Assembly: GCF_963921235.1 (NCBI RefSeq)
Contig: NC_086122.1
Span: forward strand, 26,970,001-27,034,000
Source of the DNA: Mobula hypostoma
Lineage: Eukaryota
Length of the DNA stretch: 64,000 nucleotides
Direction of reading: 5' to 3'
Below are positions 1-64,000 of this stretch, one piece after another. The notes under the pieces were generated by a model, which saw nothing but the letters and a program-made list of their open reading frames with translations, was not told where the DNA came from and did no database searches. Made by a program: the position numbers and the translations under genes. How positions within the stretch are numbered: the stretch's first letter is position 1; the number at the start of each line of letters is the position of its first letter.

Positions 1-110
1 ACCCTACCAAGAGCCAAAGCACAAGGCCCTGACTCCAGCCAACATGGTACTCTGGGTCATTAAGGCACACAAGCTTCCAAATCTAGCGACAAGTTTGTGG
101 TCATCTTGGG
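1..110 (-). mobile_element. 5' part of an RTE (Rex3/Expander-like) non-autonomous element, cut by the window edge
   Basis: Aligns by eye with 56599-56700 (accctaccaagagccaaag...gacaag.ttgtggtc.tcttgg); the minus strand resembles fish RTE 5' UTRs (ctcttggtagggtcacc). Confidence 0.6.
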
Positions 111-1294
111 GGTCTGTTGATTATTCAGCAGATGCAAATGCGCGAAGCAAACAAAACTAACACTGCTGTTAGCAGATTTGATCTGTACACTCTATATGCC
201 CTCTAAAAATTCGTGGAATACTGCTTTTTATATCAGCTTGATGCCCAAAGCACAATAATCATACCTCCAGTCTGAGCCTACCTCATAATGCTGAAAATGG
301 CATCGCTACTGGGATGTGCTGGGGGTCATCTCCTAAGATTCCATACAGACTTTGCCCTCCACCCACTCAATTACCCTTCATCTCCCAATCCCACCTAAGC
401 TCGGCCCACAATCACGAGGCAGATGATACAATTATAGATCCTCTGTAATTAAATCATTGATCCCTGCCAGTCTTGGGACAGACTTTGGATTCCTTCATGG
501 CACTGGTATCACATTTCAGTGTAAGTGTGTTTCAGACCAGAGAAGTAATTTTAGCCTCAGTCATATCTAATTGATAGTCAGCAGGCTGATTTAATGACAT
601 TCTAGTTGTGGATCCTTTAGGGAGAACATTATCATACATTAATGAGGAGCACACTGGCAGTCACTGTTTGCATAATATCAGACTAAACCTTCTATATAAA
701 ATGGAAAGTGTGGTTGTATAAGTGGTAAGAGATGCTTAGAATGATTATTGTAAAACTATAATCTAATCCCAGAGTTTACATTATGTTTATTAAACAATAT
801 GAGCTTCACTAAAATAGTCTACAATGACTTTGATTCCTATGATTAGTTTATTGGCTTGTAATCAATGACAGGTGACCATTAAGCTCCGATTTTTCAACTT
901 CCATTTGACAGAGGGGTGTTCTTGTCATTATGATGCATAGCAATGGTGTGATTCATAAATGGCTTTAAAATTCCTGGGTATATATTGTATATACTAGGCC
1001 ACGATATAATAATTTACTCAGTAATTCACTCTTTGATCTTCCTTCAAACACTATATTCTGAACATGTGCTATGAAGAATAACAAAATATAAATGTTAACT
1101 GCTTTCCTCTCTCCATAGATGCTGTCCGACATGTTGAGTATTTCCATTCAATACAGTCTTTTACTGCTATTTTTCAGATATTTTACTTCTATTTTTAAAA
1201 TATTCTGAGACAGTGTAAGAGGTTTTGCAGATCTGGGTGACTTCTTCCAATTCATTGGCAAAGCAGATTTCTTCTCTGTGTTGTCTTTATTTCC

Positions 1295-1677
1295 CTTTTG
1301 CTGCGGCAGGTGTGATACCTCTTTCTCCCTCGCAGGTGAAAGCGAGAGAGCCTGTCTGAGATGTCGAAGTGTTGGGATGGACAGTAGTTTTTGATGGACT
1401 CTAGATCATGGTCTCGGGGGGCTTTGCTGTTGCTTGCATGGTGGGTGGTGGGGGGGCGTTGATGCTTTTACTGGAGCAAGTGGGGGATAAGGAGGGAGGA
1501 GGGTTGATGCTTTATCTGCTGCTTGTTTATGGGAGGGGGAGGGGACTTCGGGGATCTAATGTTTTCTGTCATTCATTTTTGGGTTTTTTTCTTTCTGTTT
1601 TGTGGCTGTCTGTGAAGAGCAAGGATTTCAGGTTGTATTCTGTCTGCATTTTCTGATATTAAATTGAACCCATTGAA
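1295..1677 (+). mobile_element. Non-autonomous retroelement with a Rex1-type 3' tail
   Basis: 3' end gtgaagagcaaggatttcaggttgtat...attaaattgaa matches the tails at 6420-6495, 16110-16190 and 34800-35510. Confidence 0.45.
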
Positions 1678-2524
1678 GTATTGATTTCAATTTATATATA
1701 GTTTAAGTATGTAGTACAATGCTTTCAGTTTTTATTTCAGGGAGCAGCAATTATATGACTTGCTCTCAGATAACTTACCCAGGCTAGACAGGACAGATTT
1801 TAATTTTACATTTCCTAACGTACTCAGTCAGAAAGGTGCAGAGTTTTTCAATTATCCATTCTGATGAAGTCCAATAATTGGGACAAAGAGGACACCAATA
1901 TTAACTGAATGATAAATCAAAAGTCTGTAACAAGACATCCAGTACTGCCAAAGTATAATTCGCCCTTGATTGTCATTTTGACATGAATGATTTTGAATTG
2001 TATCTCAGCTAAAGGGTGGTTTAGCAGAAGACCAAAGCATAGACCAGGCAGAAGAAAAAGATTTTTTTTCAAATTCAGAGATGCCTGATGTGTTCAGCTT
2101 CACTGGCTCATTATTGTTCCTAATTTGCGTTAGGATTAATTAACTAATTACAGACAAATGTCTGAAGGCAAAATTACGGTTCTGCTTGTCAACTTGAAGT
2201 ATTTAATTATTTTAATCATTTACTTTAATCTTCAACTTCATCCTGCATAGTTATGTTTCCAGGCATCATGAATTATAATTCTGTGATTTAAAAGAAAAAG
2301 TAGTTAACTCTTTCATTTGCCTTCTAGGAACAAAGTGCAAATTATATCTTCCTAAATGTGATCAAAATAATGTGGTTTATGCAGCTGCAATCCGTGATTG
2401 CTCTTGACGTAAATAAATTTGTTAGCTAAACTTATTCTTCACCTAGTAGGGGTAAAACTGTTACAAAGAAAAAGGAAATTGCACTACAAAGGGACTTTTT
2501 ATAGTTTAAGTCTACACCTTGTTA

Positions 2525-2860
2525 AGTATCTTAGATGTATAGTTGCTGTTCTGATGTAGGGAAAGGCAGCAATTTCGGAATAAGCAAGGATCAACGAACA
2601 TCAAAGAAATGAGGACCAGATAGTGTGCATGTTAGAGCTGTTCAGACACTAAAAGAATTGTCCTGAACATTGTTATCTAGTGTTTTAAACTTTCACTTTC
2701 ACCTGAGATGTCAGGAATGACTTTGATACTAATGCTTAACCGAAAAGACAGCGCTGCTGGCACCGAAATGCCAGCCAAGATTATGTGTTGAAATCTCTGG
2801 AATGAAACTTGAAACCGCGCTTCTAAATCATAAGTGAGAGTGCTATCATTGAGCCAAGGT
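2525..2860 (-). mobile_element. Ancient Deu-domain SINE relic (SacSINE1/AmnSINE1-like)
   Basis: Contains ccgaaaagacagc, cagccaagattatgtgttgaaatctctggaatgaaacttgaa and gagagtgctatcattgagccaagg, resembling the reverse complement of the tRNA head plus Deu core; highly diverged. Confidence 0.55.
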
Positions 2861-2889
2861 TTGCATCTGCATATCTGTTTTACATATAT

Positions 2890-3570
2890 ATACATAAAAA
2901 CATTACATAGGACACTCGGGGGCCAGTCCATTATACACAGTTAAGAGGCAGCTACAATTAGACAAAATTTCATGGAAAAAGTTTAAGAAGTATAAAAAAG
3001 GCAAACTACCATTTAACTAACAAATTATGTACTTAAATAAAATACAGAACATATTAGTACTGTAAAGCTGTGTATTAGCTCCTAATAGTTATTCCCAGAG
3101 GAATTCATCCAGTGTGTGCTGCCGTGTTCTTTCGATTGACTGTAAATGAACAATATCAGTGCAGACAATGGACTACATTCATATAATGCTTTTGATGCTT
3201 CTATCCTTCAAATCTTCGTTTTCATTGTGACATTCAAGTTGATTGTCGATACCTTCAAATTCTTCATAACTCCTAGCTTGTTGAAGTAATGAAATCGTTT
3301 TGTTTTCACTCTCAGCCATTTCTGAAGCTCCAAGCCTGGAAGCATGAAACCACAGTGAGCAAAACAGTTCTGAATAGTCCTACTGCTTACTCCTCACCAA
3401 CAATCAGTGACAAAAATCACTGCTTTCTGAGCACAAAGCACATGCAACTGATGCCATTTAAAAACTATTTGCTAGTTACTGTAGAAACTGTTCGGCAACA
3501 AACATCTGTCCCAATTAAGTGGCATAGTGTCCAAAATAGTGCCAGATAGTTGAAACAACCTGGAGTAATG
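2890..3570 (-). mobile_element. Tigger/pogo-family internally deleted DNA transposon
   Basis: Minus strand ~3190-3310 reads SENKTISLLQQARSYEEFEGIDNQLECHNENEDLKD (acidic Tigger-type C-terminus); subterminal tgtcccaattaag motif; degenerate ends. Confidence 0.5.
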
Positions 3571-6164
3571 TTTCCGCCTGTTTATTTACTTGGTGCTTTA
3601 GCTGAATTGGGGACTTCCATTTATTTTTTTCTTGTGTAGTAAATCCATTGCATCTCAGTATAACTTATGGTTTATTTCCTTCTGAAATGAATAATAATAA
3701 AAAGATTGAAAGTCCCTTTTTTAGCAAATGGGCAAAATATTTTCGATGGTCAGGTGTAAGAAACAGTTAAAGAAATTGTGCAAATGAATATTCTGCAAGG
3801 TGCAATTTTTTACTAGTGACAATGAAAATTAGCAGCCAGCCACTATAATAATTTAATGCTTCCTAAGCAGTTAATGAGTCATTTAGCTGGTAAAAATGCA
3901 GGAAAGTTAGCTCTACCATAATTACCGTGGTTGGAAGAGCAGGTCAGCAATGGCTGTGAAGAGTAACTAACCTCCTGAGAGAAACAAGCCAGAAGTAATT
4001 GTCTGATAAATTTTAAGGGCTCAGTACTATCCAGAGCAAAGAAGCATGCTTAATCAGCTCACTGTTTCCACTTTAAGCAGTCATACCTGTCATCACCAAC
4101 ACATCCAGAGTCCAGAATGCAGTGCAAGACTGGTAATTCTCCAAGTGTCTTTGACATCATCTTTTAAAAATGTGACTGCAGAAGGTGAATGAACTGACAT
4201 CTGCAAGGTCCCATTCTTGCCTTCATTTAACTCTTTGTTTCCATACTCAGATGCTGCTGGACCTGTTGAATATTTCCAGTATTTTCTGCTTATGTTTAAT
4301 ATTTCTACCTTTTGCAGTTTAAAAAAATTCAAACCAAATACTATCCTATAGTGGAAATACATTATCATTTCTCATTGACATTTTGTTAGATCTTGACACT
4401 AGCTATCTAATTCTACTGTGGTAATATAATGATTCAACATCGCTTTCTCAAGTGCGACAAATGGTGGCCTAGCTAATGTCATCAGCATCCTATAAAATAA
4501 ATGCTAATTAGCCTTCCCTATTGTGTTATACTGATTAAGTATTTATTATACTAATAAAGTACTTCAGTGGTCGGGAAGCACTTTGGGACGTCAGAAAAAG
4601 TTTACTCCTTATTTCTTAAAGTGGAGTTATGAACTTAAGTAGGAAAGTATCACGAAGGTAGATAGAGTTGCATGAGCACGACACATAAATTGTCCTCTCG
4701 ACTCTCACACTGTAATGATTTCAGCAGAGATTTTAAAGGGCAAAACCCACTACAGTAGGATGTCTCATTTTTCCTTTGAATTCTACTAAAGAAGTTTTGG
4801 GAACAGGATTCCAAGATGAAGCCGTGGCTGACTTCAGCTTGCTTTGAAGCTGTTTAGACCAGAAAAAGATTCTGAGATCTTTTAGATTCCCACTGTTTAA
4901 TGCTGAGATACATTAATGGTAATTAGAAAGTGATCTCTCCAGCTTTGTTTGACGTGAACTATTTCTGTAGAGTTTGTGTTTAAGTTAACATTAATTCAGT
5001 CATGTTCAGTCCTAATGCGTTTATGAAGAATGAGCCATCAGCAAATGCAACAATAGATGGACCTCTGAAAACTAATTACTGCTGATGCTGGAAGTTTGAA
5101 ACAGGAGCAGGAAATACTGGAAATAGTCAGCTGGTCATGCAAAGTATGTGGAAAGGGGAACAACATTAAGCTTTCATGTTAATGATTGTTCATTAGCTAA
5201 CGATCTTTGGTTGAGTGCCGATCTGGTTTTGTTGTTGATAGAGTTCGTGCTCCTTTCTGTAGCACCTGAATGTTGCAGCACTGATCCCTTAACCAGGTGA
5301 ATGCTAAGTGATGATGTACATTGATTAGAGAGTGGGGGTGGGGGGGTCATGATACATCAAAAGTAAACATATATGAAGCTAAGTTAAACTGAGCACCAAC
5401 ATTTCTGTTGCCTTTAACATATTTGGCGGGCTGACATCGTGGTGCAGGAAAAAATGTATTAAAATAACAAAAACATGAAGATCTCATGGGGTGGCAATTA
5501 GTCTCTAGTTACCTGTGTTAAACAGATATGAACATATCAAACTGACATCTGCCTATTCAATGGATGTTCACACATACAATGAGCACAGGGAGCCATCCCA
5601 TATTTATTCTCTTCCTCCCTCCCACTTATAAGAAAAATACATGTTTTTTTCTATTATGTTATAGAGCTTTAGATGTCCAAAGATTAATAAGTTGACTTGC
5701 TTCAGAGGGAAAGAAACTTTTGATAATTGCAAAATGACTTATCTACACAATATCTACTTCATGTGATGGGCTTTTGATATATACACATCTCCATAAAATA
5801 AAGCAAAATTCTTGAAACTTCCAGAGAGTTTAATCTTAGCTTTTGATTTAATAATGTGAGAAGTAACAAAATTCATTGTTGCTCTTTTCAACTGCCATCT
5901 TTACTTCCAGGTCAGTAAAAATTGTTCAGCATTAATTAATTTCATTAACTTATTGCCAGTGTAGGAACAGTACAGCAGGAGTCACAGCAGGGCGATGCTC
6001 ATAAGCACATATAATAGATGTTTCATGTTCAATCCTATTTGAATGTGCTGACTTTGTGTTTTATATTCTGTGTTTTCGCTTGTTACTTTTGTTGCCGTTT
6101 TCATGATTTATTTTTGCACATGGGAGAGATTGATGTTTTTTCTTTGAATGGGTTCCACGGTTCT

Positions 6165-6396
6165 TGGTGAACGCAGCAGGCCAGGCAGCATCTCTAGGAA
6201 GAGGTACAGTCGACGTTTCGGGCCGAGACCCTTCGTCCTGACCATCACTAGCTCTTCTTTCAGTTAGTCCTGACGAAGGGTCTCGGCCCGAAACGTCGAC
6301 TGTACCTCTTCCTATAGATGCTGCCTGGCCTGCTGCGTTCACCAGCAACTTTTATGTGTGTTGCTTGAATTTCCAGCATCTGCAGATTTCCTCGTG
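6165..6396 (+). mobile_element. Penelope-like pseudo-LTR fold-back mini-element
   Basis: 73-bp inverted arms 6165-6237 / 6272-6344 (1 mismatch); 13-bp TSD tcc(a/g)cggttcttg at 6154-6166 and 6397-6409; same pLTR sequence as the GIY-YIG-linked copy at 39590-40110. Confidence 0.85.
6265..6302 (+). ncRNA. Minimal type-I hammerhead ribozyme (intact core)
   Basis: tagtc-CTGACGA-a-ggg(tctcgg)ccc-GAAAC-GTC-gactg: stem I tagtc/gactg, extra A after A9, palindromic ACGT stem III, predicted cleavage after C6297. Confidence 0.8.
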
Positions 6397-6744
6397 TCCG
6401 CGGTTCTTGTTATATTTTTCGTAGCTGTCTGTGGGAAGACAAATCTCAGGGTTGCATACTGCATACATACTTTTATAAAAAGTATACTTTGAATGGGAGA
6501 CCCAGAGAGAAAAAAGCAGAATTCAAAAATGATATAGATAATGTAATAGCATCAACAATAAGGCCAGGGAACCCCAAAAACAGAAATGCGTCCTTTCCAT
6601 AGCAATCACCCCAGAGTGAAAACACATGATGCTAGAGATAACCAGAGAGACAAGCAGCATCTGTGGAGGGAGAAACAGAATTAACGTTTTGGGTTGGTGG
6701 CCTTTCACCACAACTCATTAGATTAGACGAAGCCTGATAACAAG

Positions 6745-7100
6745 TCGCCAGCCGTGTTGGCAGCTCAGCTAGGAGAGGGAAAACTCTGACCTCCAAGCTC
6801 CACTGCCTGGCGGCTATACCCACTCATGGGGAAGGCTTTGGGAGTAAACCCCGAGGGAAAAATCTGCCGCTGGAGACCCTGAGGCAGTCTCCATTGAGTT
6901 CAATGCTGATCTGCAACTCCTGCGACGCTGCTGGTGCCGAACTGTATCGGTCTCTGCCGTTCCTTTGGGTTCATCGGCTGCATGAGAGGACCCTGCTGTA
7001 TGTGCAACAGCTTGCTCTCCATATTGTACTGCCCTGGTGTGCATTTCACACAGACTGCTTGGTCACAACATCCACGGTGACCCTGACCAACAAAAGGCCT
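6745..7100 (+). mobile_element. Vingi (Ingi-clade)-like non-autonomous element fragment
   Basis: ctaggagagggaaaactctga...cactgcctggcggctatacccactcatggggaaggctttgggagtaaaccc; shares cactgcct.g.gg, ggagaccct.agg and gca.ctcctgc motifs with 45215-45445. Family assignment from memory only. Confidence 0.45.
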
Positions 7101-7117
7101 CGTATTTTTTATATATA

Positions 7118-7519
7118 CGTAACCGGGTGACCATTGAATCTAAGACCATGTACTTAGGCATCCATCCGGGTAATGCTAGTATAGTTGTCTGTGCCTTTAA
7201 ATGGAGATGGTGATGTCATTATGCACGCGCAGGGTAGTGGGGAGACCACTTTGTTTTCTGCTGAAGACGCTGGTCTCTCCACTATCCCGCGCATGCATAA
7301 TGACATCACTGCCTCCACGTAATGACATCACCATCTCCACCATCTCCTCGTATGTGGATCGAAAGTTAACCTGAGATTGTAACGCCAAGAACTGGTTGTA
7401 AATTCATTCATTTTGTTTTGAGACCCTCTTCTGGCACTTAAACATCTAAACCAGATAAAGGAATTAAAACCCGAGAAAAGTATTTATTGTCCTGAGTGTA
7501 TACTTTTCCCCAGGCTACA
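7118..7519. mobile_element. Putative solo LTR containing an internal hairpin
   Basis: Termini (c)gtaaccggg...ccaggctaca form degenerate TG..CA short inverted ends; internal inverted repeat 7202-7339. Confidence 0.4.
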
Positions 7520-7599
7520 AAATATATACAGTACTATGCCAAAGTCTTAGGTACCCCAGCTATATATACAGTATGTGACTAACACCTTTGCACAGCATC

Positions 7600-7940
7600 T
7601 ATATATTATGAGAGGTTTAAAGAGGATAGATAGGGTCTTTTACCCAGTGTGGAAATGTCAAATACTAGGGGGCATAACTCTATGTTGAGCAGAGAGAAGG
7701 TTAAAGGATATTTATGAGGCCACTTTTTTTTACACAGACAGATAGGTGCCTGTAACATTCCTGTGGGTAGTGGTGGAAGCAGTTATGATAGTAATCGTTT
7801 AGAAGTTCTTAGAAAGGCACCTGGACTGACAGGGAATGGAGGAATATAGGCCATTCACAGGTAGCTAGCTCGGATTAGTTAACCATGACATGGTTGGCAC
7901 AAACTTTGTGGGCTGAAAGGCCAGTTCCTGTGTTATACTG
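7600..7940 (+). mobile_element. CR1 LINE 3' fragment
   Basis: tatgagagg...atagatagggt...actagggggcata...ttttttacacaga...gggctgaaagg.cc.gttcctgtgtt..actgttct, a typical CR1 3' end. Confidence 0.7.
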
Positions 7941-10144
7941 TTCTGTGTTGAATGTTCTAACTACCACTTCACGTAGGATGTCCAATGATTTGGAAAGTCA
8001 AGAACTGGGTTTGAATGTTCTTTAAAAAAACATAAAATATGAATTTTATGTGATTTAATATAATTGTAATATTTAAAGTATGCTTATAATTTATAACTAA
8101 TTTTAAGTAAAGCTGATAATTAAGAAAAGAGCATGAACTATAGGACAGAAATAATTATATGCAATATTTCTCATAATCCCCAAATGTTTGGGAGCTCAGC
8201 TCTACAGATATTGATGCTACTCATTTCCCATCTGTAAGTGCTGTCCACGGCACTAAACCAGCAACCACTAACTGTTTCCAAGACGGTTTTACCTCCTGCA
8301 TGCACTGTAAGCAGTGGGATAAGTCAGGAAGCACTCTGGATCTCGAGTCCACTGGGAAGTCTATGGAATGTATATTTCATGACGTATGCCGGTGATACTA
8401 AACCTGATCCTGAACTTGCCAGGGAATTCTGGGCATGCATGGAGTCTTTGCAGCAATGGTGGGCAATTGGGGAAAATGCTGCAGGTTTTTTTTTTAGTAA
8501 TGATCCGCTCAATTACCGTGCATTCTGACCAATATAATGTGGATTTTCATCGGAGAAGGAGTGTGCATGCTGTAAGTTGCACCAATGTGTTCTTTTCACT
8601 GCAGCCTTCATGTGATTGAAATTAGCTAATGTACACAATTGGCCACCTGGAACTCTTTTGCAGTTACCTTGTTAGTGTCTTCACAAAATACGACAAAAGT
8701 CCACTGGTCATGGGGTGCAGTATCTTGTGTGACTGAGTGGTGCCTCGTGGAGTGAGGCAGGCTGCTATTTCACATCTGAGGTGAGAGGCAGTGACTTCTT
8801 GATTTAGTTGCGTTATCTGCAAGTGAGCCAAAAGTGGAAGGATGAGGAAAATCTGAAGAATACTCTTGATAAAAATCTTCAGCTGCTGGGAATTTGAAAT
8901 GAAGAGGGAAAATGCTGGAAGCAGGTATCAGGCAAGTATCTGTGGAGAGAGTCAAAATGTTTTGGACTTTGCACTAGAATTGACATATCTAAAATGTTAA
9001 CATTTTCTCTTTCTACTGACTTTGCCCATTTCTGGCATCTTATCTTTTTTTTAAAATTCAGGAATCTCTTTGTGTACTACTCCAAACAGCTGTTGAGAAA
9101 TTAGAATAGGGAATGCGGAATTTTCCACTGAATGATTTCAGACAAGTCCAGGACCATGTAGGAAGGCAAGAGAGTCTTGCGTCAGTCTGACTGTTATCAA
9201 TGCAACACTGCCAACTGTGGCTCCATAGCTTCGGAAGAGTCACTGCTTTGTCTATGCGGTCAAAGAGGCCCCTATGAGCAATTGTACTGCTCTGTTAATC
9301 ATACAGAAATATATTTAAAATAGTTTATTTATTGCTATACTCTGATTTATTTTCCTGTTTTTACCTTTATGTTTAATTTTCATTATCTGACTTTTTTCAA
9401 ATTTGCTACTTAAAAAAATCTTTATTTCCCTCTTGTCAAATGTGATGTATTTCTCCTTTCAGCTGCTGGGGTATCCCCTTTTTCTTCTTGTTCCTTCAAT
9501 GGAGGGATCCGTTAGTCAAGTCTATTTGTTATTCCGTATTCCTGTTCTCCATAATTGTCACTATGGATCAGGTACCCTGTATTTCAGACGGTTATGCATT
9601 ACCCCAGCTTGGAAATACCTCTCCAAACTAGAGTAATAAGAGTGAATGAGATTAAAAGCTAGTGTTCAAAGTCTCAACCTTCTTTGTTAAAAATCAAATA
9701 CTTTAAACGTGTAATTGTCATCGCTCTTACTTCCTAGGGCGTGATTTATAATGGAGCGAGTCTGCTTTGACTGGTTGTAGCACCTAGATCCAATCTGTCT
9801 GTGCAACATACGGGTTACTGTTGCTTTAACCTTGTTAGGTTACAGCACACCTCGAGAGATTTTTGCAGGTTTTGAAAGAGCAGACTAATTAACATGAAAA
9901 TGCAGCTAATTACAGGCTTCATGGAGCTGCTGAAGAAATCCACTGCTCCAATGAACTGTATACAGAACTTTTTGCCACTGGCTATACTCCTAGCCCCATC
10001 CCACACCAGACAACCGCAAGGTCAGGCTGCTTGTAATGTAGAGATGAAAGCATCAGCAGCCATTTTGATGGCCTACTTACATTAGATTTTAACCCTTCAA
10101 AGGCCAAAAGACTTCAAATATTCGACATCTGCATGTGACAGCAG

Positions 10145-11410
10145 TATGTGAGGAGCAGGGCCAGCTGCCTCCACAACTATCGCACACTGGGACTCGCATC
10201 TAGTGTGCTAGAGTGCTTTGAGAAGTTGGTTACGGCTAGAATCAACTCTTGCCTACGCAATTTGCCTGTGGCCGCAATATGTCTACAGCAGATGCAATCT
10301 CTCTGGTTCTCCACTTGGCCTTGGATTACCCAAACAATAGCAATACCTATGTCAGGCTGCTGTTTATTGACTACATCTCAGTGTTCAACATAAACACACC
10401 CTCAGCTCTAATCGACAAACTCCAAAACCTAGGTCTCTGTATCTCCCTCTGCAACTGGGTCCTTGACTTCCTCGCTGGCAATCAAAACAGATACACCTCG
10501 GGGATGCGTGCTTAGCCCACTGCTCTGCTCTTTCTACACCCATGATTGTGTGGGTAGGCACAGTTCGAACACAATCTACAGTATAAATTTGCTGATGTCA
10601 CGACTATTGGCAGAACTTCAGATGATGATGAGGAGGCATACCGGAGCAAGATAGATCAGCTAGTTGAGTGGTATCAGGGCAACTACCTGTCAGTAAGACC
10701 AAGGAATAGATTGTGGACTTCAGGAAGGGGAAGTCGAGGGAGCACACATCAGTCCTAATTGAGAAGTCAGAAGTGGAAAGGGTGAACAGTTTCAAGTTTC
10801 AACATCTCTGAGGATCTATCCAACATACTGATGCAATTACAAAGAAGGCACGGCAGCAGCTCTATTTCTTCAGGAGCTTGAGGAGAATTGGTATGTCACC
10901 AAAGCCACACTCAAATATCTATAGGTGTACCATGGAGAGCAGTCAAACTGGGTACATCACCGACTGGCATGGGGGTGGCCACTGCACAGGGTTAAAGCTG
11001 TAGAAAGTTGTGAGATCAGCCAGCTCCATCATGGGCACCAGCCTCCCCAGCATCCACGACACCTTCAAAAGGCCATGCCTCAAAAGGCAGCATCCATCAT
11101 TAAGGATCCTAATCACCCAGGACGTGCTTTCTTCCCATTGCTACCATCAAGTTACGAGAGCCTAAAGGCACACACTCAATACTTCAAGAGAAGCTTCTCC
11201 CCCTCCGCCGTCAGCTTTCTGAATGGACAATAAAACAATGAACACTACTTCAGTATTCTTTCCCACTCATTTTGCACTGCATATTTAATTTAATTTTTTT
11301 ATATATATACTTCTTTTGTATTTTATAGTTTTTATTATTATGTGTCGCAGCTGCAAAACAATGAATTTCATGACGTATGCCAGTGATATTAAACCTGATT
11401 CTGATTCTGG
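10145..11410 (+). mobile_element. Rex1/Babar-clade LINE, decayed RT to 3' tail
   Basis: ORFs give VLECFEKLV, YVRLLFIDYISVFN, PRGCVLSPLL and KAASIIKDPNHPG; tail aaacctgattctgattct. Confidence 0.85.
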
Positions 11411-11967
11411 GTTAAAGTTACAGCGTCAGAAACAATCATTTTATTTTCAGCTGTGGAAGATCCAATAATCCTGCAGTGGATGAAGAAACAGCCCCAGGGG
11501 CAATTTAAGGTAACATTCTTACAAACTAACCAAAAATGTTTTATAATGATCATGGTCATGTGCAATTTCACCTTCTGAGTATTGTTTCTCTACCCCCCAC
11601 CACTATTTAATTGTCTGTTTACAGTATAGCACAAGTAAAAATTTAGATATTTCAAGATGACATATTAATATTAAACATATTATACAATTACATTGAAATA
11701 TGTACAGACTTTTCATGTTGCCATAGTAAATGGTTGGTTTTCGGGAACTGAACCATAACAAGACTGACACTAAAAAATCATTGTTTTTTTATTATACTTT
11801 GAAATTGATTTAAAGCAGCAAATGCCATTGCAATATGCATCATACTAGTAATCAATCTGGGAGTATTTTGATTTATTCATAGCAGCTGCCAATGTTATTT
11901 AATACCAAATTACTTATTTGTGTGTTCTTTTTGGTAAGCTGAAGTACGACGCCAAGGTGACTATAAA

Positions 11968-12516
11968 CAATTAGTGTCCACTTTATTAGAAACACCTGCG
12001 TACCTGCTCGTTAATGCAAATATCTAATCAGCCAATCATGTGGCGGCAACTTAATCATGAAAGCATGTAGACGTGGTCAAGAGGTTCTGTTGTTGTTCAG
12101 ATCAAACATCAGAATGGGGAAGAAATGTGATCTAGGTGACTTTGACTGTGGAATAATTGTTGGCGCCAGACGGGGTGGTTTGAGTATCTCAGAAACTGCT
12201 CATCTCCTGGGATTTGCATGCACAGCAGTCTCTAGAGTTTACAGAGAATGGAGTGAAAATCAAAAAAATAAGAAGTCTAGTGATCGTCAGTTGTGTGGGT
12301 GAACATGTCTTATCAACGAGAGAGGTCAGAGGAGAATGGCCAGACTAGTTCAAGCTGAAAGGAAGGCAACGGTCGCTCAAATAACCACATGTCACAACAG
12401 TGGTGTTCAGAAGAGCACCTCTGGGTGCACAACTTGCCAGAGCATGAAGTGGGTGATCTACAGCAGCAGGCCACACCGGTTCCATTCCTGTACTTAAATA
12501 AAGGAGCCACTGAGTG
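11968..12516 (+). mobile_element. Tc1-like non-autonomous DNA transposon
   Basis: TIRs ca.t.agtgtccactttattag / aataaaggagccactgagtg-TA; ORF 12057-12302 contains the Tc1 N-terminal HTH MGKKCDLGDFDCGIIVGARRGGLSISETAHLLGF..TAVSRVYREW. Confidence 0.85.
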
Positions 12517-13779
12517 TATCTTATATTTCATCTTTGATAGCTGCTTTAGACAGAGTGGCTGCAGTGACGGGATAGAATTTTGAACATCTTGGTCAATCAG
12601 CACCATTACAAGTGCTGACAGGAGCTTTCTTGACTTTCTTAGGGCTGAGCTTGGATTTGAACGTGCAATCAGTTTCACACTGTGCAGTCTGATTTGTGTT
12701 CCACTAACCTGTGGGGTAACAGAGGCCAACGTATCGAGCCTGCAGAATACCTGTGGATACCAGGTCAGTGGTTGACTCATCAGACCCTTCCTGTTTCCCC
12801 CTGCCCCCACCAGCCAAGTTAAATAGACTGAAAAATGCATCAGCTTTATTACCCCAAACCACTTGTCACTGCAACGCCATAAGAACTGTGACCAGAGAAC
12901 ATCAAGGCTATGTGTGTAGGCAGCAATGGACCTTGGGCAGATGTTCTTGCTGTTTGCTCACTTCAGCAGGTTAGAGCTCTGGTGATTTGGCTCCAGGGAG
13001 CCTCATGCCAGGTAATTATTTTGGCAATTTTAACTGTAGAGCCGTCCATTCTCCTCCCGAGCAGGGTTAAAATAACCCCTCCTCCAAGTCCATCGTTAGG
13101 TCATGTTGATCAAATCAGAAATCCTCAAGTTATCAGGAAAATGACAAAACTGGAACTAAGAAGCAAGCTATAAAATTTCTGCTTTCAGCCTATCAACAGC
13201 AGTCTTCACAGATAAGCTTATTTCACCAGATACAAACACTAGAATAAACTATGATATTATTATCCAAGAACAGAAAATAAACAGCATAAGAACACAGTTG
13301 GATTGACGTGCACAATTCTTAACCTTGTATTTTTTCTACATTATTCGAAGATTGATGCTGATAATTGGTTCAGAATATTTTTTTTTTCCTTGACGTTTTT
13401 TTTCACTGTGTGAGGCTTCCAGCCAGGACTGTTGCTTTAAAACAGTCAAAGCTCAGCATGTATAAAGTGGGATTTCTTAAGAGTCCAGTTGATTCAAGTA
13501 AGCAGCCAGTCAAGTTGATGTGTTGGGCAAGGAAACATTCCAATTAGCTGCTGTAAAATCGAAGTCAGCTAACATCAATGGAAGACTGAAGGGATCTGCT
13601 CAGCCACTTGCTTAATAATTTGTCCAGCTGTAGAACCTGTTGACTGAAGTCAAATAAGATGGGATGCACATTGGATGGTTAACTTTCTGGCCTGGGATTT
13701 CTTGTAGGACCAGCACATACAGTAGGAGCCAATACATTGAAGGCATAGCAGCACCTCTTCTTTCTTATACTTCCATATA

Positions 13780-14345
13780 CTTCTATAGATGCACAGTGGA
13801 GAGTATCCTGACTGGCTGGTATGGAAGCATCAATGCCCAAAAACGGAAAAGCCTACAGAAGTGGTGGCTACAGCTCAGTCCATCACAGGAAAAGCTCTTC
13901 CCACCATAGAGCACACCTACAAGGAGGGCCGCCACAGGAAAACAGCCTCCATCATCAAGGACACCCTTCATCCAGACCATGCTCTCTTCATGCTTCTGCC
14001 TTTGGGAAGGAGATACAGGAGCCCTAGGTCCTACACTACCAGGTCCAGGAAGAGTTATTTCCCTTCAACCATCAGGCTCCTGAACCAGTGTGGATAACTT
14101 CACTCACCCCAACACTGAACCAATTCCACAACCTACAGACACCATAGCTTATGTTCTCAGAATTATCTATCTATCTAATTATCTGTCTTATTGTATTTGC
14201 AAGGCTTGTCTTCTTTTGCACTGTGGTTGTTTATCAGTCTTTGTGTGTAGTTTTTAACTGATTCTATTATATATGAATTCCTGCAAGAAAATGAATCCCA
14301 GGGGAGTATATTGTGACATACGCGCACTTCAATAGCAATTTACAT
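13780..14345 (+). mobile_element. Rex1/Babar LINE 3' fragment
   Basis: FYRCTVESILTG.WYG and ASIIKDTLHPDHALFMLLPLGRRYRS..TTRSRKSYFPSTIRLLN. Confidence 0.85.
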
Positions 14346-14532
14346 TCCCATCATGGTTGGATTAGGTCAAAATGATGATCATAGTTCAAATTCACTCTCT
14401 CTATATTTGTGGTCCATGCCTTTTTAATTTTCCTTCTCTACTTCTGATTCGCCAACAAAGACAGTTGAATCATAAGTGGCTGTGATTCTGTGCATTGGTC
14501 TGAAATTCAGCTTGTCATAGGCAACAGGCAAC

Positions 14533-14916
14533 AAGTTATCGAGAATGATTCCAGGAATGAAAGGGTTACTGTATGAGGAATGTCTGGCAGCTCTTGGGAT
14601 GTATTCCGTGGAGTTCAAGAGAATGAGGGGGGATCTCATAGAAACATTCCGAATGTTAAAAGGCCTGAACAGACTAGATATGGCAAAATTATTTTCCATG
14701 GTAGGGGTGTCTAGGACAAGAGGGCACGACTTTAGGATTAAAGGACATCCATTTAGATCAGAGATGCAGAGAAATTACTTTAGTCAGAGGGTGGTAAATC
14801 TGTGGAATTTGTTACCACAAGCTGCTGTGGAGGCCATGTCAATGGGTGCATTTAAGGTTGAGGTAGGTTCTTGATTTGCCAGGGCACCAAAGGGTATGGG
14901 GAGAAGGCAGGGGAGT
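14533..14916 (+). mobile_element. CR1 LINE 3' fragment
   Basis: ORF 14545-14874 MIPGMKGLLYEECL..LGMYS...MRGDLIETF...SRTRGH...FSQRVVNLWN. Confidence 0.9.
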
Positions 14917-15260
14917 TAAAGATGTGAGTTTTAATGAATGATTTAAAGGAGGAGCAAGGTAGAGAGGTTTAAGGAAGGAATTTCAAAGCTCGGGCCAAGG
15001 CAACCAAATTCATGGCTGATAATATTTGAACAATTAAAATTAAAGGGTAATTAAGATTTCCAAAATAGAAGACTGCAGATACTTTTGGGGGCTGCATGGC
15101 TGTAGAACAGGGGTTCCTAACCTTGGGTCCATGGACCCTTAGCTTAATGGTATTGGTTTTGGCATTAAAAAGAGTTCAGAAACCCTGCTGTAGAAGATTA
15201 AGGAAATAGGAAGGAAAGAAATTTGGAAGTAGGGATGAGAACTTTGATGTTAGATTAGGA
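14917..15260 (-). mobile_element. Old L2-like LINE fragment
   Basis: gttttaatgaatgatttaaaggaggag...agagaggtttaaggaaggaatttcaaagctcgggccaagg resembles the reverse complement of an L2 3' region. Confidence 0.45.
15108..15187. mobile_element. hAT-family MITE (80 bp)
   Basis: TIRs caggggttcctaac / gttcagaaaccctg; perfect 8-bp TSD ctgtagaa at 15100-15107 and 15188-15195. Confidence 0.8.
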
Positions 15261-17079
15261 TCTAGTGTGCTCAGCAAGCACAGTAACTGAATGGGAGATG
15301 TTTTGAGTAGATAGCCTTGCATTTACAAAAGCGATCAAGTGGGGCAAGAAGAGCTTTGCTTTGGACATTGATGCCACTGAGAGCATTAATTTTTCTGCTT
15401 CTTGAATCACATGTTTTCTGCAGCTGGCATTAATCTCTGCATGAACTGGCTGCATTTGCTAAAGCCACCAGGCAGAAAGATATATTTTCTTTAATTGGCT
15501 TTTCATGGGATTGAAGTTCATGGGTAGTGGACGTGCAAGACCTGTACAGTGATAGCTTTACAAAGATCACATGGCTCCTGGTCTGTGATGACAGTTCAGA
15601 GTGGTAAAAATGTGGTCTCAGAGACCATGCTTCATTGAGTGGGAAATATCAAATGAGGCTCCTGCTTTTCAGAACTATGCAATGATCCTTGCCGTAAAGT
15701 ACTTAAGTGTGGTTTTGGTTTGTCATTATCCAAGTCACTGGATGAGAGCTAAGTAAAAGTTGGATGCCTATCTACCCAAAAATAAAGGGAACAGGTGAAT
15801 TAAATAACTATATGTTTTGCTGCAGCAATTGGTTTGTTGTTGAGAAGTACCTGGTTGGTTGGCAACTTAACCTTACTGGCAGATCCATTGTCTCAGAGGA
15901 TAAGGAAGCGACCTGCGCACTGACCCATGGCAATGGGAGGGAAATGTGTGATGCTTTTTCTGTTTTATCTCCCGATTTATTTATTTATTATTTCTTTCTT
16001 TTTGCATTTGCTGAGTTTGTGGTCTTCTGCAAATTAGTTGAGCGCGCAGGTTGGTGCGATCTTTCATCGATTCTGTTACAGTTATTATTCTGTAGATTTA
16101 TTGAGTATGCCCACAGGAAAATGAATCTCAGGGTTGTATATGGTGACGTATATGTACTTTGGTAATAAATTTACTTTGAACTTTGAAAACAGGGTGCTCG
16201 CTGAGATTAGCTCAGCAAACTGTTGTGACAGTTCATGCCGGATTGTCACACGGTAATCCTACCTTTTAGCTAAAGTAAACACCACGTATCCCTGCAACAA
16301 GTGTGCTGACTTGTCACAGGTTGATAGTGGCGCCAGAAACCTTTATACTACATTCAGCTGAAAAATAAGGTGTTGACTTGGGCTGGATACTTAGCACAGA
16401 TGGTATGGGTTAATAGTATGAAAAAAAACTGACTGAAGAGGACTTTCTTCTATAAAATTCCTAGCTTACTCCCAACCCCACGTTCCATCCCTCCCACATA
16501 AAGCACAGGAGATGGCCTTTATCCAAGAAGGAAATAGAATCATGACTAGAAATGGTCATTTCCCACTCCACCAGTTTCTTAAATAAACATTAATTCCATT
16601 CATTTCTGGGGAAAACAAACCCTTTTCTGTTTGTTCTAGATAAGCATCACTGGCATCAAGCTTGCCCTGAATGTTTCAATTAGACATCCAGAGAATGAAC
16701 TGTTCACAATGTCTGCTTTGGCTTTGTGAAGTGGGAGCATAAATGGCCGCATGCTTGAATGAGCCTGAAGCTTGCCTGTGCATAGCCTCCAGGAAAGAAC
16801 TGTTCTTATTTAGGAAGCAAAGACTTCAGAAGGAAATGTCCTCCAGGCCACATCCAGGGGCACTGGTGATGTAAAAAGGCTCATTTAACCCATTCCAGCA
16901 TATTAGATAGGCAGCCATGCAGAGTCTGTGAGACTGCCTTTACCAATGAACTCAAATCTAGACCAGCCACTTGCACCATCACCCCGAGACTGCATCCGGA
17001 TCAGTATTCGTAGGTTGTGCCCTTTTCTAGCATTGATCTATTGAATGACAGGCTCTTCAAACTATCAGGAAGATTTTTT

Positions 17080-17212
17080 TTCAAACACGAGAAAATCTGC
17101 AAATGCTGGAAATCCAAAGCAACACGTACGAAGTGTGGGAGAAACTCCATAGGCCAGGCAGTATCTATGGAAAAGAGTAAACAGTCAACCTTTCGGGCCG
17201 AGACCCTTCATG
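17080..17212 (-). mobile_element. Truncated Penelope pLTR with a broken hammerhead
   Basis: pLTR sequence; 13-bp TSD aggaagatttttt at 17067-17079 and 17213-17225; minus-strand core reads CTCATGA. Confidence 0.75.
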
Positions 17213-18029
17213 AGGAAGATTTTTTAACTAATTTGCTCCTTGGACAGGGAAATCCTAACAGGTTATCCCTATACTTTATCATGCCGAAACTGGGGGTTAG
17301 CCTCTGCTGGAAAGCTGTCAGAAAATTGGCTGCTTTCTCCAGCGGGCAGCTGGTCCACAGTACGGGTTTAATCCCATGCAGCAGGCTGCAAATCCACTCG
17401 ATGAACCTGTGTGTTCTCTACTGCACACTGGGGGCAATTTTGCTTTGCATTTACGCTCCTGCTGGGCAAGTGGGGTTGCTGGAAGTTAAAAGCAATGAAG
17501 TGTGCATCATTAAACATGAAGGAAGCTCAAAATGTAATTTCCAATTTAACTGATAGTACAGTGTTCTCAGTGTTGGGAGTAATTTGATTACCAGAAATTT
17601 CAGTAAATTGAATAAAACCATTACAGCCATTATTAAAATTAACATGTACTCGATTCATTTATAAAGATTTCCCAAACAACTTATTTTGCAGTGAATCTGA
17701 GTTCTAAGGTTTGTTTCGATTAATTAATTTGCTGATATGTTCAAGTATATAAGTTTAATGGTTTCAAAATGCAATAGATAAATGATACTAATTATACAAA
17801 TATTTTTAATTATATAATAGGTAGAGAATATACAGAGTGCTTTATTTAACATCTGCATTGAAACTGCCATTTAAACTCAAGGATACTAATGTCAGCTGTT
17901 TGATATTTTGTCAGAGAATTATATGCTAGGAAATTTATCTTGGGAAGAGCAATTGATATTATTTTGGCCATCTATTATGCATTCTGTGAGTAAATCAAAT
18001 GAAGTTAGACTATAAATATAACGTTAAGT

Positions 18030-18570
18030 CATGTATTTAAGATGGGGGGGTAATTTCAAAGGAGATATGAGGGGCATGTTTTTTACACAGAGCATGCTGC
18101 CTGGGGAGGCGGTAGAGGCAGATACAATGGGGACTTTTATAAGACCATAAGATATAGGGGCAGGTGTAGGCCATTCGGCCCATTGAGTCTGCTCTGCCAT
18201 TCAATCGTGGGCTGATCCAATTCTTCCAGTCATCCCCACTCCCCTGCTTTCACCCCATAACCTGGCTAATCAAAAACCTATCTATCCCTGCCTTAAATAC
18301 ATCCAATGACTTGGCCTCCACAGCTGCTCGTGGCAACAAATTCCACAGATTTACCACCCTCTGACTAAAGTAAGCTCTCCGCATCTCAGTTCTAAAAGGG
18401 CGTCCTTCAATCCTGAAGTCGTGCCCTCTTGTCCTGGAATCCCCTACCATTTTGTTTAAACAGGCACATACATCTGAGGAAAATGGAAGGATGTGGACAC
18501 TGTGTAGGCAGAAGACATTAGTTTAGTTGGCCATTTGATTACTAACAGTTCCTGTGAGGTACTGTTCTAT
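18030..18570. mobile_element. CR1 3' fragment (+) with a second CR1 3' fragment (-, ~18140-18450) nested inside
   Basis: ORF 18250-18450(-) SRTRGHDFRIEGRPFRTEMRR.YFSQRVVNLWN; ataagaccataag tail; the + strand CR1 sequence resumes after 18450. Confidence 0.75.
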
Positions 18571-18880
18571 GAATATTAAATGAAATCCAGTGTTATAAAG
18601 GGATAAGAGAATGGTCAGGCCTGCCCTCTTTAGTTTTTTCACTTCCATACCTTGCCGTCCACTAAGTCTGGATATCAGTCTATTCAGTGACATGTAATTT
18701 CTCACAACACTCATTGGGAAAAGAATAGATGATATTATAATTCAGTGTTTTCTAACCAATATATAAAAATATATTGAAATATGAAAATGCTGAATATCGT
18801 ATTGGAGTAAACTGTATATAGAAAATTAGTACTTAACAGAAGAAGAAAGCTGAGTTTATCTTGTATATGTATATACAAAG

Positions 18881-18982
18881 CAACAGGCACAAAATGCTGG
18901 AGGAACTCAGTAGGTCAGGCAGTATCTATGGAAGTGAATAAACAGTCAACATTTATGGTCAAAACCTTTCTTCAGCACTGAA
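18881..18982 (-). mobile_element. Degenerate Penelope pLTR fragment
   Basis: cacaaaatgctggaggaactcag.aggtcaggcagtatctatgg...cagtcaac..ttcttcagcactg. Confidence 0.7.
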
Positions 18983-19089
18983 TATAAAAATTGTCTTGTG
19001 AGCAACAAATTAGTATTATCTATCCTATGACTGTTCCAACACAACTCCTGGGCACAGAAGCATTATTGGTATCTTATATTTCATTCGGA

Positions 19090-19695
19090 GTTTGAGAAAA
19101 TTTGGTTTGTCAACTAAAACACTCGAAAGCTTCTACAAACGTACCGTGGAGAGCTGCCTACATCACCGTCTGTTATGTGGGGGGGGGGTGGGTGGGGATG
19201 GTTGCTGCACAAGATCGAAGTAAGTTGCAGAAACTTGTAAAATTAGTTAGCTCCATCATGGGTACTAGCCTTGGTAGTATCCAGGATATCTTCAAGGAGC
19301 GGTGTCTTAGGAAGGCGGCGTCCATCATTAAGGACCCCCACCACCCAGAACAGCCCTCTTCTCATTGCCACCATTGGGAAGGAGGTACAGGAGCCTGAAG
19401 GCACAAACTCAGCGATTCAGGAACAGCTTCTTCCCCTCTGCCATCAGATTCCTAAATGGACATTGAACCCATGAACACCACCTCACTACTTTTTAAAAAA
19501 AGTTATTTCAGTTTTGTTCGCACTACTTGTTTTTGAATATAACTATTTAATAGTTTTATATATATATATATATACTTACTGTAATTCAGTATTTATTTTC
19601 TCTACATTTATTTACCATGTGTTTCATTGTCTGCTCCAGTAAAGTTAGAGTTTAATGACATATACTGTTGATATTAAACCTGATTCTGATTCTGA
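19090..19695 (+). mobile_element. Rex1/Babar LINE 3' fragment
   Basis: AQDRSKLQKLVKLVSSIMGTSL.SIQDIFKERCLRKAASIIKDPHHP; (gattct)n tail. Confidence 0.85.
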
Positions 19696-19702
19696 TCTCC
19701 AA

Positions 19703-19845
19703 AACAACACACACGATACGTTGGAGGAACTCACCAGGCAGGCAGCATCTATGGAAATGACGATACAGTCGACATTTCGGACCGAGACCCTTCATCAAGT
19801 TGCTTTGGGTATCCAGCATCGGCATATTTTCCCGTGTTTGTCGAT
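19703..19845. mobile_element. Penelope pLTR fold-back remnant
   Basis: Inverted pLTR piece joined to the direct pLTR end (ccagcatc...gtgttt); atctccaa duplicated at 19695-19702 and 19846-19853. Confidence 0.65.
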
Positions 19846-21329
19846 ATCTCCAATGCATGGATCACCTTTTCTTAGTAATAAGAAAACAAATTGATTTGAT
19901 TTCTTTGCTTTTTTGGAGTTTTATTAATTTTGGCAGAATTACTTATTTTAATTTATTAAAACAACTTCAATCAGGACCTAATACAGCTGCCATTCACTGA
20001 AATAAAAAAAACTAGTCTAGATCAGACTTTACCCTAATTGCTTCTTTGACAAGATCTTCGTTTATTGTCATGTAATTCCAAACTCTTCTTTTTATCTGCA
20101 CCCCAGCCTAAAGTTTTGATTCTCAGGTCTTGTTCTTCGAGTTATCATTATTGCTCCACTCGCACACACCATGAGCGAACGGATTGGTTCGTAACATACA
20201 TTGAAAGACCTGCACCATTCTTAAAGCAAAATAGAATGAAAAGGTAAATTCTCCATGGTTAATATTTATTGCCAACATAGAATTTTAATAGTGTGTAAAA
20301 CAAATAAGGCATGGTTTTCCAGGTAAATCATCGAAGGATACTTCTCAGTGAATAGTCATATATAACTGGAAAATTCAAGCCGCAAGTATAGTACAAATCT
20401 ATCATTATCACTGCCTTAAATTTTCAGTGCTGGAGAAACAAAGCAAAATCCTCTCAAAATCATGCTCCTGTCAAAGTCAAAATTTTCAGTTGTGGTATTC
20501 TATGTCTTTTGTCTCTCTTTCATTGACTATGTCCCTGATTTCCAGAATTCTCAGCTCAGGTTAACTGTGGATGTTTTAGTTGTAATATTTTCTTCTCCCC
20601 TTGGGTGGGTATCTATAAAGTCTTATTTTAAAGTCTATTTTAAAATTATATAATAGTCTGTGCCCACCTAAAATGTTCATTAGGCGTAACATATAATGTG
20701 TTCATGAATATTACAAAATATTTCTGTTGAAGCAAATATAAAATATTTTTGTTCCTTGTACCTGAGAGTTTTTTTTAAAATAAAAAGGATACAATCTCTT
20801 TCTAAAGACGCTGTGTGTGATTTCTGCCAACTGTCAGCCTCCGTGTGTTTGTAATGAGTTAAAAGCCATTTGGAAGCACCAGGCTGTCGAGTGGATTGTG
20901 CTCCAGGCAATACAGCACATTCTGCAGTCACTGCTGATGGGATTGACCTGTGTACATATGGAGAACAAGGTGCAGAATAGCAGGGGGTAAGGGTCACAGC
21001 AGAGGACAATTATCACTCTGAAACATTAGTTTTCTTTTCAGTAATCAAGAAACGAATTAATCTTTATCCATAGGCAGGGTCGAAAGAGTCACTCTCTCTT
21101 TGTTGACCTTTTGTTTTGTAGATTTTAAACTTAAAAGGCAAGTCTGTTCGTTAGCAATGTCAAAAAGTGCAAGGACTCATAAGAGTAGTGGGAATCTGTT
21201 ACATGTATGACAGGGCAAGATGCTGTGATATATAATGCATCTAACATTATATAGACCACGAATGACTTTGGGACATTTCAGCAAATATATCAATGTGTTC
21301 ATGTAGTATTGGCTTAAAGTATAAGAAAT

Positions 21330-21765
21330 ACATACATACATATATAATTTCACGACGTGTGAGTGATGATAAACCAGATTCTGATATGGGTCTCTATTGT
21401 GGATTGAAAATGGGAAGAGGGGAGGGAGACGGGAATCATGGTTGGGGAAAGGGGAAGGGAGAGGGGTGGGAGCGGAATGCATGAGAGAGACGTTCTGTAA
21501 TGATCAATAAACCAATTGTTTCAGATTCAATGACCTTGCCTGGTGTCTCAGGGTTGGGTGAGTCTGTACCCGCGTCACCCCTGCGCCCCTGACACCCCTT
21601 CTCTGCCACCTGTCCCACACCCCTCCTGCAGATCACCACTTTCACTACTGCCAGATTTACAAACTTGTTCTCTGCTCCACATTGACAAATACAGTACTAT
21701 GCAAGAGTCTTAGGCACTCCAGCTATAAAGAGTATATGTGCCTAAGACTTTCGCACTGTACTGTA
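21330..21765. repeat. Composite repeat ending in a cagtactgtgcaaaagtcttaggcac hairpin (Tc1-like TIRs)
   Basis: Same unit in opposite orientation at 26335-26825 and at 38190-38462 plus 39020-39280; the isolated hairpin also occurs at 7527-7600. Confidence 0.7.
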
Positions 21766-21829
21766 TGTTAGTGTGACAGATTATACTGTATGCAGAAAAC
21801 TACTAAGAATGACCTCATATAACTCTCTT

Positions 21830-22095
21830 AGGAGCTGCACAGTTGTCAGAGTCTATTATTAAAAGTGCTCCTCTGTTCAGCCAAGGTGGCATTCAGAGGG
21901 TGAGAAACATTGTCCAGAACTGCCAGGATTTTCCGTGGGGTCCTTTGTTCTATCACAGCCTTCAGTTGTCTAGTTTGACTCCTATGAGAGCCAGTCTTTC
22001 TAATCAGTTTATTGAGCCTGTTGGCATCACCCACGTTGATGCCATTGTCCCAGCACACCACCGCATAGAAGACTGTACTGACGATAACAGACTTT
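21830..22095 (-). mobile_element. Rex1/Babar LINE fragment
   Basis: ORF 21846-22061(-) VCW..GI...DANRLNKLIRK.GS......KILAVLDNVSHPL...RSTFNNRL. Confidence 0.75.
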
Positions 22096-22303
22096 GTAGA
22101 AAGTATTATTGTAGATGGGGGAAGATGAAGTAAAATCTTCTGTGTTCGTTTCTTGCAATAATTAACGATTTTAATTGAAGTGTTATGGTATCGACATTAA
22201 GTTGGGGTAGGAAAGGCTGTGTGCTATTATGGATGTAACAATGATTACTCATGTGACATAAGTCTGGAGAGGGCTTGTTACATTTGTGCACAGGGAGGAT
22301 ATA

Positions 22304-23220
22304 TGTTAGTGCCTCCTGTTGAACTCCGTCTTTTTGTGTATTTCCCCTAGCTGTCAGTCAGTGTTTTTTTTATTGCCGTGTGCTCCTGTCTCCACTCCTA
22401 CTGTGCTCTTGTCCCTGCTCCTGCTGTGCTCCGGCCCCTGTATTACTGAGTACTCTGTCTCTCATCTGTTTCTCATTTTTACCTGTACTGCTTCCACCTG
22501 CATTTCATGCGCTCCACCTATCATCTGCCTCTCTGTTTATTGCTCAGTGTATTTCAGTCCTGTGTTTTCACCTGTTCGTTGCCAGATTGTGCCAGTGAAT
22601 TTTCCCGAGCCTTTCCAACATTTGTATCTGTACTTTGTCCGAATAGCAACTCTGCCTGTTTCCCGTTTTTGGATTTCTCTGGATGACAATAGACAATAGA
22701 TACAGGAGTAGGCCATTCAGCCCTTCAAGCCAGTACCACCATTCACTGTGATTATGGCTGATCATCCACAATCAGTACTCTTTTTCTGCCTCCTCCCCAT
22801 ATCCCTTCACTCCGCTATCTCTAAGAGCTCTATCTATCTCTTTTTTGAAAGAATCCAGAGAATTGGCCTCCACTGCCTTCTGAGGCAGAGCATTCCACAG
22901 AACCACAACCCTCTGTGTGAAGAAGTTTTTCCTCAACTCCGTTCTAAATTGTCTACCCCTTATTCTTAAACTGTGGATGTTTTGATCTCTGCCTGAATTT
23001 TGATGCTGACTTTGTTTGCACCTTGGGATTGTACTCTGTCCATCTGAATATCGACTCTGCCTGTTTCCCGATCCTGGTTTTTGGATTTCTCTGGATGTTT
23101 TGATCTCTGCCTGAACTTTGATGCCGACTTTGTTTGCACCTTGGGATTTGTTACTCAATTAGTATCACTGTGTGCACAGTACTGGGTCTGCGATTGGATC
23201 CCTGCTCTAGCATCCTGACA
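22304..23220 (+). mobile_element. Putative solo LTR with a nested CR1 3' fragment (22686-22973, -)
   Basis: tgttag...ctgaca termini; gatata duplicated at 22298-22303 and 23221-23226; internal ~100-bp tandem repeat; the CR1 piece is flanked by tggatg. Confidence 0.7.
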
Positions 23221-23452
23221 GATATAGTACAAATCTACACTTGGTGTCTAGTTAAGCTTATCCAACAAAGGTGCTCTGGGAGACTCCTGAGTCAGGAGTT
23301 GGTGGCTCTAACATTCTTTCATAGACTCACCTCCTGGTAGCTCACCAATAGTAGAAGAACTAATTTTTAGAATCTGTTATGGTTTTACTCCAGTTCAGCC
23401 AAAATATTGTAAGGTTAACCCATTCATATAACTTCAAAATGTATATTTTAAT

Positions 23453-23750
23453 GAAACACACAAAATACTGGAGATACTCTGCAGGTCAGGCAACATCTAC
23501 GGAAAAGAGTGAGCAGCTGATGTTTCAGGCCGAGACCCTTCCTCAGGACTGGGAGGGAAGGGGTGCGATGCCTGAATTAAAAGGTGGGGGGGGAGGGGAA
23601 AGAGGCTAGCTGGGAGGTGATAGGTGAAACCAGATGGGTCGGAAAGGTCAAGGGCTGGAGAAAAAGGAATTTCCAGGATAGCAGGGGAGAATGGGCAATA
23701 GGAGAAAGGGGAGGGGACCCAGGGGGAAGTAATAGGCAGGGTGAGGAGAA
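23453..23750 (-). mobile_element. Penelope 3' region/pLTR with degenerate hammerhead (23514-23551)
   Basis: Minus strand cagtcCTGAGGAagggtctcggcctGAAAcatc; the purine-rich body matches 38690-38880. Confidence 0.8.
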
Positions 23751-24272
23751 ATCTGAACTCAATGCTGAAGCAATCTCCAAAGGACAGTGATGCCAGTGTA
23801 TCATTAATATATCTGAAATATCCTGAGCTCATTAAAAACTCAAGAAGGAGTAAGCAATGGGGAGTGGAAAGAGAGGCATTGTCAAGCCTTTAATTTGATT
23901 GTCTTTGTACTTAATGTAGTTCAGTTAAATAATTTCTTGTAATATATATCCAATGTTGACAAAAGTTCATGTGATGGCAGCATTGCTTCCATTTCTCTGT
24001 ATACTGTAGATGTCATAAACCATTCTACAAATACATGCTTCAAAGGCATGTTACATGTACACTGTATATGTAATTTATCCTGAGGTTAATATAAGGAGAT
24101 TGATGTGACTTCTTTAAATAAACGTGGAGGTGATTGGGAGAAAACACGACAAATAACATTTTTTTTCAGTGGAAATTCTCATCTTAATTTTCTGCATGAG
24201 TCAGAAACATCCCTCCACTTAAAGAATTAGGTACTTCTACTCCCCAGTCTCTCTTCTGAGATAAGGTGAAGG

Positions 24273-24496
24273 TGTGTATTAAATACTTCAGTAATATTGT
24301 AAATATATTGCCTAATTAAGCATTCTTTGTTTACATAATTCATTACGAGTTATATGTGAGAAGTATGTGAATGGCATACGTTATTATATCACAAGTGCAC
24401 GCCTCACTTAAAGTAAAAACAAAACGCACACCTCTCCTGGTCTCCCCATGTTTTTCTTTTGATTTGTTTTATGTTTTGGAGTTACAAAACATAGCA
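24273..24496. mobile_element. Putative solo LTR (second copy at 31310-31497)
   Basis: Both copies start tgtgtatt, share gcctcactt..agtaa and end tgtttt.gaag/gagt.acaaaacata. Confidence 0.5.
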
Positions 24497-25479
24497 AAAG
24501 GAAATACTCAGAAGCGATTAGTAGGCAATTTAGATTCTTGATTGGTCGGGTCATGAAGGGATATGGGGAGAAGGCAGGAGATTGGGGCTGAGACGAAAAT
24601 TGGATCAGCCATGATGAAATGGCAGATCAGACTCGCTGGGCCAAATAACCTAATTCTGCTCCTGTATCTTATGGTCTTGTGGTAACAACCTCTCCAATTT
24701 TCACCTTGATCTCGCTATATCTGATTTCCACTACTGTTTAGCTCTGAAACAATGCTGAAAACTTGAATAAGTAAATAAAATATAGGCTAACCAATTTAGT
24801 TCTTACAAACTTTCAACAACAAAAATGACTTAATGCATTTAGTGAGTATGTACCTAAATCCATTGTTTATTTGCCAGGTTTTCTAACAGAAAAAAGTTCA
24901 TTGTGAAAAATGTTAATGAAAAGAATGTTTAATGTCTTCACTTCTGTTCTTGGATGAGTCTTTCCTCCTTCCTCTAGTTGACAACATTGCAGTATCAAGT
25001 TAACACAGCAAATTGCTTCAGTCTATATTTTTAAAAGAACAACAAGAGAAAAATTTGCCTTGGGTTTCCAGAACTAAAGGTATGTGTGAGTATCAGATGT
25101 CAATTATGTTCATCTCCTTGCTTCCAGATCCACTAAACTTAATAGAATTGAAAACAGAAAGCTGAAGTTGAAAACAAGTAAAGCCAATGACTGATAGATA
25201 GTTGTACAAATGTTTATTTTTGTGGATCATCATCCAAATTCTCCTGATGAGTTTGGCAGGCGGCAGGGAAAGGAATGTGCTGTTGAAGTGAAGGGTTTAT
25301 CCTACTGGAACATATTCTTCTACAATAAGCAGAATGATGATGAAGGCACATGAAGTACAATTTCACCAAGTTCCATTATCGTAGCCTTTCCCGCCTCCTC
25401 AACGACCTTCTAATTCCACCAAAGTCCTTCATTCTATTTCACTCATTCCAGATATTGCCTGCTTTTTTGTGAGTTCATA

Positions 25480-26175
25480 GCTCTTTGAAAGTGGCTACAC
25501 AGGTCAATAGGGTGGTTAAGAAGGCCTATGGAATGCTTGTTTTCCCTAGTCGAGGCATTGAGTTCAAAAGTCAAGAGGTTATGTTGCAACTTTGTAGAAC
25601 TCGGGTTAGGCCACATCTGGAGTATCGCATACAGTTCTGGTCGCCCCACTATAGGAAGGATGTTGAGGCTTTGAAGGGGGCACTGAAGAGGTTTACCAGG
25701 ATGCTGCCTGGTTTAGAGGGCATGTACTACCGTGCGAGACTGGGCAAACTTGGGTTGTTTTCTCTGGAGTGGAGGAGGCTAAGGGGAGATCGGACAGAGG
25801 TTTATAAGATTATGAGGGGCATAGATAGATGTGGACAGGGAGTATCTTTTTCTCAGGGTAGAAATATCTAATACTGGGGATATACATTGAAGGTGAGAGG
25901 TGGTAGGTTCAAGGGGGATGTGAGGGGTAAGTTTTTTACTCAGAGAGTCATGGATGCCTGAAATGTGCTGCCTGAGGTGGTGGTAGAGGCAAATACATTA
26001 CAGGCTTTTAAGAGACGTTTACATATGAATATGAGGAAGATGGAAGAATATAGGCATTGTGTAGGTAGAAGGAATTTGTTTTTGAGTTTTTAAAAATTTA
26101 CTTTTTAGCTGCTTTGGTACAACATTGTGGGCCAAAGGGCTCTTTCTGATGCTGGACTGCTCTGTGTTCTATGTA
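25480..26175 (+). mobile_element. CR1 LINE 3' portion
   Basis: ORF 25485-25871 QVNRVVKKAYGML...VRPHLEY..QFWSPHYRKDV..L....RFTRMLPGL...LGLFSLEWRRLRGD. Confidence 0.9.
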
Positions 26176-26202
26176 ACAGGCTCACTTTGGTCCAGTACTG
26201 TT

Positions 26203-26334
26203 NNNNNNNNNNNNNNNNNNNNNNNNNNNNNNNNNNNNNNNNNNNNNNNNNNNNNNNNNNNNNNNNNNNNNNNNNNNNNNNNNNNNNNNNNNNNNNNNNN
26301 NNNNNNNNNNNNNNNNNNNNNNNNNNNNNNNNNN
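26203..26334. other. Assembly gap (132 N)
   Basis: Run of n characters. Confidence 1.
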
Positions 26335-27999
26335 CTTTTGCACAGTACAGTATTTCTTAATGTGGAGAGCGAATTTGTAAATCTGGTGGGAGCAAAGCAC
26401 GTTGGGAATGGTGAGAGTGGAGTGCCATGGGAGGGGTGTGGGACAGGTGGGAGGGGAGGGGTGCCAGGGCAATGGGGTGGCATGAGTGCAGACTCACCCA
26501 GCCCTGAGATGCCAGTCAAGGTCATCTGATTCCAAACAATTGGTTTATTGACCGTAATAGAGTGTCCCTCTGGTTCTTCTCGCTCCCTCCCCCCTTCCCC
26601 AACCATGATTCCCCTCTCCCTGCTGCCTTCTCACTCTCAGTCCACAATAGAAACTCGTATCAGAATCAGGTTTATCATCACTCACATCTGTCATGAAATT
26701 TTTTTTTGTGGCACCAGTATAGTGTAAAACGTAAAATTACTGCAGTACTGTGCAAAAGTCTTAGGCACCCTAACTATATATATACACACACACGTATATA
26801 TCAAAAACTTTTGCAAAGTGCTGTATATATGAATATAACTTATTTTCCAAAGGTATATAGTTATATATGCTGCTGATATTAATATTTTGTGCTAGTTCAT
26901 GGTATTAACTGAACTTAATTGATCCTCTTCTCAGATCAGTCAGAATTAGAATCAGGTTTAATATCACCAGCATATGTCGTGAAATTTGTTAACTTTGCAG
27001 CAGCAGTACAAAGCGATACATGATAAATATAAGAAACAAACCTGACTTACTGTCAGTATAAATATGTATATTAAATAGATAAATTAAAATAAGTAGTTCA
27101 AAAATTGATTGCAAAAATTAGTGAGTTAGTTTTCATGGGGGACTTTTCATGTAGGACCGTTCTAATTTTCCTCCCATCTTCAGCCTTTTGCTTATGGCAT
27201 CCACTGTACACTGAGTGCCGATAATTAGTAGATTTAGAAGATGTAGGACCATGCAGCTATGTACACTTGTTTTCCAGTTCCCCAGCTGGGCATTTGAATG
27301 CTTACTTCAGGGACTATTTCCTTGTGGCACAGGTTTCATTACCAAGGATTATACTGCATATTTTGTAAAGAATATATCATTCAGTCGATAACCTACTAGA
27401 TAAAGACACTACTTGCTGTGGGATAAGTCACAAACACGCCTGGGTACGGGTTCAGGCAATAGAGTTGGCACTAATTCCCCCATAATTAGGAGAAAATAAA
27501 GATCAGCATAAGTTCACTCCACAATTCATTGTGTCTTTCTGGAAGGTATGTATCTGTGGTTGTTGGTAAAGAATGCGAATAGGCTTGGCTTTGATGCCCA
27601 TGTAGTAAAAACTCATTATAAAGGTCCACACAATAGGTTAAAGGAGAATGAAAGAAAATCATAAAATTGATTTGGCACCAAAGGCAGTCATTCAATCATT
27701 AAGAGAATGCCAGCTACTAAAAAAGCCGTGGGGTCAAATTTCTTAAGTGAAATCAAGAGACATAGACTTCCTCCCGTGTCCTTAAATACTGACATTCATG
27801 TGGGGCAAGTGAAATTAAGAAAGATGTTGTACGCTGACTTTGCAAACTTGGTGACTCCTGTGCAAGATTAACTCTGAATCTCAAAAAGTAGAATAGACCT
27901 GTCTAACTGAACCGCAGAAAATAACTTCAGGAAATCAAGGAGAAAAGGAAACAAATCAGAAATCCAATTGCCCCCATATTTGAAACATTTGACAAAGGC

Positions 28000-29340
28000 A
28001 TATAACTTCTTCCTCAATGTCAACAAGACAAAAGAGGTGGTTATTGACTTCAGGAGAACTCACACCTCTTTATATCGGTGGCACAGCAGTGGAAATTGCA
28101 CACAGTTTGGAACTCTTGAGATTGCAAATCTCACACCAGAACACATCCTACACAAATGCCTCTACTTTCTAAGGAGGCTGAAGAGATCTGGACTATACAC
28201 ACCTATACTCACATCCTTCTACAGGTCTGCAGTAGAGAGCACCTTAACATGCAAGGTATGGAAGCTGCACTGTGATGCACAGGAAGGCTCTACAATAGGT
28301 AGTTAAAACTGCTCAACACATCATCGGCACCGGCCTAACCACCATCAAGGACACATACTGTGTATACAGAAGGCGCTGGAAAAGGGCCACGAATATTATG
28401 AAGTATCCCACCCACCCTGTTCATAGACTGTTTGTCCCACTCGCATCAGGGAGGAAGCTATGTAGCATCTACACCAGGACCACCAGACTCAAAACAGTTA
28501 CTTTCCCCAAGCAGTAACACCTCCACCAAGTAATCTGCCTCCCTACAACCTGTTCAGCACTACTTTATCATTTCCTGCCAGTCACCTTAAAGTACAGACA
28601 CTCCTGTGCCTAGTGTTACCTTATGGACATACAAACAATCTATGTCTATAAGCTATCTTAAGTATTTATATTTATTGTGTTTATTTTTATTATTGTGTTC
28701 TTTATCTTATTGTGTTTGTTTGTGCTGCATTGAATCCAGAGTAACAATTATTTCAAAGTTCAAAGTAAATTTATTATCAAAGTACATTTATATCACCATA
28801 TACAACTCTGAGATTCATTTTCTTGTGGGCATATTCAATAAATCTATAGAATAATAACCATAACAAAATCAATGCAAGACTTCCCAACTTGGGTGCTTAA
28901 CCAGGGTGCAGAAGAAAACTAGCTGTGCAAACACAAAAAGAAATAAATAATTATAATATATAAAAAAGCAATAAGTATTGAGAACATGAGATGAAGAGTC
29001 TTTGAAAGTGAGTCCATTGGTTGTGGGAACATTTTAATGATGGAGTAAGTGAAGCTGAATGAAGTTATCCCCTTTGGTACAGGAGCCTGATGGTTAGGGG
29101 GTAGTAACTATTCCCGAACTGCTGGTGCGAGTCCTGAGGCTTCTGTACCTTCTTTCTGTTGGCAGCAATGAGAAGACAGCATGACCTGGGTGTTGGGGGT
29201 CCCTGATGATCGATGCTACTTTCCTGTGACAGCCTTTCATGTAGGTGTGCTCATTGGTGGTGAGGGCTTTACCTGTGATGGACTCCTTTCCACTTGTGCA
29301 CTGGAAATGACATTAAACAATCTTGAATAATGAAAGTTGA
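28000..29340. mobile_element. Rex1/Babar LINE fragment (+) with an opposite-strand Rex1 3' fragment (~28755-29285)
   Basis: LNVNKTKEVVIDFRR...CLYFLRRLK...ILTSFYRSAVES on +; ttcaaagttcaaagtaaatttattatcaaagtaca is the reverse-complement tail. Confidence 0.75.
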
Positions 29341-30576
29341 ATCTTGAGTTTGCCGAGAATTACATTTCAGACTTTAAGCTTTCAAAATAAATTGAAATCT
29401 CTTCAGCCCAGCAAGGTCCTCAACATGGTGCATTGATAATTGAAGATCTGTGAGCTACTTGAGCTTACAAACGATGCTAATGTTCTCCCATAATTAAATA
29501 TTATTCGAGTATGTGAACAAGCATAAAACAAATATGATTTTGTTGTTGTGGCATGTTTTCTGGCTGATGTGACGTTTAAGTCTACTCCACCATTCAATAA
29601 GTTCATGCATGGGTGATCTTTGATCTGTGTTCCACTATATGCAACTTCAAATCCTTTAATTCAATTAATATCTTTTGATACCTATTGATTTTTGTCTTGA
29701 ATATATGCTGTGACTGAGCCTTCATTTTCTCCTTGGGCCCTGAATTCCAAAGAACTACTGTGGTCCAGGCGAGAAATAACGTTGCAGCTCTGTCCTGATG
29801 TGCATTGAGGCTATATCCCCTGGTCTGGACACTCCAGTTAAAGGAATAATTATCCCTGTATCAGTCTTGACAAGCTCTGAAAGAACTTCGTCGATTTCAG
29901 TGAAAAGCTCAGACACAACTCACATAAATGCTTTCCTTAACTGCACCATAACTGATTCTTCTTTTTTGTTTCTTTCGAGTGTAGTGTATTTTCCTCTATT
30001 GCCTTTATCCCATTTGTAATATCAAGGTTACCCCATTTCTGTTTCTAAATTTCTTACGTCTTCTAACAGCTAAATATCCTGGAATATTTAATTGTTAGCC
30101 TTGATAATGTTGGAATCACGATTCCATTGGCTATTAGATTGTACTCATTTATTTCCCTCTACTTTGTTGGTTTACCTAGCTTGTTATAAATGCTGTGTTC
30201 ATTCATATAATGAACCTTCAGCTTTGTGATTGGAAGATATTCTTACATTTCTATGCTGTACTCCTTCCTGACAGTACCTACATTTCTACCCACACCAGAT
30301 TTCCTCAACAATTTCCCCTCACCATAACTCCTTCCCTCAACTGTTTAGTTTCAAATCCTTTACTTTTACGGCCAATTCTGTTGGCTGCTTGCCTCAGCTT
30401 AATTCCAGTGACGCCAATCCCAGCGGGCAGCTCTTTCCTTTCCCCAGTGACCTAGAAGTTGAAACACACTTCTCCTGCACCAATTTTTGAGCCATGCTTT
30501 CAATCCTCTGATCTTATTTCCCCTGTGCTAATAGGCATGTTGTTCAAACAGTAACTCAGGGATTATTACATTATTA

Positions 30577-30880
30577 GACACAAAATGCTGCAGGAACTCA
30601 CCAAGTTATGCAGCATCTATGCAGGAGAATAAATAATCAATATTTCTGGGCCTAGACCTTTCATCAGGACTGGGAAGGAATGGGGAAGAAACCAGAATAA
30701 GAAGGAGAGACGAGGGGAAGGAGTGCAAGCTGACAGGTGATAGGTGAAACCAGATGTTGGAGGGGGGATGAAGTAAGAAGCTGGGAGGTGATAGATAGGA
30801 GGGGTAAAGGGCTGAAGAAGAAGAAGGAATATGATGGGAGAGGAGAGTGGATCATGGAAGACGGGGAAGGAGGTGGGGAT
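30577..30880 (-). mobile_element. Penelope 3' region/pLTR, degenerate hammerhead
   Basis: Minus strand cagtcCTGATGAaaggtctaggcccaGAAAtatt. Confidence 0.8.
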
Positions 30881-31517
30881 CTGGGCTATGGCTGCCTGTA
30901 TTCCTTCAGAATATCTTTGATAGGGCTGTAGCAACTGGATTCTTCCTCTCCTAGTTCAAATTTTTCTCCACCCCTGAAGTGTTCTCAACCTGTTAACACA
31001 GATCTGGAACTCATGCTTGATATTTGCACTCAAATCAAACTCAATGCAACTGTTGCCAAAACTGTTCAGGGGCAGAAAAGAGAACAACAGAGCTTTGAAA
31101 TTGGATCTAATTTTACCATTTGGTTCAAAGCAAAGTGGGTTGTAACTTAAGCAGAACATACGGGTTAATACTTCACTTGATCTATTTGACATCACCGAAA
31201 ATAAGAACGGTAAAACTTAGAAGCACAAGAGAACTTGCAGATGCTGGGAATCCAGTGCAACACACACACACACACAATGCTGGCAGAACGCAGCAGGCTA
31301 GGCAGCATCTATTGTGTATTTAAAATTTCAGCAATTTTTGAGTAATTCATATATAAATATGTGAATTGCATATGTCATCACGCTACCACAAGATACTTGC
31401 ATGCCTCACTTGCAGTAAGTACAAAGTTAGACCCGCATTTTCAGACTCCTGTGTCTTCCTTTGAATTAGTTTAATGTTTTGAAGTCACAAAACATAAAAT
31501 CTAGGGAAATGAATAAG

Positions 31518-31555
31518 CAGTCAACGTTTCGGGCTGAGACCCTTCATCAGCACTG
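31518..31555 (-). ncRNA. Hammerhead ribozyme motif, core intact, stem I impaired
   Basis: cagtg-CTGATGA-a-ggg(tctcag)ccc-GAAAC-GTT-gactg; GUU triplet and a G.G mismatch next to the core. Confidence 0.55.
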
Positions 31556-31704
31556 GAAAGGAAGGGAGAAGAGGCCAGAATAAGAAGGTTGGGGGAGGGG
31601 GAGGAGGGTAAGCTAGATGGTGACAGGTGAAGCCAAGTGGGTAGATGGGATGGGGGGATGAAGTAAGAAGCTGGGAGGTGATAAGTGGAAAAGCCAAAGG
31701 ACTA

Positions 31705-32402
31705 TACAGATACAAAATTCCCTAAAACTGGCGTCACAGGTAGATAGGGTCGTAAAGAGAGCTTTTGGTACATTGGCCTTTATTAATCAACGTATTGAGT
31801 ATAAGAGCTGGGATGTTATGATGAGGTTGTGTAAGGCATTGGTGAGGCCGAATCTGGAGTATTGTGTTCAGTTTTGGTCACCAAGTTACAGGAAGGATAT
31901 TGATAAGGTTGAAAGAGTGCAGAGAAGGTTTACAAGGATGTTGCCGGGACTTGAGAAACTCAGTTACAGAGAACAGTTGAATAGGTTAGCACTTTATTCC
32001 CTGGAGTGTAGAAGAATGAGGGGGAGATTTGATAGAGGTATATAAAATTATGATGGGTATAGATAGAGTGAATGCAAGCAGGCTTTTTCTACTGAGGCAA
32101 GGGGAGAAAAAAAACAAGAGGACATGGGTTAAGGGTGAAGGGGGAAAAGTTTAAAGGGATAATTGCGGGTGGGGGGGGCTTCTTCACGCAGAGAGTGGTG
32201 GGAGTGTGGAATGAGCCGCCAGACGAGGTGGTAAATGTGGGTTCTTACATTTAAGAATAAATTGGACAGATACATGGATGGGAGGTGTATGGAGGGATAT
32301 GGTCCGTGTGCAGGTCAGTTGGACTAGGCAGAAAATGGTTCGGCACAGCCAAGAAGGGCCAAAAGGCCTGTTTCTGTGCTGTAGTTTTTCTGTGGTTTCT
32401 AT
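31705..32402 (+). mobile_element. CR1 LINE 3' portion
   Basis: ORF 31773-32045 ALVRPNLEYCVQFWSPSYRKDIDKVERVQRRFTRMLPGL; tail tttctgtggtttctatgg. Confidence 0.9.
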
Positions 32403-33591
32403 GGCTGGAGATGAGGGAATCTGATAGGAGAGGAGACTGGATCGAGGGAGAAAGGGCACCTGGGGAAGGAGATAGGAGGGTGAAGAGAAGAGGTAAGATG
32501 GTAAAACCTAGGAACGGTGAAGGCAAGAGATAATTTGTAGAAAACCCCACATAGTTAAAACATATAAATAATTGAGCATTAGTATAAAGAACGGTGAGTG
32601 AAGGCAGCAGCAGTAAATTGGCATTTATGAAGTATGATAATATGACATGATTTGAAACCAGTGATTGTGTTATCTCAGTTTAATTTCCTCCCAGGTAAAT
32701 ATCTCTGCACAAACACCACAGCAGGCTATTGTGTAGTGCCTCTGCATTACTAATTCTCATCTATAATCCTCATTAAAAACATCTTAATAATGAATGTCTC
32801 AACATCTTCAAAAAAAACTCGTTTCAATAGAAGCTATGCAATAATACGATAAATCTAGGCTGCCAACTAAATTATTTTATTTGGCTCTCAGTTAAAGAAG
32901 CTTCTGTTCTTTTTGTATGTTTTGTTGTGGCCAATGTGCTTATTTTAACAGGATTCAAAAAGCCCCAGATATTTGCCTTACTCAACTGTTTTGATTAAGG
33001 GGAGCAATCAAGATAGGTTTGCAGTAATGGGCAATCCCTGTGTCAAACTCTGAATACTTTTGCTCATTTATGCCACTCAGTGTTAATCTCAGAAGTCAAA
33101 TTTACTGACATTATTGGGACTGGAGTGATGGATATAAATAAATGCCAGGATGGAGATAATGTTTTGGTACAGAGTTTATGAACATCAATGAAATTATTAC
33201 TCAGTACCGTTGCTACCTCCTAGTAAGAGTTAAGGAGCAAAATTGGAGCCAATCTTCAGTGGCCATCACAGGAGATCTCAGCTTTTATGTTACTGACACC
33301 TTTCAAGTGTCTGCCCATGACATTCTGTGCCAGAGTCTGTCATGACAAAGGTTGCAAGTATCAAGGTTAACATTATTGTGCTAATTTCTAACTTTTGACA
33401 CCAATCAACCATCTTCGCACATGCCAAATGATTAGTCAGCCGATAACATGCTTTGGTTGAGGTGACAGATTGCCATCAAATTGAAGAACCCAAGGAGCTG
33501 CAGTAGGAACAGATGTACATGGATTTGTACAGTGCAGCTGATATCCTCAAAGTTAAAGGACATAATCTTTCCTAAAAACACTCCAATAAGG

Positions 33592-33910
33592 GAGGCATGG
33601 TAGTGTGGTGGTTAACGCAATCACTTTACAACACCAGCATTCACTGATTGGGGTTCAATTCCCGCACCTGTCTGTAAGGAGTTTGTATGTCCTCCCCGTG
33701 ACTCTGTGAGTTTCCTCCGGGTGCTCTGGTTTCCTCCCACATTCCAAAGACATATAGGTTGGGGTTAGTAAATTGTGGGCACGCTATGTTGGCACTGGAA
33801 ATGTGGGAACATTCGCAGGCTGTCCCCACCCAGCACAATCCTTGCTGATCTGATTTGAAGCATTTCATGATGTGTTTTAACGAGCACGAAACAAATAAAA
33901 CTAATCCTTA
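33592..33910 (+). mobile_element. HE1-like V-SINE (tRNA-derived)
   Basis: A-box-like tagtgtggtgg, B-box ggttcaattccc, V-domain gagtttgtatg..ctccccgtg...tttcctccgggtgctctggtttcctcccacattccaaaga. Confidence 0.85.
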
Positions 33911-34137
33911 TTTTTATGTTAATCAAATGGTACAGCTTGACTTGTTGGCCATTTGAGCAGTTCCTAATATTAAAAACATATCTTCACCTTTTCGCTCTGC
34001 TCTTTTGCCTCTATTATTTGGGTGTTTCTAGGGAAGAGTATATAGTTTGACTTGTTTTTAATCCTAGGATTTTGGGAATATCACCTGCACTGTACAAATC
34101 CATGTCCCTTCTGCTGCTCCTTGGGTTCTTGCATTAA

Positions 34138-34212
34138 CCCTTACATACTGTTCATATTCTATACCCGCACAGTATGGTACGGTCAAATTTGACCCGGAAC
34201 AGTATGTAAGGG
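34138..34212. mobile_element. piggyBac-like MITE (75 bp)
   Basis: 16-bp perfect TIR cccttacatactgttc / gaacagtatgtaaggg; flanks TTAA and TCAA. Confidence 0.7.
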
Positions 34213-34845
34213 TCAAATGTTACTCACAAGAGAATTATAACTTGCAATGCTGTTGTTTGGACATTCACAAATGCCAGCTTTCGGCATGGCATGATCATCA
34301 ACTTCCGAGTCAAATTTATAACAACTATAGAAATAAGTTTATTTCTTCTATTTACAAACACTAGTGGTTAGATGTAAAAAATTCTGACTAATCTTTCCAG
34401 TATAGTGTACCAAAATTCCAAAGTCACATTATTATATAAAAAATACAAAGAATTGAATGACATCGAATATCTTGACTTTTTGATACTGAGATACATCTCC
34501 TATACATCGTTATATGCTTACTTATCCATTATTCATTACTCCTTGGTGGTACATTTTGTCCACAATCATACCAGTCTTCACTCAACTTCACTTGCCTCAT
34601 CATTGAAATGTTCCCACAACCAATGGACACATTTTCAAGGACTCTGCATCTCGTGTTCTTGAAGTTTAGTGCTTATTTATTCTTACTACTTTTTTTTTTG
34701 CATTTGCGCAGTTTGATGTCTTCTGCACTCTGGTTGAAAGCCCTAGCCTGGCAATTGTTCATTGATTCTGCTATAGTTACTATTCTATAGATTGGTTGAG
34801 TATGCCTGCAAGACAATGAATCTCAGAGTTGTATATGGTGACATA

Positions 34846-35316
34846 CAAGGGGTGATTGATAAGTTCATGGTCTAAGGTAGAAAGAGTCAATTTTACAAAA
34901 CCTAGCACATTTATTTTTCCTACATTTACACACTTAGTCCAGCGGTCGTGGAGCATATGGATCCCTTCTCTGTAGAAGTTGGTGTCTTGGACCTCCAGAA
35001 GTGGTCCACAGCAGGGGTGATTAATAAGTTCATGGCTTAAAATAGAAGGAGATGAGGAGAATCTTCAAACTTTCTGCATTTTCACTCAAAGAGTTGAACT
35101 GCACGTGCATGTAACGAGAGCTGTGTAAGTTATCTCCTTCTACCTTAGACCACGTACTTATCAATCACCCCTGCTGTGGACCACTTTTACAAAGAAGGGA
35201 TCCGTATGGACTAAGTGTGTACATGTAGGAGGGGACTAGGTTGAAAAATAAATGTGCTAGGTTTTCTAAAATTGACTCCTTCTACCCTAGGCCACGAACT
35301 TATCAATCACCCCTCA
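34846..35316. mobile_element. mariner-like palindromic MITE with internally repeated TIRs
   Basis: TA-caaggggtgattgataagttc...gaacttatcaatcacccctca-TA; a second TIR pair lies at ~35013 and ~35172. Confidence 0.8.
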
Positions 35317-35324
35317 TATATGTA

Positions 35325-35479
35325 CAGGTCGACCTTCACTAATCCGGCACCATTGGGACCTGAGGAGTGCTGGATTAGTGAAAATGCCGAATTACGGAAG
35401 GATCACATTAAGCATAGTCAGTGCCAGATTATCGAAGGAACCGGATTACGGGTAGTCGGATTAGTGAAGGTCTGACCTG
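35325..35479. mobile_element. Tigger/pogo-like MITE
   Basis: TA-caggtcgaccttcactaatccg...cggattagtgaaggtctgacctg-TA. Confidence 0.8.
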
Positions 35480-36264
35480 TACTTTGATAATCACATTTAC
35501 TCGTACTTTGAAATGTACAGTCAGACAGATTCACTTTGTTCAAAGAGCAAGGCAGTGGAGGTAAAAGGCTTTGACATATTAAAGGGTAGGTTAGGTTTCA
35601 TGTTGGATGGATGAACTGTGATAGACTATATGGTCATATAGTTCATAAATGATTATACATGATACAGGTTACCACCTGTATTGGAGCCATTCTGATTTTA
35701 GTCATTTTATTCACAAGAGTGCTCTCATTTTGTCACTCTCATTGTTAAGTTTTATATAAGGCCAGGGAGTGGGGTTGTGGAGGGGCATAAAGGATCAGTC
35801 ATGATCGAATGGTGGAGCAGATTCGATAGGCCAAATGACCTAATTCTGCTCCTATGTCTTGTGGTCTTAAAGTCTTAAATAATTTGACCCTATTTATTGT
35901 GGACACCCTTTGATATTGAGGCTTTCCTTGCTTATTCTGAGCTTTTCTGTCTCACATATTGTATTTGAATTTGCCCAATGTGTTTGTGCAGCTTCCATCT
36001 TTGCTATGGAATTGTTACCCTTCTCACTTTCCCCACTGGCCCTTGAGTGCCCTTGGTCACATAATTTGCTCTTCAGTGCATATCCCTGTCAGGATACGTG
36101 TACAACATAACTGACTGGTTAATGCTAATGGCCATCTATAAACTTCTGTCCCATGGCGACATGGTAACCGAAAGCAGAAACAATGACGTTTGATTAGCTT
36201 TTATAGTGGAAGCTGTAAAAAGTTTTTTTCATAACTTTTGAATAAAGTTGAATTTGTGATCTCA

Positions 36265-38080
36265 GAATTAGAATCAGAATCGGGTTTAATATCACTGGCA
36301 TATGTCTTGAAATTTGTTGGTTTTGTAGTAGCAGTACAATTCAATATATAACATTGAAAGGTGGGAGGAGAAGGTGGCAGCGCGCCTGTGTGTGCGCAGC
36401 CCTCCAGTGAAAAATGATATCGTATCTGTTAAATAGGGGCCATGGACAATTCTGATTTGATGGAGAATGGACGTGAAAGCACAGAGGAATATCTGGAGAA
36501 ATTTCTGAAACACCCGTTCGCTGCTGTTGTTACTGCGCGGTCGGGAATCTTTCGGAGGGAAGGCCTCAAAATACCCGGCCTTGCCTGCTTTTTGGCGACC
36601 GAGATTGAGGTCGAATCGTTCGGACAGAGATGGTGCTCAGTACTCGGTGTCAGAGAGCTGATCAGAGCTCGAAGTTTTCGGATGACTCAGAGTCGGACTG
36701 TGGTGGGCATGGCAGGGAGAGTTTTTCTTCCTTCTCCCGTCTGCGTGAGATGTGGGACATTTGAGAAACTTTGAACTTTACTGTGCTCCTGGACTTCTTC
36801 ATCAAGTTATGGTATTGTGCACTGTTGCAACTATATGTTATAATTATGTGGTTTTGTCAGTTTTTTCAGTCTTGGTCTGTGCTGTGTTTTGTGATATCAC
36901 ACCAGAGGAAATAATGTATCATTTCTTAATGCATGCATTACTAAATGACAATAAAAGAGGACTACGTGTCTTCATAATCTAATCTAATCTAATAGAGAAA
37001 AAGAGTTATGATTTACAGAGGGGAAGAAGCTGTTCCTGAATTGTACCAATGAGAACAAGGCATGACCTGGGTGATGGGGGTCCTTAATGATGGATGCTGC
37101 CCTTTTGAGGCATTGCACCTTGAAGATGTACTGGATACTACGGAGGCTAGTTTCCATGATGGAGCTAGCTAAGTTTACAACTTTCTGCAGCTTACTTCGA
37201 TCCTGTGCAGTAACCCCTCCACACTAGGCGGTGATGCAGCCAGCTGGAATGTTCTCCACAGTGCATCTGTAGAAATTTTCAGGTGTATTTGGAGACGTAC
37301 CAAATCTTCGCAAACTCCCAATGAAATAAAGCTGCTGTTGTGTCTTCTTTGTAGCTGCAGCAATAAGTTGGGTTCAGGTTAGATCCTCAAAAATATTGAC
37401 ACCCAGGAACTTGAAATTGCTCACTCTTTCCACTTCAGATCCCTCTATGAGGTCTGGTGTGTGTTCCCTCGTCTTACCCTTTCTGAAGTCCACAATCAGT
37501 TTTTCAGTCTTGCTGATGTTGCGTGCAGGTTACTATGACACCACTCAACTGGCTGATATTTCTCACTCCTGTACGGCCTCACGGATTCATCTGAAATTCG
37601 GCTGTATCATCAGCAAGTTTATAGGTGGCACTTGATCTGTGCCTGGCCACACAGTCATGGGTGTAGAGAGAGTAGAGCAGTGGGCCAAGCACACATCCCT
37701 GAGGTGCACCAGTGTTGATTGTCAGCGAGGTGGTGATATTGTTTCTGATCCACACAGATTGTGGTCTTCCAGTTAGGAAGTCGAGGATCCAGTTGCAGAG
37801 CGAGGTAGAGAGGCCCATGTTCTGGAGCTTTTCGATCAGAACAGTAGGAATGATTGTGTTAAATGCTGAGCTGTAGTCAATAAGCAGCATCCTGACATAG
37901 GTATTTGTATTGTCCAGCTGATACAAGGCCACAAGAAGTGCCAATGAGATCGTGTCCTCTGTAGACCTATTGTGGCGATAGGCAAATTGGAGTGGGTTTA
38001 GGTCTTTGCTGAGATTGGAATTAATTCTAGGCAAAGTACCTCTCAAAGCACTTCATCACCATAGATGTGAGTGCTACTGG
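36265..38080 (-). mobile_element. Rex1/Babar LINE (RT to tail), with insert at 36365-36993
   Basis: ORF 37579-38046(-) [14 protein letters not shown]...[16 protein letters not shown]...[20 protein letters not shown]...KLADDT. Confidence 0.9.
36365..36993 (+). mobile_element. Non-autonomous retroelement (CpG-rich head, (ctaat)n tail)
   Basis: Starts gaggagaaggtggcagcgcg; ends gacaataaaag...taatctaatctaatctaat; interrupts the Rex1 tail. Confidence 0.55.
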
Positions 38081-38462
38081 ACGATAGTTACTTCCACTTC
38101 CTTCTATGATAAATCTACCGTGTGCGTGTATATAGATTTTGTGCATAATTCCAGGGGTTCACATGCAAGGGTTGTCATGGAAAGCCTGGCTATAGTACTG
38201 TGCAAAGGTCTTAGGTACATGTATATAGCTGGGTGCCTAAGACTTTAGCACAGTACTACATTTGTCAATGTGGAGTGGAGAGTGAGTTTGTAAATCTGGC
38301 GGGAGGAAAGGATGCCAGGAATGGTGAATGTGGAGCGCAGTGGAAGCAGTGTGGGACAGGTGGCAGGGAAGGAGTGTCAGGGCAGGGGTGGGCGTGGAGT
38401 GGGGTGCAGACATGCAGCCCTGAGACACCAGGCAAGGCCATTTACTTCCAAACAATTGGTTT

Positions 38463-38639
38463 ATCTGCCGTAAGTGGGACTTCCCAGTAGCCAAACATTT
38501 TAATTCTGATTCCCATTCCCATTCCGATGTGTTGACCCAGGGAGTTCTCTTGTGCCAAGATGAGGCCACCCTCAGGGTGGAGGAGCAACACCTTATATTC
38601 CATCTGGGTAGCATGAATATCAGTTTCTCCTTCCAGTAA
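38463..38639 (+). pseudogene. C-terminus of a Penelope-like GIY-YIG endonuclease domain
   Basis: Translates ICRKWDFPVAKHFNSDSHSHSDVLTQGVLLCQDEATLRVEEQHLIFHLGSMNISFSFQ*; the PVAxHF and RxxEQxxIFxL motifs fit PLE GIY-YIG C-termini. Confidence 0.8.
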
Positions 38640-38881
38640 ACAGATTCCCACCCCAACTGTCTTCTATTCCCCACTCTGACCTTTCACTTCTTCTCACCTG
38701 CCTATTATTCCCCTGGGTTCCCTCCTCCTTCCCTTTCTCCTATGGTCAATCCTCCTTCCTATCAGATTCCTTCCTCTCCAGTCCCTGAAAATTCTCACCC
38801 ACCTGGCTTCAACTATCATCTTCTAACTAGCTTCTTTCCTCTCCCCCCACCTTTTTATTCTGGCATCTTCCCCTTCCTTCT

Positions 38882-38918
38882 CAGTCCTGAAGAAGGGTCT
38901 CGGCCCGAAACGTCGACC
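38882..38918 (+). ncRNA. Minimal hammerhead ribozyme (core intact, short stem I)
   Basis: cagtc-CTGAAGA-a-ggg(tctcgg)ccc-GAAAC-GTC-gacc. Confidence 0.7.
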
Positions 38919-39590
38919 ACCTATTCATTTCCATAGATGCTGCCTGACCTGCCAAGTTCCTCCAGCGTTTTGTGTGTGTGTTGCTTTGGATTTCCAGTAT
39001 CTGCAGACTTTCTCGTGCTTATTGGTCATTACAGAAAGTCTCTCTGGAGCTGTCTGCTCCCTCCCCTCTCCCCTCCCCCTTTCCTAACCATGATTTTCTT
39101 CTCCCTGCCCCCTTCCCACTCTCAGTCCACATATCAGAATCAGGTTTATCATCACTCAGGTATCCCATGAAATCGGTTTTATTTTGCAGCAGTACAGTGC
39201 AATTTATAAAATGACTACAGTACTGTGCATAAGTCATAGGCACTCTTGCTTTCCCAATGACTTTTGCACAATACAGTAGGTTTTTATAAAATATATACAT
39301 TTTAAATGTTTTAGAACTTGTTGCATATTGCACAGGTAGAACTTGAGCAACAGACAGTGAAGACAAAGTCACCTATTCCTACAACTTCTACAACATGATT
39401 AGCTCAAGAACAAAATGTTCATAAACACAAGAGATTTTGCAGATGCTGGGAATCAAGAATAACACATACTAAGTGCCAGAGGAACTCAACAAGTTAGGCA
39501 GCATCTTGGAAAGGAATAGAAAGCTGATGTTTTCATCCAAGACCCTTCATCAGACTGAAACATCAACTCTTTATTCCCTTCAATAGATGC

Positions 39591-40110
39591 TCAGGTTGGA
39601 GGAACAACACCTTATATTCCGTCTGAGTAGCCTCCAACCTGATTGCATGAACATTGACTTCTCTAACTTCTGTTAATGCCCCTCCTCCCCCTTGTACCCC
39701 ATCGGTTATTTATTGATTTATATACACACATTCTTTTTCTCTCTCTCCTTTTTCTCCCTCTGTCCCTCTCACTATACTCCTTGCCCATCCTCTGGGCTTC
39801 ACCCCTCCCCTTGTCTTTCTCCCTAGGCCTCCTGTCCCATGATCCTCTCACATCCCCTTTGCCAATCACCTGTCCAGCTCTTGGCTCCATCCCTCCCCCT
39901 CCTGTCTTCTCCTATCATTTTGGATCTCCCCCTCCCCCTCCAGCTTTCAAATCTCTTACTCACTCTTCCTTCAGTTAGTCCTGACGAAGGGTCTTGGCCC
40001 GAAACGTCGACTGTACCTCTTCCTATAGATGCTGCCTGACCTGCTGCGTTCACCAGCAACTTTGATGTGTGCTGCTTGAAATTCCAGCATCTGCAGATTT
40101 CCTCATGTTT
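39591..40110 (+). mobile_element. Young 5'-truncated Penelope-like element nested in an older fold-back pLTR (39423-40153)
   Basis: Encodes LRLEEQHLIFRLSSLQPDCMNIDFSNFC*; its pLTR is nearly identical to 6255-6396; atgct occurs at both junctions. Confidence 0.85.
39976..40013 (+). ncRNA. Minimal type-I hammerhead ribozyme (intact core)
   Basis: tagtc-CTGACGA-a-ggg(tcttgg)ccc-GAAAC-GTC-gactg; predicted cleavage after C40008. Confidence 0.8.
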
Positions 40111-40979
40111 GCATGCTACATGGTCTGCTGAATTGCTCCAGCATTTTGTGTGCCTTAAGAAAATTCAAACATTGGAAATCAGAAATTGAGCAGGTTTACA
40201 TACAAAACTCTCTTTTAGCCTGCACTGTCATCTTATTTCATCCCTCCTTTGTATTCTCAACTCCCTTTCTCCATGTTCTGCATCTTTAAAATTCTTTTAA
40301 CTTCTTCCATTTTAAATCTGTTTCTCTCCCCAGAGATGTTACTTTAACCCAATAACTGAAGAGAGCTGGCTCAATTCATTCCAAGGGTCCATGTCCCTAT
40401 GTTTCTATGGTAACATGGAAGGAACACACGCTTGCAATGCCAGATGTCTGTCCCTTTATGTCTGACACCACATCATCTCTGGAATAGGTTAGAATCTCCT
40501 GTCAGTCTTGGGTCCAAGTAATTAATTTCCTTCTCAGTCTAGAGCTGTGGATTCTTACCTGCAGACAAAGAAAGTGGACAGTGGATATTGCTGGTATCCT
40601 TGAACTGAGCTGGAAGGGTTCGCAAGCAACTTCAGGAATGTTTACTTATAGAGTGCAGCAAAGCTGGAGGCGAAGTAGCTGTTCTTTCTCATAGCAGCCA
40701 GTGGGTCAAACGACTGGGAGGCATGTGCACAGCTGTAGATTTTTAAGGCTTGCAGCAGTGTACAACTACACTTTCCTGATCTGGTTGCAGCATCAATTCA
40801 CATATGGCAATCACCCAGCGGACGTGTATGCACTGAAACCCAGGAGTGTTCACAGATTCAGCAATGTCACGTGTGTGGGTGTGGGACATGCATTACCAAT
40901 TTCTGTTGCTTTTAAAAAATTAGACCATCACAAGAAAATCATGGAAATACATTGCTTAAGTTTAAAAAAAAAAGCAAGC

Positions 40980-41096
40980 GGGTTTCATGCTTATCTCCGT
41001 CGTGGACGTCCCAAGCCCAGCTGGAAATGGTGGAGGGTTGGGCAGAGGACCAGCAACTCTGTCATTTAAAAACCTAGACCTACAGAAATAGCAACA
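40980..41096 (+). mobile_element. 5' half of a non-autonomous RTE-derived element with a twister-like motif
   Basis: ctcc...gtcccaagccc...ggtggagggttgggc...agcaact...taaaaacc...acagaaa, resembling RTE (Perere-3/SR3-type) 5' ends. Confidence 0.6.
40986..41044 (+). ncRNA. Twister ribozyme-like motif (degenerate)
   Basis: UAU-CUCC-GU...GUCCCAAGCC (41008-41017)...GGUG-GAGGG (41029-41037); P1 and P4 imperfect. Confidence 0.45.
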
Positions 41097-44052
41097 TAGA
41101 GTCATAGTCATAGAAAAGTACAGCACAGAAACAGGCCATTTGGCCCATCTAGTCCATGCCAAAACCATTTAAACTGCCTGTTCCCATCGCTGTTCAATGG
41201 GACCATAGCCCTTCAAACCTCTACCATCCATGCACCAATCCAAACTTTGCTTAAATGTTGAAGCTGAGCACCACTCGTGCTGGCAGCTCATTCCACACTC
41301 TCACAGCCCTCTGGGTGAAGATGTTTCTCCTCATTTTTCCCTTAAATTCTTTGCCTTTTACCCTTAACCCATGTCCTCTGATGGTAGTCCTGCCGTACCT
41401 CAGTAGAAAAAGCCTGCTTGCATTTACTCTATCTACACCCTTAATAATTTCATATACCTCTATCAAATCTCCTCTCAATCTTCTACATTCTAAGGAATAA
41501 AGTCCTGATCTATTCAATCTTTCCTCATAACTGAGGCCCTCCAGTCCCAGCAACATCCTTGTAATCTTTGGACACCTCCTCACTTTTTTTTAATATACTG
41601 TAGTTCTATTTTTGAATGTTTTTTTTAAAAAATCTGTTCAATATATGTGATTGATTTACTTGTTTATTTATTATTATTATTTTTTAAATTTTATTTATTA
41701 TTATTGTTTTTTTTCTCTGCTAGGTTATGTATAGCATTGAACTGCTGCTGCTAAGTTAACAAATTTCACGTCATATGCTGGTGATAATAAACCTGATTCT
41801 GATTCTCAATTTTTCTCTATACTCTTTCAATCTTACTTACATCTTTCCTGTAGGTAGGTGACCAAAACAGCAAACAATATTTCAAATCCCATCTTCTGTA
41901 CTCAATATTTAGATCTATGAAGGCAGTGTGCCCAAAGCTTTCTTTATGACCCTATCTACCTGTGTCGTAATTTTCAATGAATTATGGACCTGTATTCCCA
42001 GATCCCTTTGTTCTACCATACTCCTCAGTGCCCTTCTCTGTGTAAGACCTGCCCTGGCTGGTCCTACTGAAGTGCCACACCTCGCACTTGTCTGCATTAA
42101 ATTCCATCTGCCATTTTTCAACCCATTTTTCCAACTGATCTAGACCCCTCTGCAAGTCATGATAGCCTTTCTCACTGTCCATTACACCCCCAGTCCTGGT
42201 GTCATCCGCGAATTTGACATCGGTGACAAACAACGACAGACCTTGCACCGATCCCTGTGGCACTCTACTAGTCACAAGCCTCCAGTCAGAGAGGCAACTC
42301 TCTACTCCCACTTTCTGACTTCTCCCACAAAGCCAATGTCTGATCCAATTTACTACCTCGTCCTGAATGCTGAGCTACTGAACCTTCTTGACCAGCCTCC
42401 CATGTGGGACCTTGTCGAATGCCTTCCTAAAGTCCGTGTAGACAACATCCACTGCCTTGTCTTCATCCACTTTCCTGGTAACTTTCTCAAAACACTCTGT
42501 AAGATTGGATAGACACGACCTACCATACAAGAAGCTGTGGTGACAATCCTTAATTAGTCCATGTCTATCCAAATACTTGTATATCCAGTTCCTTAGAGTA
42601 TCTTCCAATGACTTTCACACAACTTTTGTCAGACTCACTGGCTTATAATTTCCTGGTTTATGTTTACAGCCTTTCTTAAATACTTTGGCTATCCACCAAT
42701 CCTCTGGTACCTCTCCCGTCATTGAGGATATTTTAAATATCTCTGCTTGGGCCCCAGCAATTTCTGCACTTGCCTCCTGTAGGGTCCGAGGGAGCATCTT
42801 GTCAGGCCCTGGGGACCTATCCACCCTGATCTGCCTCAGGACAGCAAACACCTCCTCCTCTGTCATCTGTATAGGGTCCATGAAGTCAATGCCGCTTTGC
42901 CTCACCTCTATTAACTCTTTTGTTCCTACCTGCCTATACCTGCTATGCACCTCCTTATTTTTCTTAACCAGGACCTTACTATCCCTTGAAAACCAAGGTT
43001 CCTTACACTTGTTATCTTTACCTTTTATTCCAACAGGCACATACAAGCTTTGTACTTTCAAAATTTCACTTTGAAGGTCTCCCACTTACCAAGTATACAG
43101 AAAACAGCCTGTCCCAATCCACATTTGTCAGATCATTTCTGATACTGTGATACTGTAATTTCCTTTGGGATCAATAAAGTATCTATATATCTATATCAAC
43201 AAAATTGGCCTTTCTCCAATTTAGAACCTCAACTCGAGGACCAGATATATCATTTTGCATAATTACTTTGATACTAATGGCATTGTGATCACTAGGTGCA
43301 AAGTATTCTCCTACACAAACTTCTGTCACCTGCCCTGTCTCATTCCCTAATAGCAGATCAAGTTTCACACACTCTCTTTTTGGGACTTCTGTGCACTGAT
43401 TAAAGAAACTTTCCTGAACACATTTGACAAACTCTATCCCATCTAGTCCTTTTACAGTATAGGAGTCCCAGTCAATATGTGGAAAGCTAAAATCACCGAC
43501 TATAACAACCTTCTGTTTCTTGCAACAGTCTGCGATCTCTCCACAAATTTGTTATTCTAAATTCCTCGGACTGTTGGGTGGTCTGTAATATAGCCCCATT
43601 AATGTGGCCATACCTTTCTTTTCCCTCACTAGACGACTTCTCCAGTATGGTGTGATGGAGCACTGTTGTGACATTTCCCCTGACTAATAACACCACCCCT
43701 CCTCCTTTAATCCCTCCTGCTCTGTCATGTCTAAAATGACAGGACCCCAGCTGTTGAGCTGCCGGTGCTGTCCCTTCTGTAGCCCTCACTAAAAGCTACA
43801 ATATCATAATTCCAGATGTTGATCCACGCCCTAAGCTCATCCATCTTTCCTACAATACTTCTTTCATTGAAAGATACACAGCTCAGGAAACTCGTTCCAC
43901 CATGCTCAATGTTTTGATTCTTGACTTTGTCTGAGGTCTTACCAACATCTGTCTCCACAACCTCTCCACTGGCTGTTGTGACACTCTGGTTCCCAAGACC
44001 CTGCAACTCTAGTTTAAACCCCACCGTACAGCACAAGGAGACCTTCCCGCTA
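41093..44052 (-). mobile_element. CR1 LINE, decayed ORF2 (APE endonuclease plus RT) with a Rex1 tail nested at ~41570-41806
   Basis: ELRAWINIWNYDIV, DRAGGIKGGGV, LDLLLGNE...SDHNAI, SPGPD..PR.L.E, NYKPVSLT, DFRKAFDKVPHGRL, VPQGSV, KFADDT. Confidence 0.9.
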
Positions 44053-44223
44053 GGAAGCTCCAATGACCTCATCCCTGGGAGAGTAAGGATCTTCACCTAG
44101 AAGACAAATGATGGGCGGCACTGGGGGACAACTTGAACAACTGGCCCAGATCAGAGGACTCTGGTGAGCTGCCGTTGACGGTCAATGTCCCAGTAGGGGT
44201 GATGGGCTTAAGTCAGTAAGTAA
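44053..44223 (+). mobile_element. 3' half of the RTE-derived element
   Basis: Translates WGQLEQLAQIRGLW*AAVDGQCPSRG, like RTE C-termini (W.ELE..AQDR..WR..V.GLC); taagt-type tail. Confidence 0.7.
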
Positions 44224-44599
44224 TCAAGCCTGCCTCTTCATTGCGTCACTTGGTCCAAACGACACTTCTATACCATTCCTCATCAGCTGACTTTGCAACT
44301 TATTGGCATAGCGTAGAAACAAAAAGAGAAATTAAATCCTGGCACGTAAAGACAAATAAAAAACATTCTCAGAAGTTCCAGTCCAGTTCCTGAGGCTGAT
44401 AGAACAAGGCATATTTGAATGGGAGATTTGCCTGTCCTATGCACTGTATGTCAACTACAGTTAGAAACACATGCGATTACCTTTGAATATATTTTGTGAA
44501 TTTCCATTCATTGTATAAGCTGGCAGTTTCTTCCACAGGATGGTGGCTTTCTGTGAAAAAGAAAAGCAGTCTTCCAAAACCCATCATGTTCTTTGGTTC

Positions 44600-44810
44600 T
44601 CCCGACTTACCCAATACTTCAGCAACTTCTTTCAGGACTTTGGGATGTACTCTATCTGGTCCAGGTGACTTATCCATCTTAAGACTTTTCAGTTTGCTTG
44701 GCACTTTTTCCTTTGTAATAGCAATGGCACCCACTCCTGCTCTCTGACACTCTCCGACCTCTGGCATACAGCTAATATCTTCCACAGTAAAGACTGAGGC
44801 AAAGTACCAC
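44600..44810 (-). mobile_element. CR1 ORF2 internal fragment
   Basis: YFASVFTVED...ITKEKV..KLKSLKMDKSPGPD.VHPKVLKEVA. Confidence 0.85.
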
Positions 44811-45059
44811 GTGGCACAGACTAATCTTCTCATCATCTTTCATGCTTCAACCAAGCTTTTGTAATATCACCGTTTTCACACGAGCAACAACAAAGTTTGG
44901 TATTTTACTGCTACTGTGTTATCGATGGACTTTTGAATTATCTACAGTCGTTATGGGCTTTTAAGGTATCTGTTATCATGCTCAAGATGATTGTTGTGAT
45001 GCGTCTTGTGTGGTAGTGTAGTGGGTAGTGCTTGTCACTCTCGCTTTCAGCTTCCACCG

Positions 45060-45445
45060 CTGGCCGGCAGTTTTGTGAAGAGGAGAGCTGAATGTGTGAG
45101 TCTCTCCCTGCCAGTACACAGCCTCTCCAACAGCAAACCTCACGTGGTCCCTCCTCTCTGGCGACACACGGAAACTGAACACCCTTCGGACTCAGGCTGA
45201 ACTGCAGAGGACAGGGAGGAGGTCTGGCCCCTGCCCATGTAGCACACAGGCCCACTGGTGTGTAGACACATCCTGGTGCTCGTGAACCAGATCCCCAGCT
45301 ATGGGTGAATAGTCCCACTGCCTTGTGGGCAGCCTCGGGAGGGTCTAAGTCTGTGGGAATAAAACAAGATAGAAATCCAGAGGGAGACCCTAAGGTGGCT
45401 GGACATCATTGAACATCCTTCCGGCAGCTCCTGCAGCCAAGCCGA
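45060..45445 (+). mobile_element. Vingi-like 5' region
   Basis: GC-rich; cccactgccttgtgggcagcctcggg...ggagaccctaagg...gcagctcctgcagcc; related to 6745-7100. Confidence 0.45.
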
Positions 45446-46562
45446 ATTGAATTGACTTTGTTACTTACATCCTTCATATACAAAGTACATGAGGAGTAAA
45501 AATCTTTATATTACATCTCCATCTAAATGTGCAATTTATAGTAATTTGTAATAAATAATGTGTAAAACAGGACAGTTAATATAACATAGAAATATAATTG
45601 TATCAGCATGAATTAATCAGTCTGATGGCCTGGTGGAAGAAGCTGTCCCGGAGCTTGTTGGTTCTGGCTTTTATGCTGTGGTACCGTTTCCCGGATGGTG
45701 GCAGCTGGAACAGTTAGTAGTTGGGGTGACTCGGGTCCCCAGTGATCCTTTGGACCTTTTTTACGCACCTGTCTTTGTAAATGTTCTGAACAGTGGAAAG
45801 TTCACATCTTCAGTTGCGCTGGACTGTCCACACTACTCTCTGCAGAGTCTTGCGATTGAGGGAAGTACAGTTCCCATAGCAAGCAGTGATGCAGCCAGTC
45901 AGGATGCTCTCAATTGTGTAGAAAGTTCTTAGGATTTGGGGACTCATACCAAACTTCTTCAACCATCTGAGGTGAAAGAGGTGCTGTTGTGCCTTTTTCA
46001 CCACACAGCCAATATGTACAGACCATGTGAGAGCCTCGATGATGTGTATGCCGAGGAACTTAAAGCTGTTCGCGCTCTCAACCCCAGATCCATTGATGTC
46101 AACAAGGGCTAGCCTGTCTCCATTCCTCCTGTAGTCCACAATCAGCTCCTTCGATTTTGAGACATTGAGTGAGAGGTTGTTTTCTTGACACCACTGTGTA
46201 GACTTCTTCTCTCTAGGCTGCCTCATTATTATTTGAGATTAGATCAATCAGTGTAGTATCATCAGCAAATTTAATTAGCAGATTGGAGCTGTGGGTGACG
46301 ACACAGTCATGGATATACAGAGAGTAAAGGAGGGGGACGAGGATACAACCCTGAGGGGCAACTGTGTGGAGGGACAAAGGAGCAGAGGTGAGGGAGCCCA
46401 CTCTTACCACCTGCGTGCAGGTCCAGCTACACAAGACAGGGTGCAGATCGAGGTCTCTGAGTTTCTTATTGAGCCTGGAGGGAATTATGGTGTTGAATAC
46501 TCAACTGTAGTCCAAAAACAGCATTCTCACATAAGCATCCTTCTTCTCCAGATGTTTAAGGT
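45446..46562 (-). mobile_element. Rex1/Babar LINE (RT to tail)
   Basis: APQGCIL.PLLYSLY.HDC...KFADDTT; WCQENNLSLNVSK.KELIVDYRR...FKFLG.HI...IESILTGCITACYG. Confidence 0.9.
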
Positions 46563-47191
46563 GCCAAATGTATTGCTTCATAAGCTTTCCTTTGGACTAC
46601 ACTGGTGAGGACAAGAGGGGGATCTTAATGACTGGGATCTCCGTACATTCTTCCCAGGCTTGAGCCCTGGAAAGGTAATAAATTTTCTATTGTCCTTCAA
46701 GGCTGATGGACAATGGTATAATTTTTCTCTGTGACTTTGAAATGAGAAGATCAAAACTGGTCCCTGTTTTCTTCTTGAGCTCAGCAGAAGGCAATATTCC
46801 AAATCCTGTTTGTATTTATGGCTAAAACTAGACACATTGTTTTCAGGTGAGGAGCAAAAGGGTTTGAGGGGATCTGAAGAATCTTTTTTCACCCAGGGGT
46901 AGCGAGAATGCACTTCCTGAGAATGTGGTGGAAGCAGGTAGTTTCATAACTTTTAAAAAGTATCTGGGTGAGCACCTGAATCAGCAAGGGATAGAAAACA
47001 TTGGCCAATTGTTGGTACCTGGATACCTGATGGTTGGCAGGAACATGGAGGTGCTGAAGAGCCTGTGTCCATGTTGCATGACCTGTGAATATCATAACAT
47101 GTAGGTTAGCTATGATTCAGATGGTAGTGCATGGGTTGCCATGGTAACAAATGGGTTGGCGTGGTAACGCATGGGGTGAAATGGCAGCATA

Positions 47192-47895
47192 TAGGGCAGC
47201 AGGGTAACGTGTGGTTAGTACAATCACTTTACAGCGCCAGCGATCAATGATTGGCAATGTATTCCTGCTGCTGTCTGTAAGGAGTTTGTATGTTCTCCCC
47301 ATGACCGCCTGAGTTTCCTCCGGCTGCTCCTGTTTCCTCTCACATTCCAAAGACCTACTGTTAGGATTAGTGAGTCGTCAACATGCTATGTTGGCACCAG
47401 AAGCACAGTGACACTTTGCCCCCCAGCGCTGCGCAGGAACGATAACGCGGAATGACACATTTCTCTGCATATTTTGACATTTTGATGTTCGTTCATTTGT
47501 TATTTGCCATGTCATATGATGTGGACAATGCTGGTCTTTTCATGGCCATGATTATTCTTGGTAAATTTTTCTACAGAAGTGGTTGCCCATTGCCTTCTTC
47601 TGGGAAGCGCCTTTGCAAGACGGGTGACCCCAGCCATTACCAGTACTCTTCAGAGATAGTCTGGTGTCAGTGGTCGCAGTACCAGGACTTGTGAAATGCA
47701 CCAGCTGCTCATATGACCTGCTCCCAGGGCTTCATGTGACCCTGATTGGGGGGCTAAGCAGGTGCTACACCTTGCCTAAGGGTGACCTGTAGGCTAGCAG
47801 AGGAAAGAAGCACCTTAGACCTCCTTTGGTAGTGACGAATCTCCAACCTGCCACCCAGTTTTGATATGCATGTGACAAATATAGCCATTCATGCC
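47192..47895 (+). mobile_element. HE1-like V-SINE interrupted by an RTE-type SINE
   Basis: V-domain at 47275-47352; the 3' part resumes after 47865. Confidence 0.75.
47487..47857 (-). mobile_element. RTE/BovB-associated SINE (Bov-A/Sauria-like motif)
   Basis: Same family as 51043-51396 and 59510-59872; ttttgat duplicated at 47480-47486 and 47859-47865. Confidence 0.75.
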
Positions 47896-48454
47896 TTTAA
47901 TATTTGGCAGTCTTCCCTTTGAGTTCATTGACCATAAGACATAGGAGAATAATTAGGCCATTTGGTCTATCGAAGGTTATTGTTTCCAGCTCAGTTCCAG
48001 AGACTATGGTGCAAAAATACACTATATCAATCCATCCAGTAAGGAGGAAGTAGAACACAGATGAAGCTGATGTCTTATGGGTGAGATAGAAATCGAAACC
48101 AGATGCAAAATTTTCTAGGCCAATTTTTAGAAGCAAGTTATTCCGAGTATTTTGGTTATTTCTTACCTGTCTTTCTACATTATACAAAACATGCCATCCG
48201 ATTTTATCATATTGTTGCTATTAGAGGTTGTTGTGCAAAAATTAACTTCACTTTCTGATGTTGGTGACTAAACCAAGGGTACCCCTAGATAGGATGAGAC
48301 ACCTTGAAAGGAACATGAAAAATCTTAGTAATGACTTCAGGAGTTTGGTTAGAAACTTCATTGTTTCTTCATTTATAATCTTGAATTGTTTGCACTTTCA
48401 TGTCATAAGCTCAACTGCTTGAAAAATGCTACATTTATCACCAGTTGCCCACAG

Positions 48455-48641
48455 TAACACACACAAAATGCTGGAGGAGCTCAGCAAGTCAGGCAGCATC
48501 TAAGGAAATGAATAAGCAGTCGATGTTTCAGGACGAGACCCTTCTTCAGATCTGGATTCCATTCCAGTCCTGAAGAATTGATGCTTCCTCACTTGCTGAG
48601 TTCCTCTGGATTTCCAGCATCTGCAGACTTTCTTGTGATTG
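48455..48641. mobile_element. Penelope pLTR fold-back mini-element
   Basis: Inverted plus direct pLTR pieces; perfect 14-bp TSD ccagttgcccacag at 48441-48454 and 48642-48655. Confidence 0.85.
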
Positions 48642-50264
48642 CCAGTTGCCCACAGGTGTCTTACAACTTATTTTATTCATCTCTGGTCTTAACATTCACA
48701 CGAATGTTTATAATGTCTGTGAACTCAGGTACACTTCCTCCACTGTCATCATCCATCTCTCTGATGAACATGGTGAATCTCTCCATTTCTCAAAGAGACT
48801 TCTGATCTTTTATTAGCATTTTCTGCATGTAAAATGCAGCCAGCTTCTAATTCAATATCTGTCTTTAGTCCTTATTAAGTAACATATTGTATAAAATCTG
48901 ATGGCAGCTACGGTGCATTTGTTGGGTGCAAAAATAATGCTGGCTATTGGTTTATAAAGTCATCCATTGCCATTGAAAGCCTGTATCTGAAATGTATATT
49001 AAAATTAGAATTTGGATTTCACACATTTTTGGTGCATTGAATCTGTGCTTAGTTTAACCCTGACATCAATTAGACATCACCAAAAAAAAAACCCATACTT
49101 GCTTTAAGAAAGTGTTACCATGATTCAAACTCCTTAAAAGAATTAAAACTCACTGCGCGCACTTCACCTTGCCACTTGCTAAGCCCGCAGCTGCCATGGT
49201 GTTTGCTCATTGATCCATGGGAAAGGGTCAGTATTGCCTGAGGTCTCCATGAAGCTGGATTCTTGGGGACGGGCCAAAGTAGGGGTTGGTATGATGACAA
49301 AAATGGGCCAGGAGAAGGAACCCACACGGTCAAGCGGAGATGGTACAAGCCTATCCCTGCACCTTCTGCTTGCTCCCTTTCCCCACCCATCCGAGCCTCT
49401 TCAGCCCTGTTATGAGCGTGATGTTCTCTTCTATGTTGAACTGTGAGTTAATGAAGCAGGCTTTAATTGTGACCTGAACATGGATTGGGATGGGTTGTGG
49501 GTGGTCCCGAAACCTGTAGTCAACAGCAGCACCGAGTCACAGAGTGAGGGATCTATAACAGTATTCATCAGTTTACAGAAGTCCTGTTTGGTACTGAAGA
49601 CTGCCAGCACAATGTGTTATAAAATTAAAATTACAGGGGGTAATATAAAGTTAGTATCCTGAGGAGACAAGTTAAATCAGGCAGGGTTCATTGTCCTCAA
49701 TGTGGAGTACTCTTCCATGTTGAACTGTGTGTTAGTAAAGCAGGTTGTAAACTGTGACCTTTTCGATCCAGCCTCTGCTGTTAAGTAGATGATATATACT
49801 CTGAACACATTGATATTGTCATTATTTGCACAAAATATGACAGAGAAATGACACTGGTGCTAGAGCTCACTTGCAATTATTGGTGAGATTTCACTAGACA
49901 ATATCTGCCACAACTGCAAGCTTGCACAGTGCCGTGTGTTATCCAGCATTTATGCAAAAAGCGAAGGTATCAATGGATTTTATCCAATCCAATTTCTTGC
50001 CTTAAGTTGCCTTGCAACTGTAAACAGGGGATGTAAAGCTGTTTGAAAGTTTTTTTATGAAACCCACTGGTGAGTGACTGTGCCATATACTGTATATATT
50101 CACACCGTACAGCCTGTAGTCTCATTGTAAACTAACAGTACATTAAGTGTCTGCTGAAGACTGCGTGTGGATGGATTTAACTTCAGGTCATTGCTTCTGC
50201 TTGGGTACTCTCTCTGCTCAACTTAAACCCAAGTTTACAGAGAGCTCTATTTTTATCCATATCC

Positions 50265-50452
50265 AGTGCAAAACAGGCTCTTCTGGTCCTTCGAGCCATG
50301 CTGCCCAGCAGTCCCCCCAACTTAACCCTAGTCTAAACATGGGACAATTTACAATGACCAATTACCCTACTAACAGTTGTGTCTTTGGACTGAGGGAGGA
50401 AACCGGAGCACCCGGAAGAAACCCATGTGGTCAGGCAGAGAAGGTGCAAGCT
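50265..50452 (-). mobile_element. HE1-like V-SINE fragment
   Basis: tctttggactgagggaggaaaccggagcacccggaagaaaccca is the reverse-complement V-domain. Confidence 0.8.
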
Positions 50453-51042
50453 TATCCATCCATCTTCTGATTGCTCCCCTTCCCCACCCACCTGAGCCTC
50501 CTCACCCCTACTATGAGTGTGGTGTTCCCTTCTATGTTGAACTGTGAGTTAATGAAGCAGGCTTTAATTGTGACCTGTTCAGCAGTTCCTGAGTTGTTTC
50601 AGCTAGGTGCCTGATTGGACGGGTGAGCTGCCCATGGGACTACGGCTGGCACCTGCAACTCCTTGGGGACGTACACATGAGGTCAGTTGACTGCGTTTCC
50701 GCTGTCTTACTAGTGATCTAACTGATGCTGGATTCCTTGTGATTCAATTTCTAGGGCACTCTGAATTCATGTAAATTCATCACCTCTCTCACATCTGGCT
50801 CAAAATTTCCATGAGCATAATGAAACATGATCTCCAGAAGCTTTGTTGAAAATATATCAGGATGGTTTTCGAGGTACTTCTTTACCTGGGTGTTGGTTGT
50901 GTATCTCTTGGTTGGAGGTAACAAGAGACCCAGGTATCTACTCAGTTTGAAAATGCTGCTCGTGTATGAGATGCTGCAGGTGTCTAATATCTTTCAGTTT
51001 TACTTTGCGTGACTGAGTATAACTATGTTTTATCATTATTGT

Positions 51043-51396
51043 GGCTGGCTGGGTGGAGGTATGCCTCTACCAAAGGAGGTGTAAGGTGCTTCTTCCCACC
51101 ACTAGCCTGCATGTCACCCTTGGGTAAGGTGTAGCACTTGCTTAGCCCCCCGATCAGGGTCACATGAAGCCATGGGAGCAGCTGGTGGATAGTTGCATGA
51201 GCAGCTGGTGCATATCACAAGTCCTGGTTATGTGACCACTGACGCCAGGCAGACAGTCTCCAAAGAGCATTGATAATGGCTAGAGTCAACTCAGAAGAAG
51301 GCAATGGCAAAGCACTTCTGTAGAAAAATTTGCCAAGATTAATCATGGTCATGAGACAATGATCATCTAAGGTACATGACATGGCACATAATGAAT
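51043..51396 (+). mobile_element. RTE/BovB-associated SINE
   Basis: gaagaaggcaatggcaaa.cacttctgtag...ttgccaaga motif; 3' acgacacggcacataatgaa-type end. Confidence 0.75.
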
Positions 51397-51644
51397 GTGC
51401 AAAAGTGCTTCTTTAGGAAGATTACCATTTATTAACCATAACAAGATGGTGTTGAGATTGCTTCTTGAGATTTGAGGAAGTGACTTCCATATTGCATCTT
51501 CAAGAATGTTGATCCAATGAAAGTGACAGAATGGTAATACTGTATGTAGGCATATTCATTTGTGGGAGTGGAAACAGTTTCAACTATATTAACATCTTAT
51601 TTTTTAAAAACATTTAATACTGTGAATAATGTTTTGCCCGATAC

Positions 51645-54600
51645 TATGTTCCATCTGCCACCATCTCTGCCATTTTCTTGATCTGTCTAAGTTCTTCTAC
51701 AGAGTTCCTACTTTCTCAACACTACCTGCCCCTCCACCTATCTTTGTATCGTCTGCAAACCTAGCATATCACTGACATATAGTGTGAGAAGAAGTGGTCC
51801 CAACACCAAATTCAGGGGAACACCACCAGTCACCGACAGCCAACCAGGAAATTCCCCCTTTATTCTCACTTTTTGCCTGCTGCCAGTTAGCCAATCTTCT
51901 ATCCATACTAGTATCTTTCCTGTAATACCATGTGCTCTTAACTTGCTAAGCAGTCTCTCTCTTGTGCACTATCTTGTCAAAGGCCTTCTGAAAATCCAAG
52001 TAAACAACATCCACTCACTCTCTTTTGTCTATCCTGCTTATTATTTCACCAAAGAATTCCAACAAGTTTGCCAGATAAGATATCCCATTAAGGAAACCAT
52101 GCTGACTTTGGCCTATTTTATCATGTGCCTCCAAGTACCCCAAAACCTTATCCTTAGTAATGCACTCCAAGATCTTCCCAACCTCCTAAGTCAGGCTTAC
52201 TGGCCTATAACTTCCTTACTTCTGCCTTCCTCTTTTCTTAAAGAGTGGAGTGATATTTGCAATTTTCCCGTCCTCCGGAACCATTTCAGAATCTAGTGAT
52301 TCTTGAAAGATCATTACTAATGCCTCTACGATCTCTTCGGCTATCTCTTTTAGAACCCTGGGGTATAATCCATCTGGTCCAGGTGATCATTTATCTTCAG
52401 TTCTTTTAGCTTCTCTGCCCCCGATTCTCTTGAATTTCACGGTAAAGAGTGACATAAAATGCAAGTTTGTCCACAATTTCTTTGTCTCCATTGCCATTTT
52501 CCAGTGGTGTGATATCCACTCTTGCCTCTCTTTTACTCTTTATATGTCTGGAAAAACATTGCATATCCTATTTAATATTATTGGGTAGGTTTCTTTCATA
52601 TTCCTTCTTTTCCCTCTTTATGACTTTTTTAGTTGCCTTCTGTTGGTTTTTAAAAGCTTCCCAATCCACTATTTTTTGCTATATTACATGCCCTCTCTTT
52701 TGCTTTTGTGTTGTCTTTGACTTCCCTTATCAGCCACAGTTGCATCATCCTCCCTTTAGAATACTTCTTTATCGTTGGGATATATCTATCCTGCATCTTC
52801 CAAATTGCTTCCAGAAACTCCAGCTACTGGTGTTCTGCCGTCATCTTTGCCAGCGTCCCCTTGTAATCAACTTTGTCCAGCTCCTTTCTCATGCCTCTTT
52901 AATTCCCTTTACCCCACTGTAATACTAATGCATCTGACTTTAGCTTTTCCCTCTCAAATTATGGTGTGAATTCTATCATATGATGATCACTGACTCCTTA
53001 GAGTTCCTTTACCTTAAGCTCCTTGATCAAATCTGGTTCATCACACAACAGCCAATCTAGAATTGCCTTTCCCCAAGTGGGCTCAACTACAATCTGCCCT
53101 AAAAAATCTCATGGGCATTCTACGAATTCCCTGTCTTGGGATCCAGCACCAACCTGGTTTTCCCAATCCACAAGCATATTGAAATGCCCAATGATTATCA
53201 TATTTCCCTTTTTACATGCCTTTTTCTATCTCCCATTGTAATTTGTAGCCCATATCCTGGCTACTACTTGGAGGTCTCTAATTAATTCCCATCAGGGGCT
53301 CTCTCTCTCTCCATCTTATTTTACGGCGGTTGGCACCCAGCTTAATGGTGCATTACCGCCACCTTCTGCTCCGGAGTGTGCAATAGACTTACATTCTAAA
53401 TCCCTTCACCTAATCACACACCCACACATACCCTAACCTACACTTTATCCTCCCACCTTTGGCCATCCTTCTACATCTAACATTCGAAGGATTTTATTTT
53501 ATTTTTTGCCAAAAGAGCCACCCCGTCCCCTCTGCCTATCTGTCTGTGCTTTCAATACAATGTGTATCCTTGGGTGTTAAGCTCCCGACTATGATGTTTT
53601 TTTCAGCCATGACATCATAACTGCACTACAAGATCATCTACCTTATTCTATATACTGCGTGTATTCAAATATAACACCGTTAGTCCATTCTTCATCACTC
53701 TTTTCAATTTTGTCATGTTACACTTCAACTCAGCCCACTGACTGCAATTTTTCTCTATCATCTGCCTGTTCTTCCTCACAGTCTCACTACACATTGCATT
53801 GACTGCCTATCCTCAACTCTATCACTCCCGTTCCCGTCCCCCTGCCAAATTAGTTTAAACCCTTTTCTACAGCTCCAGCAAACCTGCTTGCCGGGATATT
53901 AGTTTCTCTCTTGTTCAAGTGTAAACCAACATTTTTTACAGGTCATACATTCCCCAGAAGAAATCCCAGTGTTCCAGAGATCAGAAATGCTCTCTTGCAC
54001 CAGTTCCTTAGCCATGCATTCATCTGCCAGATTATCCTATTCTTTCCCTCACTGGCATGTGGCACAGGTAGCAGTCCAGAGATTATTACCCTGGAAATCC
54101 TGCTTTTCGAGTTTCTGATTAATTCCCTATATTCTTTCTGCAGGACCTCTTCTCTTTTCCTATCTACGGCGTTGGTACCAAAATGTACCACAAACTCTGG
54201 CTGCACACCCTCCCCTGTTAGAATGCTGTGGGACCCACTCTGAGACATCCCTGACCCTCGCACCTAGGAGGCAATATACCATCCTTTCACATCTATAGGA
54301 TCTCCTGTCTGCGTCTCCCTAGGAATGGAATTCCTGAGCACAACTGCTCTCCTATTTTAAACACAAAATACTCTGCAGATGCTGGGGTCAAAGCAACACT
54401 CACAACACGCTGGAGGAACTCCGCAGGTCGGGCAGCATCCGTGGAAATGATGAGTCGATGTTTTGGGCTGGAACCCTTCGTCAGGACTGTAGGGGGAAGG
54501 AGCAGAGGCCCTATAAGGAAGGTGGGGGGAGGGTGGGAAGGAGAAGGCAGGTAGGTACCAGGTGAAAAACCAGTAAAGGGAAAGATAAAGGGGTGGGGGA

Positions 54601-55335
54601 GGGGAAGCAGGGAGATGATAGGCAGGAAAGGTGAAGAAAGAATAGGGGAAAGCACAATGGGTAGTAGAAGGAGGCGGGAGGGGGAGGGAATTACTTCCGG
54701 TAATTTCCTCCCTCTCCTTTCCTCTATCCCTATGTCACTCTGTCCCCTCCCCCAGCTGCCTATCACCTCCCTCATGGTTCCGCCTCCTTCTACTACCCAT
54801 TGTGTTTTCCCCTATTCCTTCTTCACCTTTCCTGCCTATCCCCTCCCTGCCTCCCCTCCCTCACCCCTTTATCTTTCCCCTTACTGGTTTTTCACCTGGA
54901 ACCTCCCAGCCGTCTCCTTCCCACCTTCCCCCCACCTTCTTTATAGGGCCTCTGCCCCTTCCCTTTGCAGTCCTGATAAAGGCTTCCGGCCCAAAACGTC
55001 GACCGATCATTTCCACGGATGCTACCTGACCTGCTGAGTTCCTCCAGCGTGTTGTAAGTGCTGCTCTCCTATTTTCCCTCCCACGTTCCCTTCTGTGCTC
55101 CTGAGGCAGACTGAGTGCTGAAGACCCAGTCGCTGTGACTGGCCCCTGGTAGGATCCCCCTCCACCAGTATCCAAAGTGTTACACTAATTATTGAGGGGA
55201 ACGGCGGCAGGGGTACTTTGCACTGGTTGCCTATTCCCTTACCCTCTCCTGACAGTCACTCAGATACATGCTCCCTACAAATTCTAGGTGACTGCCTCCT
55301 TGTAGCTCCTGTCCTTTACCTCATTCTCCCGTATG
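51645..55335 (-). mobile_element. Long decayed CR1 including the ORF1 esterase (SGNH-like) domain
   Basis: ORF 53943-54263(-) EGVQPEFVVHFGTN...VIISGLLPVP...MNAWLRNWC; EN/RT remnants toward 51645; interrupted by a Penelope palindrome. Confidence 0.85.
54359..55060. mobile_element. Large Penelope fold-back element (281-bp inverted arms)
   Basis: Arms 54397-54677 / 54780-55060 (about 28 mismatches by hand count); perfect 15-bp TSD ctgctctcctatttt at 54344-54358 and 55061-55075. Confidence 0.9.
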
Positions 55336-56308
55336 AAGTTCCTGTGTTTTAGATAATGATCTGGGTAAATGCAAAAGTCTATAGCAGTTTGTATTAATTA
55401 AAGGGCATCCAATGTAATCTCCAGGTTTCAATCAGCTTGTATTTAATATCAGGCACTCGTTCAGTATCCAGTTACTAACATGAGTTAGTTTTAATAATTT
55501 AATCTAGATTGTAAAAGGAAGCTCGAAAGTTAATCGTTTACCACCTACTGATTGTATTTATTAGCTGCTTTGGCAAGATCAGCAGCAGTTTTTATGTTGC
55601 CAGATGTTGAAGTCACTCTGCTAGCTTTGAGCTATTAAGGTTGTAAGCAGCCGGCCAGCAGGTATCATCAATAAAAGTCTGTGCAGACCTAGCAGCAATG
55701 AATGGTTGCTTGCAGTAAGTGGAAAGTCTTCATCTCGAAGAACCTCTCCTGTCTAAGTGAAATAAATATTGGGTAATATTTAAAGAATTAATGTATATTG
55801 TGTTGCTTTCTTGATCCTGGAGTTTTTAATTATTGTAACACAAAGAATTTTCATTGATATTTATTAATCCACACCTCGGCTTCAAAGGTTAATTTCTCTT
55901 GACGTGCATTTTTGATGCCTCTGTAACCTCAACATCATTCTAATAAAATAGGTCGGCCACTCAGACACCTTAATGCTGACACCAATGCCCCGAATGGGCA
56001 GGAGATAGTTCAATGAACAGGATGATTGGTGGCTGTAGCACCTACTGGAAAGACAAAATAGAATTAAAGCACCATCTTCATGGGTTTGAAATTGGTCATC
56101 AACAATGTGCAGGTCTAGTGCCTTATTGATTCTCCTCTGTGGGTAAATGAACATATTTTTCTACCAGATGTTGAAATCACTCTGCTAGCTAAAAGCCATT
56201 ATAGCTGTAAGGAGTAGATCAGCATGAACAGCCAATAAAAGACAATGCTTCCTGCTTGTAGTTAGTGAAATCCTTCTCCTTGAAGTATGGAGTCTATAGA
56301 CTAATATT

Positions 56309-56700
56309 TACTTACTTCCTGCCCATTATGCCACTGGTGTTTAGGGCAGTAATGAAGGTCCTCCATCTCTGGCGGTGTTCAGGGTTTCCTTCATTATGTC
56401 AGGAGCTTCCACTCGGTTTTCACTGCTGTCGATCTTGCAAGTCCTGGGTGGCGACTCAGCAATCCCGTTGCACTCAGATGTAGAAGGAATCTTCATTGCT
56501 GTTTCCATTACCGTTTTGCTTGACCAGTCAGCGTTGTTAGCCCTGAGCTGAACTCCCACACCTGGAGGACCTGTGGACCACTATTAACCTGTCTGGTGAC
56601 CCTACCAAGAGCCAAAGTATAAAGCCCAGACGCCAGCCAACATAGATCTCCGAGTCATAGGCACACAAACCCAACGACAAGATTGTGGTCCTCTTGGAGG
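56309..56700 (-). mobile_element. RTE (Rex3/Expander-like) non-autonomous element
   Basis: ttacttactt tail at the left; its 5' part matches 1-110. Confidence 0.6.
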
Positions 56701-56959
56701 AGACTCATATTTAAGTAGTTATTAAATATAATACACGCCCCAATGCTGAATCCTCATCAGTGTATATTCTGGAAGCTACAGAGTGGCCAAGGAGGACTTA
56801 TGCTTCGCCACCTTGGCCCTATTCTCAGAGGAAAACAAACTGATCCTCCTGGGCAACTTTACTGCCAGGCTCAGAAAAGCTGCAACCCTCTGGCATTGCA
56901 CAGCTGGCAAGGGCAGCGAGGAAAGGGAAATCTGATGCAGTCATTCTACTGGCATCAAT

Positions 56960-59460
56960 GTTGGAGCATGATCTTGTCATAACCAGAACTCCTTTTACAT
57001 CAGAGAAACTGACACAAGACTTCCCAGTGATACTCCACTCATCCAGGTTTCGGCGTGGTTAGATTAGTCTGAGCTGCAAGGATGGCCACATCACCTGTGC
57101 TGTGTTAAGTAGCAGTGGTACTACCTAATCCATTCTGTTAACTCCACTGAGCTGGTCTGTTTTCTTGGAGGAAATTCAACCGCAACTTCACAACCTTACT
57201 TCCTACATTTGGGAAGAGAAGGACATGCCTCAGGAATGCTGTATTCATGATTACCATCAAGGCAGGAGACCATTCAATGGTAGTATCTATAGAGAGGTCT
57301 CCTTGTGCTCTGTAACAGGGAAACGTCATTGCAAGGGCCCTTCTCAACTACCCTCTCCTAGAGGCTGAAGGGTTGTCCCTGAATGGCGGAGTGAATTCTG
57401 TACATTTTCAGGCACATTGGACATGCCAACTCCAAGAATAATCCAAAGAGTTGCATCAACCATTTTACAAGGTCTATTAAACCTCATAACAGCCTTTGAC
57501 TCCATCAATTGAGAAGGTTTGTGCTACATCTTATTCAAAATTTAGCTGGCTGTAGAAATTTCTCTCCATGTTAAATCTCCAACTTGGTAGTAAGTGAGCA
57601 ATAATCATAAGGAAGTACCCAACACAACAAATGTTGGTGCTGACTGACGTCAAGCAAGCCTGTACCTTCACACAAAAGCTGTGCCTTCTTCATTCCCTCT
57701 TCCTGCAATGCCGTACCTCACTTCCAACTTGTTTCCCATGAGAATGGGGCCATTTACGTGACAAATAGTAAAATCTTCAACGTGAATCGCCCTCCACTCT
57801 CAGTTAGGGTCATCCTTCAAGCAGGAGGACTCAGGCAAATCTTGCACGTGTCCATGTTCTGAAGCTGAGCTCCAGGTTAACTCACACAAATATGTGAGCC
57901 ATACCCTAAACATCCACAGAACAAAGGCTGCCTCCTTTGTACAACACCTCCGCAAAATAATGAAGGTATGTGACAACACACTGCATAATGTGAGCTACTT
58001 CACATATGAGGAAACACCTCTCAGTCAAATTCACCATTGCCTTCAGTGTGGCTGTATAAGACCATAAGACAAAGGAGCAGAAGTCGGCCATTCAGCCCAT
58101 CGAGTCTGCTCCGCCATTTTATCATGAGCTGATCCATTCTCCCATTTAGTCCCACTCCCCCGCCTTCTCACCATAACCTTTGATGTCCTGGCTACTCAGA
58201 TACCTATTAATCTCTGCCTTAAATACACCCAATGATTTGGCCTCCACTGCTGCCCGTGGCAACAAATTCCATAGATTCACCACCCTCTGCCTAAAAAAAT
58301 TTCTTCGCGTCTCTGTTCTGAATGGGCGCCCTTCAATCCTTAAGTCATGCCCTCTCGTACTAGACTCCCCCATCATGGGAAACAACTTTGCCACATCCAC
58401 TCTGTCCATGCCTTCCAACATTCAAAATGTTTCTATGAGGTCCCCCCTCATTCTTCTAAGCTCCAAGGAATACAGTCCAAGAGCAGACAAACATTCCTCA
58501 TATGTTAACCGTCTCATTCCCGGAAGCAGAATTAGGCCATTTGGCCCATTGAGTCTGCTCAGCCATTCAATCATGGCTGATCCTTTTTTTCCCCTCCTCA
58601 GCCCCACTCCCCAGCCTTTCCCTGTAACCTTTGATGCCATGTCCAGTCAAGAACCTATCAATCTCTGCCTTAAATACAGCCAACGACTTGGCCTTCACAG
58701 CTGCCTGTGGTAACTGATTCCACAAATTCACCACCCTCTGGCTAAAGAAATTTCTCCACGTCTCCGTTTTAAATGAACGCCCCTCCATCCTGAGGCTGTG
58801 CCCTCTTGTCCTAGACTCCCCCACCATGGGAAACATCCTTTCCACATCTACTCTGTCTAGGCCTCTGGATAAGGAAGAGAATATCTGATGACCAAAAAGT
58901 CAGACTCAACACCGAGCTAATGATCTACCCAACTGCAGTGATCTGGCTTCTGACATGGACTATAAACGGGAATCCCTTCAAAGCACCAGAGAGATACATC
59001 TGTAAGATCCTCCATATCTCGGGAACCAATGTCAGTGTCCTCTCCCAGGCCAATATCCCCAGCACTGATGGCTCTTTGCTCCAAAGGGCAGGCCACATCA
59101 CCTGAAGCCAGGCAGCTGAAGCAGACACTCTATTCAGAGCAAGAGATTACCAGGTGCACAGAGGAACAATTCAAAGGTGTTTTCATAACTTCCCAGAAAA
59201 AGGCTTCATGGGAATCCCTGGCCCACCCCCACCCACCCACCCCCTTAAAATGAAGAAGCATCTCTCAGGATGGCATTAAGAATCACAAATCTATTCATTA
59301 GAAGCACATGGACACCCAGTATAAACAACAGAAGAAACATACTGACCCATTCCCCAGCTGTTTAAAAATCTCCTCCCCCACTTGCAGTAATGTTCTCAGT
59401 TTCCAGATTGCCTCCATCAGCCACTTTGGAACCTACAAAACTGGAGAAGGAGCAATGTTG
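56960..59460 (+). mobile_element. Highly decayed RTE-BovB-like LINE, interrupted by tandem CR1 fragments
   Basis: AFDSIN.EGL..IL remnant near 57490; LMIY.TAVI...TWT...CKILHI..TNVSVLSQANIPS...AGHI at 58920-59105. Confidence 0.6.
58056..58864 (-). mobile_element. Two tandem CR1 3' fragments
   Basis: ORFs 58146-58421, 58422-58640 and 58567-58845 with TRGH/RRNFF.QRVVNLWN; junction near 58525. Confidence 0.9.
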
Positions 59461-59509
59461 TTGAAGATGACTTTTTAAATTTAATATTTTTATGTATATC
59501 TGCATAATC

Positions 59510-59872
59510 TGGGTGGCGGGGTGGAGATACGTCTCTACAAAAGGAGGTGTACGGTGCTCCTACCCTCTGCCAGCATGCAGGTCACCCTTGGGCAAGGTGT
59601 AGCACCTGCTTAGCCCCCAATCAGGGTCATATGGAGCCATGGGAGCAGGTGGTGGATGGTCATATGAGCAGCTGGTGCAGATCACAAGTCCTGGTTATGT
59701 GACCACTGATGCCAGGCAGACAATCTCTGAAGAGTATTGATAACGGCTGGGGTCATCCAGCTTGAAGAGACACTGACAAATCACTTCTGTAGGAAAATTT
59801 GCCAAGAACAATCATAATCATGGAAAAACCAGGATTGCCCACGTCAGACGACACGGCACATAATGAAAGAAC
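59510..59872 (+). mobile_element. RTE/BovB-associated SINE
   Basis: Third full-length copy; the start of a fourth copy's tail lies at 63974-64000 (-). Confidence 0.75.
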
Positions 59873-61256
59873 GGTCTTCTCCAGCCTCCTGGGAGTTGAT
59901 CTAAGCTGAGAATGGGGTTTTGAAATGAATCTCTCTCCTTGTCTATTAAATAAAATTACAAAATAAGTTTTTTTTCCTCTTAGAAAAGCAAGTGTAATGT
60001 TGTTCTGTTTCTGGGATGTCAGTGAGTGCTGTGAGTGAGTGGATAGGTGGAGGAGATCTGACCACCCCCCCCGGCGTACATCAGGGAAACAAAATAAAGG
60101 CTATGAATCGTCCCTTCTCAGGAGTTCCAGAACATGGAAGGGATGGCATGATTTCACTATTTACACGACAGCTGCTTCGCTTGGAGGAAATCGACATTAA
60201 TTAAAATAACACAACGGAAAAGATAAACAGTGTTGGCAGATAATTAACTGGGAGCTGTGTTCAGCCTGTGCTGCGTTTTTGTAAACTCAAACTCCCAGGG
60301 ATGAAATGACAAAAAAAAAGGATTTTCTTTCCGCTTTTATACTGATTTTGAAATTATTTTGATGAAAGCTCTCCTTCCTATTCCACACTTTTGGAACTCA
60401 AGAGCTAGTAAGTTTTCTTTTAGATTATTCACTGTAGATTTTTTTGATGAAGGAAACCAATTTTTAGAGCATGGTCTATTGATCAGTTGTGACCTACTGT
60501 TTGCATTAATTCACTTATCGCTAAAAGCATTTTTTTCCCTGTAGTTTGGGTCTCTAGCACAGAGTTCTGAAGGGATGTCACAGAATGGGCATGTATACAA
60601 CTGAGAATAAGAGAGTTATGACAGGGAGCAGAAATACTTGCACAATTAAGCAGATCATTATGATTGTGAGGTAAATGCAATTGCTTCAGTGCATTTGAAA
60701 GTGTATCTTTTACCTTTTTAATTATTGTCGTTTAATCGTTCTTGAGATAATCCAAATTAGCAGGTGATTTAAAAATATGATTTATGTAATACAATTTACA
60801 GATTCTTTTGGCCAGATTATCTGTGCTGCGTGCTACCTTGTTCACTCCCTCCTGTCTCTCTGTATCTGTCACGTGGATTCCCAGTCTGAAAAGAAGAGAC
60901 CCAAAATCAGGTTTAATATCGTCAGCGTATGTCGTGAAATTTGTTAAATTTGTGGCAGCAGTACAATGCCATACATAATAATAGATGAAAAAACCTGTGA
61001 ATTACAGTATGAATATAAATAGTTAAATTAAATAAGTACTGCAGAAAAAAGGTAGTGAGGTGGTGTTTGTGGGTTCAATGTGCATTCAGAAATCGGATGG
61101 CAGAGGGGAAGATGCTGTTCTTGAATCACCGAGTGAGTGCCTTCAGGCTTCTGTATCTGCTCTCTGATGGTAGCAATGAGAAGAGGGCATGTCCTGGGTG
61201 GTGGGGGTCCTTAATGATGGACGCCGCCTTTTTGAAGTATCACCCCCTGAATACTA

Positions 61257-62112
61257 CATCGCCTCTGATCTGGGCCGACAATTACGTGCCAGGCAGCACC
61301 TAATTAATTAGCATGTTTATTTCGGCTTTTTTCTTAAAGATGTGCTGTGTGCCTCCCGGCTACCACTGCATTCTCCGCGAATCGTTATCTGTCCCTGGCC
61401 CAGGGGTTGGGGTGGTGGGACACTGGGGTGTCATCTCGTCGTCTGTTTCCATTAGAGCAGGCGGTTCATCTTCTCCTATGGCTGCCCGCCTCGATGTCGA
61501 AGGTCGAGGTTCGTCGTCTGCTGTGGCTGATGTGGAAGGCTTGCTTGACTGCTTAGCCTCACGCATTTTTAGATCATACAGTTCTTTGTAAGGACTCAAA
61601 CCATCCTGCAAATATGCCCTAAACCGACGTACCCTTTCAAAATTAAAGTCGTACTTTATCATTACTCATTCGGTTTTGATTGTTATTCTCTCCTCTTCCA
61701 ATTGCATCAGCTCTTCATCTATCAGTTCTTGGTCATGGGATGCCAAAACCTCTTCAACATCATCTTCATCAACTTCCATAAGCCAAACTCACTTTGTCCT
61801 TACTTCATTCACCATGATCGAAAAGCTTAATTATGTCCAGTTTTACGATAAGTGTAACACCCTTACGAGTTCTTTTAGGCTTTTCCAATACCTTAGGACT
61901 CATCTTGCTAATGGCTGCTCACAGGCACGTGTTTAAGCAATGCCGGTGAGAATGCCTTTCCGAATCCGGGGGAGAGCGGCTGCTCGGGGCGCGCGCTGCC
62001 TTTTTTCGTAACAGTGAAAACACCTTCTGTTAGCGAAAACAGGGAACTAATGTAGGTCTTTCGTAACAGTAAGGTTTCGTAAAGCGAACGTTCGAAAAGC
62101 CGGGGACACCTG
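61257..62112 (-). mobile_element. Tigger/pogo transposon fragment
   Basis: One TIR (cgaaaagccggggacacctg-TA); minus strand EVDEDDVEEVLASHDQEL.DEEL..LEEE and KYDFNFERVRRF...YKELY..K..EAKQ. Confidence 0.8.
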
Positions 62113-63310
62113 TATTTGGATTTTCAAAAGGCCTTCGATAAAGTGCCGCTTAAGAGGCTGCTTAATAAGATGAGAGCCCATGGAATTACAGGAAAGATAT
62201 TGGAATGGGTGGAGCATTGGCTGAAAGGCAGAAAGCAAAGGGTGGGAATAAAGGGATCCTATTCTGATTGGTTGCTGGTTACTAGTGGTGTTCCGCAGGG
62301 GTCATTGTTGGGGCTGCTACTTTTTGCAATGCATATCGATGAGTTAGATTATGGATTAAATGGTTTTGTGGCTAAGTTTGCGAATGACACCAAGATAGGT
62401 GGAGGAGCAGGAAGTGTTGAAGAAACGGAAAGGTTGCAGAGAGACTTGGTCAGTTTAGGAGAGTAGGCAAAGAAATGGCAGGTGAGATACAATATTGAGA
62501 AATGTACAGTTATACATTTTGGAAGAAGAAATAATTGGGCAGATTATTATTTAGATGAGGAGAAAATTCAAAAATCGTAAGTGCAAAGGGACTTGGGGGG
62601 TCCTCGTGCAGGATACCCTAAAGGTTAACCACCAAGTTGGATCGGCAGTAAGGAAAGCGAATGCTAGTTGGCATTCATTTCAAGAGGAATAATGTATAAG
62701 AGTAATGAGGTGTTGATGAAGCTCTATGGGGCACTGGTGAGACCTCATTTGGAATATTGTGTGCAGTTTTGGGCCCCCTATCTTAGAAGGGACGTTCTGA
62801 TGTCGGAGAGAGTTCAGAGAAGATTTACGAGGATGATTCCTGGAATGCAGGGGCTAACATATGAAGAGCGTTTGTCGGCTCTTGGACTGTATTCGTTAGA
62901 GTATAGAAGAATGAGAGGGGATCTCATAGAAACATTTCGAATGTTGAAAGGGTTGGACAGAGTAGATGTGGAAAGGCTGTTTCCCTTGGTGGATGAGTCC
63001 AGGACAAGAGGCCACAGTCTTAGAATTAGAGGGTACTCATTTAAAACAGAGATGAGGAGAAATTTTTTTCAGCCAGAGGGTCGTGGATTTATGGAATTCG
63101 TTGCCATATACAGCTGTGGAGGCCCGATCATTGAGGGTGTTTAAGGAGGAGATTGATAGGTATCTAATTAGTCAGGGTATCAAGGGATATGGGGAAAAAG
63201 TCGGAAATTGGAACTAGATGGGAGAATAGTTTAGCTCATGGTGGAGTGGCGGAGCAGACTCGATGGGCCGAATGGCCTACATCTGCTCCTTTGTCTTGTG
63301 ATCTTGTGAT
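62113..63310 (+). mobile_element. CR1 LINE RT to 3' tail (pseudogenised)
   Basis: DFQKAFDKVP, SGVPQGS.LG.LLF, KFANDTK, ALVRPHLEYCVQFWAP; stops and frameshifts; (tcttgtga)n tail. Confidence 0.92.
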
Positions 63311-64000
63311 CCTGTGCAGCAGCCCCCCAATACCAGCCAGTGATGTGGCTAGAATGCTACCTATGGTACATCTATAGAAATTTGCAAGTGTATTTGGTGA
63401 CATACCAAATCTCTTCACACTCCTAATGAAATATAGCCACTGTCTCGCCTGCTTTATAGCACCAATATGTTGATCCAGGGATCCAGTGAGTGGTGGGATT
63501 GGTGAATGGCTGTTTGTCTCAGAGGTCAATGACCATCCCAGAGCGGGCTTGATGGAGTCACTTTATCCTTCAGGTGAGGAGCAATTGCTGTGGGCTGGGG
63601 AGACCAGCCCCCAAGCTGAAGTAAGGATCATGCCTTCCCCGCCCAGAGATTGAAACAGAGTCAACCCACCTTCTGGGTCATCTGCGCTCACTCTGCAGTT
63701 CTCACTGGGGAATAATAGCTGACAGATGAGAAAGGGCAGTAGCTGGTTCAACAGGGCCACACCATTGTTCATGCTATTAAATGTTCTTTAAAATATGTTA
63801 ATATAGTTGAAAATGTTTTCTCTCCCACAAATGAATACACGTACATGGAGTATTACCATTCTGTCATTATCAGTGGATCACAATGTGGAAGATGCTTCAT
63901 CCAATCTCAAAAAGGGATCTCAACTTCACCTTCTTATGGGTAATAAATGATAGTTTTCCCAGAGAAGCACATTTGTTCGTTCATTATGTGCCATGTCGTA

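What the first reader, a model, noticed from the sequence alone, without database searches (positions are those of the whole stretch)
40975..44229. Twister-like ribozyme at the head of a short RTE-derived element split by a 3-kb CR1
Seen: 40992-41044 reads UAU-CUCC-GU-cgugga-c-GUCCCAAGCC-cag...GGUG-GAGGG-uugggc, followed by agcaac...taaaaacc. Removing the CR1 (41093-44052) joins this to 44053-44223, which encodes an RTE C-terminus and a taagt tail, giving a ~290-bp element; caagc occurs on both sides. Established: GUCCCAAGCC and GAGGG are the pseudoknot-forming signatures of twister ribozymes, and twisters process the 5' ends of RTE-clade elements such as Schistosoma Perere-3. Inference: a twister-headed non-autonomous RTE family. 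This copy is imperfect (UAU for UAA, a U.U mismatch in P2, poor P1/P4), so it may be dead or a structural variant.
Basis: partly seen in the sequence, partly recalled or inferred. Interest (0 to 1): 0.75.

Follow-up and report, generated by a model that had tools for sequence, protein, structure and literature searches.

The report
Dead twister-headed mini RTE, CR1-split
This is an old, worn-out copy of a short jumping element built from the two ends of an RTE-type LINE; it begins where a twister self-cutting RNA would cut and was later split by a CR1 insertion, so it is a relic of a design known from blood flukes, not a working ribozyme.

Summary
Window 40993-41041 carries the twister core blocks, and 44053-44223 carries an RTE ORF C-terminus plus a GTAA-type tail. 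A minus-strand CR1 lies between them.

The resemblance is homology, not chance. A covariance model built only from metagenomic RTE 5' ends hits the window once, at 40993-41074 (51.3 bits, E 3e-11), starting at the post-cleavage A. A second model, covering only the module downstream of the twister and so independent of the pattern used to find those loci, hits 41042-41098 (E 2e-6). The tail matches the 3' ends of the same full-length elements (80% over 80 nt).

Full-length relatives have the layout twister, hairpin, one APE/RT ORF of about 1000 aa, then (GTAA)n. They include a Schistosoma mekongi copy whose twister passes Rfam's threshold, which links this element to the published Perere-3 system.

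This copy is dead. P4 keeps 1 of 4 pairs, P2 has a U.U mismatch, UAA has become UAU, and Rfam gives no twister match even at E<=10, whereas intact P3-less relatives score 40-48 bits.

The element more likely starts at A40993.

The scan has already noted this family several times elsewhere in this genome. I could not fetch other copies from this genome.

The parts
40985..40992 (+). Candidate left target-site duplication, TCATGCTT, abutting the twister cleavage site (U40992|A40993)
   Evidence: It matches TCAAGCCT at 44224-44231 in 6 of 8 positions, abutting both element ends. The chance of this at a fixed register is about 0.004, so support is weak to moderate. Intact relatives have perfect duplications in exactly this position.
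40993..41041 (+). Decayed P3-less type-P1 twister ribozyme relic: AU-CUCC-GUC...GUCCCAAGCC...GGUG-GAGGG-UUGG
   Evidence: Model R1 hits at 51.3 bits, E 3.4e-11, over its full length, starting at A40993. Pair check: P2 3/4, P4 1/4, T1 3/3, T2 G-C plus U.G. Rfam gives no twister match at E<=10.
41042..41095 (+). Conserved post-twister 5'-UTR module of the RTE lineage: hairpin (CAGAG/CUCUG here), then UUUAAAAA, then CUACAGAAAUAGCAA
   Evidence: Model R2 was built without any base of the pattern used to find the loci. It hits 41042-41098 at 25.2 bits, E 2.3e-6, the only significant hit in the window. The hairpin covaries among relatives.
41096..44052 (-). 5'-truncated, decayed CR1-like LINE inserted into the mini-element. 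Its 3' end with CTATGA-type repeats lies at about 41096; its 5' end is uncertain (44033-44073).
   Evidence: The minus-strand ORFs have APE/RT-like sequence. A second copy lies at 31930-32388, 76% identical.
44053..44212 (+). Remnant of the last ~50 codons of the RTE ORF (..PGRVRIFT*K.. / ..GQLEQLAQIRGLW*AAVDGQCPSRGDGLK), broken by stops and a frameshift
   Evidence: tblastx matches the C-termini of the L019, L005 and L033 ORFs (E 4e-5 to 2e-3). blastn gives 80% over 80 nt to L080/L081 (E 6e-16) and 71% over 101 nt to Littorina L083. The best protein C-termini are P0012 and P0010.
44213..44223 (+). Former stop codon (TCA, TAA in relatives) and a short TAAG/GTAA microsatellite tail
   Evidence: It aligns with the GGGCATAAGTAAGTAAGT end of L080/L081 and with the (GTAA)n tail of L019. 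GTAA repeats at the Perere-3 3' boundary are reported in PMC8501958.
44224..44231 (+). Candidate right target-site duplication, TCAAGCCT
   Evidence: see the left duplication.

Best explanation
Window 40993-44223 is one old retroposon copy interrupted by a later CR1 insertion.

The retroposon is an internally deleted, non-coding derivative of an RTE-clade LINE of the Perere-3 type, about 274 bp long. It keeps the roughly 103-nt 5' UTR (a P3-less type-P1 twister ribozyme, a conserved hairpin and a CUACAGAAA box) and the last roughly 170 nt (ORF C-terminus, stop codon and GTAA repeats).

Proposed mechanism, by step:
1. A source copy is read through from an upstream promoter.
2. Its twister cuts just 5' of the AA, so the RNA starts at that A.
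3. The APE/RT protein of an autonomous RTE recognises the shared 3' end and copies the RNA into a new site by target-primed reverse transcription.
4. The new copy therefore starts at the cleavage site, next to the target-site duplication, and must borrow the 5' strand of P1 from its new flank.

Shown here: both halves are homologous to the two ends of the same full-length elements; homology begins at A40993; intact relatives have perfect duplications abutting the AA. Inferred: self-cleavage, mobilisation in trans, and membership of a multi-copy family in this genome.

The copy in the window is dead. It has drifted to about 68-69% identity with intact relatives, has lost P4 and one P2 pair, and was then split at element position ~103 by a minus-strand CR1.
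For: - Head: R1 hits at 51.3 bits, E 3.4e-11, over the full model, starting at A40993, and is the only hit in 64 kb. R2, independent of the pattern used to find the loci, hits 41042-41098 at E 2.3e-6.
- Tail: blastn gives 80% over 80 nt to L080/L081. tblastx matches ORF C-termini. The alignment runs through the stop codon and the GTAA tail.
- Both halves hit the two ends of one Littorina element in a single search. They are equally diverged from L080: 68.3% and 69.1%.
- Full-length relatives have the layout twister, hairpin, a single APE+RVT_1+DUF6451 ORF of about 1000 aa, then a microsatellite.
- Rfam twister-P1 scores relatives at 72.7 bits in S. mekongi, 68.1 in L033 and 40-48 in P3-less copies.
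- P4 and the hairpin covary among relatives.
- Perfect duplications abut the AA in L080 (12 bp) and in mini-elements of 169-366 bp.
- The published precedent is PMC8501958.
- This copy's defects are listed.
Against: - The existence of a 240-300-bp family here therefore rests on unverified scan notes.
- The CR1 sits at or near the head/tail junction, so a one-off deletion cannot be excluded.
- The proposed duplication matches only 6 of 8 positions.
- The CR1 5' boundary is not fixed.
- R1's E-value is inflated, because the loci used to build it were found with a pattern that this copy matches. R2 was built to control for that.
Confidence: 0.85

Rival explanations
1. One-off rearrangement. A longer or full-length twister-headed RTE copy lost its interior through a deletion linked to, or independent of, the CR1 insertion. 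On this reading the two halves are not a copy of a mobile mini-family.
For: The CR1 lies exactly between the 5'-UTR part and the last ~170 nt. No uninterrupted copy from this genome was seen here.
Against: No RTE ORF sequence borders the CR1 on either side. Replacing a ~2.9-kb interior with a 2.96-kb CR1 needs a coincidence. Short head-plus-tail elements with duplications exist in other organisms. Scan notes report 239-302-bp copies elsewhere in this genome (unverified).
Confidence: 0.1
2. Chance resemblance. The head would be the 3' coding part of a 5'-truncated RTE, with frame 2 reading RRGRPKPSW, like the GRPxxxW motif of LINE C-termini. The twister-like strings would then be a by-product of those codons.
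For: Frame 2 of the head is open for 30 codons and runs in phase into the frame of the tail that holds LAQ[D]RGLW.
Against: phmmer of that peptide against 1.84 billion proteins found only immunoglobulin-domain chance hits and no LINE protein. The genuine GRxRxxW..DRxxWR motif lies wholly inside the tail. The head aligns base for base with non-coding 5' UTRs of full-length RTEs upstream of their ORFs.
Confidence: 0.02
3. A still-active structural variant of twister, with an alternative P4 (UGG/CCA with an 11-nt loop) and tolerated changes.
For: The T1 pseudoknot and both core strings are intact. A 3-bp alternative P4 can be drawn.
Against: Rfam gives no twister match at E<=10 in a 251-nt search, while intact P3-less relatives score 40-48 bits. 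P2 has a U.U mismatch, the A after the cleavage-site A is U, the L1 GCC is GUC, and the A-rich junction is altered. All differences look like drift from the relatives' sequence. The tail shows equal decay, with stops in the ORF remnant.
Confidence: 0.03

Closest known systems
T-variant twister ribozymes at the 5' end of Perere-3 (RTE clade) in Schistosoma mansoni (Liu et al. 2021, PMC8501958)
   Same: - The same ribozyme sequence blocks: CUCC-G, GUCCCAAGCC and G-GAGGG-UUGG.
- The same position at the very 5' end of an RTE element.
- The element starts at the A after the cut, next to the target-site duplication.
[quoted passage not shown] - A Schistosoma mekongi relative fetched here has the same twister, hairpin and ORF layout.
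   Different: The host here is a vertebrate (a ray according to scan notes; not tested by me). The twister lacks P3. The element has lost its whole ORF apart from about 50 codons. This copy is mutated beyond function and split by a CR1.
P3-less type-P1 twister such as the rice Osa-1-4 ribozyme (Rfam RF03160, twister-P1)
   Same: The same minimal architecture (P1-P2-P4 with T1/T2 pseudoknots, no P3 or P5) is seen in the intact relatives L019, L027, L080 and L083, which match RF03160 at 40-48 bits.
   Different: The window copy fails the model altogether. The relatives fall below Rfam's gathering score of 67.2 because P3 is absent.
HDV-like ribozymes heading R2, L1Tc, Baggins and some RTE elements, and ribozyme-headed SINEs (reviewed in PMC6765202)
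   Same: The logic is the same: a 5' self-cleaving ribozyme frees a promoter-less retrotransposon RNA from a read-through transcript and defines its 5' end.
   Different: The ribozyme class differs (twister, not HDV-like or hammerhead).
LINE-derived non-autonomous elements that share the 3' end of a partner LINE (e.g. eel UnaSINE/UnaL2; the SINE tails discussed in PMC5786205)
   Same: A short element that keeps the partner LINE's 3' end, which its reverse transcriptase recognises.
   Different: The head is the LINE's own ribozyme-bearing 5' UTR, not a tRNA, 5S or 7SL pol III promoter. Transcription must therefore come from outside the element.

Membership tests
Twister ribozyme, type P1 (RF03160) | Conserved core strings: L4 GUCCCAAGCC and GAGGG, in the right order and spacing | tested here: met
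   present once at 41008-41037 and in 0 of 100 shuffles.
Twister ribozyme, type P1 (RF03160) | U-A cleavage step followed by a second A (UAA) | tested here: not met
   The copy reads U40992-A40993-U40994 (UAU). 25 of the 32 aligned relatives have AA after the cut.
Twister ribozyme, type P1 (RF03160) | P2 helix of 4 pairs and P4 helix of at least 3-4 pairs | tested here: not met
   P2 keeps 3 of 4 pairs (U40996.U41031). P4 keeps 1 of 4 in the canonical register. Relatives pair at 96-98% with covariation in P4.
Twister ribozyme, type P1 (RF03160) | Pseudoknots T1 (CCC/GGG) and T2 (GC/GC) | tested here: inconclusive
   T1 keeps 3 of 3 pairs. T2 is G-C plus a U.G wobble, because GCC has become GUC.
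Twister ribozyme, type P1 (RF03160) | Score against the Rfam covariance model | tested here: not met
   There is no match at the gathering score in the window and none at E<=10 in 40900-41150. Intact relatives score 40.4-72.7 bits.
Twister ribozyme, type P1 (RF03160) | Site-specific self-cleavage | not testable with these tools
   This needs an in vitro transcription and cleavage assay.
Perere-3-type twister-headed RTE retrotransposon | 5' UTR homologous to the lineage's twister, hairpin and CUACAGAAA module | tested here: met
   R1 gives E 3.4e-11. The independent model R2 gives E 2.3e-6. The same module is present in S. mekongi, Littorina and the ENA copies.
Perere-3-type twister-headed RTE retrotransposon | 3' end homologous to the RTE ORF C-terminus plus a GTAA-type microsatellite | tested here: met
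Perere-3-type twister-headed RTE retrotransposon | Target-site duplication directly abutting the cleavage-site A | tested here: inconclusive
   TCATGCTT and TCAAGCCT match in 6 of 8 positions and abut both ends. The duplication is perfect in the relatives L080, L016, L032 and L063.
Perere-3-type twister-headed RTE retrotransposon | Single ORF with APE and RT domains | tested here: not met
   Only about 50 broken C-terminal codons remain. The copy is therefore a non-autonomous derivative, not an RTE proper.
Internally deleted (SINE-like) non-autonomous RTE family | Many dispersed copies in the genome sharing the same head/tail junction | not testable with these tools
Scan notes list about 8 similar copies in this genome (unverified).

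The most novel reading that the evidence does not exclude
The twister, the covarying hairpin and the GUAAAA..CUACRGAAA box may form one conserved 5' module of a single RTE lineage. That lineage's ORFs are 60-74% identical across flatworms, snails, lancelets, ray-finned fishes and a lungfish, and its 5' and 3' ends turn up in this genome (a ray, according to scan notes). This would point to repeated horizontal transfer. The lineage has also repeatedly spawned short head-plus-tail parasites whose only 'promoter' is read-through transcription followed by ribozyme cutting. On this reading the hairpin has a function of its own, such as cap-independent translation or RNA protection after the cut.
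Probability: 0.45. Interest if true: 0.6.

Novelty: new member of a known kind. Interest (0 to 1): 0.4.

Why it matters
As a locus it matters little: it is a dead relic inside repeat-rich DNA.

As a data point it extends the twister-plus-RTE partnership, shown experimentally only in Schistosoma mansoni, in two ways. It places the partnership in a vertebrate genome, and it shows a short non-coding derivative form.

The comparison set gathered here also shows that the same 5' module heads intact, recently inserted RTE copies in snails and in other unidentified organisms. That gives twister ribozymes a clear and widespread biological role in animals. It also gives annotators a simple rule: RTE-derived elements of this lineage begin at the AA after the twister cut.

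Tried and rejected
- **Read laying.** I tried to lay reads on 40900-44300 to look for uninterrupted paralogues and CR1-free orthologues. Those places were never sent as a query afterwards. They were only part of the target when models R1 and R2 and local BLAST databases scanned the whole window.
- **Head as coding sequence.** The idea that the head is RTE coding sequence (RRGRPKPSW) was tested by phmmer and rejected.
- **Second copy in the window.** I looked with pattern search, BLAST and the covariance models; there is none.
- **Self-fold of the head.** The MFE fold of the head is no better than shuffles (z = 0.56). This is uninformative for a pseudoknotted ribozyme.
- **CAAGC duplication.** It is at chance level.
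- **Paper supplements.** The supplements of PMC8501958 are not held, so its vertebrate T-variants could not be checked.
- **Findings search by sequence.** It returned nothing.
- **Exact-product look-up.** A look-up of the ORF spanning the head found nothing on record.
- **Large genomes.** The lungfish and reedfish loci could not be fetched because the files were too large.
- **Joining the halves.** The two halves were never joined into one sequence for any search. They were compared separately, and the joined step was left out.
Full report
**What is there**

40992-41043 reads U|AU CUCC GUC GUGGAC GUCCCAAGCC CAGCUGGAAAU GGUG GAGGG UUGGGC.

Between 41096 and about 44052 lies a CR1-like LINE on the minus strand. 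All its APE/RT-like ORFs are on that strand. Its 3' end is fixed by comparison with a second copy at 31930-32388.

44053-44223 translates, with stops and one frameshift, to ..PGRVRIFT*K.. and ..GQLEQLAQIRGLW*AAVDGQCPSRGDGLK. It ends in TCAG-TAAG-TAA.

Rfam finds no family in the window at gathering scores. It finds no twister even at E<=10 in a 251-nt search around the head. The head's MFE fold is no better than shuffles.

**Is the twister likeness chance?**

[quoted passage not shown] The window copy shares the universally conserved twister strings. It also shares the lineage-specific P2 (CUCC) and the P1 3' strand (UUGG).

A 25-base, three-block pattern derived from these blocks occurs once in the window and in none of 100 shuffles. 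The analytic expectation is about 1e-7 per window.

A rival reading occurred to me. In frame 2 the head reads RRGRPKPSW, like the GRPxxxW motif of LINE C-termini, and it runs in phase into the tail's frame. I tested it with phmmer against 1.84 billion proteins. That returned only immunoglobulin-domain chance hits and no LINE protein. The true GRxRxxW..DRxxWR motif turned out to lie entirely inside the tail. I rejected this rival.

**Relatives**

That used the only call, so I never sent those places as a query afterwards.

I then scanned the metagenome collection with the three-block pattern and obtained 78 loci. About half carry a 43-53-nt P3-less twister: aa|CUCCGCC..GG-UCCCAAGC-CC..GAAAGGAG-GAGGG-UUGG. 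The rest have a P3 stem. All are followed by a hairpin (consensus GCGUGGGG-CUAGYAA-CCCCAC), then CCGUAAAA, then CUACRGAAA.

Several contigs are whole elements of about 3.2 kb. L019, L027 and L047 (and L033, whose contig ends inside the ORF) each have the twister at the very start and then one ORF of 1015-1031 aa with Exo_endo_phos, RVT_1 and DUF6451 domains. Where the 3' end was read, a microsatellite follows; L019 ends in (GTAA)n.

Rfam twister-P1 scores these relatives as follows:
- 68.1 bits for L033, above the gathering score of 67.2.
- 41.5 bits (E 1e-6) for the P3-less L019 and L027.

Across 32 distinct P3-less 5' ends, the structure pairs in 95.7% of cells. P4 shows a G-C to U-A swap in 16 of 32 sequences, and six hairpin pairs change on both sides. 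No shuffle and no slid control reaches these values.

**Tests on the window**

Model R1 covers the twister plus the hairpin and was built from those 32 sequences without the window. It hits the window once, at 40993-41074, at 51.3 bits and E 3.4e-11, over the full model. The hit starts at A40993, the base that aligns with the first A after the cleavage site.

The loci had been found with a pattern that the window matches, so this E-value is inflated. I therefore built model R2 from only the 58 nt downstream of that pattern. R2 hits 41042-41098 at 25.2 bits and E 2.3e-6. The next best hit has E 0.65. This second test is independent of how the loci were found.

The tail gives these matches:
- ORF C-termini of L019, L005 and L033 by tblastx (E 4e-5 to 2e-3).
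- The 3' ends of L080/L081 at 80% over 80 nt (E 6e-16).
- An alignment that runs through the stop codon into the GTAA tail.

One Littorina saxatilis element (L083) hits both window halves in a single search: the head at 84% over 50 nt and the tail at 71% over 101 nt. The head and tail are equally far from L080, at 68.3% and 69.1% identity. That fits one element of one age.

**Link to the published system, and breadth**

The L019 ORF is 60-74% identical to proteins that sources name from Schistosoma species, Littorina, Batillaria, Branchiostoma, loaches, a goby, reedfish and lungfish.

- **Schistosoma mekongi (L082).** It has a P3-bearing twister at 72.7 bits (above gathering), directly followed by the R2 module (48 bits) and a 1007-aa ORF.
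- **Littorina (L083) and two ENA contigs (L080, L081).** They have the P3-less version.
- **L080.** It has a perfect 12-bp duplication, CCATACATCTTT, abutting the AA on one side and the GTAAGT end on the other.
- **A loach copy (L079).** It keeps the R2 module, but Rfam reports no twister there at E<=0.01.

Short elements of 169-366 bp occur in one metagenome. They have a twister head, no ORF, an (ATGG)n tail and 8-10-bp duplications abutting the AA. Their 3' ends resemble that of the full-length L047. So the head-plus-tail design is not unique to this genome.

**State of this copy**

Measured against its relatives, the copy has:
- AU for AA after the cut.
- GUC for GCC, which weakens T2 to G-C plus U.G.
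- A one-base loss and substitutions that leave P4 with 1 of 4 pairs. A 3-bp alternative with an enlarged loop can be drawn.
- A U.U mismatch in P2.
- An altered A-rich junction.
- Stops and a frameshift in the ORF remnant.

The downstream hairpin survives as CAGAG/CUCUG in a register shifted by one base. I take the ribozyme to be dead.

**Boundaries**

Homology starts at A40993. TCATGCTT (40985-40992) and TCAAGCCT (44224-44231) match in 6 of 8 positions and abut both ends, as the ribozyme-processing model predicts. The support is modest.

The head runs to about 41095. The CR1 5' end, and therefore the start of the tail, cannot be fixed better than 44033-44073.

That step was left out.

**What remains open**

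I could not examine any other copy from this genome. Whether this is a member of a mobile mini-family or a one-off deletion therefore rests on two things: unverified scan notes that list about eight copies of 239-302 bp elsewhere in the genome, and the analogous mini-elements in other organisms.

In the library I searched, the only paper linking twister to RTE is the Schistosoma study. That paper mentions vertebrate T-variants but not their context.

**Verdict**

This is a new member of a known kind. The locus itself is a dead relic, and the scan has already found the family several times on other DNA of this genome.

Noticed in passing
P0007-P0126; loci L079-L083: RTE ORFs of this twister-headed lineage are 60-74% identical between Schistosoma species, snails (Littorina, Batillaria), Branchiostoma, loaches, a goby, reedfish and lungfish. 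That is unusually high across phyla and suggests horizontal transfer.
   Followed up: partly
A3 columns 62-87; L019:51-83, L080:1096-1128; window 41042-41072: A hairpin directly after the twister covaries: six pairs change on both sides. Its outer GGG/CCC pairs overlap the P1 3' strand (UUGG), so P1 and the extended hairpin may be alternative structures. Its function is unknown.
   Followed up: partly
L016, L020, L026, L032, L061, L063, L077 (metagenome Ga0081606): A family of 169-366-bp twister-headed elements without an ORF, ending in (ATGG)n, with 8-10-bp target-site duplications abutting the AA. Their last ~40 nt resemble the 3' end of the full-length L047.
   Followed up: partly
L079:1330-1420 (Paramisgurnus dabryanus): A loach RTE with an intact 1000-aa ORF keeps the post-twister hairpin module (R2, 26.9 bits). 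Rfam reports no twister at E<=0.01 in front of it, so the twister is either decayed or replaced by a different 5' structure.
   Followed up: no
window 41118-41127 and 44026-44035: The same 10-mer, GTACAGCACA, lies on the plus strand near both ends of the CR1 insert. It is unexplained; it could be microhomology or chance.
   Followed up: no
window 31930-32388; 37579-38046 (-); 44477-44836 (-); 45810-46226 (-): Other LINE debris: a second CR1 3' end (76% identical to the insert), an RVT_1 ORF, a CR1-like fragment right after the element, and an ORF with an ALKBH8_N match.
   Followed up: partly
window 6154-6409: Scan notes flag a hammerhead ribozyme family on Penelope pseudo-LTRs and a fold-back ribozyme element here. 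I did not examine them. Rfam gave no gathering-level hit anywhere in the window.
   Followed up: no
L082:19-90 and 250-321 (-): Two identical sub-threshold mir-297 matches (37.9 bits; gathering score 90) lie upstream of the Schistosoma mekongi element. They are probably a repeat.
   Followed up: no
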